From: Pelomyxa schiedti
Lineage: Eukaryota; Protista; Evosea
Assembly (NCBI GenBank): GCA_020536535.1
Contig: JAHLWZ010000076.1
Location: 26,102 to 90,101 of the forward strand
Direction: 5' to 3'
Length of the DNA: 64,000 nt
The notes beneath the pieces were generated by a model. The model had not been told where the DNA came from and searched no databases. It saw nothing but the letters and a program-made list of their open reading frames with translations. The translations under genes were made by a program, and so were the position numbers. Within the stretch, counting starts at the first letter, position 1. Each line of letters begins with the position of its first letter. This document shows positions 1-64,000 of this stretch, piece after piece.

Positions 1-359
1 ACGTCCTTAGTCTCCAAAATATCGCGATATCCGTAGCACCTGGCTTCGCCGCCGCTTTTCACAGCGCACCAAAACGTGTCATAGCAAGTCTGCTCGCCGT
101 GCGGAAGCACCGGCTTGCACCGGAACGACGCGTCGTCGTGCCCAGGGCCGGTCACTTGGTTCCTGAGATCGCGCATCTCGCCAGGGCAGAACGGCGATCC
201 CGTGGTTCGCCTCGCTACGTTGTTTGGCGGCGTGAACGCGGGTACGCTTTTTGGCCTGTGTCTTCGCCTGCGGGCCACAGTACAGTCCGCTATCACGAAC
301 GCGAGGATCGTCGCACACGTGAGTACCAGTAACGTCCATATTACGAACATGTGGTGCAT
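1..359 (-). CDS. 5' part of a signal-anchor/type II membrane protein; runs off the left edge of the window
   Basis: Manual translation from ATG 359 is open to position 1: MHHMFVIWTLLVLTCATILAFVIADCTVARRRRHRPKSVP...CYDTFWCAVKSGGEARCYGYRDILETKD. It has an N-terminal hydrophobic helix followed by a basic, then Cys-containing, region. It is absent from the ORF track because no stop lies in the window. Confidence 0.7.
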   Translation of the reverse strand, partial: MHHMFVIWTLLVLTCATILAFVIADCTVARRRRHRPKSVPAFTPPNNVARRTTGSPFCPGEMRDLRNQVTGPGHDDASFRCKPVLPHGEQTCYDTFWCAVKSGGEARCYGYRDILETKD

Positions 360-610
360 CTTGTAGATCTTGACGTCTGACCGCTCGTGACACACAACTT
401 CGCCTTTTTCAGTTTTTTCACAGCGTTTGCGAGAATTTTTGGAACTGAAATTTCGTTGACAACGAGAAAAAAAAAAAGGTGCCACGAAGAATTCGAATAG
501 AACGTGGATGTAAGGAGCACTTTTTTTTTTATCAACAGTGGTACTGACCACTGCTCTGATTGTAATTGGGGACAAAACTTCGGATACAAATGTGTAAGCA
601 CAAAGAGTAT

Positions 611-2480
611 CTACAACGCGTCTTCGGTTATGTTTTCTCCACAGTGTATCTTCTTGTCCAGGAAGCCTTTTTTCACCAACGAGTCCTCCAAGTAACTACG
701 GGATTGTTAGAAGTGAACCATAAAAAAAAAAGAGATAAGGTGGACACACTTCTCCCATCGGTAAATGAGTGTACCTGCAAAATTGCTTAGCTTGGGTAAA
801 ATACTGACAATCTTACCATTCTTGGGGGGTAAAGTGATGTTGTTTGCACCTGCCGTGGAGCGTAAAAAGTGAATAATCATTGCACCCTTTGAGTACGGGA
901 CTTTCCCTCTTACGGACCTGTAACGTTTGGCAACGCAAGAGTTAACTGGTTTTCTTTAGTATTTAGTGGAAGATACCCTGCACCATAGCTCACAACCAAA
1001 GTGGAGGTGGGCATTGTATGAAGCTTGGGTGGAGGTTTTCCTGTTTCATTGATATAACTCATGAAAACATTTGTCAGAAGCCCTGGCCCAGCACAGCCCT
1101 TACAATTGTCTTTCTGGTAAGTTTCAAATCTTTGAAGAAAAAACAAAGGAGAGAAGAGTGAACATGGAACTTAAATTGAGTTGGGATATACTACAGCTCA
1201 AGACATCGCCGAATGTAAGGGTGCTGGGGACGAAAGTTGAAAAGAGCGCCATTGTGCGGTATGAAGAACGTTGTTGCATTAGCTGTAGAAGATAAGTTAG
1301 ACAGAAAAAGAAATGAAACACACGGTTTGTTAAGTCGGGATAACAGTCTTGGAAACGTTGAGGAATGCAACTCGGCATTTTGTATCTTTTTGGACAACCA
1401 ACAGCCTCAGTGCGTGAGATGATGTTACTAACAGAGGGGAATTGACGAGTAATCACAAAGTCAAAATCGAGGTAAGTCCCTCCATAAATATATAGCCATG
1501 CCAGGCGCAAGTAATCACTAATGTGATGAAGAACCCATTGTGAGGTTGTATTCGAAGGCACAGTTTTGGGGTCAAAGAATTTTTTAAATTCGTCAAGGTG
1601 CACTCTGAGCCAGTGCGAGCCTGGAATTCCAGAATAAGCAAGCTCATCCAAATTGTAACGTTCAATGATGATAGTTCCCTGCTAGTGTCAGTCTAATGTA
1701 GTATTAAAGGTGACTACTTGTGTGAACTCACTAAAGAAGTCCAGTGGTAGCGTATTAGAATGAATCAAGATAGACCTAAAAACATTGGGAGAGAGGGAAA
1801 AAAAGCTCAGTATACCCTCCCTCATCCCCAAAAGAAACTACATAATACCTATCAGGCATAGTGTTGAATACCGACAGCATAGGGAGTAACATAATGCACT
1901 TTGGAGGCACTTTTCCCTTTGATGTCTCCCAAAAGAAGTGCAAAACAGAGGGTACGCCGTCGCATGCGCTGTGTCCAGCGGCCCCACCTTGCGTGTATTT
2001 GACACGGTTGATAGAATCACCCGCAGAGCAGGGGGGATTGTCTCGCCGGAAAGGCCCGAAGACGTCCGGGTGCGAGACGTAGGGCCCGACGTAGTACCAG
2101 TCGAACACGTCGTCGTCCTCAGCGGTGTGGGTGTAACACTCGTGCTTCGGCGGGACATCGGAAGAGGACGACGACGGCGATGCGGCGGCTTCCTCCTCTT
2201 CGATCCACGCGGAGTGAAGCCGGGCCTGCTCGTATGCGTAGCTTTTTTGTCGCTCCTCCGGGATTATGGGGTGCGCCGAAGACGAGACGCGCCTGTGGGT
2301 GTCCCCATTTTGTTGGTGTCGTTGGCCCTGGGTCTGAAGTTGGTCGACCTGCTGTTGCTGCGGCCAACGAGGTTGATCGTCGACTACGAGGTCGTCTTGG
2401 ATCCACACCAGCCACATCAACGAGATGCACCACAGAGAGCACACCCCCACGACCCACGCCACCAGCACACGTGAACGCAT
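611..2480 (-). CDS. Type II membrane glycosyltransferase, GT32 (A4GALT/OCH1-like, DxD) family; multi-exon
   Basis: N-terminal TM helix (VLVAWVVGVCSLWCISLMWLVW); GT32 motifs VPSVLHFFW, SDYLRLAWLYIYGGTYLDFD and GPGLLT; last exons joined by GT-AG introns give ...YRWENYLEDSLVKKG...TEDAL* (TAG 611-613). Confidence 0.85.
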
Positions 2481-2941
2481 TCGGGTTTAAAAGAAAAAGA
2501 GACGAACCAGATCTCAGGGCAGGCGGTTAGGAGGGTCGAGTGATGGGTGTCAGAACCCGCATTGGCCGCAAGCGAAAGGAAAAAGAAAGATTGGGAAGAA
2601 AGCACAATGGGGTTCTTGGGGTGTCTCTGGGAGGGTTCTTGAGAGATGCATTCCGGATGGGGAAGGGGTGTTCGATCAATGGCACAGTTTGTTGAAGTCT
2701 ATTTTGGTCAAAGTTGTATTGCTTTGAAGGCGGCGAAGGTGTTGAAACGCCTTTTGGGAAATTTGGTTTGTCCCGCCCAGAGAGCTTCATTGAAAATACA
2801 GTGTTTGGCAGCTTAGTTGCTTTTGAAAAAAGGAAAAAAGCAGTAAAAAAGCGGAAAACGGTTTGATTTACAAAATAAAATAAAAAAACAACAACACAAC
2901 AGCCTCAGCAGTACCCGACAGCCCGGATCTACGACACAACA

Positions 2942-3665
2942 ATGAGCAAGTACGAAGACGCACTTCCCTCGGACACGTATAAGATGGTCCTCATTGGTGA
3001 CGGTGGTGTCGGAAAGAGCGCTATTACGCTGTCGCTCACACAGCACATCTTCATCACCGAGTACGATCCTACGATCGAAAACGCTTACCGCAAGCCCATG
3101 TCCGTCGACGACAGAATTTGTGTGTTGGACATTCTGGACACTGCTGGGCAGGAGGAATTCTCTGCCATGGTATGACCGTTGTTCTGGAGAAACCTTTTTT
3201 TTATTGACTTCATTTTCTTAGAGAGAAGCCTATTTCCGCCAGGGGCAAGGGTTTATGATTGTTTGGAGTGTCGGAGACCGCGGAAGCTTCGATTCCGCAG
3301 GCGATTTCTACAGAAAAATCCTCCGAGTGAAAGACGCGGAATCCTTCCCTGTCGTCTTCTGTGGCAACAAGGCCGATTTACCTCCTTCTGAAAGGCTAGT
3401 GTCCGAAGCAGAAGGAAAAGCACTTGGAAAGTCTTGTGGGGGTGCCCCTTATCTTGAGGTAAACTTTTCCTGTCTATATGTAGTAGAGTCTGACCCTTCT
3501 ATCTAGACCTCCGCTAAAGTTCGGTTAAATATCGAAGCTAGCTTTGAGACCCTCATAAGACTTGTCCGTAACTACAATAAAGTTCGCGGGCTTGTTGAGG
3601 ATGACTCTGTTCGCATCAAGAAAAGAACAAAGCGAACCACCAAAGGAGGCTGCACTCTTCTGTAA
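2942..3665 (+). CDS. ras: Ras-family small GTPase (2 introns)
   Basis: GDGGVGKS, effector loop [25 protein letters not shown]; C-terminal polybasic stretch plus CAAX ([15 protein letters not shown]). Confidence 0.95.
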
Positions 3666-3754
3666 ACTCTCTGTGTAGTTTGTGTACATATGAGTTGTAA
3701 CATACCTGAAATTTAAAGAAAAAAACTCCATTTTGCGCAATGTACTTCTTTGTT

Positions 3755-5381
3755 TCAGCAAAAGAGATTTTTTAGTAGCACAACAATTAAGGCCCCAATT
3801 ACAATGATCAGAGAGAAAAGGATGCCAATAGCGTTCATAGGAATGAGAGGGATTCTTACGTGCTGGAACTTCCCTGTGCACATGGGCTTGTGTGCATCAA
3901 AACTTGTGGGATCAGCATGCATCGGATTCAACGGGTTGTGTATGTGCTGAAGTTTGCTCACTGAGCAAGCCGGTTGGTTGGAGATCAGATGCACAAAGGG
4001 TTTCATTGGAGTGGTGGAATCATTGAATAGAAGCTCGGCTCCAGAGAATCCGTCTCCCTGTGGTGTGTTGAGGTTTCAAGGTTTAAATCTCTAAGTAATA
4101 ACCTTTCCGGGAAGTGTCCTGTAGTACTCGTCACTGCGGCTGAAATTAGTTTCTTCCCACAGGCCAGAGTGGAATGACCTGGACCAATGCAGTAAAGCAC
4201 CTGCTCTTGCAGTAATTCATTCGTCAAGATTTCGCGGGCAGGAGAAAGCGGGAAAAGGAACCTGGTGCAGAGGAACCCTCGACATGCCTGTAAAGTACAC
4301 CTCCTGGTGTTATTAAGACTTGGGCCGGGGTTTTCCTCTCTTCGTTTTCGGTCAATTGTAAATTGACTTGAGAAACGGTCTTATCGTGCCTCATAACTTC
4401 CACAGCCTACATATATTTATAGTTGCATCTTTTTTCATTGGATAAAAGATTACATATGAGAGAACAGGATAGGTGAAAATTTCGTCCCACAGTCTATCAT
4501 CGTCAACTACAAGAACATACTCAGACCAGCGGCATAATGTGTAATATGCCATATTTTGTGCATACCCTGTAAATCGAGTGTGAGAGGGAATTGAGTAGTG
4601 CAATGAGGGTGCCTTGCCTTGCCCCTGGAACTCCTGAAAACGAAGAAACAATTAGCCAGGAGGAGCTGGATTGAACTTGGAAATACCACGAAAGAGCTGA
4701 CTTTCTCAAACTGCAGTTTTGATGTCAACTTGGCAGCCCGTGAGTAGTCTCCACTATTGTCAGTCCATACAACCTGGTATCTAGGTTGCTTACAGTGATA
4801 CTTTGATGAAGGGCAGCTGACCTCAGACCAAATTCATCCAACTCCATGTGTCTTATGATGGCAACCAGTACTCTCTCCAGCATTTCATGCCTTCCACAAG
4901 TTATTGATGCTATGCATAAAGTCCCATTCAACTTCAAAAAAAAAAAAGTTAGCCTATAATACCAAATACATGAATACTAGTGGCATTTATTCAATACATG
5001 TTCCCAACCACCAACCTCAGGATAGACTCTTCTCTTCACAGCCAACGAGGAATTCGAAGTTTCCTTTGCAAGCAGCTCCCACCTGGCCTCTCTATTCAAT
5101 TCGTGGTACAAGTAATTATGCTGTCGCGCGCCCGCGCACTCGTCGTAACTGCTGTTGCTGTAATTGCTGTTGCGGGCGCCCGCACCAATTGCCAGATTGG
5201 TTTCGTTGCCGACGACTGCGCTTTGCGCGGAGCTCGTAGAAGAGGACGAGGCAACGTCGTATCGGCCGGGCTCCGGCAGCAACAGACGAGGCCGCACGAC
5301 GGCGTGCAACAGCACAATTAAGACCACAGCCAACGTGACGACGATGCTGACGGCCACCACGCCTCCACGCCAGCAGCGCAT
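3755..5381 (-). CDS. Probable GT-A fold (GT2-like) glycosyltransferase with N- and C-terminal TM helices; multi-exon
   Basis: N-terminal signal anchor (VVAVSIVVTLAVVLIVLLHAVV); LCIASITCGRHEMLERVL strand-helix; EYVLVVDDDR DxD-type motif; spliced last exon ends in a hydrophobic helix IGILFSLIIVIGALIVVLLKNLFC*. Confidence 0.6.
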
Positions 5382-5492
5382 CGCAGACGAAACGGACGGA
5401 ACAGATGAACACCGGAACTCGAGCGAAAACGTGGAATCATTGAAGTTCGGTTCCCTTGATCAATCTTCAGTTGTTCTGCTCATCGAACGCCG
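5382..5492. promoter_or_regulatory. Very short divergent (bidirectional) promoter region
   Basis: Only about 110 bp separate the head-to-head ATGs at 5381 (-) and 5493 (+). Confidence 0.55.
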
Positions 5493-6338
5493 ATGGCGAA
5501 CCCGAGGACAGTGATTTGTGGTGTTTGTTGTGTGGCGGCTTTGGTGTGGTGGAGGGCCGTCCTTTCTCATCCTAGAATGTTTATTTTCTTGTGAGTTCGT
5601 GCTCCTTTGCTTTTTTTTTCCTCTCTTAACGGGCCTTTTTTTTCCTTCTCCTCTTGGCCAACAAAACTAGGACCAACTGGGCCAATGCCCTTGCAGCTTG
5701 TTATTTTCTCAGCAGTGTTGCAGCAGACTTGGCTCTTGGGCGTGACTACAGGGAAAAAAGGGGGTGGTTGTTTGGCTTCCAAGGTGCGTTCCTTCGCTTC
5801 GTCACCTCTTTGAACCTTACTGTGCTCCTGATGTTTTGGGTGTGGCTCAAACTCAAATTGAAATTAAGATAGAGGAGGATACACTACCCTTTTCCTTCGC
5901 ATAACTTACAAATAACAACACCCAGGGGCTATTCTTTATCAATCCTCTGAATGTCATGTCTCCAAGGTCAACGTATCCTCTGACTCTCAATGTACTTCAA
6001 CATGTAATTTGCCCGGTTATGCTACTTGTTGAGTGTCTGTACCACCGCATTCCCAGAGCTTTACTTTCCATCATCACTGATTTTGTAATTGCAGTACGAT
6101 TTCCTTTTCTGTCACTTCCTTTATGGCTAATACCGATCATTTTGTCCAGGTTGCTGCAGCAGGGCTTTACCTTGGATACATTGCCTGGCTGCACTATTCT
6201 CACGGTTTCAAATGGCCTTACAGAGTCATTGAAGATGTTGGATTACCCACTATGTTTTTTATTGGCTGTTCCACGATCGCACTTATCAGTCTGTGCCTTA
6301 GGCTTCTGCCACAATCCAAAAAACCCAAAAAGAACTAG
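5493..6338 (+). CDS. FAR-17a/AIG1/ADTRP-family multipass membrane Thr/His hydrolase (3 introns)
   Basis: Spliced MFIFL|TNW gives the family FLTNW motif (catalytic Thr); NVLQHV (catalytic His); C-terminal GFKWPYRVI motif; several TM helices. Confidence 0.8.
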
Positions 6339-6435
6339 ACAACACTTCTCTTGTCATTATCAACCTGTACAACAAAAAAGAGAAAAACAAAGAGGTTTTG
6401 AGCTCTATTACGATCGAATGTGGTGACACAGAGAA

Positions 6436-8052
6436 TTACTCAGTGGGTTCCAAAAATTCTGGTGCCTCGTTGTCAGAATCAGCTTCCTCAGTTGACTTGG
6501 ACCGGCCAGAGGAATTCTCATCGGGAATGCAGTGTGTTACTGATTGCATGTCAAGGGTGTCACTCTTTGTTTCTGAATCAACGTCGTTAAGTTGTTCAGT
6601 TTGCTGTTTGAGTGGTGGAGAAGCCGTAGGTGTCACGGCAACGGGGCTGTGGTCCCCACTGTGCTTGCTTGCGTGGCCGCCGTTCATCGAACAGCATAGA
6701 TTATCCGGTGATGGTGTCTTTGGAGGGTGGAGCTGTGGGTAATGTGCCACCAACTCTTCCGCTTGGAGGTGCTGATGCTGGTCGGATGATGCGGGCTGCT
6801 GCGTGTGCAACGAATTCATATTGAGTTGCAGTGGTGGGGATGGAGCTGTTGGGGGAGGCGAGAGGCACATCAAAAGCTGCGGCTGCTGAGGTTGTGTTAA
6901 TATTCCATGCGGTGAATGCGGAGATAACAACTGCTTCTGTTGTGATGGCTGCTGCGATTGTATTTGTTGTTGTTGCTGGGCTATCTGCAAGTGCTGCATA
7001 GAAGAATTTGCAAAGAATACACCGGCTTCGTCGTCCAGTCCCCCAGAACTTACAGTGGCAGCCTGCTGACTCTGCTGAATCTGCTGCTGGGCATGCAAGT
7101 GCATCAATTGCTGCTGAAGGGCTATCATTTGCTGGTGCTGTTGCTGCTCCTGCTTGTGGTGGTATTGCTGTTGCTGCTCCTGTTTTTGTTGCTGCTGCTG
7201 CGAGTGACCTTGTGCGTGATGGTTGTTGGCGTTGGTATTGTTAATACCAATACTACTGCTACTGCTTCCATTGCTAACGATTATATTACTGTTGTTACCT
7301 CCGTTGCTGGTGCTGCTGATGCTGTTGTTAGAGACGGGAGATAGTAACACATCACGGGCGGCGCAATTGAGCCTCGCAAGCTGGCCAAAGTCTGTGGTCA
7401 CGAGGCTAATTTTGGCAACGAACTCAGAAAGGAGCGACCTAAGCACCCGGTTTTCTTCCCTAAGCGAGGCCACCTCCGCCCGCAAAATCCCACAATCCGG
7501 GTCTACAACTCCGCCTCCCATTCCCGTCCCTGTTCCTGTTCCTGTTCCCGCTCCCGCTCCCGCTCCGCTCGAGGTCGCGCACCCGCAACCGGACCCCGGC
7601 GGCATCGCCGAGGAAACGCCGGAGCCCAGCGGGGCGTTGCCGAGGCCGCCGCTTCCCACAATCGAGGATGGCTGCTGTTGGTGGATGTTGTTGCTGGCCA
7701 GGGCGTGGCTGCCGTTGCCTTGTTGTTGCTGTTGCTGTTGCGGTTGTTGTAGGGGCGGGGACAGACTTATGGGAGGATGGAAGACGATGTTCGATGTTGA
7801 GGTAGCAGTTGCGTAGTTTACCGGGCCGTTGGGGTTCAACGCCAATGGGGGCACTAATGGTGGTGGGTGCTTGGTGGGCTGTTGGTATTGCTGTTGTGGT
7901 GGTGGTTGTTGTTGTTGCTGGTGGGATGAAGGCGGGGAGCCGACGATGGTGGGGTGCTGCTGTAGTTGTTGTTGTTGCTGGAGTTGCAGCTGTTGCTGTT
8001 GCAAATGAGCCTGGAAGTGCTGCAGGTGTTGCTGAAATGTATTGTCCATCAT
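6436..8052 (-). CDS. Intronless polyQ/low-complexity protein with a short leucine-zipper-like coiled coil
   Basis: 565-codon open frame; likely start MMDNTFQQH (8052), alternative ATG at 8133; polyQ, N/S and G-rich tracts; heptad CGILRAEVASLREENRVLRSLLSEF. Confidence 0.75.
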   Translation of the reverse strand: MMDNTFQQHLQHFQAHLQQQQLQLQQQQQLQQHPTIVGSPPSSHQQQQQPPPQQQYQQPTKHPPPLVPPLALNPNGPVNYATATSTSNIVFHPPISLSPPLQQPQQQQQQQGNGSHALASNNIHQQQPSSIVGSGGLGNAPLGSGVSSAMPPGSGCGCATSSGAGAGAGTGTGTGTGMGGGVVDPDCGILRAEVASLREENRVLRSLLSEFVAKISLVTTDFGQLARLNCAARDVLLSPVSNNSISSTSNGGNNSNIIVSNGSSSSSIGINNTNANNHHAQGHSQQQQQKQEQQQQYHHKQEQQQHQQMIALQQQLMHLHAQQQIQQSQQAATVSSGGLDDEAGVFFANSSMQHLQIAQQQQQIQSQQPSQQKQLLSPHSPHGILTQPQQPQLLMCLSPPPTAPSPPLQLNMNSLHTQQPASSDQHQHLQAEELVAHYPQLHPPKTPSPDNLCCSMNGGHASKHSGDHSPVAVTPTASPPLKQQTEQLNDVDSETKSDTLDMQSVTHCIPDENSSGRSKSTEEADSDNEAPEFLEPTE

Positions 8053-8213
8053 TGGTGGTATTTCGGCGTTTTTATTTTTGTTTCGGCTTTTGTTTTTGGC
8101 TCCGGGGGTGCATTTGTTTTGACCTTGGGGCATGCATTAGCTGATGTCCATTCGTAGAAGCAAAATAAAGTCTCTTTTGTTTCGCACCACAAAAGAATTT
8201 TAAGTTCTGTGCG

Positions 8214-11200
8214 TTAGAGCCCAGGCCACTTGGAAGCATTGAGGTCAAAGTGTCGTAGTGGGTTAGGTGTAGTGTAACGGCCACGACCACGACCACGGCC
8301 TCGGCCGGGCCGGCCGGGTAGAGGAGGAGGAAGGTCCCAAGGTTCGGGAGTTGCCGGGGAGCACCAATCGACTTTAGGTGCCTGTTCGGTGGTCTCCTCT
8401 GGTACTGAGGACGGTTCTCGGGGCGCTGGGAGGTCCGGCTCCGGCTCGGCGGAGCTGCGGGCTGTTGTTGGAGGGGGAGGTCTGTGTACCCGTCCCCGTG
8501 CCGAGGCAAAACCACGAGTGGGAGCTCCTCTCATAGTACTGGGGCCGCCTCTCTCACCCCTTCCACCTCTCATTCCTCTGAAACCTCTGAAGGAACCTCT
8601 TCTCGGAGTATCATTATTTCCCCTTCCTCTGCCGCCCCTGTGGCTCCCCTGCTCAGGGGGTGGTTCCTCTTCCAGCTCAGTCAATTCCTCTGGCACAGTC
8701 TGCCTCTTGGTGAATTCTTTCACTGGGCTTTCGACGGCCCCTGCTGCACGTAGCATGGCTTCTACAGCAGAATTTTTCTCGGCAATAGAAATCCGTAGAG
8801 CGTTCCAGCCGTGATTATCTGTGCTGTTGATTTCCACGCGGGGATGTGCAAGTAGTGCGGCAATAATTGACTGTTGGTCCATGACAGGGTCGTGGGTAGG
8901 TGTCTTATTGGTAGTAGCTGTTCCTTGATGTGGTTGTGTGGAGACATGCTTCTGTTTGTAGTTGGAGTGGTTTTTGCTCTCCCGGTAACGAGGGTTTGGC
9001 TGGTGCTTGAGGTTTTTGTTTTTTGAGGTTTTGGTATCTGGGCTCGGTGGAAGATTCGTTTCAACTGGTCCGATAATGTTTTTCGAGGCAATATGGAGTG
9101 CAGTTTGGCCTGCAGTGGTCTTGGAATCAGGTTCAATCTCGGGGTGTGCCAGCAATAATTTGACAATTGTGAGAAACCCTCTTTTCGCGTTGAGCTAAAG
9201 TATTTGTGAAAAAAAAATTATACCTTTTACAGGCAATATGAAGTGCTGTCCATTTACGGCTGTTGAGAGGTAGATTGACATCTACACCTGATTCGATGGC
9301 TTTCTGTACAAGAAGTATGTCACCTCTATTGATGGCACTGCTGAACATGGATAACACAGCAGGATGGCTTGGTTTTTCATGCACCACCGTATCAACAAAT
9401 CTTTTGTTTCAGTTACGAGTCGATCAAAGGTTTTTTCCCCGTACACAGAAAGAGATCGGTAATTCTTTACTGCAAGTTGTAGAGTAGACTGTCCTTTTCT
9501 CTCCCCAACTGCCCTTGTAACAGTAGTCTTACTAGGGCACAGGGAAGCGGTTTTATGCAAAAATGCATCCCAATGTCTACCACTACAATATTTGCCACTG
9601 AGTGTCAATTTAAGTATGGCATCGGTAATGATTTTGGCTACCGAAATATGGCCACTCGCTAGGGCAATGTGAAGAGCTGTTTTATTGGTTTTGCTCTACT
9701 TCCGTGAGAAAAGTTGTAATGACAAATGAATACCTTGAGGAAAGGTGACACCGAGTGAGAAAGAAGTTTTTCCACGGCCGCAATATGATTATGCCTGGCT
9801 GCCACCATCAATGCAGTCCACCTTAGCGAGATAAGAGGGAGTGAAGAGCAACAAATACGGTTGGATGAGGTACCCATTATTATTTTGTGCGTCCATCTTA
9901 ACTCCATAATTAAAGAGTATTTCGATAGAATCGCAGGAGTTGTGACGACTTGCCAGATGCAGAGGAGTTGCCTTAAAAAAAAAAAAAGCAGCACTGGTAA
10001 ATTGGTACTCATATTGTTTATGCATACACCATATCTATCAGGAGCATTCGAATTAGCTCCTAATTTTAGAAGGCTAGTCACCCATTCCGACTTATTCAAT
10101 TTGCATGCAATGTGGAGAAGGGTCTAGGAACGTTGGATGGGTCTAACGATGAATAGGAAACAAACTCTCTTTCTGCATGAGGTCACTGAAGAAACAAGAA
10201 GAGGAAGGTTTTCTGGTGTTTTTTCCTCATGATCGGTATCTGAACTCCGGCAAGAAAACGACTCAAGTATTTCTCTGTTTTGTATTACTGGTGTTGACCA
10301 AAACACTAAAGTAATCGTAGCATGCCTGAAATCTAACTTAGCTTTCCAGAGAGGATACCGTTTCTCTTTGGGAATTTCTTCAATTTTTAGTATTCCAGGG
10401 GATTCCCTCAAAACTAAATATTTTCCAGATCCTTGCGTTTTATCATTTTTATTTTGACTTCTGAACTTACACGCATTAGAAATATCAATAAAGAGCTCCA
10501 ATACCGTGGTTTTTGTTTAAAAAATCGGCGTTGTCTTACAAATACCTTTCTACGCCGGCCTCGTTTGTGAAAAACCTCTGAATCACCAGCCTCAGTCACT
10601 GTCTTTAGATGGAAGGTGAGGCAAAGAATAAGATGCGGGGGTCTACATGATCCATTTTTGTTTTCAATCTGCGAATGCGCCCTTCTATCAGACGCACTTT
10701 GTTCAAGAAATGGGGGAAATCTGAAATAAAATACGTAACATCTTCATAAGTAATGCATGAATACAAGAGTGAAAGAAGTACCAAAATCTGGAGTTTCGCA
10801 CTGAGTCTCAGAAGCATCAGTGTCATGACAGATTTCTTCTTGATTTTCGTTTGCCGGTTTGCCCGGAGGTTGCATTTTGGGGGGAAATTCCTCCCCTCTC
10901 TCCCTCGCCAAGTTCTTTGCTTCACAAAATTGTTTCCATTCTTCCACAGATGGGTGGGTTTGGGAGACAGTCGAATTGTTCTCTTGTACGTCCTCAATTT
11001 CTTCCTCATCCTCACAACTACTAATACATGTTGCAAACGGATCCCGGCGCTCTATTGGCGCAGGAGGTAGTGGAGACGGCTCCATGGCCAAAGGAGACAA
11101 CGCAGCACAAGAACAACGCTTTTCCCACTGGGAGAAGGCCATGTTTTGGCCAAGATTCAACACCTTATCTTCATACTGCCTAATGAGCTGGGTTTTCGAC

Positions 11201-11485
11201 CACACTAGGAATTTAAGCACTTTGTCTCTACCTTTGCAGTAATTAGTCACAACGACAGTCCCAAAGTGGGGGAAAAAAACCGCTCCACTCGTGGCGCAGG
11301 TACTTTCTTCTGTCACGAGCACACGCGCCCCGCTTTGGATCTGGTATTGACGTGCCGGGCTTCGGCCAAAACCACTCCTCCTCGCCAAGGTAACTACTAC
11401 TTCGTCTGTTCTTCCTTCTCTTGTTCGCCTTTTTTACCTTGGGCGCGGTGTCCTCGTGGTAAGATCCAGTCCCCCAGCCGTCCAT
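8214..11485 (-). CDS. Ankyrin-repeat protein with C-terminal RG/RGG-rich tail; multi-exon
   Basis: Ankyrin consensus segments TPLHLASRHN, WTALMVAARHNHIAAVEKLL, WTALHIACK, QTALHIAS, WNALRISI; tail RGGRGRG...RGMRGGRGERGG...GRGRGRGRGR. The 5' exons (MDGWGTGSY...) are assigned to the same gene by collinearity. Confidence 0.75.
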
Positions 11486-11659
11486 GGACCCGCGTGGGCT
11501 TGAATAAATAATAAAAACTGAAAAAAAAAAACCGTTTGAACTCAGCTGTCAAACGTGTATCGGTAAAAAAGCACCATCACTTTGCCTTGTCATTCCTGGT
11601 GTCTAAATTTGGCCCGGGGCGATCATTCATTATTTTGTTGGAATTCGTTCGAATTGGAA

Positions 11660-14600
11660 ATGTCAGGGGCAGCGGCTGCGGCGATGGCTGCGAAACAGGC
11701 CGAGATGCGACGTTGTCGGCCGATATATGACGCGTTGGAAATCAAGAACTACAAACTGTCGCTCAAGCTGTGCAACGGGATCTTGAAGAAACACGCGGCC
11801 GCGTCGAGTGCCACGACTTCGCTAGATCTTGTCCGCACACTGAAAGCGCTTACTCTCGCGAGCATGGGATCTAGGGAGTCGCGAATCGAAGCGGAAGAGC
11901 TTCTCGCTGTTTTGCGCTCTGCGAATCCCCGGGATGAGGGTGTTCTCGTGGCCATGCTCGCTGCGCATAGGGCCTTAAATCGTGTTGACCTGATGACTGA
12001 GGTGTACCTTTCAATATGGCGTGCACAACCAACGAACGAGAAGGCGGGGCAGGATGCCTTTTGCGCTTACGTTCGTATAGATGCTTTTTCTGAGCAGCAA
12101 TCGGTTCGTACTAAAAAAAAAAAAATCTTTCTCTGGTACTCTCTGACCTCTTGGAAGGTTGCATTGGATTTATTTCGGCAATTTGGTAATCCTATGTATT
12201 CAATGTGGCGTATAACGAGCACATTCCTACAGGTGTGTCACAAGTTGTAACTTTGTGGTTTTTCCCCTCCAAACACATAAACATATGAAGAACGAGTTCC
12301 TTTTTTCGTATTAGTTTGATTTGATATTTGCAGCTGTAGGCCCGTTGTAGCAATCCTTCTCTCGCGCCTCTTGCTGAAGCTATGTTGAAAAAATACATTG
12401 CTGAGGGGAAGCCTACTGGCATCAATGGTATCACAAAACTTCCATTAAACTTACAACCCTTCTGGAGCATACCAAGTTTTTCACTCCTCAATAGAAATTG
12501 AACTACTCTTACAAATTTTGGAGTTCCAAAACAAACTACCTGAAATGGTTTCCGTCATTGTAGGGCCACATGGCCCTTTCTTTGACAAACCTTCCCCAGA
12601 GCATCACCTCAACAGAGAATGCGAGTTGCGAATGAAGTTGAAAGAGTGGGAGAAATGTCTTGCATTGTTCACAACTTTGTTAAAGGAATACCAAACGTGA
12701 GTAATTGACATATGGTATATTGTATTTACCTGTTTAGGTTTGATTGGTGGTACTTCACTGGTTATTTGGACTGTGTCATTAATCTTTGTCAGTCCAATCA
12801 AGATCAACTCATTCCAATGCTCAACGAATTCCACACTCTACTCTTGCAGTGCCAAGAAAGAACCTCAAGCAACAGGGACACTATCAAGTATTTTCCTCCG
12901 TGACTAATCTGTAATAACCAGTTTATTTAGCCGCGGTCCTTTCCTTGCGTCCTTGGAGCTTCACAAACGTGCTCTCAACTGCAGTGTTCCTACACCATTT
13001 ACAGCTGAAACACTGCTGGGCTCCTTGGCTCAATACATCAAGCTATTTGGTACCAAGCCATCCTGTTTGCTGGACTTGAGGTTTTTCCCATAAATCAATG
13101 AAGATACTTACAACTTTTAGACCTTACTTACTTATGCTCTCGGAACTGCCGAGTCTTGACAAATCTAAGATTGAAAATCTAGTATCTATTCCAGAGTCAG
13201 AGAATTTGGAGATAACAATGAGACTTTCTCTGTTACGCCACCAAATTAATCACCTTGTCGGCCTCCACAAGGTTACAATCTTTTATTCAAGGTGCTATCT
13301 CATATAGGCCACAGACATTATCATCTGCACAAGCAGGTCCTATTATAGACGAGCTCCTTACTATGTATAGGAGATATATTGTCGCTGTTCCTCCCAAGGA
13401 CGCAATTTCTTCAGCAAACGAGTTAATCATTTTTGTGGCTTTCTTGCTTCAAGAATTGGCCTTCCGAGAAAGTATTTCAAAATGCTCTCTTTCTGGCTAA
13501 CCTGCGACAGATAAACTTGCGTACATTGTGGAAGCTATTATATTGCTTGAGTATGGCGTATCAATATCTTCACAAGATTTCAATTTTCGCACAACGCTTA
13601 TTAGCTTATACAAGTTGCTTGGTTTGTAATGTGAGCATAATCAATACAGACTAACCTCTAATTTCAGGTGCAATTGGACCAGCTGTTCAGCAGTTTTGTG
13701 ACAAACACAGTGATGTGAAGAACATTCTGTACGAAACGCTTGGACATCTTGTTTTTGACAGTGTGGTCCAAGATGGATTTCAAGTCGAGGTGTCCAACTT
13801 GAGCTCACGTTTAATGGAAGTTCACCGAGACAATGACACCGCAGTAATGTATATTCTATCGTGAAGTTTCCAACATAATATTCAGATTCCCGATAACACA
13901 GCGTTGTCTTATAAGCAAGGAACCTGGTTTCAAGTAAAAAAAAACCGTCTCTTCTAGGCTTACCCTTTTCAGATTCCCGACTTCATTGACTTCAAGAACA
14001 AGATGAAGCGTTCGCATCTCAAAGCCGCCGTTCAGGTGTATTCCGTGTGGAGTAACGTTATAAAGGAGTTCTGCACCAAGCACCCTCCACAAGTAAGTCT
14101 GTGCTATAGCTATCTTGGTAACCTCAGTGAAGGAAGCCTTCCCTAAACTTGTAAACGGACTCCGAACTTCGTTTTCCAATGCCCCAGACCATATCTATTC
14201 TACCACCCCTGAAGCCATCAATAGCCTCGAGTACTTAGCGGATAACACACCTCTCCTTTTTCCAATATGGGCACCAAATACTCAAATTGAAAGTAATGTC
14301 CCCAATTTTTGTCCCCTTCTCATGCCCTCTGCAGGTACTCCTTTAGGGTTTTCTGTTTTCTTTACTCCAAGTGACAAGCCTTTGCGGGTTATCTCAACTC
14401 GTCTGCATCGCATCGTGCTTCGCTGTTTACACTTATCTCTTTTGGTACAATAATGGTTGGATGGCTGTATTTTTACTTCTTTATAGCAACCACCCAATGC
14501 AATGGAACTGAAAAGTTCCGTTGCAGAGCTACAAACAGTAGTAGCAGAGTTTTCAAACCACCAGGCCACACAAACTTCCACCTTCAATACCCTTTTCTTC

Positions 14601-15201
14601 CGCTTTATCGAGAGCATAGTTGGTGCCGTGACGCAAGCTCTATCTGAAATGCCCTGTGAAGAATCAGTCGCCTTGAAGCTTGTCCAACAACTCTCAGGTT
14701 CAATGTTGACCTATCCTCTCTTTCTCATCAATAAACAGATTTAGCTGCATTCATAAAGGCTCCATCCTCAGTTTGTCTTAACTCCTGAAAGTATTATCTA
14801 ACAAACTTCGTAGATATTGGAACTGGGCAGCACGTTACCAGCCTTCATAGCATTTGCAAATGCGTGCATGATTTCTGAGTTGTTTATGCTGGCGGTTCCT
14901 TCCCCAAAGCGCAACCCAAAAAGAAAAACAGGCAGCACTCCACAAAATCCGGTTTGTCGTGCAATTTCCGTTGTCTTTGGCTTATCCCCTTCAGTGGTTA
15001 ACTGTCGTTCACACATTAGTACAAGCGGTGAAGAAGGAAGCACAGAAAGCCAATGCTCTCCTCACAAGTGCACAACAAACGCTACTTGTTGGTACGCCAC
15101 CAACTGGCCTACAGCCGGAACTTCTGGCTCTGTGGCAACCCACCTTGTTCCACAAGGTACCTCCAAAACACCGAAGTTGCGTAACTCTAAACGCCCTCTG
15201 A
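11660..15201 (+). CDS. NAA25: NatB N-terminal acetyltransferase auxiliary subunit (NAA25/MDM20); more than 12 introns
   Basis: The N-terminus RRCRPIYDALEIKNYKLSLKLCNGILKKH...LKALTL matches the NAA25/Mdm20 RRLRPIYD.LD..N.K.A signature; RGPFLASLEL and FGTKPSC motifs follow in later exons. Confidence 0.88.
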
Positions 15202-15892
15202 CAGGAAAAAGAAGACGCCGTGTCACAAAAGGTGTTGCTCTCATTGGTCGGCAGCTACCGAACATCGTGCACCTTCGCCGGATCAATTTTGCACCATGCC
15301 GCCGATTTGGCCAGCACCGCCTTTGCCTAAGAGCAACATTTTTCCAGTCCGTATCGTAAAATTGATGACCTTCAACGAACTTTAATTTGTCCGAGTTTCA
15401 TTTCGTTTTGTTCAAAAGGAAAAAAAAAGCACCGAGTAATGGCTGGGTGCGGTTGTAAGTTTTGAGCATTGTCGCGGGCAAAGCACGCGACACATAGACA
15501 CAGAGGCTTAAAATCGGCGATTTGTGACAACCGACGAACCGTTGGGGGTTTTGAAGGGCGATGGTTTGAGGCCTCACCACCGTTGTTGGTACTGACAGAC
15601 GTTTTCCAAGAGAACAAAGCCACATACGAAACCCTGCAACAGGCACACCTAGTAGCAGGAAAAAACTGCCGCAAACCCACCCCGTTTGTGAAAACCTCTG
15701 ATCAACCATCCACAATTTCACCATTCGCGAAGGCACGACGTGGTCAAATTGGTACTAGATCTGCAACTGCGGCGCAGCTATTTCTGTTGGTTTCCCGAAC
15801 AAAAAGATCCAATAGACAACCGCCCCAAACAAAAAGGAAAGGAAAGGAAAAGAAAAGAAAAAAAAAAAAAAAAAAGAACCAAAGGGATACAC

Positions 15893-16888
<996 letters not shown>

Positions 16889-17152
16889 TAGAACTTGGGT
16901 GTTGCTTATCTTTTTCCACACCACTGCGGTTGTTATTGTCAAAGTCACACCACGGCGTGTAGAGGAGAAGTGATATGAGATGAGAGGACAAAACCAAAGA
17001 TCACCGCAAGTACACCGGGAATCACAAATGGTAGGGCACAAATGACCTATTAATATTCCTCCTCTGGCTTTTCCTTGGTGTCATGGAACAAAAACGTCCG
17101 TATGGGCCGCTGTTCACCTAATTCGGCTTTGCTTTTCCTCTCCTAAGTGAAA

Positions 17153-18635
17153 ATGAAAGGAAGGACGGGGCGATTACATGTGTTGGGTATTGGCCTAGTG
17201 GGGTGGTTGTGGTGGGTTGCGTTAGTGTGCTCCGCCTCTGAATTCGCGCAGGCGGCTCCCACAATGCCACTGGAACAGCAGGAGCAGGGTGAGGAAGAAG
17301 TGGAGCCACGCCCCCCTCCGTTTAGAACTATGCTCAAGGACGCAATTGAGCGGGAGTATTTTGGGAGGAAGCGGGGTGGTGATGGAGGAGCCGGGGTGAT
17401 GCACCATAATGGGCGCGCGTTTGTGGAGCCTGAGTGCAGCTATCCAAAGTTTGAGAATAGAGTGGGAAGCTACCCCCTAATAACTGGCGACACATTCAGG
17501 GCCATGGCCGATTTTGTGGTAGGAAGCTTCTTTTTTGGGATTCTTGAATTCCGCTTCTTTTTCCTCCACCTCATACAATTGTCTTACTTACACCTAGTAC
17601 GACTTCACTTCATGCGAGAACGGGAAGTCCCCATTTCCAGGAGCAGTTTACTTCACCAAGGCAGAGTCTATTGAGAACTTTCTTTCACTTGACTCTAATC
17701 GGCCCCCGTATGGTTCTTTCTTGGAAACCCAGTGAGACTTACAGTAATAGCTATGTGGTTGTGACTCAAAACAGTGCTCAGGATAACCCTACATCACCCA
17801 AAGCAGCCACGTTGCTTGACGATCCCAATCTGATTGCATGGTTTGCACAAAATGCCGTAAGTATCCGAGCCACAAAGAAGGGAATACTTCTGATCACATT
17901 GTTCTGTAGATTTCTTCACATCCAAAGATGCACCCTCTCCCAGTGGGTTTGGCCAACAACTATTGGTCTCATGGGAATGTTGACACTTTCGATGAGTTAC
18001 TGGGGACATATGACCCATATGTAGGTTGACAAGGAAACAGCACAAAACAACTGAATGACTTCACTCACATCAATTCCAGCTCGCAAGTATAAGATGTATC
18101 TGAACCTTGGAGAAACTCACCCAAGTCGTGCCCCTCTGTTGCAGCAACTTAGTAAACGGAACTGGGTGCACACTTCAGGGAAAAAGAGTCACCGAGAGTA
18201 CATGGAAGATTTGAAGAACTCTACATTTGTGTTTGTAAGGCCTCTACACTCTCCAAATACAAGAAAAAGTGATCACAAAAAAAAAAAAACTCCTTATTGG
18301 AAGCAATCAAATCACTAAGGAAGAAACTCCAGAGTCCCAGAGGAAGAGGATACGATACACTGAGAGTATGGGAGTCTCTGCTGATGGGTGCTGTTCCAGT
18401 CATATTCACTGATGGGTGGCCTGAATCTATGCTGACACTTTTTGAAGACCTGCCGGTAGCAACCCTTCCATCCTCGACCCTCCGGGAACTGGAAAGGCAC
18501 CTGGACCTGTGGTGGGAGCAGAATTCCGGAAGGGCTGATTGGAACATGAACAAGGTTTTTGCGGGATATTGGATTGATAGAATCCTCAGTGCCTCTGCCC
18601 AAGCGGCCACTCACAACAACACAAGCAAACATTAG
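17153..18635 (+). CDS. Exostosin-like (GT47-related) secreted/type II glycosyltransferase; multi-exon
   Basis: N-terminal hydrophobic segment; PLITGDTFRAMADF; LIAWFAQN; HPLPVGLAN; EYMEDLKNSTFVF|SPRGRGYDTLRVWESLLMGAVPVI (the exostosin C-terminal signature). Confidence 0.8.
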
Positions 18636-18813
18636 GGAACATCATCAACATCCAGGAGAGGACACTCTGACTTGGAGTCTAACCAAATTCTCCACAAGGT
18701 TTCATGTAACCATAAAGAAAAGGAAACAGTTCACTTCTTTATCACCAACTGGGTAAATATTAATGTCATTGTCACTAGGTATTTTTACAGAGTTCCGCGC
18801 TCTACTTACAAAA

Positions 18814-20635
18814 TCAAAAGCTCTCAAAGAATCCCAGGAAGCATAACAGTGATGCCGAAATAGGGTCCACTCCAAGGCAGTTCATTGAAGGTGTGCGGAG
18901 CCAATTCATAAAGGATACCGGGCCCGTTCTGGCACTGGATATGTGATCATATGTCGTTATCATCACAAAGTAGGTGTCAGGGCTGTGCGGATTGTCAATT
19001 ACGGCGTGGCGCAGTGCTAGGACTCCATGTCTGGGTATCTCCAATCCCGAGTTACAGAATACTTTCCGCACCAGAATTTGAACACTCTCCCTCGGTAGAC
19101 TCCACTTTCCAAGGCGGACAACAATCGGGGGCATATCTGATTCTAACGATCAGTTTAAGAATTAAATGAGTTGGTAAGAGTAGGAATGTTGCTGGCATAC
19201 ACGAGATTCGGTCTAAGCTAAGGTTTAATCGCGGTAGCTGTTGGCATACCATCTGCTGATTGGACTCAGGTGGTGTAGGACATGTTGGAGCCCTGCATTT
19301 GGCGTACTTACTTGGGGCGCGGGACCTGAGACTAAACGGTGTACTCATGGATGTGTCAGGGCACTTGGGGAACATTACAACTATATTTAGGTCACCAGCT
19401 AGATGGTCTCTATTGCGAGCGGAAGGTTAGGGGTTAATTAATTAATTTTCGTCAGTGGGGATGTGAAACCTTGAGGACTTGCACAGAGACCTCAGCATAA
19501 AAACGTACTGCTCTCTTCCAGTTTTAGTGTCAATGCGGGGTGTTTTGTCAGAAGTTGAGAGAACAACAATCTTGCCAGTTTCAACTGAGCACGTGAAGCA
19601 CGTGAGCTCTTCCGCTGTGTGTGGGTTATTCTCCCGCATCACATAAGAGGTTACTTTACATGAAGAGGAGTCGCTCGCAAAGCATTTGCAAGCAATAACA
19701 GCAGCAAATAAATCCCCCTCAGACAATTTCCAGTGCAATCTCCATTCTTTTTGAACAGTCACTATTACCTTGGCGCACATGAGAAGTTCTAAACAGGCTC
19801 AAGGAAAGGTACTTTTACAGGGTGTCTGATGTACACAACTCGGTCAACGATGATTGTTGGTTTGTGCAGAGTCACTGGATGCGCATCTGGACTCCGATTT
19901 CCCGGAGCAGAGAAAACTACATGTAACCAACACTAAGTTTGGAAATGGGTGAAAGAGACCAGGCCTACCATCCGGAGTACCAGAATACTTCTCCAAACCC
20001 AACTTTCTGGTGGAAGACTGCACTTCCATTTGCAGTTCTCTCATGGAGGGTGACAATGACAGTGACAGTGAAGACTGTGACTGTGATTGTGATTGTGATT
20101 GGGTTTGTGTTTGTGTTTGAGATTGGGATGAGATTGGGGGGTTTGTGTTCTGAGTGCGAGGCGAGGATGTACGAGGTGTGGTTGTGTTGCTTCCATCAGA
20201 AGCCTCAGAGTCATCACTGCTAGAGCGCCGGTAGTGCTGGTTGAGCCCACGGGGGCTGTTGTGGCTACTGCCGCCGCCTCCACATCCACCAACGCCAAGA
20301 AACATGGAATTCAAATCGCTGGGTGATGAAAACTGGTACTGGGCGCACAGGGACGGGGAAGGGGAGGGAGAGGGCGACGGAGACGAGGATGAACAGGAGG
20401 AAGACGAGGAGGGGGGAGAATGGCGAGGGGAGGACGAAGGGGGCGACATGGAGCGACTCGTGAATTGCATCGTGTCGGCCGCGACGGTGAGGAACCCATC
20501 GGGGCCCAGCACGATCGTATATGACGACGGGGAGGACGAAGGAGGCCATGGCGACGAGGGAGGGTGTGGTGGGAGCCGTGGTGGCTGTGTGTGTTGCTGC
20601 TGTTGGGGGAGGTAGAATTGGTGTTGGTGGGCCAT
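18814..20635 (-). CDS. Putative transcription factor: S/P/Q-rich N-terminus plus beta-rich, Cys/His-containing domain (possible CudA/STAT/p53-type Ig fold)
   Basis: Low-complexity N-terminal exon; spliced core PTIIVDRVVYIRHPVK|VIVTVQKEW...LTCFTC...EQYVFMLRSLCKSSRFH...STPFSLRSRAPSK. The family assignment is inference. Confidence 0.45.
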
Positions 20636-21047
20636 GGTGGGTGGGTGATGTTGGTGGGCCGCGGCTGGGTTTGTGGTTGTGGGTTTGTTGTTGTCTGGCG
20701 GCGCAACTAGGGAGAAGCTGCGTGGTTTCTTGTTTTGGTGGCCAAATATTACGCTGGGTGACCTTTGGGAAAGGAAAAAAAAGCCACCGCGCCTTATCTG
20801 GGACCCGGTGCTTTTCTCAGAAGAACATTTTCGGCTTCGCCAGATTAGAGCTCTTTCTCAGCTGTCTCTAGATGTCATGGACAATGTGAAGATTTGTGAA
20901 AAAAAAGAGGACGACAGAGAAAAAACCAGAAGGAAACAAAGACTCAATGGCGCCATTTGGTGTCAAAAATATACTCTTACGATGCCAAACATAAAAGCTG
21001 GGAGATTTTAGTCAAACAAAGGCAAACAAAGGGAGATCTTAGAGGCA

Positions 21048-22114
21048 ATGTTTAACGGCGACTCTGGCGGGAAGGGGGATGTTGGTGATACTGACGATAT
21101 CTATGCTGTGATACGTGCATCCATGGCTTTCAAAATTCATGCGGCTGCCGCTGCAGCACTGTGTTTGGCATCATTCATTGGTGTGCCTGTGCTGCATAAT
21201 TCTAGTTTAAAGCAGTAGACCTCACTTGCGTTTTACTCACTCGATTCTTTTTCCCGGACAGCTTGGGTGTTTCTAGATTTTTGGTACCAGTCACTGCCAT
21301 GGTACATAAAAATGCCGCATAGTTTGTTCTGATTGGTTAAGGTTCATATTCCCATTTTGGCTGAGCGTGGTTTCCCTGTGTAGCCATTACTTTATATTTC
21401 TGAGACCAACTCGCGACCTTCTAAGTCTTCACTTGGCCTGTTACTTAATCACCAATCTGGTCATTTTCGGTACAGCTTTGTTTCGCTCTTAGTATCTAAA
21501 CTCTCTGTAGTCCTGTGGCTATCTATCGATCACACTCGCACATATACGTGGTTCTTGTATTCGTTTATTCTGTGGGGAGCCTTATTAGGGGTGCACGCAA
21601 TCGCTGTTATGGTTCTGGAGAATGCTTACCAGTGGGTTTACGCAGACGGTGTAGTCTATGCGGGTACTCCATTCCATCAAGCTTAAGTTGATTCCGATTT
21701 GACTAGGTGTTAACATGTTCTTGTTTCTGATTTGGATGGACACCCGCTGCAAAATTCCCTGGTTCGTCTGGCCTGCCTTGGGAACAGTATTGCCCATGCT
21801 GTACCACTATTCTGTTGTAGCACATGCTTCATGGTTTGCTGTTCACGCAATGGCCTTTGCTGACATCAATGTGATGCTGTTCCTTACTTGGATTATTGTC
21901 GGAATGGGTTTCCCGGTATGAAAGGGCGAACAAGTTCCCGTCACCAACTAATGTGTCACAGTGGTTCGCGTTCCCTCTCGTAGCATGGACCGGAGTTCTT
22001 ATTGTGCACTACATCATGTGGCCGCCTCCCTCCCGCATTGCCCTCTCTGACGCCTTTGGTATCCAACCATCTCCCTCTTTACCGTCTCACCCCCTGACAG
22101 CCTACCAAACGTGA
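21048..22114 (+). CDS. Polytopic membrane protein with four tandem 2TM-domain-like repeats
   Basis: Spliced product repeats the pattern H......N..LF..W.......PWF..P...W...L..HY four times (e.g. WFAVHAMAFADINVMLFLTWIIVGMGFP|WFAFPLVAWTGVLIVHY). The 3' end is uncertain (22114, or 22213 if a further intron is used). Confidence 0.7.
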
Positions 22115-22310
22115 CCAGGCTTGCACTCCCGGAAAAAGTGGAAAAACCAACAACTGGAAATCAATCACCAACACCATCACAAAAAAATAAAGAAATTCTT
22201 CTTCCTTGAGTGACGCCGACGCTTTGTAATGCTAGGTATTCGAGTCGTTTGTTTCGTCGCAGAACGTCATGCAACTGTGAGTGACTTTTTGTTATTGTTG
22301 TCACAACTAG

Positions 22311-23825
22311 GCTCGTGGTACATACGTGCTTCACCACCGTCTCCTGCTGAACAAGCACCAGGAGCACAATGCACAACACCAACACACCAACGGCAACAGC
22401 AACCGCAACCACAAATACAAATGCAAATGCAAATACAACCACAACCACAACGACAATCACCTCCGCGGGAACAACAGCTAGAAAGAGTGGTTGTTCAAAA
22501 CCATGCTACGAGTTGTAGCACACAATCACAGGCCCAGGCTCCTGTCACAGGTAAAAAAAAAAAAACGGGAGAGGGGAACCAAAGAATCTCGAGTTAACTC
22601 TCACTCTTAATCAGCAGAATCTCGCGGTGACATCACTATGACAACAGGAGCGAATGATGCCACTCCTAGGCAACCACCACCTAAACGGCTGAGGTCACCA
22701 CCAGCCAATGAAACGGAAGGTACACGTGTAGATCATTCCGTGCAGGCTCCTCCTCTTCCCCCACCTTCCCTTTCTTGTGCTGCTATACTTGGGGAAAAAG
22801 TAGGTGGTAAAGGTACACCACTCCCAAACTAAAACAAAACATCTATATCTCACTATCGTATAAAGAAGCGAGCCAACAAGCCCCAGGCCCAGATTCTCAC
22901 ATTGCACCAATAATCGAAAAGGCTCTTGAGCAAGCCACTTCACAATTACGTTGTCAAGTGCAGCAAAGTCTGCGTGATATAGAGGGTTTGTGGTACTTTA
23001 TTTTGTGTGTCTGTGTAAGATCAGTTGATTCTGAAACTATTATATTGCCTTGCCCCACTCGATTTCCACGGCACCCAAATGAAATTCTCCTGCCTTCAAT
23101 AATACCGTCCACTACCTAACTCACAAAACATCTTGGATTTCTTGTTGTAATTCTCGTATCACTAATGCTTTTGCAGAAGAAAATTGGTTGAGGCAGAAGA
23201 CACAAGTTCTAATCAATGAAAGCAACCCCTTCCTTCTCCCATGCAATATACAACATACTAATACAACCCAACAAGCTTATTTACAATAACACAACAGTGC
23301 ATCGACCGCCCTGGCAGACGAGATGTAGTCCTAGACCTCAAAGACAGAGATATTGAGCGACTGCGTAAACGACTGAACGAAGAACGGGAAAGAAATCAAT
23401 CATGCCCGGCAAGCGAAAAACACCAGCTGGAGCAAATGCGGTCACAATTGCAGGAACAGAAGATAGCACGCGAGGCTCAACTCCTCCAGCAAGCAATACA
23501 ACGCAAGGAAGCTGAGAAAACCTATCAAGAACTCTGCGCTGCCGCGGAAAAGAAAGCCGAGGCCGTTGAAGCCGAGTCGGCACAAATGGTGCAAAAGGTG
23601 AAGCAAATGGAACGGTCAGTACAGGATACACTTGCTGCAATCGATGAAGTGAGGCAAAAGTGTGCTGCTGCAGATGAACTGAAGAGAACCACAACAAAGG
23701 AGCTCACTGAGACCCAGGCTAGAATAGATTCGCTGACAAAGCAAATTGCAGAAACACAGCAGGCAACTACCAAATTCACCGCAAAACTAGACACCATCCT
23801 GTCAGTCTTTAACAAGAACGAATAA
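22311..23825 (+). CDS. Hypothetical Q/P-rich protein with C-terminal coiled coil; multi-exon, 5' end unresolved
   Basis: Exons SPPSPAEQAPG..., PRQPPPKRLRSPP (NLS-like) and IIEKALEQATSQLRCQV, plus a last exon from about 23298 (DLKDRDIERLRKRLNEE...LDTILSVFNKNE*), bounded by GT/AG sites. Confidence 0.5.
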
Positions 23826-23899
23826 AACAATAAAACAAAACATGCTAATTATTGAGCTCTCAAAAGAAAAAAAAAAATTAAAAATACGAAGGTGCGTTG

Positions 23900-26800
23900 A
23901 TGAGCAGGCGTCGGGGCCGGCAGCGACGGATCTTGGACGACGACAGTGAGGAAGAGGAGGAGATCATTGCTGAGGTGGAGATGTTGGACGACGATGACAG
24001 CGAGAGTGATAGTGATGGTGACAACGACGGCGAGGGGAGCGATGTGTCTCCAAAGAGAAAGAAGAGTCGCAGGGGCAAGAAGATTGGGAAAAAGAAGAAG
24101 CCCCCGAGTGATTCTGAGAGCAGTGATGGCAAAAGTAGCGGGGGTGACGAAGGGGGTGAAAAAAGCACTGACAGCGGCAAGGGGGACTATAAGGAAGCTG
24201 AAGAAAAGGGAAAAGAGCCGGAGAAAGCAAAAAAGAAGGAAGAGGAAGAGAAAGAAGCAGAAGAAGAGAAAGAAGACGAAGGAAAACAGAAAGAGGATGA
24301 AGAAGAGGCAGAAGAAGAGGGAACGCACCCAGCACCTGACATTGAGGATGGGTCGTCATCTCCGTCACAGGGAGGCGAGGAAGATGTAGAAACAGACAAC
24401 CAAGACGACCCCAAGAAAGAAGCAGAGTCTAGTAGTGAGGAACTACTGAGTGATGAGGAACATGTGCGGGGGAAAAGAAAAAGGAAGCAGCATGGTGTAT
24501 CTTTTTTGAGGACAGGACAGTGGAAAGATAAAAGCTACCCGCACGTCACTTTCTATAAGCAGATGAGTGTGAGAAATGAATTCCTACTGTCTCTTGGAGG
24601 TGTATCTTAGTGAATCCACTTAAATTTCCTTATTTTTTTACTCGTGGTTTTGAGACCTTAGTTTTCTATTAGATACCTGCGAACTGAAGGATAGATATCA
24701 AGAAGAGAAAACTAATTACTACGTGATCCTCAAAAGAATGCTATCGAAGACTACAATGCAGATTGACTGCATGGAATATGCTTTTCCCACCCAACTACGA
24801 TTGAAGGTGCCACAATTATATCATTCATTACTCTAATGGGGAGGTTGAATGAAATTGTTCAAACGAACCTGTAGTAGGACCCTCCGAAATTGGGATCACA
24901 AGAATTAATTTTTTTACATAAGGAACATTCCTTTTCCTTGAATGAGTGAGTTTGTCCAATTTTTTTCTTTTTCCAAGTGTCTGACTCTTCGTAATTCAGA
25001 GTAAAAATTTTACACAAGATTACTGTTGTACCATTTACTGTTCTTGACAGTGACAACACTGATCCTAACAGTACATCACTTTTTACACGCAAATTTTAAC
25101 AAAGGAATAGCGTATTACTGCCAGTATGCAGCTGTGCCTATTGGAGACAGTCCTACATTTAAAATAATTCCTCTGGTGGCCAGTATTGACTACTTTCTGT
25201 TAATGGTACCCTGATTCAGAGCCTTCATGAAAGAGAAAGTCATGTCTTAAATCTACAAGGTCCACCAAAACAAGATTGAAACAGTAAAAGAAATTCTGCA
25301 CCAACCAAACCACGTGGATATCAACGAGCACCAGCGAGATACCCTATCTACAGCAGTACACTTTGCTGCCGAATTTGGTCACTCTGAGTTGATGGTACTT
25401 CCAACAATATTTGCGTTTGAGACCTGATTGTTGCATTACTAATTTCCTTTCAGTCTTTACTTCTTGACTCCGGTGCTTCACCCAACTCCCAGGACCGAGA
25501 TAACTCCACCCCACTACATTTTGCCTCAGTGGAAGGATTTGTTACTACAAAATCAACTAGATGTGCTGAGGTTTCCACCTATCTCAATAAAGCCAACTAA
25601 ACACAAAAAAATGAAACAGATTCTCCTAGAACATGGAGCCAGGATAGATTTAAGAGATAAGTGGGATAAAACGGCCTATGATTGGGTTAAAGACAATCCA
25701 GGACATAAGTTGTTTTCACCTACTTTTCTCCCTCTAATTTCTGTCACAGTCCGATTGCTAGAGTCTTTAAGAAATTCCATCCCCGATTAATATTACCTGA
25801 TGTCTCACACTCACCCACACCACCTTTACCTTCCGAGACCACTGCAACACACTTGGCACCCGTCAAAAGACCGCCTACTGCACACAAAAAAGCCTCTGCA
25901 ATGTCCGATTCCCCCGAAAGTCCAATTCCAAAGAAACCTAAAATATCTTCTCTCAAGAAACCTAAAGTATCTTGCGCCAGTAATTCCCCTCTTCCTAACC
26001 TTATTTGGGTTCACAATGACTAAAAAGATAAACCCGTAGACAAAAAGTTCCCCAATCCCCCTCAACCAGCAGCTAAGATTTCAAAAAATGTGCCAGAGGT
26101 CAAACGTCCCCCTGGTTCAACCACAACCACCAGCAATTCTAAAACGGTTACCCCCCTCACAGCCAACTTACCAAGCACCACTAGGGCTCTGGCACCCAAG
26201 AACAAAGAAACAAAGTCAGTTGTTAAAGCGAAGCAAACTGAAACAACCTTCCCACGCAAAACTCAGGCAATAAGTAGACCCCAGCAAGCACAACCCTATA
26301 AACAACGCCCTTCTCTAGACGAGGCTTCTCTTCCACCTGTACCTCGAAAGGCTCCTGATTTATCACTTGCTATTGGGCCCTCCATTGAATCACTCCAAGT
26401 ACCACTTGTTAAGCGCCAGATCGCGCTCCATGAGCTAATGCACATGACGACTCCAACAAGATTTCAACTGCCTAGTAAATATACTATGCCATTTCGTATG
26501 TGTGCTCAATCTCAACCAAACTTATTGTATTTGCATAAATGTAGTCCGAGACGACTACCTTAGTCTAGAAGAAGAGATAGACTCCTCCATTTCGGATCTC
26601 TGCGCATCAGGCCATCTAGAACTAGTGAAACCGGCTACAGACACATTTGTTGACTGTGACCGGGTAATGGCCAAACAGAGACAACAGTTCAAAGTGCGAG
26701 CTTGTCACTTAGAGCTAGCCAGAGCATGGTAAGACCTTTCTTGTCGGGCCATACTTACTTTACCTTCAGGCGGGTAACGAACACTGCAAATCAACAAGCA

Positions 26801-27791
26801 TTCAATAGTCTGGCCATATCTGAGCAACAGAGCAAGTCCTGCTTTTTCTACGGCTCTTGGGAGTCGTTGAAAGAAGTTATCACAAATGGTTTTCATCAAT
26901 GGTTTGGAAACCATCAGGTTACCTCAACGTCTCTTAGCTCCACCTAATTACCTTCAGATTAACATTGGTCATCTCATTGGACTATCCACCTACGCCACTA
27001 GATGCCTTCCATACCACCCTGCTCCTATGTACTGTCTTGCCTGTGAAGCCAAAATAGGAAAAATGTTAGCATTACCAAATGACTGTAAACTTTATGTACC
27101 TTACTTTTCCCAATCAATATTCCCTATTAACTTTAGTAGTGGCTCGAACCACAAGTGCTGAAGCAAGCTGGCTATGACTCCGTTTTTCTAAGGACAGGCT
27201 CTCCATGGGCACCAATGTTTGGATTTACTCAAGCTGCGCAGGTAAAGAAATGTATTGTACACTGTGCTAACAGATACCTGGAAGGTCTATCCAAAATATC
27301 TCTTACTCTACCGATCAGTCTATTCGCAACGTCTTAAATTCACAACAAAGTTATCCGGCACTGTACAGCACCCCATTGGTCAATTTCAAAAAGGTCTGTC
27401 ACTAAAATACTTCCTCGGTAGTAATGAACCTTCTCAAGAGTGTTCTCGAATTGGAAAGCTCAAAGAGAACGACGACTTTCTATGCTTATGGGACCCAATG
27501 CCCATATTCGATGTACACTGTAATATTGTCTGCAAACATCAAGTAAACCTCTGTGATAGCATTCCAGCTCACAAAAAGCATCAGAGGAGCTTTTTCCAAT
27601 TATCCAATGACGATGTGACCGTTGCCCTTCTTACACAGATGGATGCTTTTGCACATGAAATGGAGAAGCTGTACGTACCGTTCCATGACTTTACAAACTG
27701 ACTTCATTGTTCAAGGTTGCAAACCACACGCCCTGGGCATATTTATAGGCATGGATTTCTGACAAACCCTTACGACGAGTTTGTGGCATGA
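23900..27791 (+). CDS. Nuclear protein: acidic/basic disordered N-terminus + BAH domain + about 3 ankyrin repeats + P/K-rich linker + degenerate PARP (ADP-ribosyltransferase) fold
   Basis: BAH-like TFYKQMSVRNEFLLSLG|DTCEL...LGSQELIFL...ILHKITVV; ankyrins TAVHFAAEFGHSELM|SLLLDSGASPN and STPLHFAS; PARP-like LARAW|RVTN...FFYGS...EVITNGF...CLACEAKIGK...GYDSV...AQ|VYPKYLLLY; stop TGA 27789-27791. Confidence 0.7.
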
Positions 27792-28042
27792 AGTCTGTTG
27801 AACGCTTCTGACCTTTTCTCCAGGCAGCTTCACTGTCACATTGTTTCTATCAACAGGCCCGAGGATGTTGATCCTAATTCTTTGCTGAGGTTCAGTTACC
27901 CTAGCTTTGTCAGCATTAGAACTTTCATCAAGAAGCTCAGAACAAAGAAATCCCACTAAACAACGTGCTGAGGCAACTTATTTTCCAATGTGACTGAAAA
28001 GGAGAGTACAAGACATAAAGGAGTTTTATTGCCTACTCGTAT

Positions 28043-28856
28043 TTACAAAAGCAAACAACCTCCCCCTCCCCCACTCTTTCCACTGCCCTTGGCTTTATGT
28101 GGTGTCTGCTTTCTTGGCTTCTTTGCCGCGTCGGCCTTGGCTTTGTCCGCGTCTTCTTTTGCTTTCTTTTCACCCGTCGCCTTCAACACGTTCTCAACCA
28201 TAGTTTCGAACATTGTGTCAATGTTCTCCCCAGAGACGGCCGAAGTCTACAAATGAAATGAGTTTAGGTTGTGTTGTGTATCTCGAGCTATTTGGATACA
28301 CACCTCCCAGTAAGTAGCGTTTATGGAGGCAGCGTAGTCTTCTGCCTGCTGTCGAGTGACTGCAGGCTTCAAGTCTTTCTTGTTGCCTACAATAAAGACC
28401 TGACTTGATGGGTCTAAGTTGAATCGCTCTATCTGCTTTTGCCACTGGGTGACACACTCAAACGAATAGTGATCCGAGAGATCGAATACAATGAAGAACC
28501 CTTCATTGTTCGGAGTGAATAATGGTAGGTAAGCGAGCAAGTGAAACAACCTTTGCATTTCTTAAATATAGAAAGTGTTACAAGTGCAAATTTCTCTTCA
28601 CCAGCAGAATCCCAAGTCTGAAGTATTTGTTAGGACACATTTCGCCACATCACTGGTTTTTTGTTTCTCAAAAAAAAAAGTAAACCTTCACGACTACGTT
28701 GCTTTTCCCGATTTTAACGGTTTTTGCGTGGAAGCCCTCACCGTCAGGAGTAAGAGTGACGGTTGACGACGGCTTTCCGGCGATATAACACGTAACTATA
28801 GCAGTCTTACCGGCCCCAGATTCACCAACCACCATCAGCTCCACCGGATCTGCCAT
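28043..28856 (-). CDS. Divergent Rab-like small GTPase with CAAX tail (3 introns)
   Basis: GESGAGKT, TWDSAGEEKF, GFFIVFDL, GNKKD, E|TSAVSGENI; C-terminus GGGGGCLLL*. Confidence 0.85.
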
Positions 28857-29165
28857 TCTTCTGTTTTTTTTTTTAAATATTTCTTGTTTTTTCTGGGCGT
28901 TGCAACGTTCAAGGAAGTCGTTCGATTTGATGAAGAGATTGCAGGCGCTGGAAACACAAGTTTTCTCTGGGCTTCCACCGTTGAAATGACCACAATTCCT
29001 ATGCACTATGGAATTTGAGGCAGTCCTTGAAGGTAGTACCCTTAGGCGGTACAACGGTACCAAAAAGTTCACATACCAATTTCGTTGTAGACAGATTACC
29101 TGAAACAGAGTTGTGAGTGACAATCAAATTAATGTTAATATTAAGTTACACCTACTACGTAGGAC

Positions 29166-31509
29166 ATGACCGACGAACTAGATGCACTTCTGGCTGATCT
29201 TGCCGGTGCCACAGCACCACCCACCAAGCCTAGATCTTCGGTTGTTCCGCTGAAACAAAATCAACCAACTCGTGTCGTATCCAGAGCCTCGGATTCTTCA
29301 GCCGACGAACTTAGCGATCTTATGGCAGAGTTGAACAGTTTGGACAACCCTGCTCAAAAACCGGTATTTTTTCCTTCTCTTCTACTCTCCGAGAAGTGGA
29401 TGGAAGATATAACCTTCGGACAAGGTTTCTTCAATGCCCAAGGCATTAGATGACTTGGACAGTCTTATGGCCACTCTCAACAATCAGCCTAGTAGTTGCC
29501 TTTCCATTCTCCTGTAATTTACAAGGTAATTAGGTAAACAACCGCGCACAAGTTCAAAGTCCTCCACTACAGGACTTGATGGCCTAATGGCCGATCTTAA
29601 TGCAGCAGCAGCAAAGGCAACTCCAGGTGAGCAGCACAGCTTGTAAATAATAATAATAAAAAAAGCTTAACAACCTAACAGCTACCACCCCATCACCTAA
29701 ATCAAACCCCTCACTACCCACACGAAGACTGAGTGCACGCAAAAGTAACCCTCTAGGCGAAGATTTGGTGGGTTTAATGGCCGAGCTCGACGCAGTAGTA
29801 ACTCCAAAGCCAAACCCAGGTAGAGCTCTGCTAGAGTACTCCTTCCCTCACTCTTATAGTTACCTAATCCACGCCAGGGGCAGCACCTCCGAAATCATCT
29901 GCCAACCCTGAAGATCAAGATGAGCTTTCTGCACTCCTGGCTGATCTCACCGCCGTAGCTGCCACTCCCAGTGCGAAATCACAACCTGCACCGGCTCCAG
30001 CTGCGACTCCTACCACAAGTACCACTAAGACAGTGCCAGGTGAGAACCTCTCCTTACTCTGAATCTCCTGATCTATTTCAGCAAACCCATCTCCACGTCA
30101 TGACCCAGATGGCGATTGTGCAGTCTCTCCCCAAAAACCAGGTTTGGTGTGCTTGTGCTTACTCCTCTTATGGTCTATAGCGACTCAGACGAAGCCTGTA
30201 GCACAATCTCAAAAAGCAACACCGCCACCTGTTGTAGATGATTTAGACGCTTTGATGGCAAGTCTATCCACTTCCAAGTTTGTTTTCCCGCATTCCTCAA
30301 ACGTTGTATATTGTTGATGACTTATCTAGAAGTACTCAACCTACTCCCACAAATAAAGCCCCTGCAGTTTCACCCAGTGATCCACTAGAAGATCTACTCT
30401 GCCAGCTGAAACCATCCGCACCCAAGAAAACTCAACCCCCTGCAAAAGAAGATGATTTAGAAGACTTGCTGACAAAACTGAATGGGCAACCGTTTGTGCT
30501 GGATTCAGATTCCCCCTCCAGGGGAACATGTTTCTTTTGCAATGGCCCGATTATGGGTGAAATAATCCAAGCTTTAAGCAAGGTACACGAGTAGTTTTTC
30601 TTTCTTTCTTTCCTAAGCATTTCAGACATATCACCCAGAGCACTTCAGATGTGGTTCGTGCAACACCCCTCTCGGAACCGCAACTTTCTACGAACATGAA
30701 GGTAAACCGAACTGTGAAAAGTGCTACACAACGCTACTGTGCCCGAGATGTGCCCACTGTGACCAGCCAATTCTGGATAAATGTATCACCGCTCTAGGGA
30801 AGAAATGGCATATTGTAATTATCGAAAATGGAATGAATTGCTCTAACCATTTTCTTCCCAGAACCACTTTGTTTGTGCTGTATGCAACAACCCCTTCCCA
30901 AATGGCACATTCTATGAAAAAGATGGCAAACCCTTCTGTGAAAATGACTATGCCATCACATATGCTGCCAAGTGTGCAGGCTGCAACAAAGCTATTACTG
31001 TAAGCACTCCAAGAGAATCCATTCTCCTTTTTTACTCAAATAATGCCAGGGAGATTGTCTCAACGCACTTGGGCAGAAGTGGCACCCCGGTAATTGAGGT
31101 CTTCTTTAAAAAAATAGGCACCTAATTGTTGGCAGACCACTTTGTATGTAATTATTGTCACAGGCCCTTCCCTGGAGGGGCGTTTTATGAGTACCAAAGC
31201 AAAGCCTACTGTGAGGTGAGTGCTAATTTCTGCTTGTGGAATATATCCTTACACTCTCTAGCCCCACTACTATCAGATGACAGGTTACGTTTGTTCCGGT
31301 TGTGGAAAACCTGTTACGGGGCGTGTATTAACGGCACTAGACAAAAAATGGTTTTCCCGATCTCGATTCCACGGTAATTTACCACCATTCTCAGGCACCC
31401 AGAGCACTTTATGTGCGCCTTCTGTATGGCTCCTTTAGCTGGGGGGCTGTTCAAGGAGGAAAAAGGGAAGGCATACTGTGGAGGATGCTACCAAAAACTG
31501 TTTTGTTAA
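29166..31509 (+). CDS. pax: Paxillin-family adaptor: multiple LD motifs plus four LIM domains
   Basis: N-terminal DELDALLADL and further LD-like motifs; four LIM domains (CFFCNGPI...HPEHFRC; CAHCDQPI...HFVC; CAGCNKAI...WHPDHFVC; CSGCGKPV...HPEHFMC...CGGCYQKLFC*). Confidence 0.92.
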
Positions 31510-31571
31510 AATCCGATTGCACAATAAAAACACTACGAAAAACTTTACAACCAAGGGACTGTTCCCTCAAA

Positions 31572-34500
31572 TCAGTCTTTTTTATTAGCCTTCTCCAAGT
31601 ATCCATCAGGCTGGTCAGGTCCCTCCATTGCCTCACTCTCAGAGCCGCCATCATCGGACTCCTCCGACTCCCCTTCCTCCTCCCCAGAATCACTCCCATC
31701 CACTACTATGATGTCTTTGTTGTCCACATTGTTGCTTACAGTAGAGCCGCTAGTGCTAGTACTAGTGGTGGTGGTTGTTGTGTTGTCTTGTGCTACTGAT
31801 GATGATGATGATGGTGGTGATGGTGCTGGTACTGCTAATGGTGTGGGTGTGGGTGTGGGTGCACTTGCACTCGCCGCGGATGTTGTAAGTGTTGATGTTG
31901 GTGTTGTTACGGGTGAAAGAGGCGTTTGAGTGGGGGTGGGCATCATTAGGGATGAGGAGGTTGGAGTTGCTGGCGTTGGTGTTGTTGTTGGTGGTGGTGT
32001 TGTGCAGTGTTGTTGTTGCTGTAGGCTGTTGTGTGGCTTTTTAGGTGATTTGGTGCTTATGTTACTGACGTCTCGTTCCATCATAGAGTTCATCAGTGCT
32101 TCGTTTTCGGAGTTGAGGGCATTGGAACCTATGACCGACGGGCTGAACTCTTCCTTCTCCTGGAATATTACGGAATCGAGTCGGTTTTGGCGGCCCTGTC
32201 TCCTTTTGACAGGGGAACCCCCGGAATAGTCTGTTGTAAAACTGGCATCTACTTCGTCATCGGCTTCGGCTTCAACATCCACATCAGCATCGGCCTCAGC
32301 TTCAGCTTCATCCGCCTCAGCTTCAGCTTCAGCTTCAGCCTCAGCCTCAGCCTCAGCTTCAGCTTCGTCTTCATCACTGTCTGAATCTTGCTGAGTGGTA
32401 CCGGTTTCGGCCGAGGCTTTCATATTATGGATTTCTTCGTAGAGTCTTTGCAGTTTCGGGTTGCTGGCGCAACTTTCGAGGACTTGTTCTAGTATCTGCC
32501 ATTTGTCCAATTTTCCCCCGAAGAGATAACGTTTCCAAATACAGGAGCATTCATCTGATAATGAAATGGCTGATTCGGTAGTTTCCGAGGAGGTTGCACT
32601 CTGTGCGTGTGCTTGGCAAACAATCTTAGAACGTTTACCACCAGGTGGACCAAGCAGTGAAGTACACAAATCCCGTACAAGAGCCTCGTCACCATCGTGA
32701 GCTACTCGATGGGCTAGCATGCCAAATGCACGTTCATAATCCTGTGCAGCTCCTACTAGCTCCGCAGCAGCGACACGAGCTTGTAAAGCAGAGATTATCC
32801 GCCGGGAACTCAGTCCTGGGCCACACGGATGTGCGGGTGGAATAGGTAAAGCTCTATTTCCAACAGCCAGTTGTTGGTTGTGGGCCGGAATTGCAGTGGC
32901 CAGGTGATCACTGGTAAGGTATAAATCCGACACGCGCTCTCCAACAAGGCACCACTCTCCAAGTGCCTCATTTACTGCATAGCAGCTTCCATTACTGAAT
33001 ATGACAATCGGCACACACGTTTCACTCATCACCACTTTGGTTATATGCGCGCCAGGAGTTGCTTTTTGTTCAACACGTAGAACATGCTTCAGAGTGCTAG
33101 AATGCTTGCTAAGTGGTAGAGCACGTCTGTGGCACACATCAAGCACGCGTACATTTGCGTCACATGAAACTACACAGAGCCAGCCACGACGGTTAAACTC
33201 CAAAAATCGAGCTGTACAACCAATGAGAACCGGGCTCATAATAAGCTTGCCTGTGCTTCCACTCAGTAAATAGAGGAATCCCGCCTCTGTACAAACTGCA
33301 CATACACCGCCGCATCCTCCACATTGTACTGCCCAGCCTGGCACTACAGTTGACCAAGAAGAAGGCTGTGGCAAGGAAGTCGTAATTGATGTACCTTCCA
33401 TGGGCTGCAGGGAAACAATGGTACTCAAATCACATGAATGTGGTGCTGTGGGGGATACAACTGCACCGGAGTTATCAACAACTGAGCAAGTCAATGTTGC
33501 TTTATGTGCGGTATGGCTTGTAGTTATAACTCTAGCTATAGTAGAAGTACACTGAAGTGGCGGAATTGCAAATGTTGCTTGGTTGAGTTCTATTGCGTTG
33601 ATACTTGCAGGAGGCAATGCAGGGTGCGCCTCAATGGGACTTGGCGCAACCACTCTTGCTGGCCTTTGAGGTGCTTGAACTTCCGTAGACTCCTGTGCAG
33701 GCCTTTTTGAAGGTAGTTGGGAGGCATAAGTTGGTGTTTTCTTATGTGCGGATCCAGCCTTTCCAGTCTTGGAAGAGGATACTGGGACCCCGTCCTTTAT
33801 GAGCCTTCGTGAGGAGGGGTGCAAAAGGGCTGCAGATGCCACAACTGGGGTCTGCGGCTGTGAAATGCTAGTAGCCACATTATGTATTCCACTCATTGGA
33901 ATGTCGGTAGAACTGTTTACTGAGTTACTGGCATCCCCAGACTTCGTCACAGAACTAGAACCAACATTGAAAGAATTGGTAACTCTTAAAAGAGCAGGGC
34001 TTTCTATGATTGTGGTCTGAAGGTGATCCAACACATCACCATGTGTGGCTTGCATGTGTAAAAGAGTCTGTTGTTCATTCAAAGGCTGTCCTAACTCTGA
34101 TACTGTGAACCTAATGAAAGCAAGGGACCCATCCGATGAGCAGGCAATAAGGCAGAGGCCATCTGGGGTCCATGTTAAATCCTAATAAGTGTCATAATGG
34201 AAATAGCATCAAGGCGTTTTACAACCTGCACCGATTGGGGAAATGCCTTTCTGAGAGCTGCAACAGGTTTTCGACAGGCAGCATTTTTCCACACAGATAA
34301 GCCACCATCTTGACTACCTAGAGCCAACACAGTAGTCGTCTCTCCACCAGTCTATTAAAGTTTAAGTAAAAAGGGAAAAAAGGTACAAAAAATTACCTTG
34401 TACACACACGGACTGAAGCAGCTGGCTACTATAGGGAGTGAGTGACCCACAAATGTAAAAACACGTTCCGTAAGCCCTCTGTCGAACAAAATTGCACTCT

Positions 34501-35937
34501 GCTTTTCCTCAGTGTAAGCTGTAACAAGGATAACATGGCCAGCATCCGGGGACCAAGAAGGCCTACCTATCAACGAGTGAATAAACCAGAATACTACTGA
34601 TTGTCAGTGCTTACGAAAATAAGATGACTTGGTGGAGTGTGCAAAGGCATCGCTGATGTTCTTTTCCACTGTCCAATCTTCCGTTTTGAAAAACTTTTTC
34701 CACCATTACTTGTCATCAGACAACAACACTGTTACGGGAACACACTGTAGCAACTTCTTCGCCCTGCACAGCTAAATAGCGTTGTAGTGGGTCCCACCCA
34801 AGCCCTTTAGCAGGTCCCGGAAAATTGCTGATCACTACAGTCTGGGCGTATGTGGTGCAATCCCATACTATGATCAGGTTATCCACACCAGCAGATACGA
34901 TGCGCGTGCCATCAGGAGTCCATGTTACGTCGTTTACATCACGTTGGTGGCCACGTAGTTGCTGGACGAGTTGGTACTGTGACAGTAAATAAAGACTTGA
35001 GGTTAATTAAATGTATCCGCATAAGGGGGGTGTGCAGCTTCAATTAGTGGCCTTGTTCTGAAAAGGGATTGCAAATAAATATTTAAGCAGGCCATTTTAT
35101 TTTATATCTGTGGCTGAGGGAAAGGGATAATACTTCTTCAAACACCGTGTCCTGCCCAATTATAATCTTTCCTGAAGGAAGTTTATGAAGAAATCTCCAC
35201 AGGTAAACACTTCCATCATCACAACCTAAAAGAATCATTAAAGTTACCCCAGGCTCAACATTAACCAACAATAAACTACCAGAGGCGAGCATGAGGGTTT
35301 CCTTTGGCGACCATCTCACACAGTTCACAGACCCACAATGCTGAAGTACTGCCAACAGTGCAGGTTTGCTCCCTTGCTATACATTTCCTTCATTAGTAGG
35401 CACGATAACAGTGCCAGAAGCATAAAAGGAAATTAAACCAAAACACAAAAAAAAATAAAAATAAAAATAAAACGAAGACAGACACACCACTGCATCCGTT
35501 GTGCCCTGTTGCTGCTGCGACGTCGAATCCATCCCATTCCGCGAAGGCGACAACGGGCTAGCAGCACCCAATGCCCCCTGTTGCTGCTGCATCGGTGAGG
35601 TCGTGGGATCGAACCCCGGCCCAGCCATTGCCCCAATCCCGCCGCTGCCACTCACACTCGGACTCGGACTAGGCGTCATCCCAGGCGACCCCTGCTGCTG
35701 CTGCTGTTGAACCATGAGAGATTGTGGTTGTTGTTGTTGCTGCTGCTGCAGCAGTTGCAATTGGTGGTGGCGCTGGAGTAAGTCTTGGTGGCGGAGGCAC
35801 GCGGGGAGGGACCACACCCTGACGGTGGAGTCGGCGCCGCCCGACGCCAGGTGCTCCCCGTCGCGGTGCACGTGGACCGACGTGATCATCGCTGACCGAC
35901 GGTGCTTGCATATCGGCGACCGCCCGATGTGCACCAT
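31572..35937 (-). CDS. HIRA: HIRA/Hir1 histone H3.3 chaperone (WD40 propeller + C-terminal Hira domain)
   Basis: ITSVHVHRDGEHLASGGADSTVRVWS, HCGSVNCVRWSP, WDPLQRYLAV, RPSWSPDAG, LTWTPDG; B-domain-like SSRRLI; Hira domain AVCTEAGFLYLLSGSTGKLIMSPVLIG...VRDLCTSLLGP. Confidence 0.9.
32292..32366 (-). repeat. Coding hexanucleotide repeat giving an (EA)n tract in the HIRA C-terminus
   Basis: Tandem tcagct/tcagcc units on the plus strand encode EAEAEAEAEAEAEAEAEADEAEAEA on the minus strand. Confidence 0.9.
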
Positions 35938-36071
35938 TTCGATGTGTGTGTGTTGCGGGTATCGGCGGTGTTTTTGCTTTTTGTTGTTGTGTTTTGGTTT
36001 CGTGGTGCTGTTTCAGAAGACGAGAAGCTTTGCATAAATTTAGATTTTTAGAACAGGGGTTTAGTGCTGGT

Positions 36072-37584
36072 TCATAGGGGATCCCATAGGGGAACTTCAC
36101 GCATGAGATATTCGAGGTCGCAGTGGTACATTCTTATGCCGCAGAGAAGCTGCTCTGGGAGCTGAGCCTCTGATTTGCCCTCGAGCAGAAATGCAAGATC
36201 CACGACTAGTGACTTGACATATTTATTTATGACACCAATTATGGTGGTGCCAACTGATGTTGACCCAACGTCCAGGCATATCTCAAAATACTTGGTGCCG
36301 CGGAAGTACCTTGGTGTGTGTTACAGGGTGTTAGTTTTGCAGTCTTGTATCAGGATAAGAGAAGATGGGGTTAATGATACTTGCAAGCCAGTTTGGTTCC
36401 AACAAGTGCCGGCTTGTTTCCAACGGCTTTCTTGGCCAGCCATGGTCCCACAACCACACTTGGTATCATCTTAAGTGTAACATTTCGAGTTGCATCCGTC
36501 ATATCAGGGGATTCGAACTGCTGTAGGAGCTGTCTCCTAAATATAGAAGTTATAACTGTTTATTGTTACGAAATTGGGACTAACGCTTTATCACTTAGCC
36601 GTGGGGTTTCTGGAAGTGCCGCATATATCAGTAGGTGTAGATACATGCCATCCATCAATACTTGGTGGTTGAAAACCAAAATATGAGGGCAGGCTGGGTT
36701 AGATAGAAGTGTTTGCAGAGGATTGGCTGGGTGACTAGAAATATTATCAATGCGTTTTTTACAGCGCACTAAATCGATAGAGAAAACATTGAGACCCGCA
36801 AAATCGGACGGTGCCTTTTTCTTTGCGGAAAGGTACTTTAGAGTTCTCACCTATTACAAGGTTGTTATTATCTTCCCTATGAGCCAAAAAAAAAAAAAAA
36901 AGGGAAAAACTTTGAACTCTGGTCCCTGCAGAATGGTCCATGTTTGGGGATCACCATCTTTGGACACACCATTAGCCTGAATAAGTTATGTTATCAGGTG
37001 TTGCTGTTTGCTGTGGAGAAGAAGAAGAAGAAGAAAAATAACCTTTCGAAGTAGGGCTCCGCCAGGGAAGTGAGGAACAGGGAAATTTATTGTCATCGGC
37101 GTATCTGCCAAGTCAGTTACAAAATATTTAACATGAGGAGACTGAGGAAGAAGAAGTAAGTGGGGTGTGCTCAAGTAGCATTTCAATGAAGAAAGATATA
37201 TTCTGATCAACATCAACAACAAGTTGAGGCAAACTCACAAGGAATTGTGGGAGCCGACGACGGCGGCGGAGACAAGCTCGAGCCGTCGTCCCCCTTTCTG
37301 CGAGTGCTGCTGCATCGTTTGTGCGGCTTGCCCTTCCCGTCGTCGCTGTCGCTGCTGCTGCTGCTCCCGCTGCCGCTCGCGTTGCCGTCGTCGCTTTCGC
37401 TGGCCGCGGAGTGGCACCGGCCCCGCTGCCGCACCGCCGGCTTGTTGGAGCAGAACGGCGGCGGGGAGCTCGACGGCGAGGTCGTGGGCGTCGTTGGGGC
37501 GCTGTGGTTGGTGGCAGACGACGAGGTGGACGACGAGCTCGTGGTCGTGCACGACGACGTGGTGGTTGTGGCGGTGCTGGACAT
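36072..37584 (-). CDS. EDR2 C-terminal (DUF1336) domain protein with S/T-rich N-terminus (5 introns)
   Basis: Spliced FK|VRTLKYLSAKKKAPS, RNVTLKMIPSVVVGPWLAKKAVGNKPALVGTKLACK|YFRGTKYFEICLDVGS, SLVVDLAFLLEGKSEAQLPEQLLCGIR; these are hallmark EDR2_C motifs. Confidence 0.85.
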
Positions 37585-37830
37585 TGTGGATGGATGTTGT
37601 TGCGTGATGTTTTATAACGTCGGCGTCGATCGGGTGGCGCGTGGGGTGCGTGGCAAAAAGAAGCGATGCGATCCGCAGGCAAGCTTTTGTTGTTGTGGGT
37701 AGTGGTCGTGGGTTTTTCTTCCCACTTTTTTCGCGGTCTTTGTTTGTTTCTTCGTGTGTCTTGCGTAGTTTCGCTTTTCGCTTCCGCGACGACTCAACGC
37801 CGAAAACGGCAGTGGGTCAAAACCAGAACT

Positions 37831-38488
37831 CTACTCCTCATTGTGCACCAGATGTGCAGGTCGTGACAGTTTTGGGCGTTTGGGCTCGGGTGCCGCGGGG
37901 GTGATTTCAGTTTCGTCGGCGTCGGGTCCAGGCCACTGCGTTTCGTCATCATCAAAGCTCGCGGTGGTGCTGTAGCTGGGATTTGGAGTTGCTGCGATTA
38001 TGGGAGGCCTTGTGGAATTTGTGCTCGAGGTTGTTGACTCCTCGGGAGCTTCGGTTTCGTCACCTTCCTGGGAGTCACTGTCGTTGGAATTGCTGCTTGT
38101 AGTTTCTGCAGAACTCTCTTCATGATGTGTGGTTGGAGAAATAGATGACAGGGCTTTGGGTGGCTCGCAATCTCCAATGAAAACAGCGTGAATGAGATCG
38201 GGCTTTGCGCCATGAACCAAAACTCTCGCCTGTGGGTGTGGGTTACCTCTCAATCTCACTCAAAGGAGAAAAAACCTGTTCAGTTGAGATTTGGTTTTTC
38301 TTATGTTTGTAATATTTCCTGCGCATATGCTCGACGTTGAGCTTTCCCTTGCGAAATGCCTATTTGTTCAGTACCACTCAATAAATACATCGCAGGAACA
38401 TGTAAGATCTAACCTCGTCAAAATCCCGCGGGAACTCCATATCCATCACTCCAAAAGCCCCCACAGTATACTTTCGTACACGGCGCAT
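37831..38488 (-). CDS. Small hypothetical protein with acidic S/T-rich tail and NLS-like PKRPK (2 introns)
   Basis: MRRVRKYTVGAFGVMDMEFPRDFDE|AFRKGKLNVEHMRRKYY...EQ|ARVLVHGAKPDLIHAVFIG...PEPKRPKLSRPAHLVHNEE*, with clean phase-0 GT-AG introns. Confidence 0.65.
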
Positions 38489-38641
38489 ATTTTACAGGGT
38501 TAGACAAATGTATGTAATTACCAACTTTTGTTTTAGTAATGACAGCTGTCTGTGAAGACAAAAAAAAGCCTCAGGTGTCAGTCAGACCCCCAAAACCCGG
38601 CTCCATAAAAAAAAAAAAAAATTTATTCTCTCTTCCATCAA

Positions 38642-41600
38642 TTATGATTCATTTTCTTTTGCCATCGCAGCCACCAACTCCTCGTCAAAGAATTTGCTAA
38701 CAGTGACATCCTCACTAAGCCCCTTGCGCCTTCTGGTCTTGACCATGAACTCACGTGCTAGTTCCGTTGGCTGGCTTACAGTCAAAGGCCTCAGCATTAT
38801 ATTTTTGTCAAGAGGATCACCAGGAACTAGGAGAGACTTAATTTTCGGAGTACCACAGTCAACAGTCAAACAAAAAACGCACCAACGGCCCAGTGGTCAA
38901 AGACTGACAAGCAGAAGGCTTGGCCTTGTGTATGTGTCCTAAGGTCTGTTTCAAACCCAAAACTGTCTATCACAGGGACAAAGGCCTTCAAGGTATAAAG
39001 AGGAGTTCCTGGTCGGGGATTCTCAGCCGTTACATAACCTCTGAAATCAATTAATAGCAGTATTTTTTGACGTTGTTCTTTACCTTCTTCTTGACAATAC
39101 AGTCACTACAGCACTTATGCAATCCGCGGGAGCCTGGACCTCCACAAAATAGACAGGCTCCATAAGGCGTGGGGCTGCCATAAGGAAGGCACTGTAGCAA
39201 ACGCGTCTGGCTGTTGGAATGATCTGGATTCACGTTAATAATAAAAAAAAAAGTTCGTATGTTGTTACTTGGACTCCACTGCGCTGAATTTCTTCGGTGG
39301 CCATTTGTGCATCAATCAACTTATACTTGACGTTTCTAATGGCTAAAAGAAAATCGTTGAGCAAAGAGGATTGCAAGTGGGACTTACGTTCTTCACAGAG
39401 GGGGCCTTCTTTTGTAGCCCACTGGAATCCCTGTATAATGAACTTTTTTACTGTAGAGAGCATTCGTTTATCAACCTGAAAGAGTGTTAGATGTGAATTT
39501 TGGTACGGAAGCATTCACTTCAGTGGGGAGGGTGTCATCGATAAGGGCATTGGGACCCTGTGTATCTGGGCCAAATGCCCACAGAGATCGTGCAGCAAGG
39601 AAATCCCAACCATATTTCTTTAGCAGAAAGTCTGCTGTAGTTTTTGGGTCCCATTCTGCACGGATTACCCTAAAACGAAATGAGACCAGGATTAAAGTTA
39701 GGATGTGTACCTGTTTTCAATTTCTTCAGCAAGACCTTTTTCAAGGGGTTCGGCGATCATTGTCAACTTATTCCTGTGTTTATTAGAAAGGAACAGATAC
39801 GTTGAACAAAGGAGAGCAGAGGGGGAAGGAGAAAGAACGCATAAACTGATGTAAAAAATTACAAGTAACAAAAAGAAATAATAAAACACAGCACACTCGA
39901 GGCAGACCTAAAAGAGGGCATCATACTTCTTGTTTGGTGTGCTTCCAAAACATTTAAGGGAAGAAGTTTCAGCCACAGTTTCACAGAATGCAACAACTGG
40001 GTCAGCAACCTTTATTTCAATGTCTGAATAAAGGTGTCGCAAATCACGCAGGATACTATCCAGGTAAATTTCTCCCGTCCCCAATATTGTGTGCTCACCA
40101 GATTCTTCTTTCTAAAGTGTAAAATGTCACCAAACTGGAAATGAATAGGGAGAGTGGGCCTTACCTTGGTAATGCACAGTGGATAACTTTTGTTAATTTT
40201 TCGCAAAGCATCCAACATTTTTGGTAGCTCTGAAGGCCGAAGAGGCTCTACAGCAACTTTCATTACACTCAGAGTATTGAAGTTGAGAGGCTTGAAGATG
40301 TACGGCTGCTCTACTGGTACAGCACTGTATCGAGTCAAAGAAAAAAGAAAAATGAAGGAAGTATACTTGACAATGGTAGCTGTTTTTAATATGGAGCTGT
40401 CCACCCCTCCAATCAGTACCCAGTTTCCAGCTGGAGCAGAAGTTATTCCCACACGGTACCTGCATCATCTGTCACGCATCATGCTGCATTGTTCTTTCTT
40501 GAACTATGGTGTAGATGTGTAGAAAGACTAACCTTGATTGTAGTATCCACAACTTAGTGACGTCTTCTTCTGCCATATCCTCTTCGTCAGTTGGTGTGTA
40601 AGCTTCTCCCAAAACTCTAACATGGTCACCAACTCTTACCGTGCCACTCATGACCCTGCATTCAATCAGTATTGAATGAAGGGAAGAAGATTAGTGCCTT
40701 CCAAAAGCATCAAAGCCTGAACAGTCTGGTTTAGTATAAAGCTTGCAAACGTGTATTAGCAAGGGCCCATTTGGATCACACGTTGTAAGTGCTGTCCCAT
40801 ACTTGGTATTTAGAGGTCCTGTGTACGACTGTTCTACCTGTTGAAGTAAAAAAGGGAGTACAAATTACTGAGAAAAGACCTTTGTTCGAGCAGATTCAAT
40901 TGGCGAAGGGAAGTGCTTAACGACCATATCTACAAACCCTGTAGATCTGCCGAAGAATCTTGTGAGAACCAGTCTAAGAAGAACGTTGGTGTCATAGTGG
41001 TACTCATGCGCTCTCAAACTTATTCCAAGTTCCAGAAGGACTGGCTATAGATAGTTAACTGTGCATCCACTGAAGGGAGTCATACTTCAAGTGTTTCCCT
41101 CTCTTCACCAATGACATGAGAGAAAATTTTGTACAGTGGCTCCAAAACAAATTCAACAAAGGATCTGTTTCCTTTTGGTGGCGGGGTGGTCTTAAACATC
41201 CGGGCATCTGGGTGGTAGTAAATGTCACCCCATAACCTTTTAGCAAGCTCCTCTGCAGTATTGGGCATCCCTGGTTTTAAGGGGAATTGTAAGACACGGT
41301 GCTTGGATATCCAGAAAAATACCGAAAGAAGTTTGGGCCGACTCGGCATCTAGTGAGAGACCCTTGCTCTGAGGCAGGGCGGCTGTGAGAGGTTAACACA
41401 AAAATAGAAGACTATTTTACTTACTGTACTGTTCTGTGTACATCTGAGCAAATGTTTGAAGGGAGAAACAGAACCCAAAAATGGAAGAAGCGAACATGAC
41501 ATTGCCAAGCTCAGGTGATACGCGCACCCGTTCGCCTCCCTGTGCATTCGACTCCACGAGTTGATTGATCTGTAGAGAAGTGTCATATAGAGAAATTTGA

Positions 41601-42924
41601 AAGGTTGGACAAACTTCATCAATTGTGTGTCTAAGTTTATGGTAGGCATCAGCAGGAGGAAGTTTCAACTCTAGAATAATTCGATCGAGCTTATTAATTA
41701 CAACAACAATAGGAAGCCGCTCCAAGAGGGCATGTTTGATCACACGCTCAGTCTGGACCATAACCTTCATAGACCAGTGAGTAAGTGACCAGAACATTAG
41801 TATGATGGAAGTGCTGCAGGTATTGTGGTGTTGGGAGTAGAATCATACACCCTCTACAGCATCAACAAGGACCACAACACCATCACAAAGCCGGAATGAG
41901 GCTGTTACTTCATCACTGAAGTTAACATGCCCAGGTGTATCAAACAGATTCACCAAATAATTTTTGCCTATCTGCGAAAATAGGAAGTCATTATTAAAGA
42001 TAAAGGGATAGGTGTTATACCGAGTTCGGTAACACAAGAGACATAGGTGTAGTTTTAATGCTGACACCTATTTCCTGTTCGTCATCTCGAGTATCAGTGT
42101 AGCGCAACTTTGTTTAAGTCAGCAACCATTGGACAGCGTAAAAATTAGCACTGCATACATTTTTGGATAGTGACCAATTTTTTTCGTGTGTTTGTTGAAC
42201 AAACATGTCCATAAATGAAGTTTTGCCTTTTGTGGAGGAAAAAATAAATGAATTAGGAAAAAAAGATAGCACTAACCGTGATGTAGCTGTCCTGCTATAG
42301 TAACATTTCGAACAAGTTGTGGTGTTGTCATTAGGGAGCAGAGATATTCTTGCAAGTTGTCAAGAGAAAATTCATAAGGGAAAAAACCTACCTGTACTAA
42401 AAGTTGTGGGGGGTAATGTGCGCTCTACAGTTTGAAATTTTTTCTCTTTGACTGGGGCGACAATGGGTGTGGATAAAGGTTGGGCATCTTCCTCTTCCAC
42501 AAGCACTTCTGCTTGTGGATATACTTCTTCTGCTGTAGGAAAGTATTTTTTGTCTTGGTGTAGCACTACGGAGCGTTGTTCGTTGAATTCAACAACGGCA
42601 CTTCCATTGTCAACTGCAAAGAGAATTGGTGTGCAAAGTAAGCACATAGAGCAAGAAAATTACAATACAGTCAATTCACAGATAACCGCATTTATACAAT
42701 AAGTAATAATAATAAAAGTCACCATCCATTCCACGATCAGGCGCTACTGGGCTTGGAGGTTCTCGTTCTCTTTCTTCTGGCGCGTTATCAAACCCCTCCT
42801 CTTCGTCGTCATCATCCAGGTCAGGACCAACGTAATTTCCAAACTCGTCATACATCATTGACAACATCCCACCGGTGCCAACTTCGCCTGGTACGGCCTC
42901 ATCATCGGCTCTATCGAGCGACAT
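38642..42924 (-). CDS. EFTUD2: U5 snRNP 116 kDa GTPase (EFTUD2/Snu114); highly intron-rich
   Basis: [114 protein letters not shown]. Confidence 0.97.
40656..40697 (-). other. Non-canonical GC-AG intron in EFTUD2
   Basis: The conserved AFGR|VMSGT needs removal of gcactaatct...tgaatgcag (42 nt). The unspliced frame hits TAA, and no GT donor gives the conserved peptide. Confidence 0.8.
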
Positions 42925-43368
42925 TGTTTGCTGCAAGTGACACACACTACGGATCTAGATCTAGATGTTGCTGTTGTTTGTCGGCTACTACGATCGACCG
43001 GCGATGTTGCGACTGGCCACCACGAACCAAGATGCGGGCCTTGGTATTATTTTATTTTTAGTAGTAAGATTTCAACTGCGAATCTGCAGAGAAATTTCCA
43101 CGCTCCATTCCAGCTGGGAGCTCCACGCCCCAAGGTGACCACACCGATACTTCCACCGACAGTGTGAGAGCAGGGCAGAGGAAGTCGTTCACATCCCCAT
43201 CAGTAGTTCGCAGAAGGAAGTGATATCAATTCCCGGCGAAGCATTTTTTGCGTTGTTGCTCTGTGGAAAAAACGAGCACTCCATAAAAAAAAAATACAAA
43301 CCCCACAGAGCTAGTCACCGGGTAAGGTCTTTGGAGCTTAGTGACGACAAGAGGGACAAGGGAAGGTG

Positions 43369-46300
43369 ATGAGCATTCACGGTACGTTGCCTGTTGCCTC
43401 GTGGACGGCGCAGCAGGTGGTGGCCTGGGTGTCTTCGCTGGGTCCTCCTTTCAATGTCCACGCTCACAAATTTACCGTATGTAGCTGCGCCTGCTACTTT
43501 ATGTTTTTTGGCCCTGGGTTGCTGGCTAACGCAATCCCTTATTGCAGAGCGTAAGTGGTCAACAGCTGGAGGATCTTAAACATGGAACGTTAATGGCAAA
43601 ACCCTTCTCTTTGACCTTCCCTCAAGCGAGGCAGCTTCTGGATAAGAGAGAAGACGTGAAGAAAAGGATTGCAAATCGTGTGTAGTGTCATTACTTATCA
43701 CCACTTTAATGGTCTTTTTTCCCCAGCGAATATTGGTGCAATACCAGAGGTTTGCTTACTTTTTTTTTTTTTTTTTTTGCTTTCTCAGAAGAGAAAGAAT
43801 TAACTTATAACAGACTGTGAGTCCATCCTCCAAAGACAGGCAACCCGAGGTATTTCAGTCATGTACCTATCATCTTTTGGAGTAACATTTCCAAGACTAC
43901 AATGTGCCCTGAGAAACCTCCCACTCAAATAGAAGTTACCAAAACCCCAACCACACAAGCCTCCCCTCCGTCTCTGTCACAGTCGTCTCCTATTCAACCT
44001 TATGCATCAACGATTTCCACACTCCCACCGCGGTCTGTGTCTGTCGCCCAACTGACATCCCAACCTAGTACCACCTCTTCCAACAAGACAAAGCAACTGG
44101 CTCCTGAAACTAACTTGGCTCAGGAGCCTACAACATCCACCAAACTTGAAACGGCTGTCACACCTGCGAAATCTGAAACACCTATAACACCCACAACACA
44201 AGCAAAATCTGTAACCCCCGCGGCACCTGCAAAGTCTGAAACCCCCACTACACCCACAAAACCTGAAACACCCGCGACACCTGCAAAAACTGAAACACCT
44301 GCAGCACCTGTTAAATCTGATATTCCTGCAAAGCCTGAAACGCTCACTATTCCTGCAAAATTGGAGCCAAAAGCTGAAACACCCACTGCACCTGCAAAAT
44401 CTGAAACACCCACCGCACCTCTAAAATCTGAAACTCCTTCAAAACCTGAAGTGCCCTTGACACCCACAAAGCCTGAAATGCCCTTGACACCTGCGAAATC
44501 TGAGCCAACATCCGTAACGCCTGCAACACATGCAAAATCTGAAATACATGTGGTCCCCACAACACCTACAAAATCTGAAACGCCCACAAAATCTGGAACG
44601 TCTACCTCTCCCACAAAACCCACAACACCTGAAAAATATGAAACACCCACAAAACCCGTAAAACCAGAAACAACCACAACACCTGCAAAACCTAAAACAC
44701 CAGAAACACCAACCAAACCTGAATTACATGTAACACCCACAAAACCTGTAGCACTCTCAGGACCCATTGCACCTGCAGCCTCCGCAACTCTTGAAATCAC
44801 GGGAAATGCTTCAGCTTTACAGCCCCCACCCGTTGCCAACCTGGCGACTTCACAACGTACCCAACATACCCTATGCGAAACTAGTACTCACACTTATCCT
44901 GTAGATACAGCTGATCAAGTCCCCCCAAAGGAATTGACCCAGCAGACAAAACATCTGTCACAAGAAAGCAAAGAGACAACCGCCGAGCAAGTCACCCCAT
45001 CACACACCGCCATTGGGACACCCCCAGAGTCACTTGGTTGTTGCCCTGTCCAAAAGTCTTCCCCCCTAGAACATAAACTTGATGAAGCGACGCCGCCGGT
45101 GCAAAAAATGACGGCAGTTTTGATGGAGCCAAAAATGACTCCATCCTCAGAGCAGGCAACTCCACCTGTGGACAAGGTGACTCCCTCTGTGGAGCATCAG
45201 GTGACACCACATGTAAAGCAGGTGACTCTCCCTTCCCTGGAGAATACGAATCCACTTGTAGAGCAGAAAGTAGCTCGACAACGGGATGAACCTTTGCAAA
45301 AACCAGTGGCTTCACTAGTAAAGGAACCCGTAGTTTCTCCAGCAGACCAGAAAATACCCCACATTGGGCCTGTAACTCCGAAGGAGCAAGAAATCCCACT
45401 CAACGAGCACACAATGAAATTAAACGAGAAAACATTGGACCCCAAATTCACACAACCCTCCAAGCCCCTTCCTGTGGAGCACACTATTCCAGTCGTTGAA
45501 AGCACCATGATTCACCCTGTAATATCAGCATCAAAGATTCCAGAATCACTCCCAGAGCATAATAAACCTCAATTTGCTGTTCACAGCGCACCTGCCGAGA
45601 CCCCTCAAACTCAGTCTACTTTAGTTACTGTGCACACCCCGTCCAAGCCAAAGGATTGCGTAGAAACTTCAAGTCTCTCTGCAACAAAAGCCAAGGCAGG
45701 GATCGAGCGAGAAGTAGCTAGAGAATTAACTTTACCTGACCAACACCCACCCACTGCGTGCGTCGTACCCAGTACATGCACTAAGACAATGATTAATTCC
45801 GTTCACGAGAAAACAACAGAAAAATCATCAACCACAGACACAGCCCCACCACTCGCATCAGTGGCACCTTCACATTCGGAATGTGTAACGAATAACAGTG
45901 CTGAACAATGCAGTGATATCAACGATCCTGTATTCCTTCTGGTCAACTCCCTATTTCAAGGAACAGCTTATGACCATACAAAACAACCGGCTGAGCCTCT
46001 TCTTACCCCTCCTAAACCAAACACAACAGAGCCCCCTTCACTTAACATTGTACCGCCGCAAGAAACTGGAAACAAGACTTCGCCGATGCCAGCTATGATA
46101 TCTGAGGATCATTCTTGCACAACGCCTACCCATACCCAGTCAACAGTTACGCCTCCAGCCAGTGTATATGAGCCCACACCTGAGAGTGATCCAACGTATA
46201 TGTCGTGCTTTGCTTGTCCAGATAGTGACAGCGACAGCGAAGCCGATGAAGATTGGAGGTTTGATGCCGACAGTGATGCTGAAAGCCACAGTGGGAGTGG

Positions 46301-49300
46301 CTCTGACTCCGATAACGACGTGAAGGCCGAGAAGCAGCTTCCTGCTCAAGAGGATGAGCAAAGTCTCGAAGTGAAACCCCAAAATGTAGTTGCTCCTCAG
46401 TTGGATCAACCCATTGAAATCCCTCTGCCTCTTACTGGTTCCAACGGCGAACATACTCCTTCCCAATACCAGTCTCCCAGTCCTCCTCTGGATGGGCAAT
46501 TGCCCCAAACAGATCTGGTCCATGAGCAAGAAAACCAAGGTAATATTAGTGCTTTAATTTTCCCCTGCAAAAAATATTTCCCTTGCAGACAATGATATAC
46601 CACCCCCGAGCTGTCCGCCGGATACGCCCAGTACTTACGCGGAAGCCAGTCTAGTAACGCCTTTACCAAGTACGTCCCCCAGGGAAGAGCTCCCTGCAAC
46701 AAAGGCAGAAACTACCTTGGTCACCACTGAGATTAGCCACGATACTCATACAGTTTCCGCTGAGTCTAACTCTGCCTCAATCACCCCCAAAGTGCTTCCT
46801 CCACCGCTTCCCACAGCACCAAAACCAATGCATAGCCGCCATGCACCTGGGAAACCCCTTCCTGCTGCACCAATAGGTTCAATTATTCTCTTTTTGTCTC
46901 ATAACCAACTCTATTTTGCAGTTAGGCCCCCAACCAGCACAACGGAAAGTATAACCACGAACCCTTCAACATCGCCTGACACAACAAGCGTCATTCTCAC
47001 AAAACCTACTGCAACTGATGTCGCGCCAATACCCGCACCTGAGGCTGCAGCACTACCTGTACATACCACATCTACAGCACCCATAGTACTCACCACCTCC
47101 ACACATGTTCATATTTCCACAAACAAAAGTGATGCCCCAAGAAGAAAGCCTAAGAAGGATGTGTGTACATCCGTTATGAATACTTCTCCAACCTTACATA
47201 GGAATTTGTAATCTCTGGACCGACAACATTCAAACACGCCGGCCATTTGGGCGCCGCAATGGAGTCATGGGGGACGGGTGCCTCTCTTGTATGCATACTC
47301 CTTACGGTCCAACCATTTTAAGTTTCTGTAGCGTGATCAACCAATGCCAGTAGCTCAAACACCTAAATCTGCTGATACACTATTAAAATTTAAGAATATC
47401 TCCAGTATGATCTCTGGTCAGCATCACCCCCTTTTGGTCATTTGTTGTTGCTTACAACTCTTTTTTTTTTTAGAGCCTGTTGGGTCTGTATCCACGAAAC
47501 TTCGTAAAAATCTTGCTCTGTTCCAGAGTGCACAAAATTTGACCATTCCTTGTGAAGCTATTCCTCCTGTTCTTCCCACCAAGTATAAACGTTTAGTTCT
47601 TGCGATTAATAATTGTCTCGAAGGATTATACATGATCATTCTGCCCTAGTATCAGCCATCAAAGCCATGGAGCCCCTACAATGGGGATCCAAGTTTGTGG
47701 ACCACTGGACTAGCACAACCTACCCCAACGAATCTTGGACGGTAATATTTAACCACCCTGCCAATTTTAATGATATTTGCAGGGAGCAGAACCCAACACG
47801 GAAATGTACGGGATTCCAGCCATTGATGTAGCGTGTACCACTCCAAAAGGGGGTGCATTTGCGGTCGAATATGACGCCAGAAGCGTGACTAGCACAAAGC
47901 GGGACGAAATTGAACCTTTTGGATTCTATGAGCCACATAGATATTTTCTGTTTTACAAAGAATTCTTTTTTGGGCAGAGTGCGCCTTCATTCACACATTG
48001 CCATCCTCTTATGCTAATTCCAGAGCATGATATATACTGCTGTATCTCTGAGGGCTCACCCATTATTGTTGCCATACAACATGTAGAGGGGAAAGAGATC
48101 TCTCGACGGGTCATGATTTTTTCCAAAAAGGTACGCCTATGTCTTGGTACTGTATGTAAATGTCTGCAGGGAATGGAACGAGTATTAATTCCCTCCAGTG
48201 AGTCTGCTAGGTTTGTTGGCTCTGACATTCTTCACTTAAAGTAGGCAACCGTTTTTTGTTTCGACAAATTTAATTGTCTTCAAGGGATACCAAGTTGGTT
48301 CGCATCAAGGCCCAAGCTGACTTATCAAAAGATTTACTGAACTTTGAAGAACGCAGCTGTGTTCGTGCATACAAATTTGGCGTTTTGTGGGTGAAGCCGA
48401 ATCAAACAGATGAAAACGATATCTTTAGCAATTGTACTATTACTCTTTCTGAGCTTTTGTCTTATGGAATAAAGTGGAAGCGGATTCCACCCCAAGATAT
48501 CGCGAGTTTCTTGATTTCATTGGAACTAAAGTTGCATTGGAAGGCTGGACACATTACAGGGCTGGGCTGGATGTAAAAAGTATTGTAACTGAACTTTAAG
48601 CAAAATCATTTCACCTTTATCAATAGCGGGTTCAACCGGACAGTTTTCTGTCTACACAACATTGAGAGAATATGAGATCATGTATCACGTAAGCCTTTCT
48701 TTAAAATTTTTATTTTACTTAGAACGGTTTAAAAAGGTCTGCACCTATCTACCTTTCCAGCGTGATGACACTCAGCGCGTCGAAAGAAAACGACACATTG
48801 GAAACGATGTGGTGTGCTGTTGTGAGTGTAGGCTGACTTCTAATTAAACAAATAGGTCACTCTAATATTCAAAGAGCGTGATCCTACAAATCCAAACGAT
48901 CTTTTTACCCCAAAACTTCTAACCTCACATTTCCTTCGTATGTTAAAAATATCTTGGCTTACATCCACTAACAATGCCTTCCTTCATCTAGATGGGTTCT
49001 TTGTTGTCGAACCCGTTGTGGATAGCGCCACAAATCTGACTACCGAGTATAAAATCACCATCGCCAACAAAGCGGGGGTGTCTCCTTATCCCCCATTCAT
49101 GCCGGAGCCCCTTCACTTCCCGAAAAACGAGCAGACCCGTGATTGGCTTCTTCTCAAATGTACCATACTCCCCCTTCCTTTTCGCAACTAACCACTCTCG
49201 CCAATAGTGATCAACTCCGAGCGCACTGCCCTCGTCCAATCCCCCGAGTTCCGAGGAATGATGACCGCACGCAAGGGCTCCCTTATGAATGTCTGCAAGA

Positions 49301-49335
49301 CCTACATGTCCAAGAAAGACACCGCTTCTCTCTAA
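43369..49335 (+). CDS. Rap/Ran-GAP domain protein with N-terminal SAM domain and long P/T/K/E repeat region
   Basis: SAM-like [14 protein letters not shown]...F|..SGQQL; a 2.7-kb low-complexity exon; Rap[37 protein letters not shown]|[11 protein letters not shown] (Asn thumb). Confidence 0.88.
44157..44750 (+). repeat. Imperfect coding tandem repeat of about 27 bp (ACACCTGCAAAATCTGAAACACCC-like) encoding TPxK[SP]ETP units
   Basis: Repeated cctgcaaaa/cccacaaaa...ctgaaacacc units; protein [16 protein letters not shown]. Confidence 0.85.
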
Positions 49336-49631
49336 GCTCGGTCCACCCTAGCGTACAGTTTCCGAGAGGAAGTTCTATTTAAACAAACACTGGAAGCACC
49401 TTTTGGAGGCTTCTATGTTCACCACACTTCAACAATTCGAAATTGATTTGGAACTCAAAAAACATTGTTGAATTGTAAATGAACATCTAGACCCCTGAAG
49501 AAGAAAGAGCTACAAAGAAGGAATTGTTACAGTGGAGGTACAGTATTTATAGGGAATTTCTACGGCTGAGCAGCAATCATTCGAAAATTAACAAACAATA
49601 AAACAACACAGTGAAAATAATTTGGGTGGAA

Positions 49632-51643
49632 ATGAGGTGTGGTGCTAGACTACGCTATTGGGCCTATTGCGTTTCAAGCGCAATGATAAATTTCAGGTAA
49701 TACAACCATAAACAACAACATTGGTTTTTTTACTTTTTTGTGGGAAAGTGTTTTTGTCGTTTGCTTCTTCCTCTCTTATTTCACTGCAGCACATTTTACT
49801 TTTGGGTGTGCATATCACTACTAGCATATGGGATGGGAGCCACGCCACTTCAACTTGGCTTGATTCAAGCAGCAAGCTCCACCATCACAACAACAACATC
49901 ACCACTGATGGGGATATTGTCAGATAAGCTCCGGGCGCACTGGCTAGTACGCGCCAGTTCATTTGTGTTCGCGGCCAGCTGTGCTGTTTTGCTTGCGGTC
50001 TGCCGCGTGAGTGTCTGGCTGTATCTGATTCCGGTAATGATGTGTGGCCTGACATGTGCTGCATATTGGCCCACTGTGCAGGCCACGGTAGCCAAGGAGG
50101 TTGACCAGAACAACGTGAACAGAGACATGTCCCGCTTCGCAGTCTTTTGGAGCGTTGGAAAATCAGTTGGGTACATGGTGGCTGGATACATATTCCAATA
50201 CGCCGGGGGGAAGTACTCTCTGGCAGTTCCTGCTGTAGCCGCTGGGAGCGTAATGCTGTGGTACCCTTGTGGGGCACCGGGGTGCAGCGCCACTTCATCC
50301 AAGGAGGAGAAGGAGCCTCCAAGTACTAGATATTTGAAGTTACATGAAGAGCCAACTGCGGATGCACCAGATACAGCTAACAGAATATCTATGGAGGATT
50401 CGGGCAAGAGAGAGCTCAGGACCAGCAATACCCTGGCATGTCCGGTAAAATCCCCACAAGTGGAAACTGTCCAGAGTAGCAATGCTTCTCCGGCAGAAGA
50501 ACAAGTTCAACCCGTTCGGGATGATATTGCCCCTCGTACAAAAGACGCCAGCACTCAAACGAGGTCGGAAGATATAGAGACAAAGAACCCCGAAGCAATG
50601 CAAGAAATCATCATTGATATGAAAAAGCTGGCGCAAGAAAAAGAAAAAGCCACAGAGATGAGTGAATTAAATTCGCGGTTCCTTCCACTGGTAAATTGTT
50701 AACATCAATCTATAATTATTCAACTAAACTTCTGTAGGTCTACATGCTTAATTTCTGTGTATACGGTACATTAAGCACTCTCAGCAGTCAGCTCATACAT
50801 CTCATTAAGGTTTGCTCAAACCGGGAATTGAATTGTAAGCTGACTTTATATCACAGGAATACGATCTCCACATTGGTAACTTAGTTACATCAGATCAGTA
50901 TCTTGGAGTTTTCATGTGCACGCTCTTTGCAGTGCAGACGGTCATGTTTGTTGTATTCAGTATGAGCAGTGCGTGGCTCTACCGCCTATGGTTGATGTTT
51001 CTCGTGGAAGGTGTACTAGTTTCATGTATGTCCCCCAATCCTCATTTAGTAAGTCAATATCTCGTATCTAGAATATATCATATCTCGTTTAATACTGCCC
51101 CATGTGCATATCTGACCAGCCACATTAGGCCTTTGGGGAATAGCCTTCATTCCAAACTCACTGGCAGTCCTAGCCTTTGGGGTCGGAATTGGCGCCTGTG
51201 CAGCCTTTGCCGTGCAGTCATCCATCATGGTGTCACTGCGGATGAGCGACGACGCCAAGGGCAAGTACGCGGGGATCAACGAGACCATCGTCAGCGGGGG
51301 ATCCGCGGCGGTGCCCCTGGTTGCGGGGGCGGTGGCCAGCGTCGGGGCCGCGACCGCCCGCACCCCTTACGTGACCTGCGGGCTCCTCATCGCCGGCTGC
51401 GGCGTGGCCCAGGGCTGCTGGTACATGGCCCAGGAGATCCTTGCCGAGTACAGGGCCTGGCGGCACGCCAAGGAGCAGGCCGGAGGGGCAGGGGCAGGAG
51501 GAGACTCGGCGGCCAAGAAGGAGGAGCCCCGGAGGATGGAGATTAATGGCGACGATGTGGAGAAGGGCTCAGTTGGCGAGTCCAGGGAAACCAAGGTGAT
51601 AGACGACAAGGAGGAGGAGAAGCACAGCGGAGGTGACACGTGA
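49632..51643 (+). CDS. Major facilitator superfamily transporter
   Basis: MFS motif A GILSDKLRAHW; hydrophobic helices in two halves separated by a large hydrophilic loop; KGKYAGINETIVSGG; GT-AG introns. Confidence 0.82.
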
Positions 51644-51847
51644 GAGGGGAGGGGAGAACGGGGACTTATGGGACCTATGTATCACCACCCCCAACATCCA
51701 CACACCAACCACACACTGTCGTGAAGGCAGCGTGCCACCAACACCCACCCCCACAATGAGAATTTACTGTAAAACAACGCAAGGAGGTAAAAAAAAAATT
51801 TTGAGAAATAGTTCAAAAAAAAAAAAAAGTCGTTTCATTTTCGAAGG

Positions 51848-54800
51848 TTAGGACTTTGGGTCAGTGATGACAATTGTTGTAGAGGCAGGCACCTTGGTTG
51901 GTGTTGTGCGTTTGGCAGCTGTCCATCTCATTGGGGGCGGCGGGGGTGGTGGTGGTGCGTATTGTGGCATTAATGGTGATGCTGTGGGAGATACAGTTGT
52001 GTAACCAGTACTAGTAGGTGCCGATGGGGATGTTGCGAGCGATGCGGGTGATGACGGGGATGTGGAAGGGAGGGAGCCGGGTGGTGCAGAGCTTGAGATT
52101 GAGGTTGAGGTTGAGGTTGCGTTTGCGTTGGAGATTGCGGAGATTGCGGGAGCGGAGAGTGGTACCCTCAGGTTTTGCCGCATGGATTGCCTCTTGTGTG
52201 AGTTGACGGCATCTTTGAAGAGCTTCAGCCACGAGTCCTTTTCTATGTCATTTGGTGCTGATAGTATGGACTCTTGCTCCTGGAAGATGCAAGTGAGATG
52301 TGGTGTTTCTGCGGCAATGTGTTGGGCTCACCAACCTCAAAAGTGTCTTTATTGCTCCAAAGAAGGCGCAACATGGTGTCACTGAACTTTCCTGAGTTGA
52401 TTTCATTTGCAGTCAACTCAAACACCTTGACGGACTCCAGAGGTAATACTCTTACGAACTTGTAATGACTTTTGTGCTGATACGAGTAAATAGAGATAGG
52501 TAAAATGTCACTGAATACTACCTTAAGTGTCCATAGTAGTATGTCAGAAAATAAAAAGAGGTAACATGGTTCCAGAGAGGAGCCATCATGAAGAAATTTA
52601 CTTTTTTTCATGAAAGTGAGGGGACCTTCGTGTATAAATGATCTCCCTGGAATTACAACCCTGAATTCTGGAGGGGCATCCTGCAATTTTTCTGATAGAG
52701 CTTCCATTTTCTGGTTTGCTTCAATCTCTTTCTTACGAGTATTGATATTATCAGTGAGTTCGCGAATTATCCTCAATGCTTTTTCAAGGTTTTCCTTGTC
52801 TTTTTTTGTGAGAATGATGGTTGTTTAAATAATAAACTGAAGAACACACCTCTATGAGTGGGAGGTGTCACCTCAATCAAACTGTGCAATAATAATAGAT
52901 ACCGCGGTAACCTGAGAAAAAAAATCAGTCCTGCAAGGTGCACAATAAAATTCACCGTTGTACAGGCATTATAAGGTAACTTGGAAGTATCATGTGATTG
53001 GTGACTGCACTAGCTCCCATTTGCCGCATCCAGGCAGTGAAAGCTGGGCACTATTTTTCTCCTGTTAGTCCGGATGTCTGGTTTTCTTAACTTACATACC
53101 ACTTTTTGAAAATGATGAAAAACAGCTGTTGCTTTCTCATTCCAAACTATATATTCCTTCAGATTGTTAATACAGATAGTTGGAGAGGCGAACTTACAGA
53201 GTACAGTCTCGCCAATGGAGTTTTGGCGAAAAATCTAATAAATACATCCCCAATTAGAGTAGTATTGTCATATATCTCCATCCGCTCTGACAGAGAATGT
53301 AAAAAACTTTTTCCTTCCTCCGCCAGTGATGGTAATGTAATAAATAGGTGGAAAAGTTGGTCCGAAGTACACCCAAAATCTGTGTTACGTTGAACACTGC
53401 GGGGGGGAAAAAAAAAAAACCTCCACGTTTAAGAGGCTCATAGAAGCACTTCAGGCAGGTCTCCAAAGACTTGATATATTGCTTTTCAGTGGTCCATATT
53501 TCAGAAATAACACACTTCCGTTTATTGTTTAGTGTGCTTGCTTCTGCCACAATACTTGCCTTCACATCATTAAAAAAGAGAGTGTAAAATGGAATGCACA
53601 CCCTGGACTTGGAAATACTCCTTATCCTACCCACTTCGGTTATGTTTTGAGGGATTTCAGAAAATTGATATGTCTTTTGGAGAGGGGCTCCTGAAGATTC
53701 TTGAAGCTGCTCTTCCATGACCAAATCAATTATTTGGTCATTGGAATCACCAAGTTCACCATAATCCATTGTTAGAGCATCAACAAACTCCTTTCGTAGA
53801 GGCATAAAGACAGTAGTTTTGCACCTTGATAATGTAAAACAAACCAAAGAGGCAATACAGTCTAGTCAAACTGTTTTAGTTCCTCAGAAAGATGTGAGGG
53901 GCAACATGGCTCAATGTTATTGATTTGTGGTTCTATATTGTTTATTCTTATTTCAAATCGTAGTTGCTCGTCATTAGCCATTGTTTGGATGAGTGTGAGC
54001 CATGAAGACACGAAGTCTTAGAAGGAAATGTTGAATTTAGTTAAGCTTCCAATGGTTACCATGATCTTTTTGAGTGACTGAGCTTGGAAGCTGGCATATA
54101 ACCGGAATTATTCCACTAAATCCGATTGATTTAACCATCTTTTGGCATTTAGTAATGAAAAGAAAGGAAAACTTACAGCTGGATTGCTTGCTATATCAGT
54201 GTATATTTTTAGTGCCAGATTTATTTGCCTAATGGGCAATTTGGCCCATGGAATCGTAACCAGGTTGAGTGCTAGCATTTCATTATCAATCTGTGCGCTA
54301 TTGTGGACAGTGAGTACGAGCATTTATTGGGAATATGTTAGCAACCCTATATTTACAAGTTGCACTAATAACTCGAGAACCATTTCAATTACAGTTTCTT
54401 CTTGGTTGTGCTTGACTATCACATCTGATACAGTTCCGAACATACCTAAAGAGTATGCTTAGTTGCGAAGAAGAGGTAATGAAGAGCACCTGATATAATC
54501 ATTGATCCACATACAACTGGTTTTATTGTGAATTCATCTACGTGACTGAGGCTTATAAAAACTCTCAGAGCAGTTGTTATGGTCTGTGGATCAAGCTTCA
54601 TGAGTTCCAAAAATACAGGTACACCACTTTCTTCACAAAAAGTCTTGTGAATTTGAAAATGGCTGGGTTGTAGAAGACCTAAGGGGGTTAAACAGGAATT
54701 AGAATAAAAGTAGATACTTAAAAATAATGATAGTGATAATTTGAGAGTGTCGGGGTGCATCACAGGAGCATTCCGGAGGGATGTTATCAGAGGTGGAAGC

Positions 54801-56026
54801 CCTGTGCACCAAGCATCCACGTGACTTTCATCCCACAATTCAGATAGTTTCAGGAGCAACTTTAAATTGCGTTCGATAAGACTTTGGTGTGCAGTCATTG
54901 CTGTAAGAATCAGGGAGGAAGGAGATTTAATTTTGAAACGGAAGCTTACACAGTGATGTGCAAAGGGCGTCTATGACTGCATTGCAAGCAATCCATTGAA
55001 TATTGTCAGGAACCAGAATTAATTGAGAAAGAATAGTTAGAGCAAGTTCTTGTGTTATAGGCTGTGTCAAATGTTAGAAAAGCTCTTTTCCTAGAAGAGG
55101 AACCTGGCCGCCAGTAACTATTGTTAGTAATGGTTGTATACCACGGGTAATAAATAAAGCAGATATTTCACTATTCTCATCGGATTCATTCAACGAACGC
55201 AATACCTTGTACTGGTTAATGCTAAGCAATAGGGCTATGATAGAGAAACTTCAAGTTTGCTGTTCGAATCGCCATTTACAAGGATAGTATACAATTCCTC
55301 TGTCTTGGGAGATATCGTCATGTTGGCGTATGGATTGGTTTTTTTTAGTGGGGTGTGGCAATTTGATGAATCACAAGGCAATGTAGATTGACTATCAGTG
55401 TGTGCAGTTGAATTTTCTGTAGAAATTACGTTGTTGGGTGGAATCGCATGGCGGGAAGATTTGTGAGTCTTTCTGTGATGCCGAGGTGGTGGAGGTGGTG
55501 GGGGTGGCTCTTCTTCATCGAGAATTGCTTGTGAGGTGGATAGTTCGGGAGGTGGTGACTGGGAACGGCGAGTGGCTTCTGGGGTTACTGGAATTTGCTT
55601 CATAAGGTCAACGGAGCTTTTTGATCGCAATTCCCCACCCAGTGCTATGGGGCTATACTTGATTTTATTCTCATTTTAAGCAGAAAAGCAAATAAACAAG
55701 AATCTAAAAGTTCATAATGGCACACGTGAATTGACGAGACAGTAGGTTTGGAGGAAGTGAGGCTCCTGACTGGGTTTTTTTGTTGGAAAGGGGTCAAATG
55801 TTAGGTGGTTTCCACAATAATATATAGAATTAGAAAGCAATAGTGTAATTACAGTGTCAGCACTGTGCCTGAGTTGCCTTGTTGCCTGCTGCCACGTACC
55901 ACCCGCTCCACCAGGGGTAGAACCATCCTTCAGGTTTTTTTTTAGTTTGTGAAGGTTTCTGATTCAAGCAAACAAGTCAAACACATATAATAGAGTACAA
56001 ACAAATGCAAACTGTACCTTATGCAT
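51848..56026 (-). CDS. RhoGEF with armadillo-like repeats + DH + PH domains and proline-rich tails
   Basis: DH: RKCVISEIWTTEKQYIKSL and YLIMPVQR|LPRYLLLL; PH: PGRSFIHEGPL...YLFLFSDILLW; ARM-like FCEESGVPVFLELM and IISGALHYL. The start exon (ATG 56026) is inferred. Confidence 0.82.
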
Positions 56027-56404
56027 TGATTACCTCCCTGCTCCTGTGTTTGGTCTTTTTTGTTTTTCTCGGTTGCGAGACTCTGGTGGTGGCTGACAGC
56101 AAATTGGTTCCACGAACCGGGATTGTGGCTTGTTCGTATCTGTTAAGTTGTCGTGAACACACGAGCACAACTTTTTGATTGATGTTAGCATTACCGCAGA
56201 GGTTGTTGCACAGAGCTTCCTGGCCAATCTGGCAGGGGAGATTTGGGAGGTGAGAAGACTGGTGGAGGAGAATAATGAGAAGATTTGGAGGAAGTTTCCC
56301 CCCAGAGTGCGAGTTGGGAGTCTGACTTGATGAGATCCCTTTTTTTTTTCCTTAGCTGAAGAGAAAAACAAAGAAATAACAATAAAAAAATCACCAAGTG
56401 CAAC

Positions 56405-59342
56405 ATGCAAGGCTCGCAGGGCACCGTCGCCAGACCGCAAGATCCAACGGCGACCAACAAGGACTCGGTCGTGTGTACGACACAAGATTCTGCCGCAGGT
56501 GGTTCCCCGTCGTGTTTTTCAACGTCACCGTCACCGCCGACGCTTCCCACACCTCGCGCAGTAAATCTCTCTGAAACGGTCACTTTAACTCCGCCGAGAT
56601 CCGTGTCTTCGCCACCTCCTGTCACAGATCCCAACCTTACTTCTGCAAAACCTACAACACCAACCACCACGCGAAGGCCTCCATCGTGCCGGTCGCCTAC
56701 AAACGTAACCCCCACATCCGACTCGCCTTTGCGCTCCTCATCACAGCTTCCCCCGTCTCCTCAATCACCGACAACTCCACGCAGATATGGCATCAGCGAT
56801 CCTGTAAGCACAGCCCCGCCCACTCCGCGTGATATTCAGAACACGCATGATATGGAACGCATTCTCCACGAGTTTGATTTGTACGAGTCCCAACAAGAGA
56901 CTGAACTGAGGGAAGCTGTTTTGGCGCGACTTAATTCTATTTGCAAGGAGTGGAGTAGGACAGTTAGTGCGTGGAAGGTTAGTTAAAAAAACAAAACCAA
57001 AAAAAAAAGACCTTATCCTTTCCCTCCAACAGTTTGTAGGGCCAACCTGAAGACTCTGGGGCAAAGGTTTTTACTTTTGGTTCGTACCGCCTTGGAGTGC
57101 ATTCATCTGGAGCTGATATGGATACACTTTGTGTGGGGCCAGCTCATATTGATAGAAGTGATTTTTTCCATTCTTTGCCTGAGCTGCTTTCAAATTGTCC
57201 CGATGTTAGTGATATGACTGTAAGTCCCATTATTCCCGCCTTGGTCTGCTAACCAGATTGCAGCCAATTGAAGACGCATATGCTCCCTTAATTAGAATGA
57301 AGATATCGGGCATAGAGGTAATAACTATAAATTCCAAAATCTTGATAAATTCTATCTTATAGATCGACTTGCTGTACGCCCGATTGCTGCTATCTCAGAT
57401 TCCTGGTTTGTAATGTTGTAAATTTCTCAGTTATAACCCTTGGCAGATGATCTTGACCTCCAAGATGATTCCTTGTTGAGGGACTTGGATGCAAAAGATG
57501 TTACAAGCCTCAACGGTATACTCCCTTCTCACTTATGGGTGTAACCAAAAGAAAGGCCCTCGGGTTACTGATTGTATTTTGAGTTTGGTCCCAAACGGTG
57601 AGGTGTTTCGCTTAAGCTTGAGGTGCATTAAACTGTGGGCTAAACGTGAGCAAGCAATAACATAGACCAACCTAAAACCTTGACCAACAGGTCGTGGTAT
57701 ATATGCAAATGTTGTGGGCTACCTTGGAGGTGTTTCGTGGGTCATCCTAGTTGCACGCATATGTCAACTGTACCCCTGTGCTGTGGCAAGTACAATCGTC
57801 AGCCGATTTTTCTTTGTTTATAGTCAGTGGAAGTGGCCTCTTCCTGTTATCCTAAAAGCGATTGTTCCAGAGACCATGGGGCACAAAGTTTGGAATCCTT
57901 TGGTAACTTGACATGTTCTGTTCAATTTTGACGTGTAAATAGCAATATCCTCGAGATAAACTTGATGTCATGCCAATAATAAGTATGCACTCTTAATTTC
58001 TTAAGGTGTTTTAATAACATATTGACAAAAGCCCCCGCCTATCCATCAATCAATTCGGCACACAATGTATTGCAGTCAACATTGGCACTTATGATTGATG
58101 AATTTCATCGTGGACACCAAATAATGCAAAAGTGTGCAGCTGGTGAGTGTTCGTGGAATGATCTGTTTGAGAAGAATAATTTCTTTTCACGTTACAAGGG
58201 GTATGTTCAGGTCATTGCATCTGCTGCTTCAAGTGAGGATCATATTAAATGGTTTCTACCCTCAAAAAAAAAAAAAAAACTGACCTGGGGTTAGGCAAGG
58301 ATACTTGAAGTCTCGTTTGCACAATTTGGTTTCCAATCTTGAGAAAACGCCAAACCTTAAGTATGCCCAACCCTATACGGATGGGATCCGTCTTGTTCCT
58401 TGTGAGCCTTTGTCTGGAAGTACTCCTAGTCTTCCTGCACCCAATGTAGCCACAAATTCTCCATCTTCACCAATTCCATGTGCAGCATCACCTCCAACAG
58501 TACCGACGCCCAATAATCAAACCACTACAGTTACCCCAACTCTTGAGACACCATCCTTCAGAACCTCTTACTTCCTTGGTCTCGTTTTTTCATCTGTAAA
58601 GGTTAACCTTACTGAGGCAGTCAACAATTTCACAGAAGAAGTAAAAGAATGGTGGATGCGCTCTGAAACAATGCATGTTACTGTGAGCTATTGTAAAAGG
58701 TACTAATTTAATTTCCCTTTGTAGCTCAATATTCATCACTTTATCTGAAGGCAACTTCTTCCGGCCTATGTATTCAGTGACAACAATAGCAACAGTCCAC
58801 ATGGAACACCTCAAGATTATTCTGGTTCACCCCCAATGTCTACCCCTGTACCACAACCCCTTCTTGCCTCGCCACTTGGAAAGCGTGCTCCGGGTTCTCC
58901 TCCAGGATTCAATGAATGTGACCCACAATCCGCCAAGCAACGCCGTGTGCAGTCACCGGCCACTCCTCCCCTCACGCGTTCCGGATCGAATCCTTTACTA
59001 TCATCCCAATCTCAGCTTCAAGATTACCTGCAACAGACACCCCAACCCCAATTAGATCAGTCACTGACTCCTGTTGTGCAAACAGACCAGTCCCAAGCCC
59101 AGGAATCGAATCAGAGCAAGAATACCTGCGTGAACACAGAGCCAACCACAATGTCAACAGAATCTAATACAACCCTGGTATGTAGTTTTCCTTTTTCCCT
59201 GTTATGTTGATTCTTCCCGGTTCTCCCTATGACATGTTTTTGACCGGACACATGAAGGGTACTCCCCCCTTTTTCGAGGTTGTGGTTGTAACTTCACCAA
59301 ACAAAAACACAGCATCGTGAGGAAACAGAAAAGCTAAGTTGA
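56405..59342 (+). CDS. PAP: Canonical nuclear poly(A) polymerase with S/P/T-rich extensions
   Basis: YGISDPVS, KVFTFGSYRLGVHSSGADMDTLC, SLNG|PRVTD, LRCIKLWAK|RGIYANVVGYLGGVSW, QWKWPLPVIL, PAYPSINSAHNV. The 3' end is approximate. Confidence 0.93.
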
Positions 59343-59793
59343 CTTTTTGTGGTGTATGATAAGTACTGGCTTCAAGTCAAGACTTCAATGGCTTCCCCTC
59401 CCAATTCCTTTCTTCATTGCCCTAGCTAATCCAAGCCAAACAAACAAAAAAAAACAAAAAAACAGGAAACAAGAAAAAAAAATGAAAAAATAAAAAACCA
59501 AAAAAAAAAGGGGAAAAACAAAAAAAAAAAAAAAACCACACCTGCTTTCCTTTGCGCAGCACCATCAGATCAGATCTGTTCTGATGGCAAAATTGGACGA
59601 AAAAATCAAAATAACAACAAAAGGGAAGAAAAAAACGGCAGTTTGGAGCGGGTACGGATTCAAATCGGCGCGACACCGCCAACATCAAGTTGGACCACGT
59701 TATCTAACATCGAAAAGGCGGTGAGGCAGTCCCATAATTGATTGTTGTGGTATTAGCGACAGGCAAATAGTGTGTACTGACAGGAGAAAAAAA

Positions 59794-60895
59794 ATGGCCG
59801 CCACTACGATGCCCCCTGCCAGTAATGTATTTCAATTTAAGTTAGTGCTTCTTGGCGAATCGGCCGTCGGAAAATCAGTGCGTATTTCACTTTTCAATTT
59901 GAAAACATACAAAAAAAAAACAAGCATAATAAAAATATACCGTTGTTGTTTGGATTGTGGACTCACGTTTCTATTCTCAGAGTTTGGTGTTACGTTTTGT
60001 TAAAGGGCAGTTCCTCGACTACCAGGAAAGTACTATTGGTGGTAGGAGCTCCCATTCCTTTTCCTCCCTCTTTCTCCTTTACTTAGATGCACAAAGCGGC
60101 CTTTTTAACCCAAACTGTATGCGTTAATGAAACAACTGTCAAGTTTGAAATTTGGGTATTCTCTCATTTCTGGCTCAGTTTTACCTAGTAAAACTCATTT
60201 TAGGATACAGCTGGCCAGGAGAGATATCATGCCCTAGCTCCTATGTAAAATTGCTTCTCGCAGTATTTCACCCTCAAATTTATTTAGGTATTATCGCGGT
60301 GCACAAGCAGCAATTGTAGTTTAGTATGTCTTTTTATATTTTTCCCAACCTCACGAACTTTCCAAAAATCCAGTGACATCACAAATGCGGTACTTGCACC
60401 ATATGCATGAAGTTTGGTTCTTATGAAATATGTTGTAGGAATCCTTTGCAAAAGCCAAGTTGTGGGTGCAGGAACTTCAGCGCCAAGGCAGCCCGAACAT
60501 TGTAATCAGTTTGGCTGGGAATAAATTTGATCTTGCCGCCAGACGTAAAGTTGACACAGAAGTAAGTGGATGTTCACCTTTTAAATACAATTCACCTGGA
60601 ACAGCTAGCACAGCAGTACGCTGATGAAAATGGTATTCTGTTCATGGAGGTTAACTTCCCTTTGTTGGACTCCTTCCTTGTTGACTTAATTCCAGACAAG
60701 TGCGAAGAGCAATACCAACGTAAACGAACTTTTTGTTGCCATAGGTAATTTTCTTCTGTCTCCCAAACATGAACTAACAAACGAGAAGCAAAGAAATTGC
60801 CCAAGACACCCCCCATAAGACAAGACAAAATATCAGCACTCACTCTCCAGAATACCCCCATAGACCCCAAGAGAAAAAAGTGCTGTTCATCCTGA
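59794..60895 (+). CDS. RAB5: Rab5 GTPase (9 introns)
   Basis: [14 protein letters not shown]|[20 protein letters not shown]|AAFLTQTV, W|[14 protein letters not shown]|[12 protein letters not shown]|DIT, NKFD, E|TSAK; C-terminal CCSS*. Confidence 0.96.
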
Positions 60896-61074
60896 CAAAA
60901 ACCACCACCATTACACCTTGTGCAATAACAGTAATTTCTTGGTTAACCCTCTCCTGAAGTTTTTCATTGAAATACGCGTAACAAATACCAACTTAACCAA
61001 CTTCGTTAATACGGAAAAGAATAAAGTCGTTTCCACGTAAAACCAAAACAAATTGGAACAACAACCGCAGACGC

Positions 61075-62478
61075 ATGGGTACTGGATCCTCACAGCCGGC
61101 AACTCCTGTCGCATCAACCGAGCCACAACCCAGTGACGTCACACCGCTGGCACCAAGGCAACTGAGCGCCGCAGAGCAGCAGCGCCTCGCGCAAGAGGTT
61201 GCTAGACTGAGGGACCAATTGGGCCCGGAGAACTACCGCCCGGGCAGGCTCAGGAACGTACCCAACGTGCCGTCGACTCTGAACAGGGTACGAATCGCCA
61301 TTGTGGGACAGACCGGCTCGGGCAAGAGCTGCCTCGTCAGCACGACCCACCGAGCCGTCTCGTTGCCGTACGTAGCCGACGGCGACCAGGAGCCGACGTG
61401 GTACCCGGCGGTCGGCGAGAGCAGCAGCGGCGGCGAGGGCACGGTGCTCACCGAGGAGGTACTTATGGGACCCCGCGCCTCCGCGTCGTCGTATTCCTCG
61501 TCGTACCTCGACACCCGCGGGTTCTTCTCCAACAACCCCCTCGAGTTCGCCGAGTTCGTCGCCATCGTCGACGGCCGCCTGCGCCACGGCGACACGGCCG
61601 ACCGCGGCGACGTCGGCACGCCGCTGCCGTGCTTCCCGACGGGGCTGCCGCCGTCGTCGTGGTCCGCCGACGACATCCTGGACCGCGGCGTCACGTGCGA
61701 GGCGCCGCTGGCCGACCGCGTGCACGGCGTCATCGTGGTGGTCAAGGCCAACGACCCGCGGCTGGCCTCCGGGACCTACGACGGCGCGCTGGAGCGCCCG
61801 CGCCGCGTGCTCGGCGGCCTCGGCATCGCGCCGGTGTGCGTCGTCACGCACGAGGACACCCTGAGGACGCAGGCGGAGCGCGACCGCGCCCTGCACCTGG
61901 CGTCGGCCTGCACCGGGAGCTCCGTCGAGGACACCTACTTGATAACAAACTACACGGCTAGGATGAGGGCCAGGTCCGTTCTCACGGACTGGGAGGTACT
62001 GCGAAAATTTGTTGTCAAGCACTTGCTTCCCGCTAAAATGACAAAAAAAAACCAATTATCCAATCTTCTTACTTGCTGTAGGCTCTCACCGTGCTGCATA
62101 AGGCTTTGGAAATGGCGGAGCGGCATATTGATATCTACCTCAGTAGACAGGCGGCATCCATGTTCCCGTACCAATTAGCCACCAAGGAGGCCAGGCCACA
62201 GCCACCAACAGGAACCAAGGGCACTGTTACCGTGCACAGAGGGGACCAGAAGGCAAACTACCGCTTGACGGACGCCACAACACTGGCTGACTTATTTACA
62301 AATGCAAAAAATAGATGGAAGGACCTTACAGGCCAGAATTTCTTTGGTGATCAGGTTCCACTCTCTTTCCTCTTTTTTCTTCTTCAGTCCATTTGTTAAT
62401 ACCACACTACAGGAAGGTGCTGAGTATCCCATGTTTGAGCTGGTTCTCAATTTACCCCGGGACATTTATCTGTACTAA
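61075..62478 (+). CDS. IFI44/IFI44L-like P-loop GTPase with N-myristoylation motif and C-terminal ubiquitin-like domain (paralog A; 2 introns)
   Basis: MGTGSS; RIAIVGQTGSGKS; DTRG; PLADRVHGVIVVV; GIAPVCVVTHED; TYLITNY; introns at 61996-62081 and 62355-62412; beta-grasp-like C-terminus VTVHRGDQKANYRLTDATTLADLF...FFGDQ|EGAEYP. Confidence 0.7.
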
Positions 62479-62504
62479 AAGAGCATTATTTCCATAAATT
62501 TTTT

Positions 62505-64000
62505 TTAGTATTTTCCAAGTAGGAAGGAAGTGGTTCCTACAACAGCAACTTTATCACTGGGGTCTAGTTCGGCATCCTCCTAATTTCTCCTGGTGAATTC
62601 AAAAGGAAGGAAAGGAAAAGTAAGAAATTATGTACCATATCAGACAGGTAGTATGCAGGCCCAGTTGGAGGTTGTACTAATTCAAACCATTTGAGTGCCT
62701 GCTGAAGTACATCCCGTACACAAGAAGATGCTTGTATTTGTACGGGTATCTCCTTCCCTTGGAAGGTTACTTTCACTGTGAGTTGAACTGCTGGTTGTGG
62801 GGGATTTGGCTGGGGAGGTAGTGAGGGGGGATTATTGTTGCATTGGGGAGCAACTGGGGAAATTGTGTTTGTGGGAGGGTCTGTGCTGGGGCTCGTACTA
62901 GTACTAATCCTGGGTGGTGTGCTGTTTTCTGATGACATTTCGGCATCTGGTTGTTCCTTGGTCTGGATTCCGTTGGAATGAGGCGCAGTAGTTAGTGTCA
63001 CACTATTCCTTCTCACTAAGGTCTCTTCACACTCACGAATAACAGTTTGCAGAATCTGTAGTGGGGGCAGGCCCATTAGTTTTTTTTAAGTTGGAATATA
63101 TGAAAACCTGTAATGCACGCAATTTTATTTCATTGCCCGGGTTGAAATAGAAACTTGCTTGGATGAGAAATGTGTGATCCATTGTCGCCCCAACTTGCTT
63201 GCTCAACGCTACTTTGGTTGACTCTTTTTTGCTTGCGGTCCAGAGTTTATCTTCATGTGTTCCAACATAAACTGGATTTATTCCGAGCTTGGAGCACCAA
63301 TTTTGAAAAGACTCTAGCGGGTTGAGATCAATATCGAGACAACAGTTAACACAGTATATTGCACCGTCACAGGTAGCAGTTGGGAGCTTTAGTTTCAAAT
63401 AAGTTGGAGATATCAAAGCAAACGGAAAACCTCATCGGACTTGATTTCTGAAATGCCTACATCGGAAGTCAAGAACGTAACCATTCGATATGAACCAAAT
63501 GTGTCGCCGTGTTGCTGAGAAAGGGTACTCCCTTCGAAACTGTGGTGAGTAAGGTAAACGAAACCAAATGAAAGTCCGAATACATAGTAGTAAAAAAGTC
63601 TCGCAATGAACTTTTTCCAGAAACTGGTGCTCCACAAATTGCAATGCGAAGTGTTTTGATACCTTGGGGAATCCCATCTTTGTGAAAGTTGCCAACGTGA
63701 TATCGCTTAAGATTGGAAAGGAGTTGAGGGAAGTCCTCAACTTGCGAAGTAGGTGTAGCCAGAATAGTAGTACCATAGTGTGAGGCAGAGGAGCCTTGAT
63801 TGGGAGAACAGCTCGGGGAGATCTGAGCAAAGATGTCCTTTGTCGCATATCGAGGAAGTGGATTTCCAGTCTTCTTCATCCAGTGAGTTATAGCCTCAAC
63901 GTGACTTGGGTAATAGGTGCTCCCCCAAGAGAGCATTATCCCTTTACTTCCGTCAAGGAGAAGTTTTTCCTCTGGGCCAGAAAATTGTGCCAGTACTTTG
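62505..64000 (-). CDS. Divergent IFI44-like P-loop protein with C-terminal ubiquitin-like domain (paralog B); 5' end probably outside the window
   Basis: LRIAICGAPVSGKSS; DGAIYCVN; LGINPVYVGTHEDKL; VGATMDHTFLI; Ubl LTVKVTFQGKEIPVQIQASSCVRDVLQQALKWF...YLSDM|EDAELDP; four GT-AG introns; the frame is open to the window edge. Confidence 0.65.

Follow-up and report, generated by a model that had tools for sequence, protein, structure and literature searches.

Gene A and gene B form a convergent gene pair where contig C76 of Pelomyxa schiedti ends. In our preferred reading (probability about 0.5) they are divergent paralogues and belong to a family that has expanded in pelomyxids, whose members have a core consisting of an IFI44-like G domain, a long helix and a ubiquitin-like (Ubl) domain that is not conjugatable, and whose role would be linked to ADP-ribosylation. 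Gene A is a canonical member of the family, with all the family-invariant G motifs, an MGxxxS start and a short helix, and gene B is an expressed, spliced and intact member that carries an additional domain, here called mid, and has lost the DTRG/Arg/His signature. The two genes abut at their stop codons, and their pairing is older than the divergence from a second amoeba.

Gene models and transcripts

The window, which is the whole stretch of 64,000 nucleotides that was analysed, forms the end of contig C76. An earlier note on this window had described two convergent genes with common motifs in the same order, and both genes are real, lie at the place given and contain the motifs that were quoted. 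Gene A (61075-62478, plus strand) has three exons and encodes 419 aa; the concatenated translations of its three exons matched the stored GenBank protein P0093 (419 aa) at 100%. Gene B (62505-64000, minus strand) has five exons in the window, the first of which is cut off at 64000, where the contig stops (Table 1). All six introns (86 and 58 nt in gene A; 44, 44, 52 and 56 nt in gene B) were confirmed as GT..AG joints (CT..AC on the minus strand) in RNA contigs from three single-cell RNA runs, X1-X3, and both genes were transcribed in the same runs, in unchallenged cells. The two genes are arranged tail-to-tail with their stop codons 26 nt apart (62478 and 62505), which means that their 3' UTRs, on opposite strands, must overlap. 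A haplotype copy of the pair on contig C2234 was counted as the same locus, and the spacer is just 42% identical between the two copies.

Table 1. Coordinates of the features of genes A and B in the window.
Feature	Position	Strand	Remarks
Gene A exon 1 (307 codons)	61075..61995	+	MGxxxS, helix (residues 32-49), whole G domain
P-loop GQTGSGKS of gene A	61306-61329	+	In exon 1, which also holds EGT, DTRG and THED
Gene A intron 1, 86 nt, phase 0	61996..62081	+	Spliced in RNA contigs X1-X3; site common to gene B
Gene A exon 2	62082..62354	+	End of long helix (residues 302-334), linker, first part of Ubl from about 62208
Gene A intron 2, 58 nt, phase 0	62355..62412	+	Inside Ubl; site also used by gene B and paralogues
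Gene A exon 3	62413..62478	+	Last Ubl strands and stop; no C-terminal Gly-Gly
Stop-to-stop spacer, 26 nt	62479..62504		Equivalent in L024 is 5 nt
Gene B exon 5 (last; 24 codons and stop)	62505..62579	-	End of Ubl
Gene B exon 4	62636..63055	-	Post-G helix, Pro/Ser/Thr-rich linker, first part of Ubl (about 62636-62791)
Gene B exon 3	63108..63386	-	Second half of G domain; THED (G4) retained; family-invariant His and final NY lost
Gene B exon 2	63431..63539	-	Switch region; EGS(T) retained; no conserved DxxG
Gene B exon 1 in window, cut by contig end	63584..64000	-	Tail of mid domain (about 63850-64000), linker, P-loop
P-loop GAPVSGKS of gene B	63610-63633	-	In first in-window exon

Exon 1 of gene A is GC-rich (69% GC, GC3 0.88). 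A foreign source of this exon was ruled out, given that RNA shows its splicing to the AT-richer exons, that the family intron site is present there and that its closest relative is a 42%-GC orthologue, P0087, with 41% protein identity. The change of reading frame past the P-loop of gene B is explained by the 44-nt GT..AG intron at 63540-63583, which was confirmed in an RNA contig and rules out a frameshift or homopolymer error.

Relationship between gene A and gene B

When gene B was compared with gene A exon by exon using BLAST, the P-loop segments (23 aa) were 48% identical and the G4/G5 segments (42 aa, E 4e-7) 40% identical. The two genes are thus paralogues of a distant and not a close kind. 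The phase-0 intron that had been reported at the equivalent Ubl site is present in both genes (A ...GDQ/EGAE, B ...SDM/EDAE, the slash marking the intron), a second phase-0 intron common to both follows the G domain (A ...DWE/, B ...ALQ/), and the two 44-nt introns in the G domain of gene B are extra relative to gene A.

A has the G motifs GQTGSGKS, EGT, DTRG and THED as well as every invariant column of the alignments A1 and A2. It has the full TRAFAC-class G1-G4 series, whereas B departs from it at G3: the P-loop and THED are retained, and the family-invariant DTRG, Arg and His are lost, the DxxG position reading DTFG/SDVG in the C76 copy and ETFG/PCIG in the C2234 copy. The myristoylation-like N-terminal motif MGxxxS was found in A, in P0087 and in 25 animal homologues.

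Conservation of the pair

Paralogues elsewhere in the P. schiedti genome have the architecture GTPase-Ubl-PARP or NADAR-mid-Ubl, and the family forms clusters in head-to-head, tandem and convergent orientations; at C1057 and C571 a PARP-type paralogue adjoins a NADAR gene. The second amoeba is represented by a single metagenome contig, L024, on which an orthologous A-like/B-like pair is also convergent, with stops 5 nt apart, and the A proteins of the two amoebae are about 41% identical. In an unrooted tree, which for B was built on exon 3 only, A grouped with P0087 (93) and B with the B-like gene of L024 (96). The proposal of an old pair kept together was thus supported by the convergent orthologues on this independent contig.

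The adjacency could nevertheless be a historical by-product: the genes would have been duplicated locally and inverted within a compact genome, would have remained side by side for want of any event that parted them, and would act independently. We regard this as a possible explanation, if a somewhat doubtful one. Tandem duplication clusters paralogues anyway and adjacency alone is therefore weak evidence of a link between A and B. The varied orientations of the family clusters, the only distant similarity of the two genes and the solitary A-type paralogue P0002 (contig C277), around which no B-type gene lies within some 4 kb, all fit such a by-product, and since part of the L024 flank shows synteny with C571 (71% nt), part of the conservation of the pair may be plain synteny. 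However, each of the two lineages, A-type and B-type, is orthologous across the two amoebae, at an identity between the A proteins as low as that given above, and yet the genes remain convergent and abutting, and a canonical family GTPase adjoins the B-type gene at four out of four loci examined (C76 including its C2234 copy, C1057, C571 and L024).

Only 86 matches at E <= 0.001 were obtained in an exhaustive phmmer search among 1.84 billion proteins, in a patchy distribution with lineage-specific expansion, and the closest non-amoebal sequence relatives are uncharacterised "G domain-containing proteins" (30-40% identity, E down to 1e-30). Scans of viral contigs and JGI metagenomes with profiles and patterns of the mid and G domains returned no relatives, a viral structure library gave generic GTPases only and PADLOC gave only weak LeoA/P-loop matches.

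Predicted fold of A and resemblance to IFI44

The AF2 model of A (pLDDT 85.3) has the order helix, G domain, long helix and beta-grasp. In a shape search of the ESM Atlas with this model, 7/10 rows were clusters named IFI44 or IFI44-like (TM by row 0.54-0.77, 257-280 residues aligned to A). The nearest solved structures were Toc33 (Z 13.6, 205 residues aligned), followed by GIMAP2/7 and septins, which were matched with Foldseek, with TM 0.25-0.3 by query and 11-16% identity; no other class came up among solved structures. No Pfam AIG1 or Septin match reached its cut-off, and searching Pfam and PDB with the sequences of individual exons gave P-loop noise only.

Named vertebrate IFI44 was absent from those phmmer matches that carried a name or were looked up (20 of the 86 were looked up by name) and from the matches listed in two word-seeded sequence searches. 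Pfam likewise gave no match to the TLD domain (TLDc, N-terminal in IFI44) in A, the B exons or the orthologues. The relation is therefore one of an "IFI44-like G domain" and not of IFI44 proper; the predicted structure supports such a domain in A at the level of fold, and the assignment to IFI44 made in the earlier note held to that extent. GenBank names two paralogues "Interferon-induced protein 44", so that the resemblance is already present in annotation; our literature search found no paper on the IFI44 resemblance of the Pelomyxa paralogues.

The presence of a C-terminal beta-grasp domain of ubiquitin-like type in both genes, also anticipated from the sequence, was supported by the model of A, in which residues 353-419 (pLDDT around 90) have the expected element order (beta-beta-alpha-beta-beta...beta), and by profile A3 of the family C-terminal domain. 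This profile matched the UBLs of ubiquilin-2 (E 4.1e-5) and PLIC-2 (E 1e-4), and then ATG8, moesin F1, ISG15 and polyubiquitin; nearly all its further matches were UBLs, and Pfam matches in family members were to ubiquitin, PB1, DUF2604 and TUG-UBL1. Since a C-terminal GG is absent, the Ubl is not conjugatable.

The best PDB folds, the predicted myristoylation motif with the membrane association that it suggests and the expression of both genes in unchallenged cells would also suit a family of housekeeping membrane or organelle GTPases of Toc/GIMAP/septin type with no immune role, in which the likeness to IFI44 reflects shared G-domain ancestry. We consider this unlikely, given that PARP, NADAR and, in amphioxus, TIR fusions are typical of conflict systems, that the family is patchily spread and expanded in particular lineages, and that B evolves fast, with a dN/dS of 0.5 and an identity between haplotype copies of 58-87% per exon in exons 1-4 (exon 5, with 24 codons, is identical). 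In addition, cnidarian IFI44 homologues are members of antiviral programmes (PMC13319465).

Upstream part and integrity of gene B

Gene B runs on upstream onto contig C3776, which holds the rest of the mid domain and then the probable end of a NADAR (ADP-ribose hydrolase) domain. This contig has 717 nt, the first 84 of which are an inverted chimera, and includes only the last ~30 residues of NADAR, so that the match to PF08719 (19.7 bits, E 1e-3) concerns the end of the domain. In the B-like orthologue of L024, NADAR scored 46.7 bits against a Pfam cut-off of 35.1, and in the B-type gene of C571 23.7 bits. Contig C4773 was ruled out as the missing 5' end of gene B, as its NADAR match belongs to a different gene. 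The novel mid domain had zero matches in Pfam or PDB; weak leads towards a degenerate G domain were a feature score of 0.76 with CENP-M and an hhalign comparison with the family G domain (E 0.057, probability 1%).

The missing invariant G3, Arg and His residues, the relaxed dN/dS and the existence of other B-type genes in which the P-loop, or else all of the G domain, is gone might be taken to mean that gene B is a relic decaying into a pseudogene and that A alone is functional. This is highly improbable, as gene B has an uninterrupted reading frame in either haplotype copy as well as in the orthologue, its four introns are all correctly spliced, dN/dS is below 1, and both mid and Ubl show good conservation from one species to the other (mid about 50% identity). 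That A is a TRIM56-type E3 ubiquitin ligase, in accordance with the GenBank product name "TRIM56" of P0093 and P0002, has a negligible probability, since Pfam gave only P-loop matches and no RING, B-box or other TRIM domain in either protein and the model of A consists of a G domain and a beta-grasp.

Proposed function and significance

PARP adds ADP-ribose and NADAR removes it. With a pair of divergent paralogues from an ADP-ribosylation-linked family as the preferred reading, the family might take part in signalling of the conflict or stress type, that is, in defence or in the control of intracellular microbes. A would act as a membrane-anchored GTP switch, and B as a nucleotide-binding, catalytically impaired partner that supplies the ADP-ribose eraser; the two proteins could associate through contacts of the G domains, the Ubl domains or both, after the model of Toc, GIMAP and septins. 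That A and B serve as effector plus regulator in defence is plausible by analogy. NADAR enzymes undo guanine ADP-ribosylation (PMC11125620). As A has no PARP domain, a logic of writer and eraser does not apply directly at the A/B locus.

A bolder version, which we put forward as speculative and improbable on present evidence, is that the two proteins form a heteromeric module older than the split of the two lineages, in which the myristoylated IFI44-like switch A controls the eraser B (NADAR-mid-pseudoGTPase-Ubl) as a counterpart of the GTPase-Ubl-PARP writers. If this were true, the G domain of animal IFI44 would derive from, or function like, a GTP-gated regulator that governs ADP-ribosylation and ubiquitin-like signalling when a cell defends itself autonomously or controls its symbionts.

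In animals, few antiviral genes are induced as strongly as IFI44 and IFI44L, and the action of their G domain is poorly understood. In the amoebal family a G domain of this type is joined to domains of known chemistry (Ubl, PARP and NADAR), in linked pairs and clusters, which raises the hypotheses of GTP-gated control of ADP-ribosylation, of heterodimers between active and degenerate G domains and of membrane anchoring by myristoylation. These findings suggest that the IFI44-type G domain is not confined to animals; as vertebrate IFI44 was not reached by sequence and the tree is unrooted, an ancient origin and gene transfer are indistinguishable. P. schiedti hosts intracellular bacteria and archaea (PMC10579272), and the control of intracellular microbes is thus a natural setting for these hypotheses.

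Comparison with known systems

Two of the likenesses are functional analogies only. The DarT-NADAR toxin-antitoxin pairs resemble C1057 and C571 in that a PARP-type transferase lies beside a NADAR gene, but the transferase is absent from A, the partner of B. In the IRG GKS/GMS pairs a canonical GTPase is accompanied by a relative whose catalytic motif is altered, as in the amoebal pair; no homology is claimed, and B is altered in G3 and not in the P-loop lysine.

Toc33/Toc159, GIMAP (AIG1) and septins, the best solved-structure matches to A, are GTPases that act via homodimers or heterodimers of their G domains. The G domain-containing proteins of Cnidaria, Hemichordata and Cephalochordata (e.g. 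Nematostella LOC5503216) share with the amoebal family the MGxxxS start, the pre-G helix, the G motifs and the post-G helix, but have a helical C-terminal domain in place of the beta-grasp, and one amphioxus member carries a TIR, while fusions to NADAR or PARP were not seen among them. To our knowledge amoebae have no interferon system. Animal IFI44 and IFI44L, the nearest predicted structures to A, have in common with it the fold of the G domain with its flanking helices, a G4 motif of THxD type and a GxxGxGKS P-loop; they differ in having TLDc, where A has a short N-terminal helix and the B-type proteins have NADAR and mid, and the amoebal proteins differ from them in carrying a C-terminal Ubl.

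Structure and expression of the gene pair

The two convergent genes that the earlier note had placed near the end of the window were borne out by exon models (see table), by the translation of the joined exons of gene A, which is the same protein as P0093 (419 aa; GenBank name "E3 ubiquitin-protein ligase TRIM56"), and by RNA. The RNA evidence consisted of contigs assembled from three single-cell RNA-seq runs of one study on Pelomyxa schiedti, an anaerobic, endosymbiont-bearing archamoeba (PMC8887013, PMC10579272). Since these contigs carry all six intron joints of A and B, with GT..AG ends, the same cells transcribe both genes and splice them correctly. Gene B was analysed exon by exon throughout; a frameshift after its P-loop was ruled out, as the change of frame there is a 44-nt intron. 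The stop codon of A ends at 62478 and that of B begins at 62505. As only 26 nt separate them, the predicted 3' UTRs of the two strands must overlap each other. Upstream of A lies a gene for a Rab5-like small GTPase, which ends about 150-180 nt before the start codon of A; RNA contigs confirm its very short introns of 43, 46 and 44 nt.

No other stretch of the 64-kb window is as GC-rich as exon 1 of A (69% GC, GC3 0.88, up to 77% per 100 nt; surroundings about 42-46%). The values are 44-49% for exons 2-3 of A, gene B and all paralogues, and 42% for the orthologue P0087. A chimeric exon was ruled out because RNA contigs splice it to the AT-richer exons, and GC-biased gene conversion is one possible cause. 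Another island (up to 68% over 600 nt) was observed on contig C927 immediately before P0011, a G-Ubl-PARP gene, on its upstream side, with weaker similar ones at loci L020 and L021.

Coordinates of the gene pair, its relatives and associated features (window positions unless a contig or locus is named; G000, the P. schiedti assembly; C-numbers, its contigs)
Feature	Position or size	Strand	Basis
Gene A exons	61075-61995, 62082-62354, 62413-62478	+	Translation identical to P0093
Gene A introns	86 and 58 nt	+	RNA contigs
Gene B exons	64000 (cut)-63584, 63539-63431, 63386-63108, 63055-62636, 62579-62505	-	RNA contig joints
Gene B introns	44, 44, 52 and 56 nt	-	RNA contigs
N-terminal motif of A	61075-61095
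Mid domain	63850-64000; L017 (contig C3776):190-717; L024:12425-13006; L020:6068-6460; L021:7449-7850		Sequence conservation
Rab5-like gene	59770-60900	+
GC-rich exon 1 of A	61075-61995
GC-rich island, C927	L023 about 5900-6600 (G000:C927 about 20900-21600)
Weaker GC islands	L020 (about 7100), L021 (about 6500)
Second copy or haplotype (L016)	G000:C2234:1-1863, collinear with 62136-64000
Inverted start of L017	G000:C3776:1-84
Canonical family members	C76 (A), C277 (P0002), C1057 (two), C571, C927, C142
Divergent family member (L026)	G000:C142:28754-29407	-	tblastn match
Metagenome locus (L024)	ENA ERZ21831265 ctg81894l, 410233-431531

Relationship of A and B

In the exon-by-exon comparison B matched A in two places only, the P-loop (48% identity, 23 aa) and the G4/G5 region (40% identity, 42 aa, E 4e-7). 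Phase-0 introns were found at two equivalent sites, one inside the C-terminal domain, as had been noticed before, and a second after the G domain. Because of these two short matches and two intron sites, A and B are, as judged from sequence, old and distant paralogues with a common architecture; the paralogy first proposed thus holds in architecture and intron sites, with similarity confined to two regions.

The ubiquitin-like (UBL) end of both genes was likewise upheld, by the beta-grasp fold modelled at 353-419 of A and by a C-terminal domain profile made from eleven family members. The top match of this profile was the ubiquilin-2 UBL (E 4.1e-5), followed by the PLIC-2, ubiquilin-1 and ubiquilin-3 UBLs and further by ATG8/LGG-2, moesin F1, ISG15 and polyubiquitin; individual members were matched by the Pfam ubiquitin, PB1, DUF2604 and TUG-UBL1 models. 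A C-terminal Gly-Gly is missing from both A and B, so that the UBL is built into these proteins and is no conjugatable modifier. The G-domain-plus-UBL architecture was found only in amoebal proteins and two unnamed metagenomic proteins, whereas the animal G-domain homologues have a helical C-terminus in place of the UBL.

The G domain of A

Pfam gave nothing above threshold for the G domain of A, only sub-threshold P-loop matches. Among 1.84 billion representatives, an exhaustive phmmer search picked up only 86 relatives, including P. schiedti paralogues, uncharacterised "G domain-containing" proteins from cnidarians, hemichordates and amphioxus, one transcript of Mastigella eilhardi, and metagenomic proteins without a name. 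The many ENA matches of ~255 aa are fragments from corals and not bacterial proteins. Invariant in the family are the P-loop, EGT, DTRG, the His in DRxH, THxD and a final NY.

The AlphaFold model of A (50-sequence alignment; pLDDT 85.3, pTM 0.76) comprises a helix (32-49), the G domain, a long helix (302-334) and a beta-beta-alpha-beta...beta domain. The best solved structure was Toc33 (Z 13.6, 205 residues aligned), with further matches to GIMAP2/7, septins and generic GTPases, all at low TM. In an ESM-Atlas shape search, 7 of the 10 rows were clusters named IFI44 or IFI44-like (257-280 residues aligned, TM by row 0.54-0.77), and no named vertebrate IFI44 was among the named sequence-search matches to A. 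TLDc, the domain by which IFI44 and the homologue in oyster are defined (PMC11682996), is absent from A and from the exons of B. Because the IFI44 clusters come from the shape search and not from the sequence searches, the modelled G domain is here called IFI44-like at the fold level; that part of the earlier note stands, and membership of IFI44 proper is unproven.

Degeneration and divergence of B

The window's last base (the window is G000:C76:26102-90101) is the end of contig C76, and the open frame of B continues past it. A 717-nt contig, C3776, shares 99% identity with the window end where the two overlap, and it extends this frame through the mid domain; ahead of that domain it encodes the final ~30 residues of NADAR (Pfam E 1e-3). 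At its start, 84 nt match C2234:451-534, the exon-2 region of B, in reverse complement (96%). They are probably a chimeric inversion produced by whole-genome amplification, and the true upstream sequence of B remains unassembled. The mid domain, a conserved segment of about 190 aa, follows NADAR and precedes the G domain or UBL; its motifs include LLCNFD and ETRLSxNExDxSGIGxGxFYRKLR, and it had no sequence match in Pfam or PDB. Weak similarities to CENP-M (feature score 0.76) and to the family G domain (hhalign E 0.057) hint faintly at a degenerate G domain.

Of the G motifs, B has retained GAPVSGKS and THED and has lost the conserved DxxG, leaving a degenerate G3, as well as the invariant Arg, the invariant His and the final NY, which agrees with a putative pseudo-GTPase. 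A U-box-like segment upstream of the P-loop of B found no support in the Pfam searches. The C2234 copy covers B and the 3' end of A at 87% identity, with mosaic divergence mainly in B, where nucleotide identity is 75-93% for exons (exon 2, 75%) and only 55-64% for two introns, while the last exon of B and the 3' exons of A reach 96-99%. Between the copies dS is 0.22, dN 0.11 and dN/dS 0.5 for B, against a dN/dS of 0.12 for A, and RNA contigs indicated that both versions are transcribed. These values fit fast, relaxed evolution of B, with positive selection not demonstrated.

Conservation of the pair

P0011 and its relatives are G-Ubl-PARP proteins. On C1057 and C571 such a gene is followed by a B-type (NADAR-mid-(G)-Ubl) gene, which on C571 has no GKS and on C1057 is NADAR-mid-Ubl with the G domain wholly absent; A-type P0002 on C277 has no B-type neighbour within about 4 kb. 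C142 carries a more divergent member, which shares about 25% identity with the rest of the family.

The closest relative of A, P0087 (41% identity, 359 aa), is encoded on a 449-kb ENA metagenome contig with 40% GC and short introns, where the convergent arrangement sought in a related amoeba was found. The gene order is P0005-like (-), G-Ubl-PARP (-), MGxxxS-mid-Ubl P0232 (-), A-like (+) and B-like (-), with the last two stop codons 5 nt apart and the same UBL intron site in both genes. The B-like gene encodes NADAR (46.7 bits, above cut-off), the mid domain, a P-loop, THDD and a UBL. In a quick maximum-likelihood tree, with long branches and B rows covering 22% of the columns, A joined P0087 (SH-aLRT 93), B exon 3 joined the C2234 copy and the B-like exon (support 96), and the B-type group was nearer the PARP-type genes than A is. 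The common NADAR and mid architecture independently supports the predicted orthology of the B genes.

A flank of this locus matches C571:34116-34295 at 71% nucleotide identity. The organism is a distinct relative, and ordinary synteny could account for some of the conservation. The main rival explanation is that the adjacency of A and B is a mere legacy of local duplication.

Proposed mechanism and comparison with known systems

An N-terminal MGxxxS motif was present in 27 of the 50 sequences (A, P0087 and 25 animal homologues), and an MGxxxS/T-type motif also in P0232. It fits N-myristoylation and suggests that the family may be membrane-anchored. NADAR enzymes strip ADP-ribose from guanine and are antitoxins to ADP-ribosyl transferases (PMC11125620), and antiviral programmes include cnidarian IFI44 homologues (PMC13319465). 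As a working partnership, A would be a membrane-anchored GTP switch and B its catalytically impaired partner bearing an ADP-ribose eraser, and the family, with its PARP and NADAR fusions, may act in conflict-type ADP-ribosylation signalling. A and B would associate in the manner of the G domains of Toc, GIMAP and septin proteins, the solved folds that the G domain of A matched best, at low TM.
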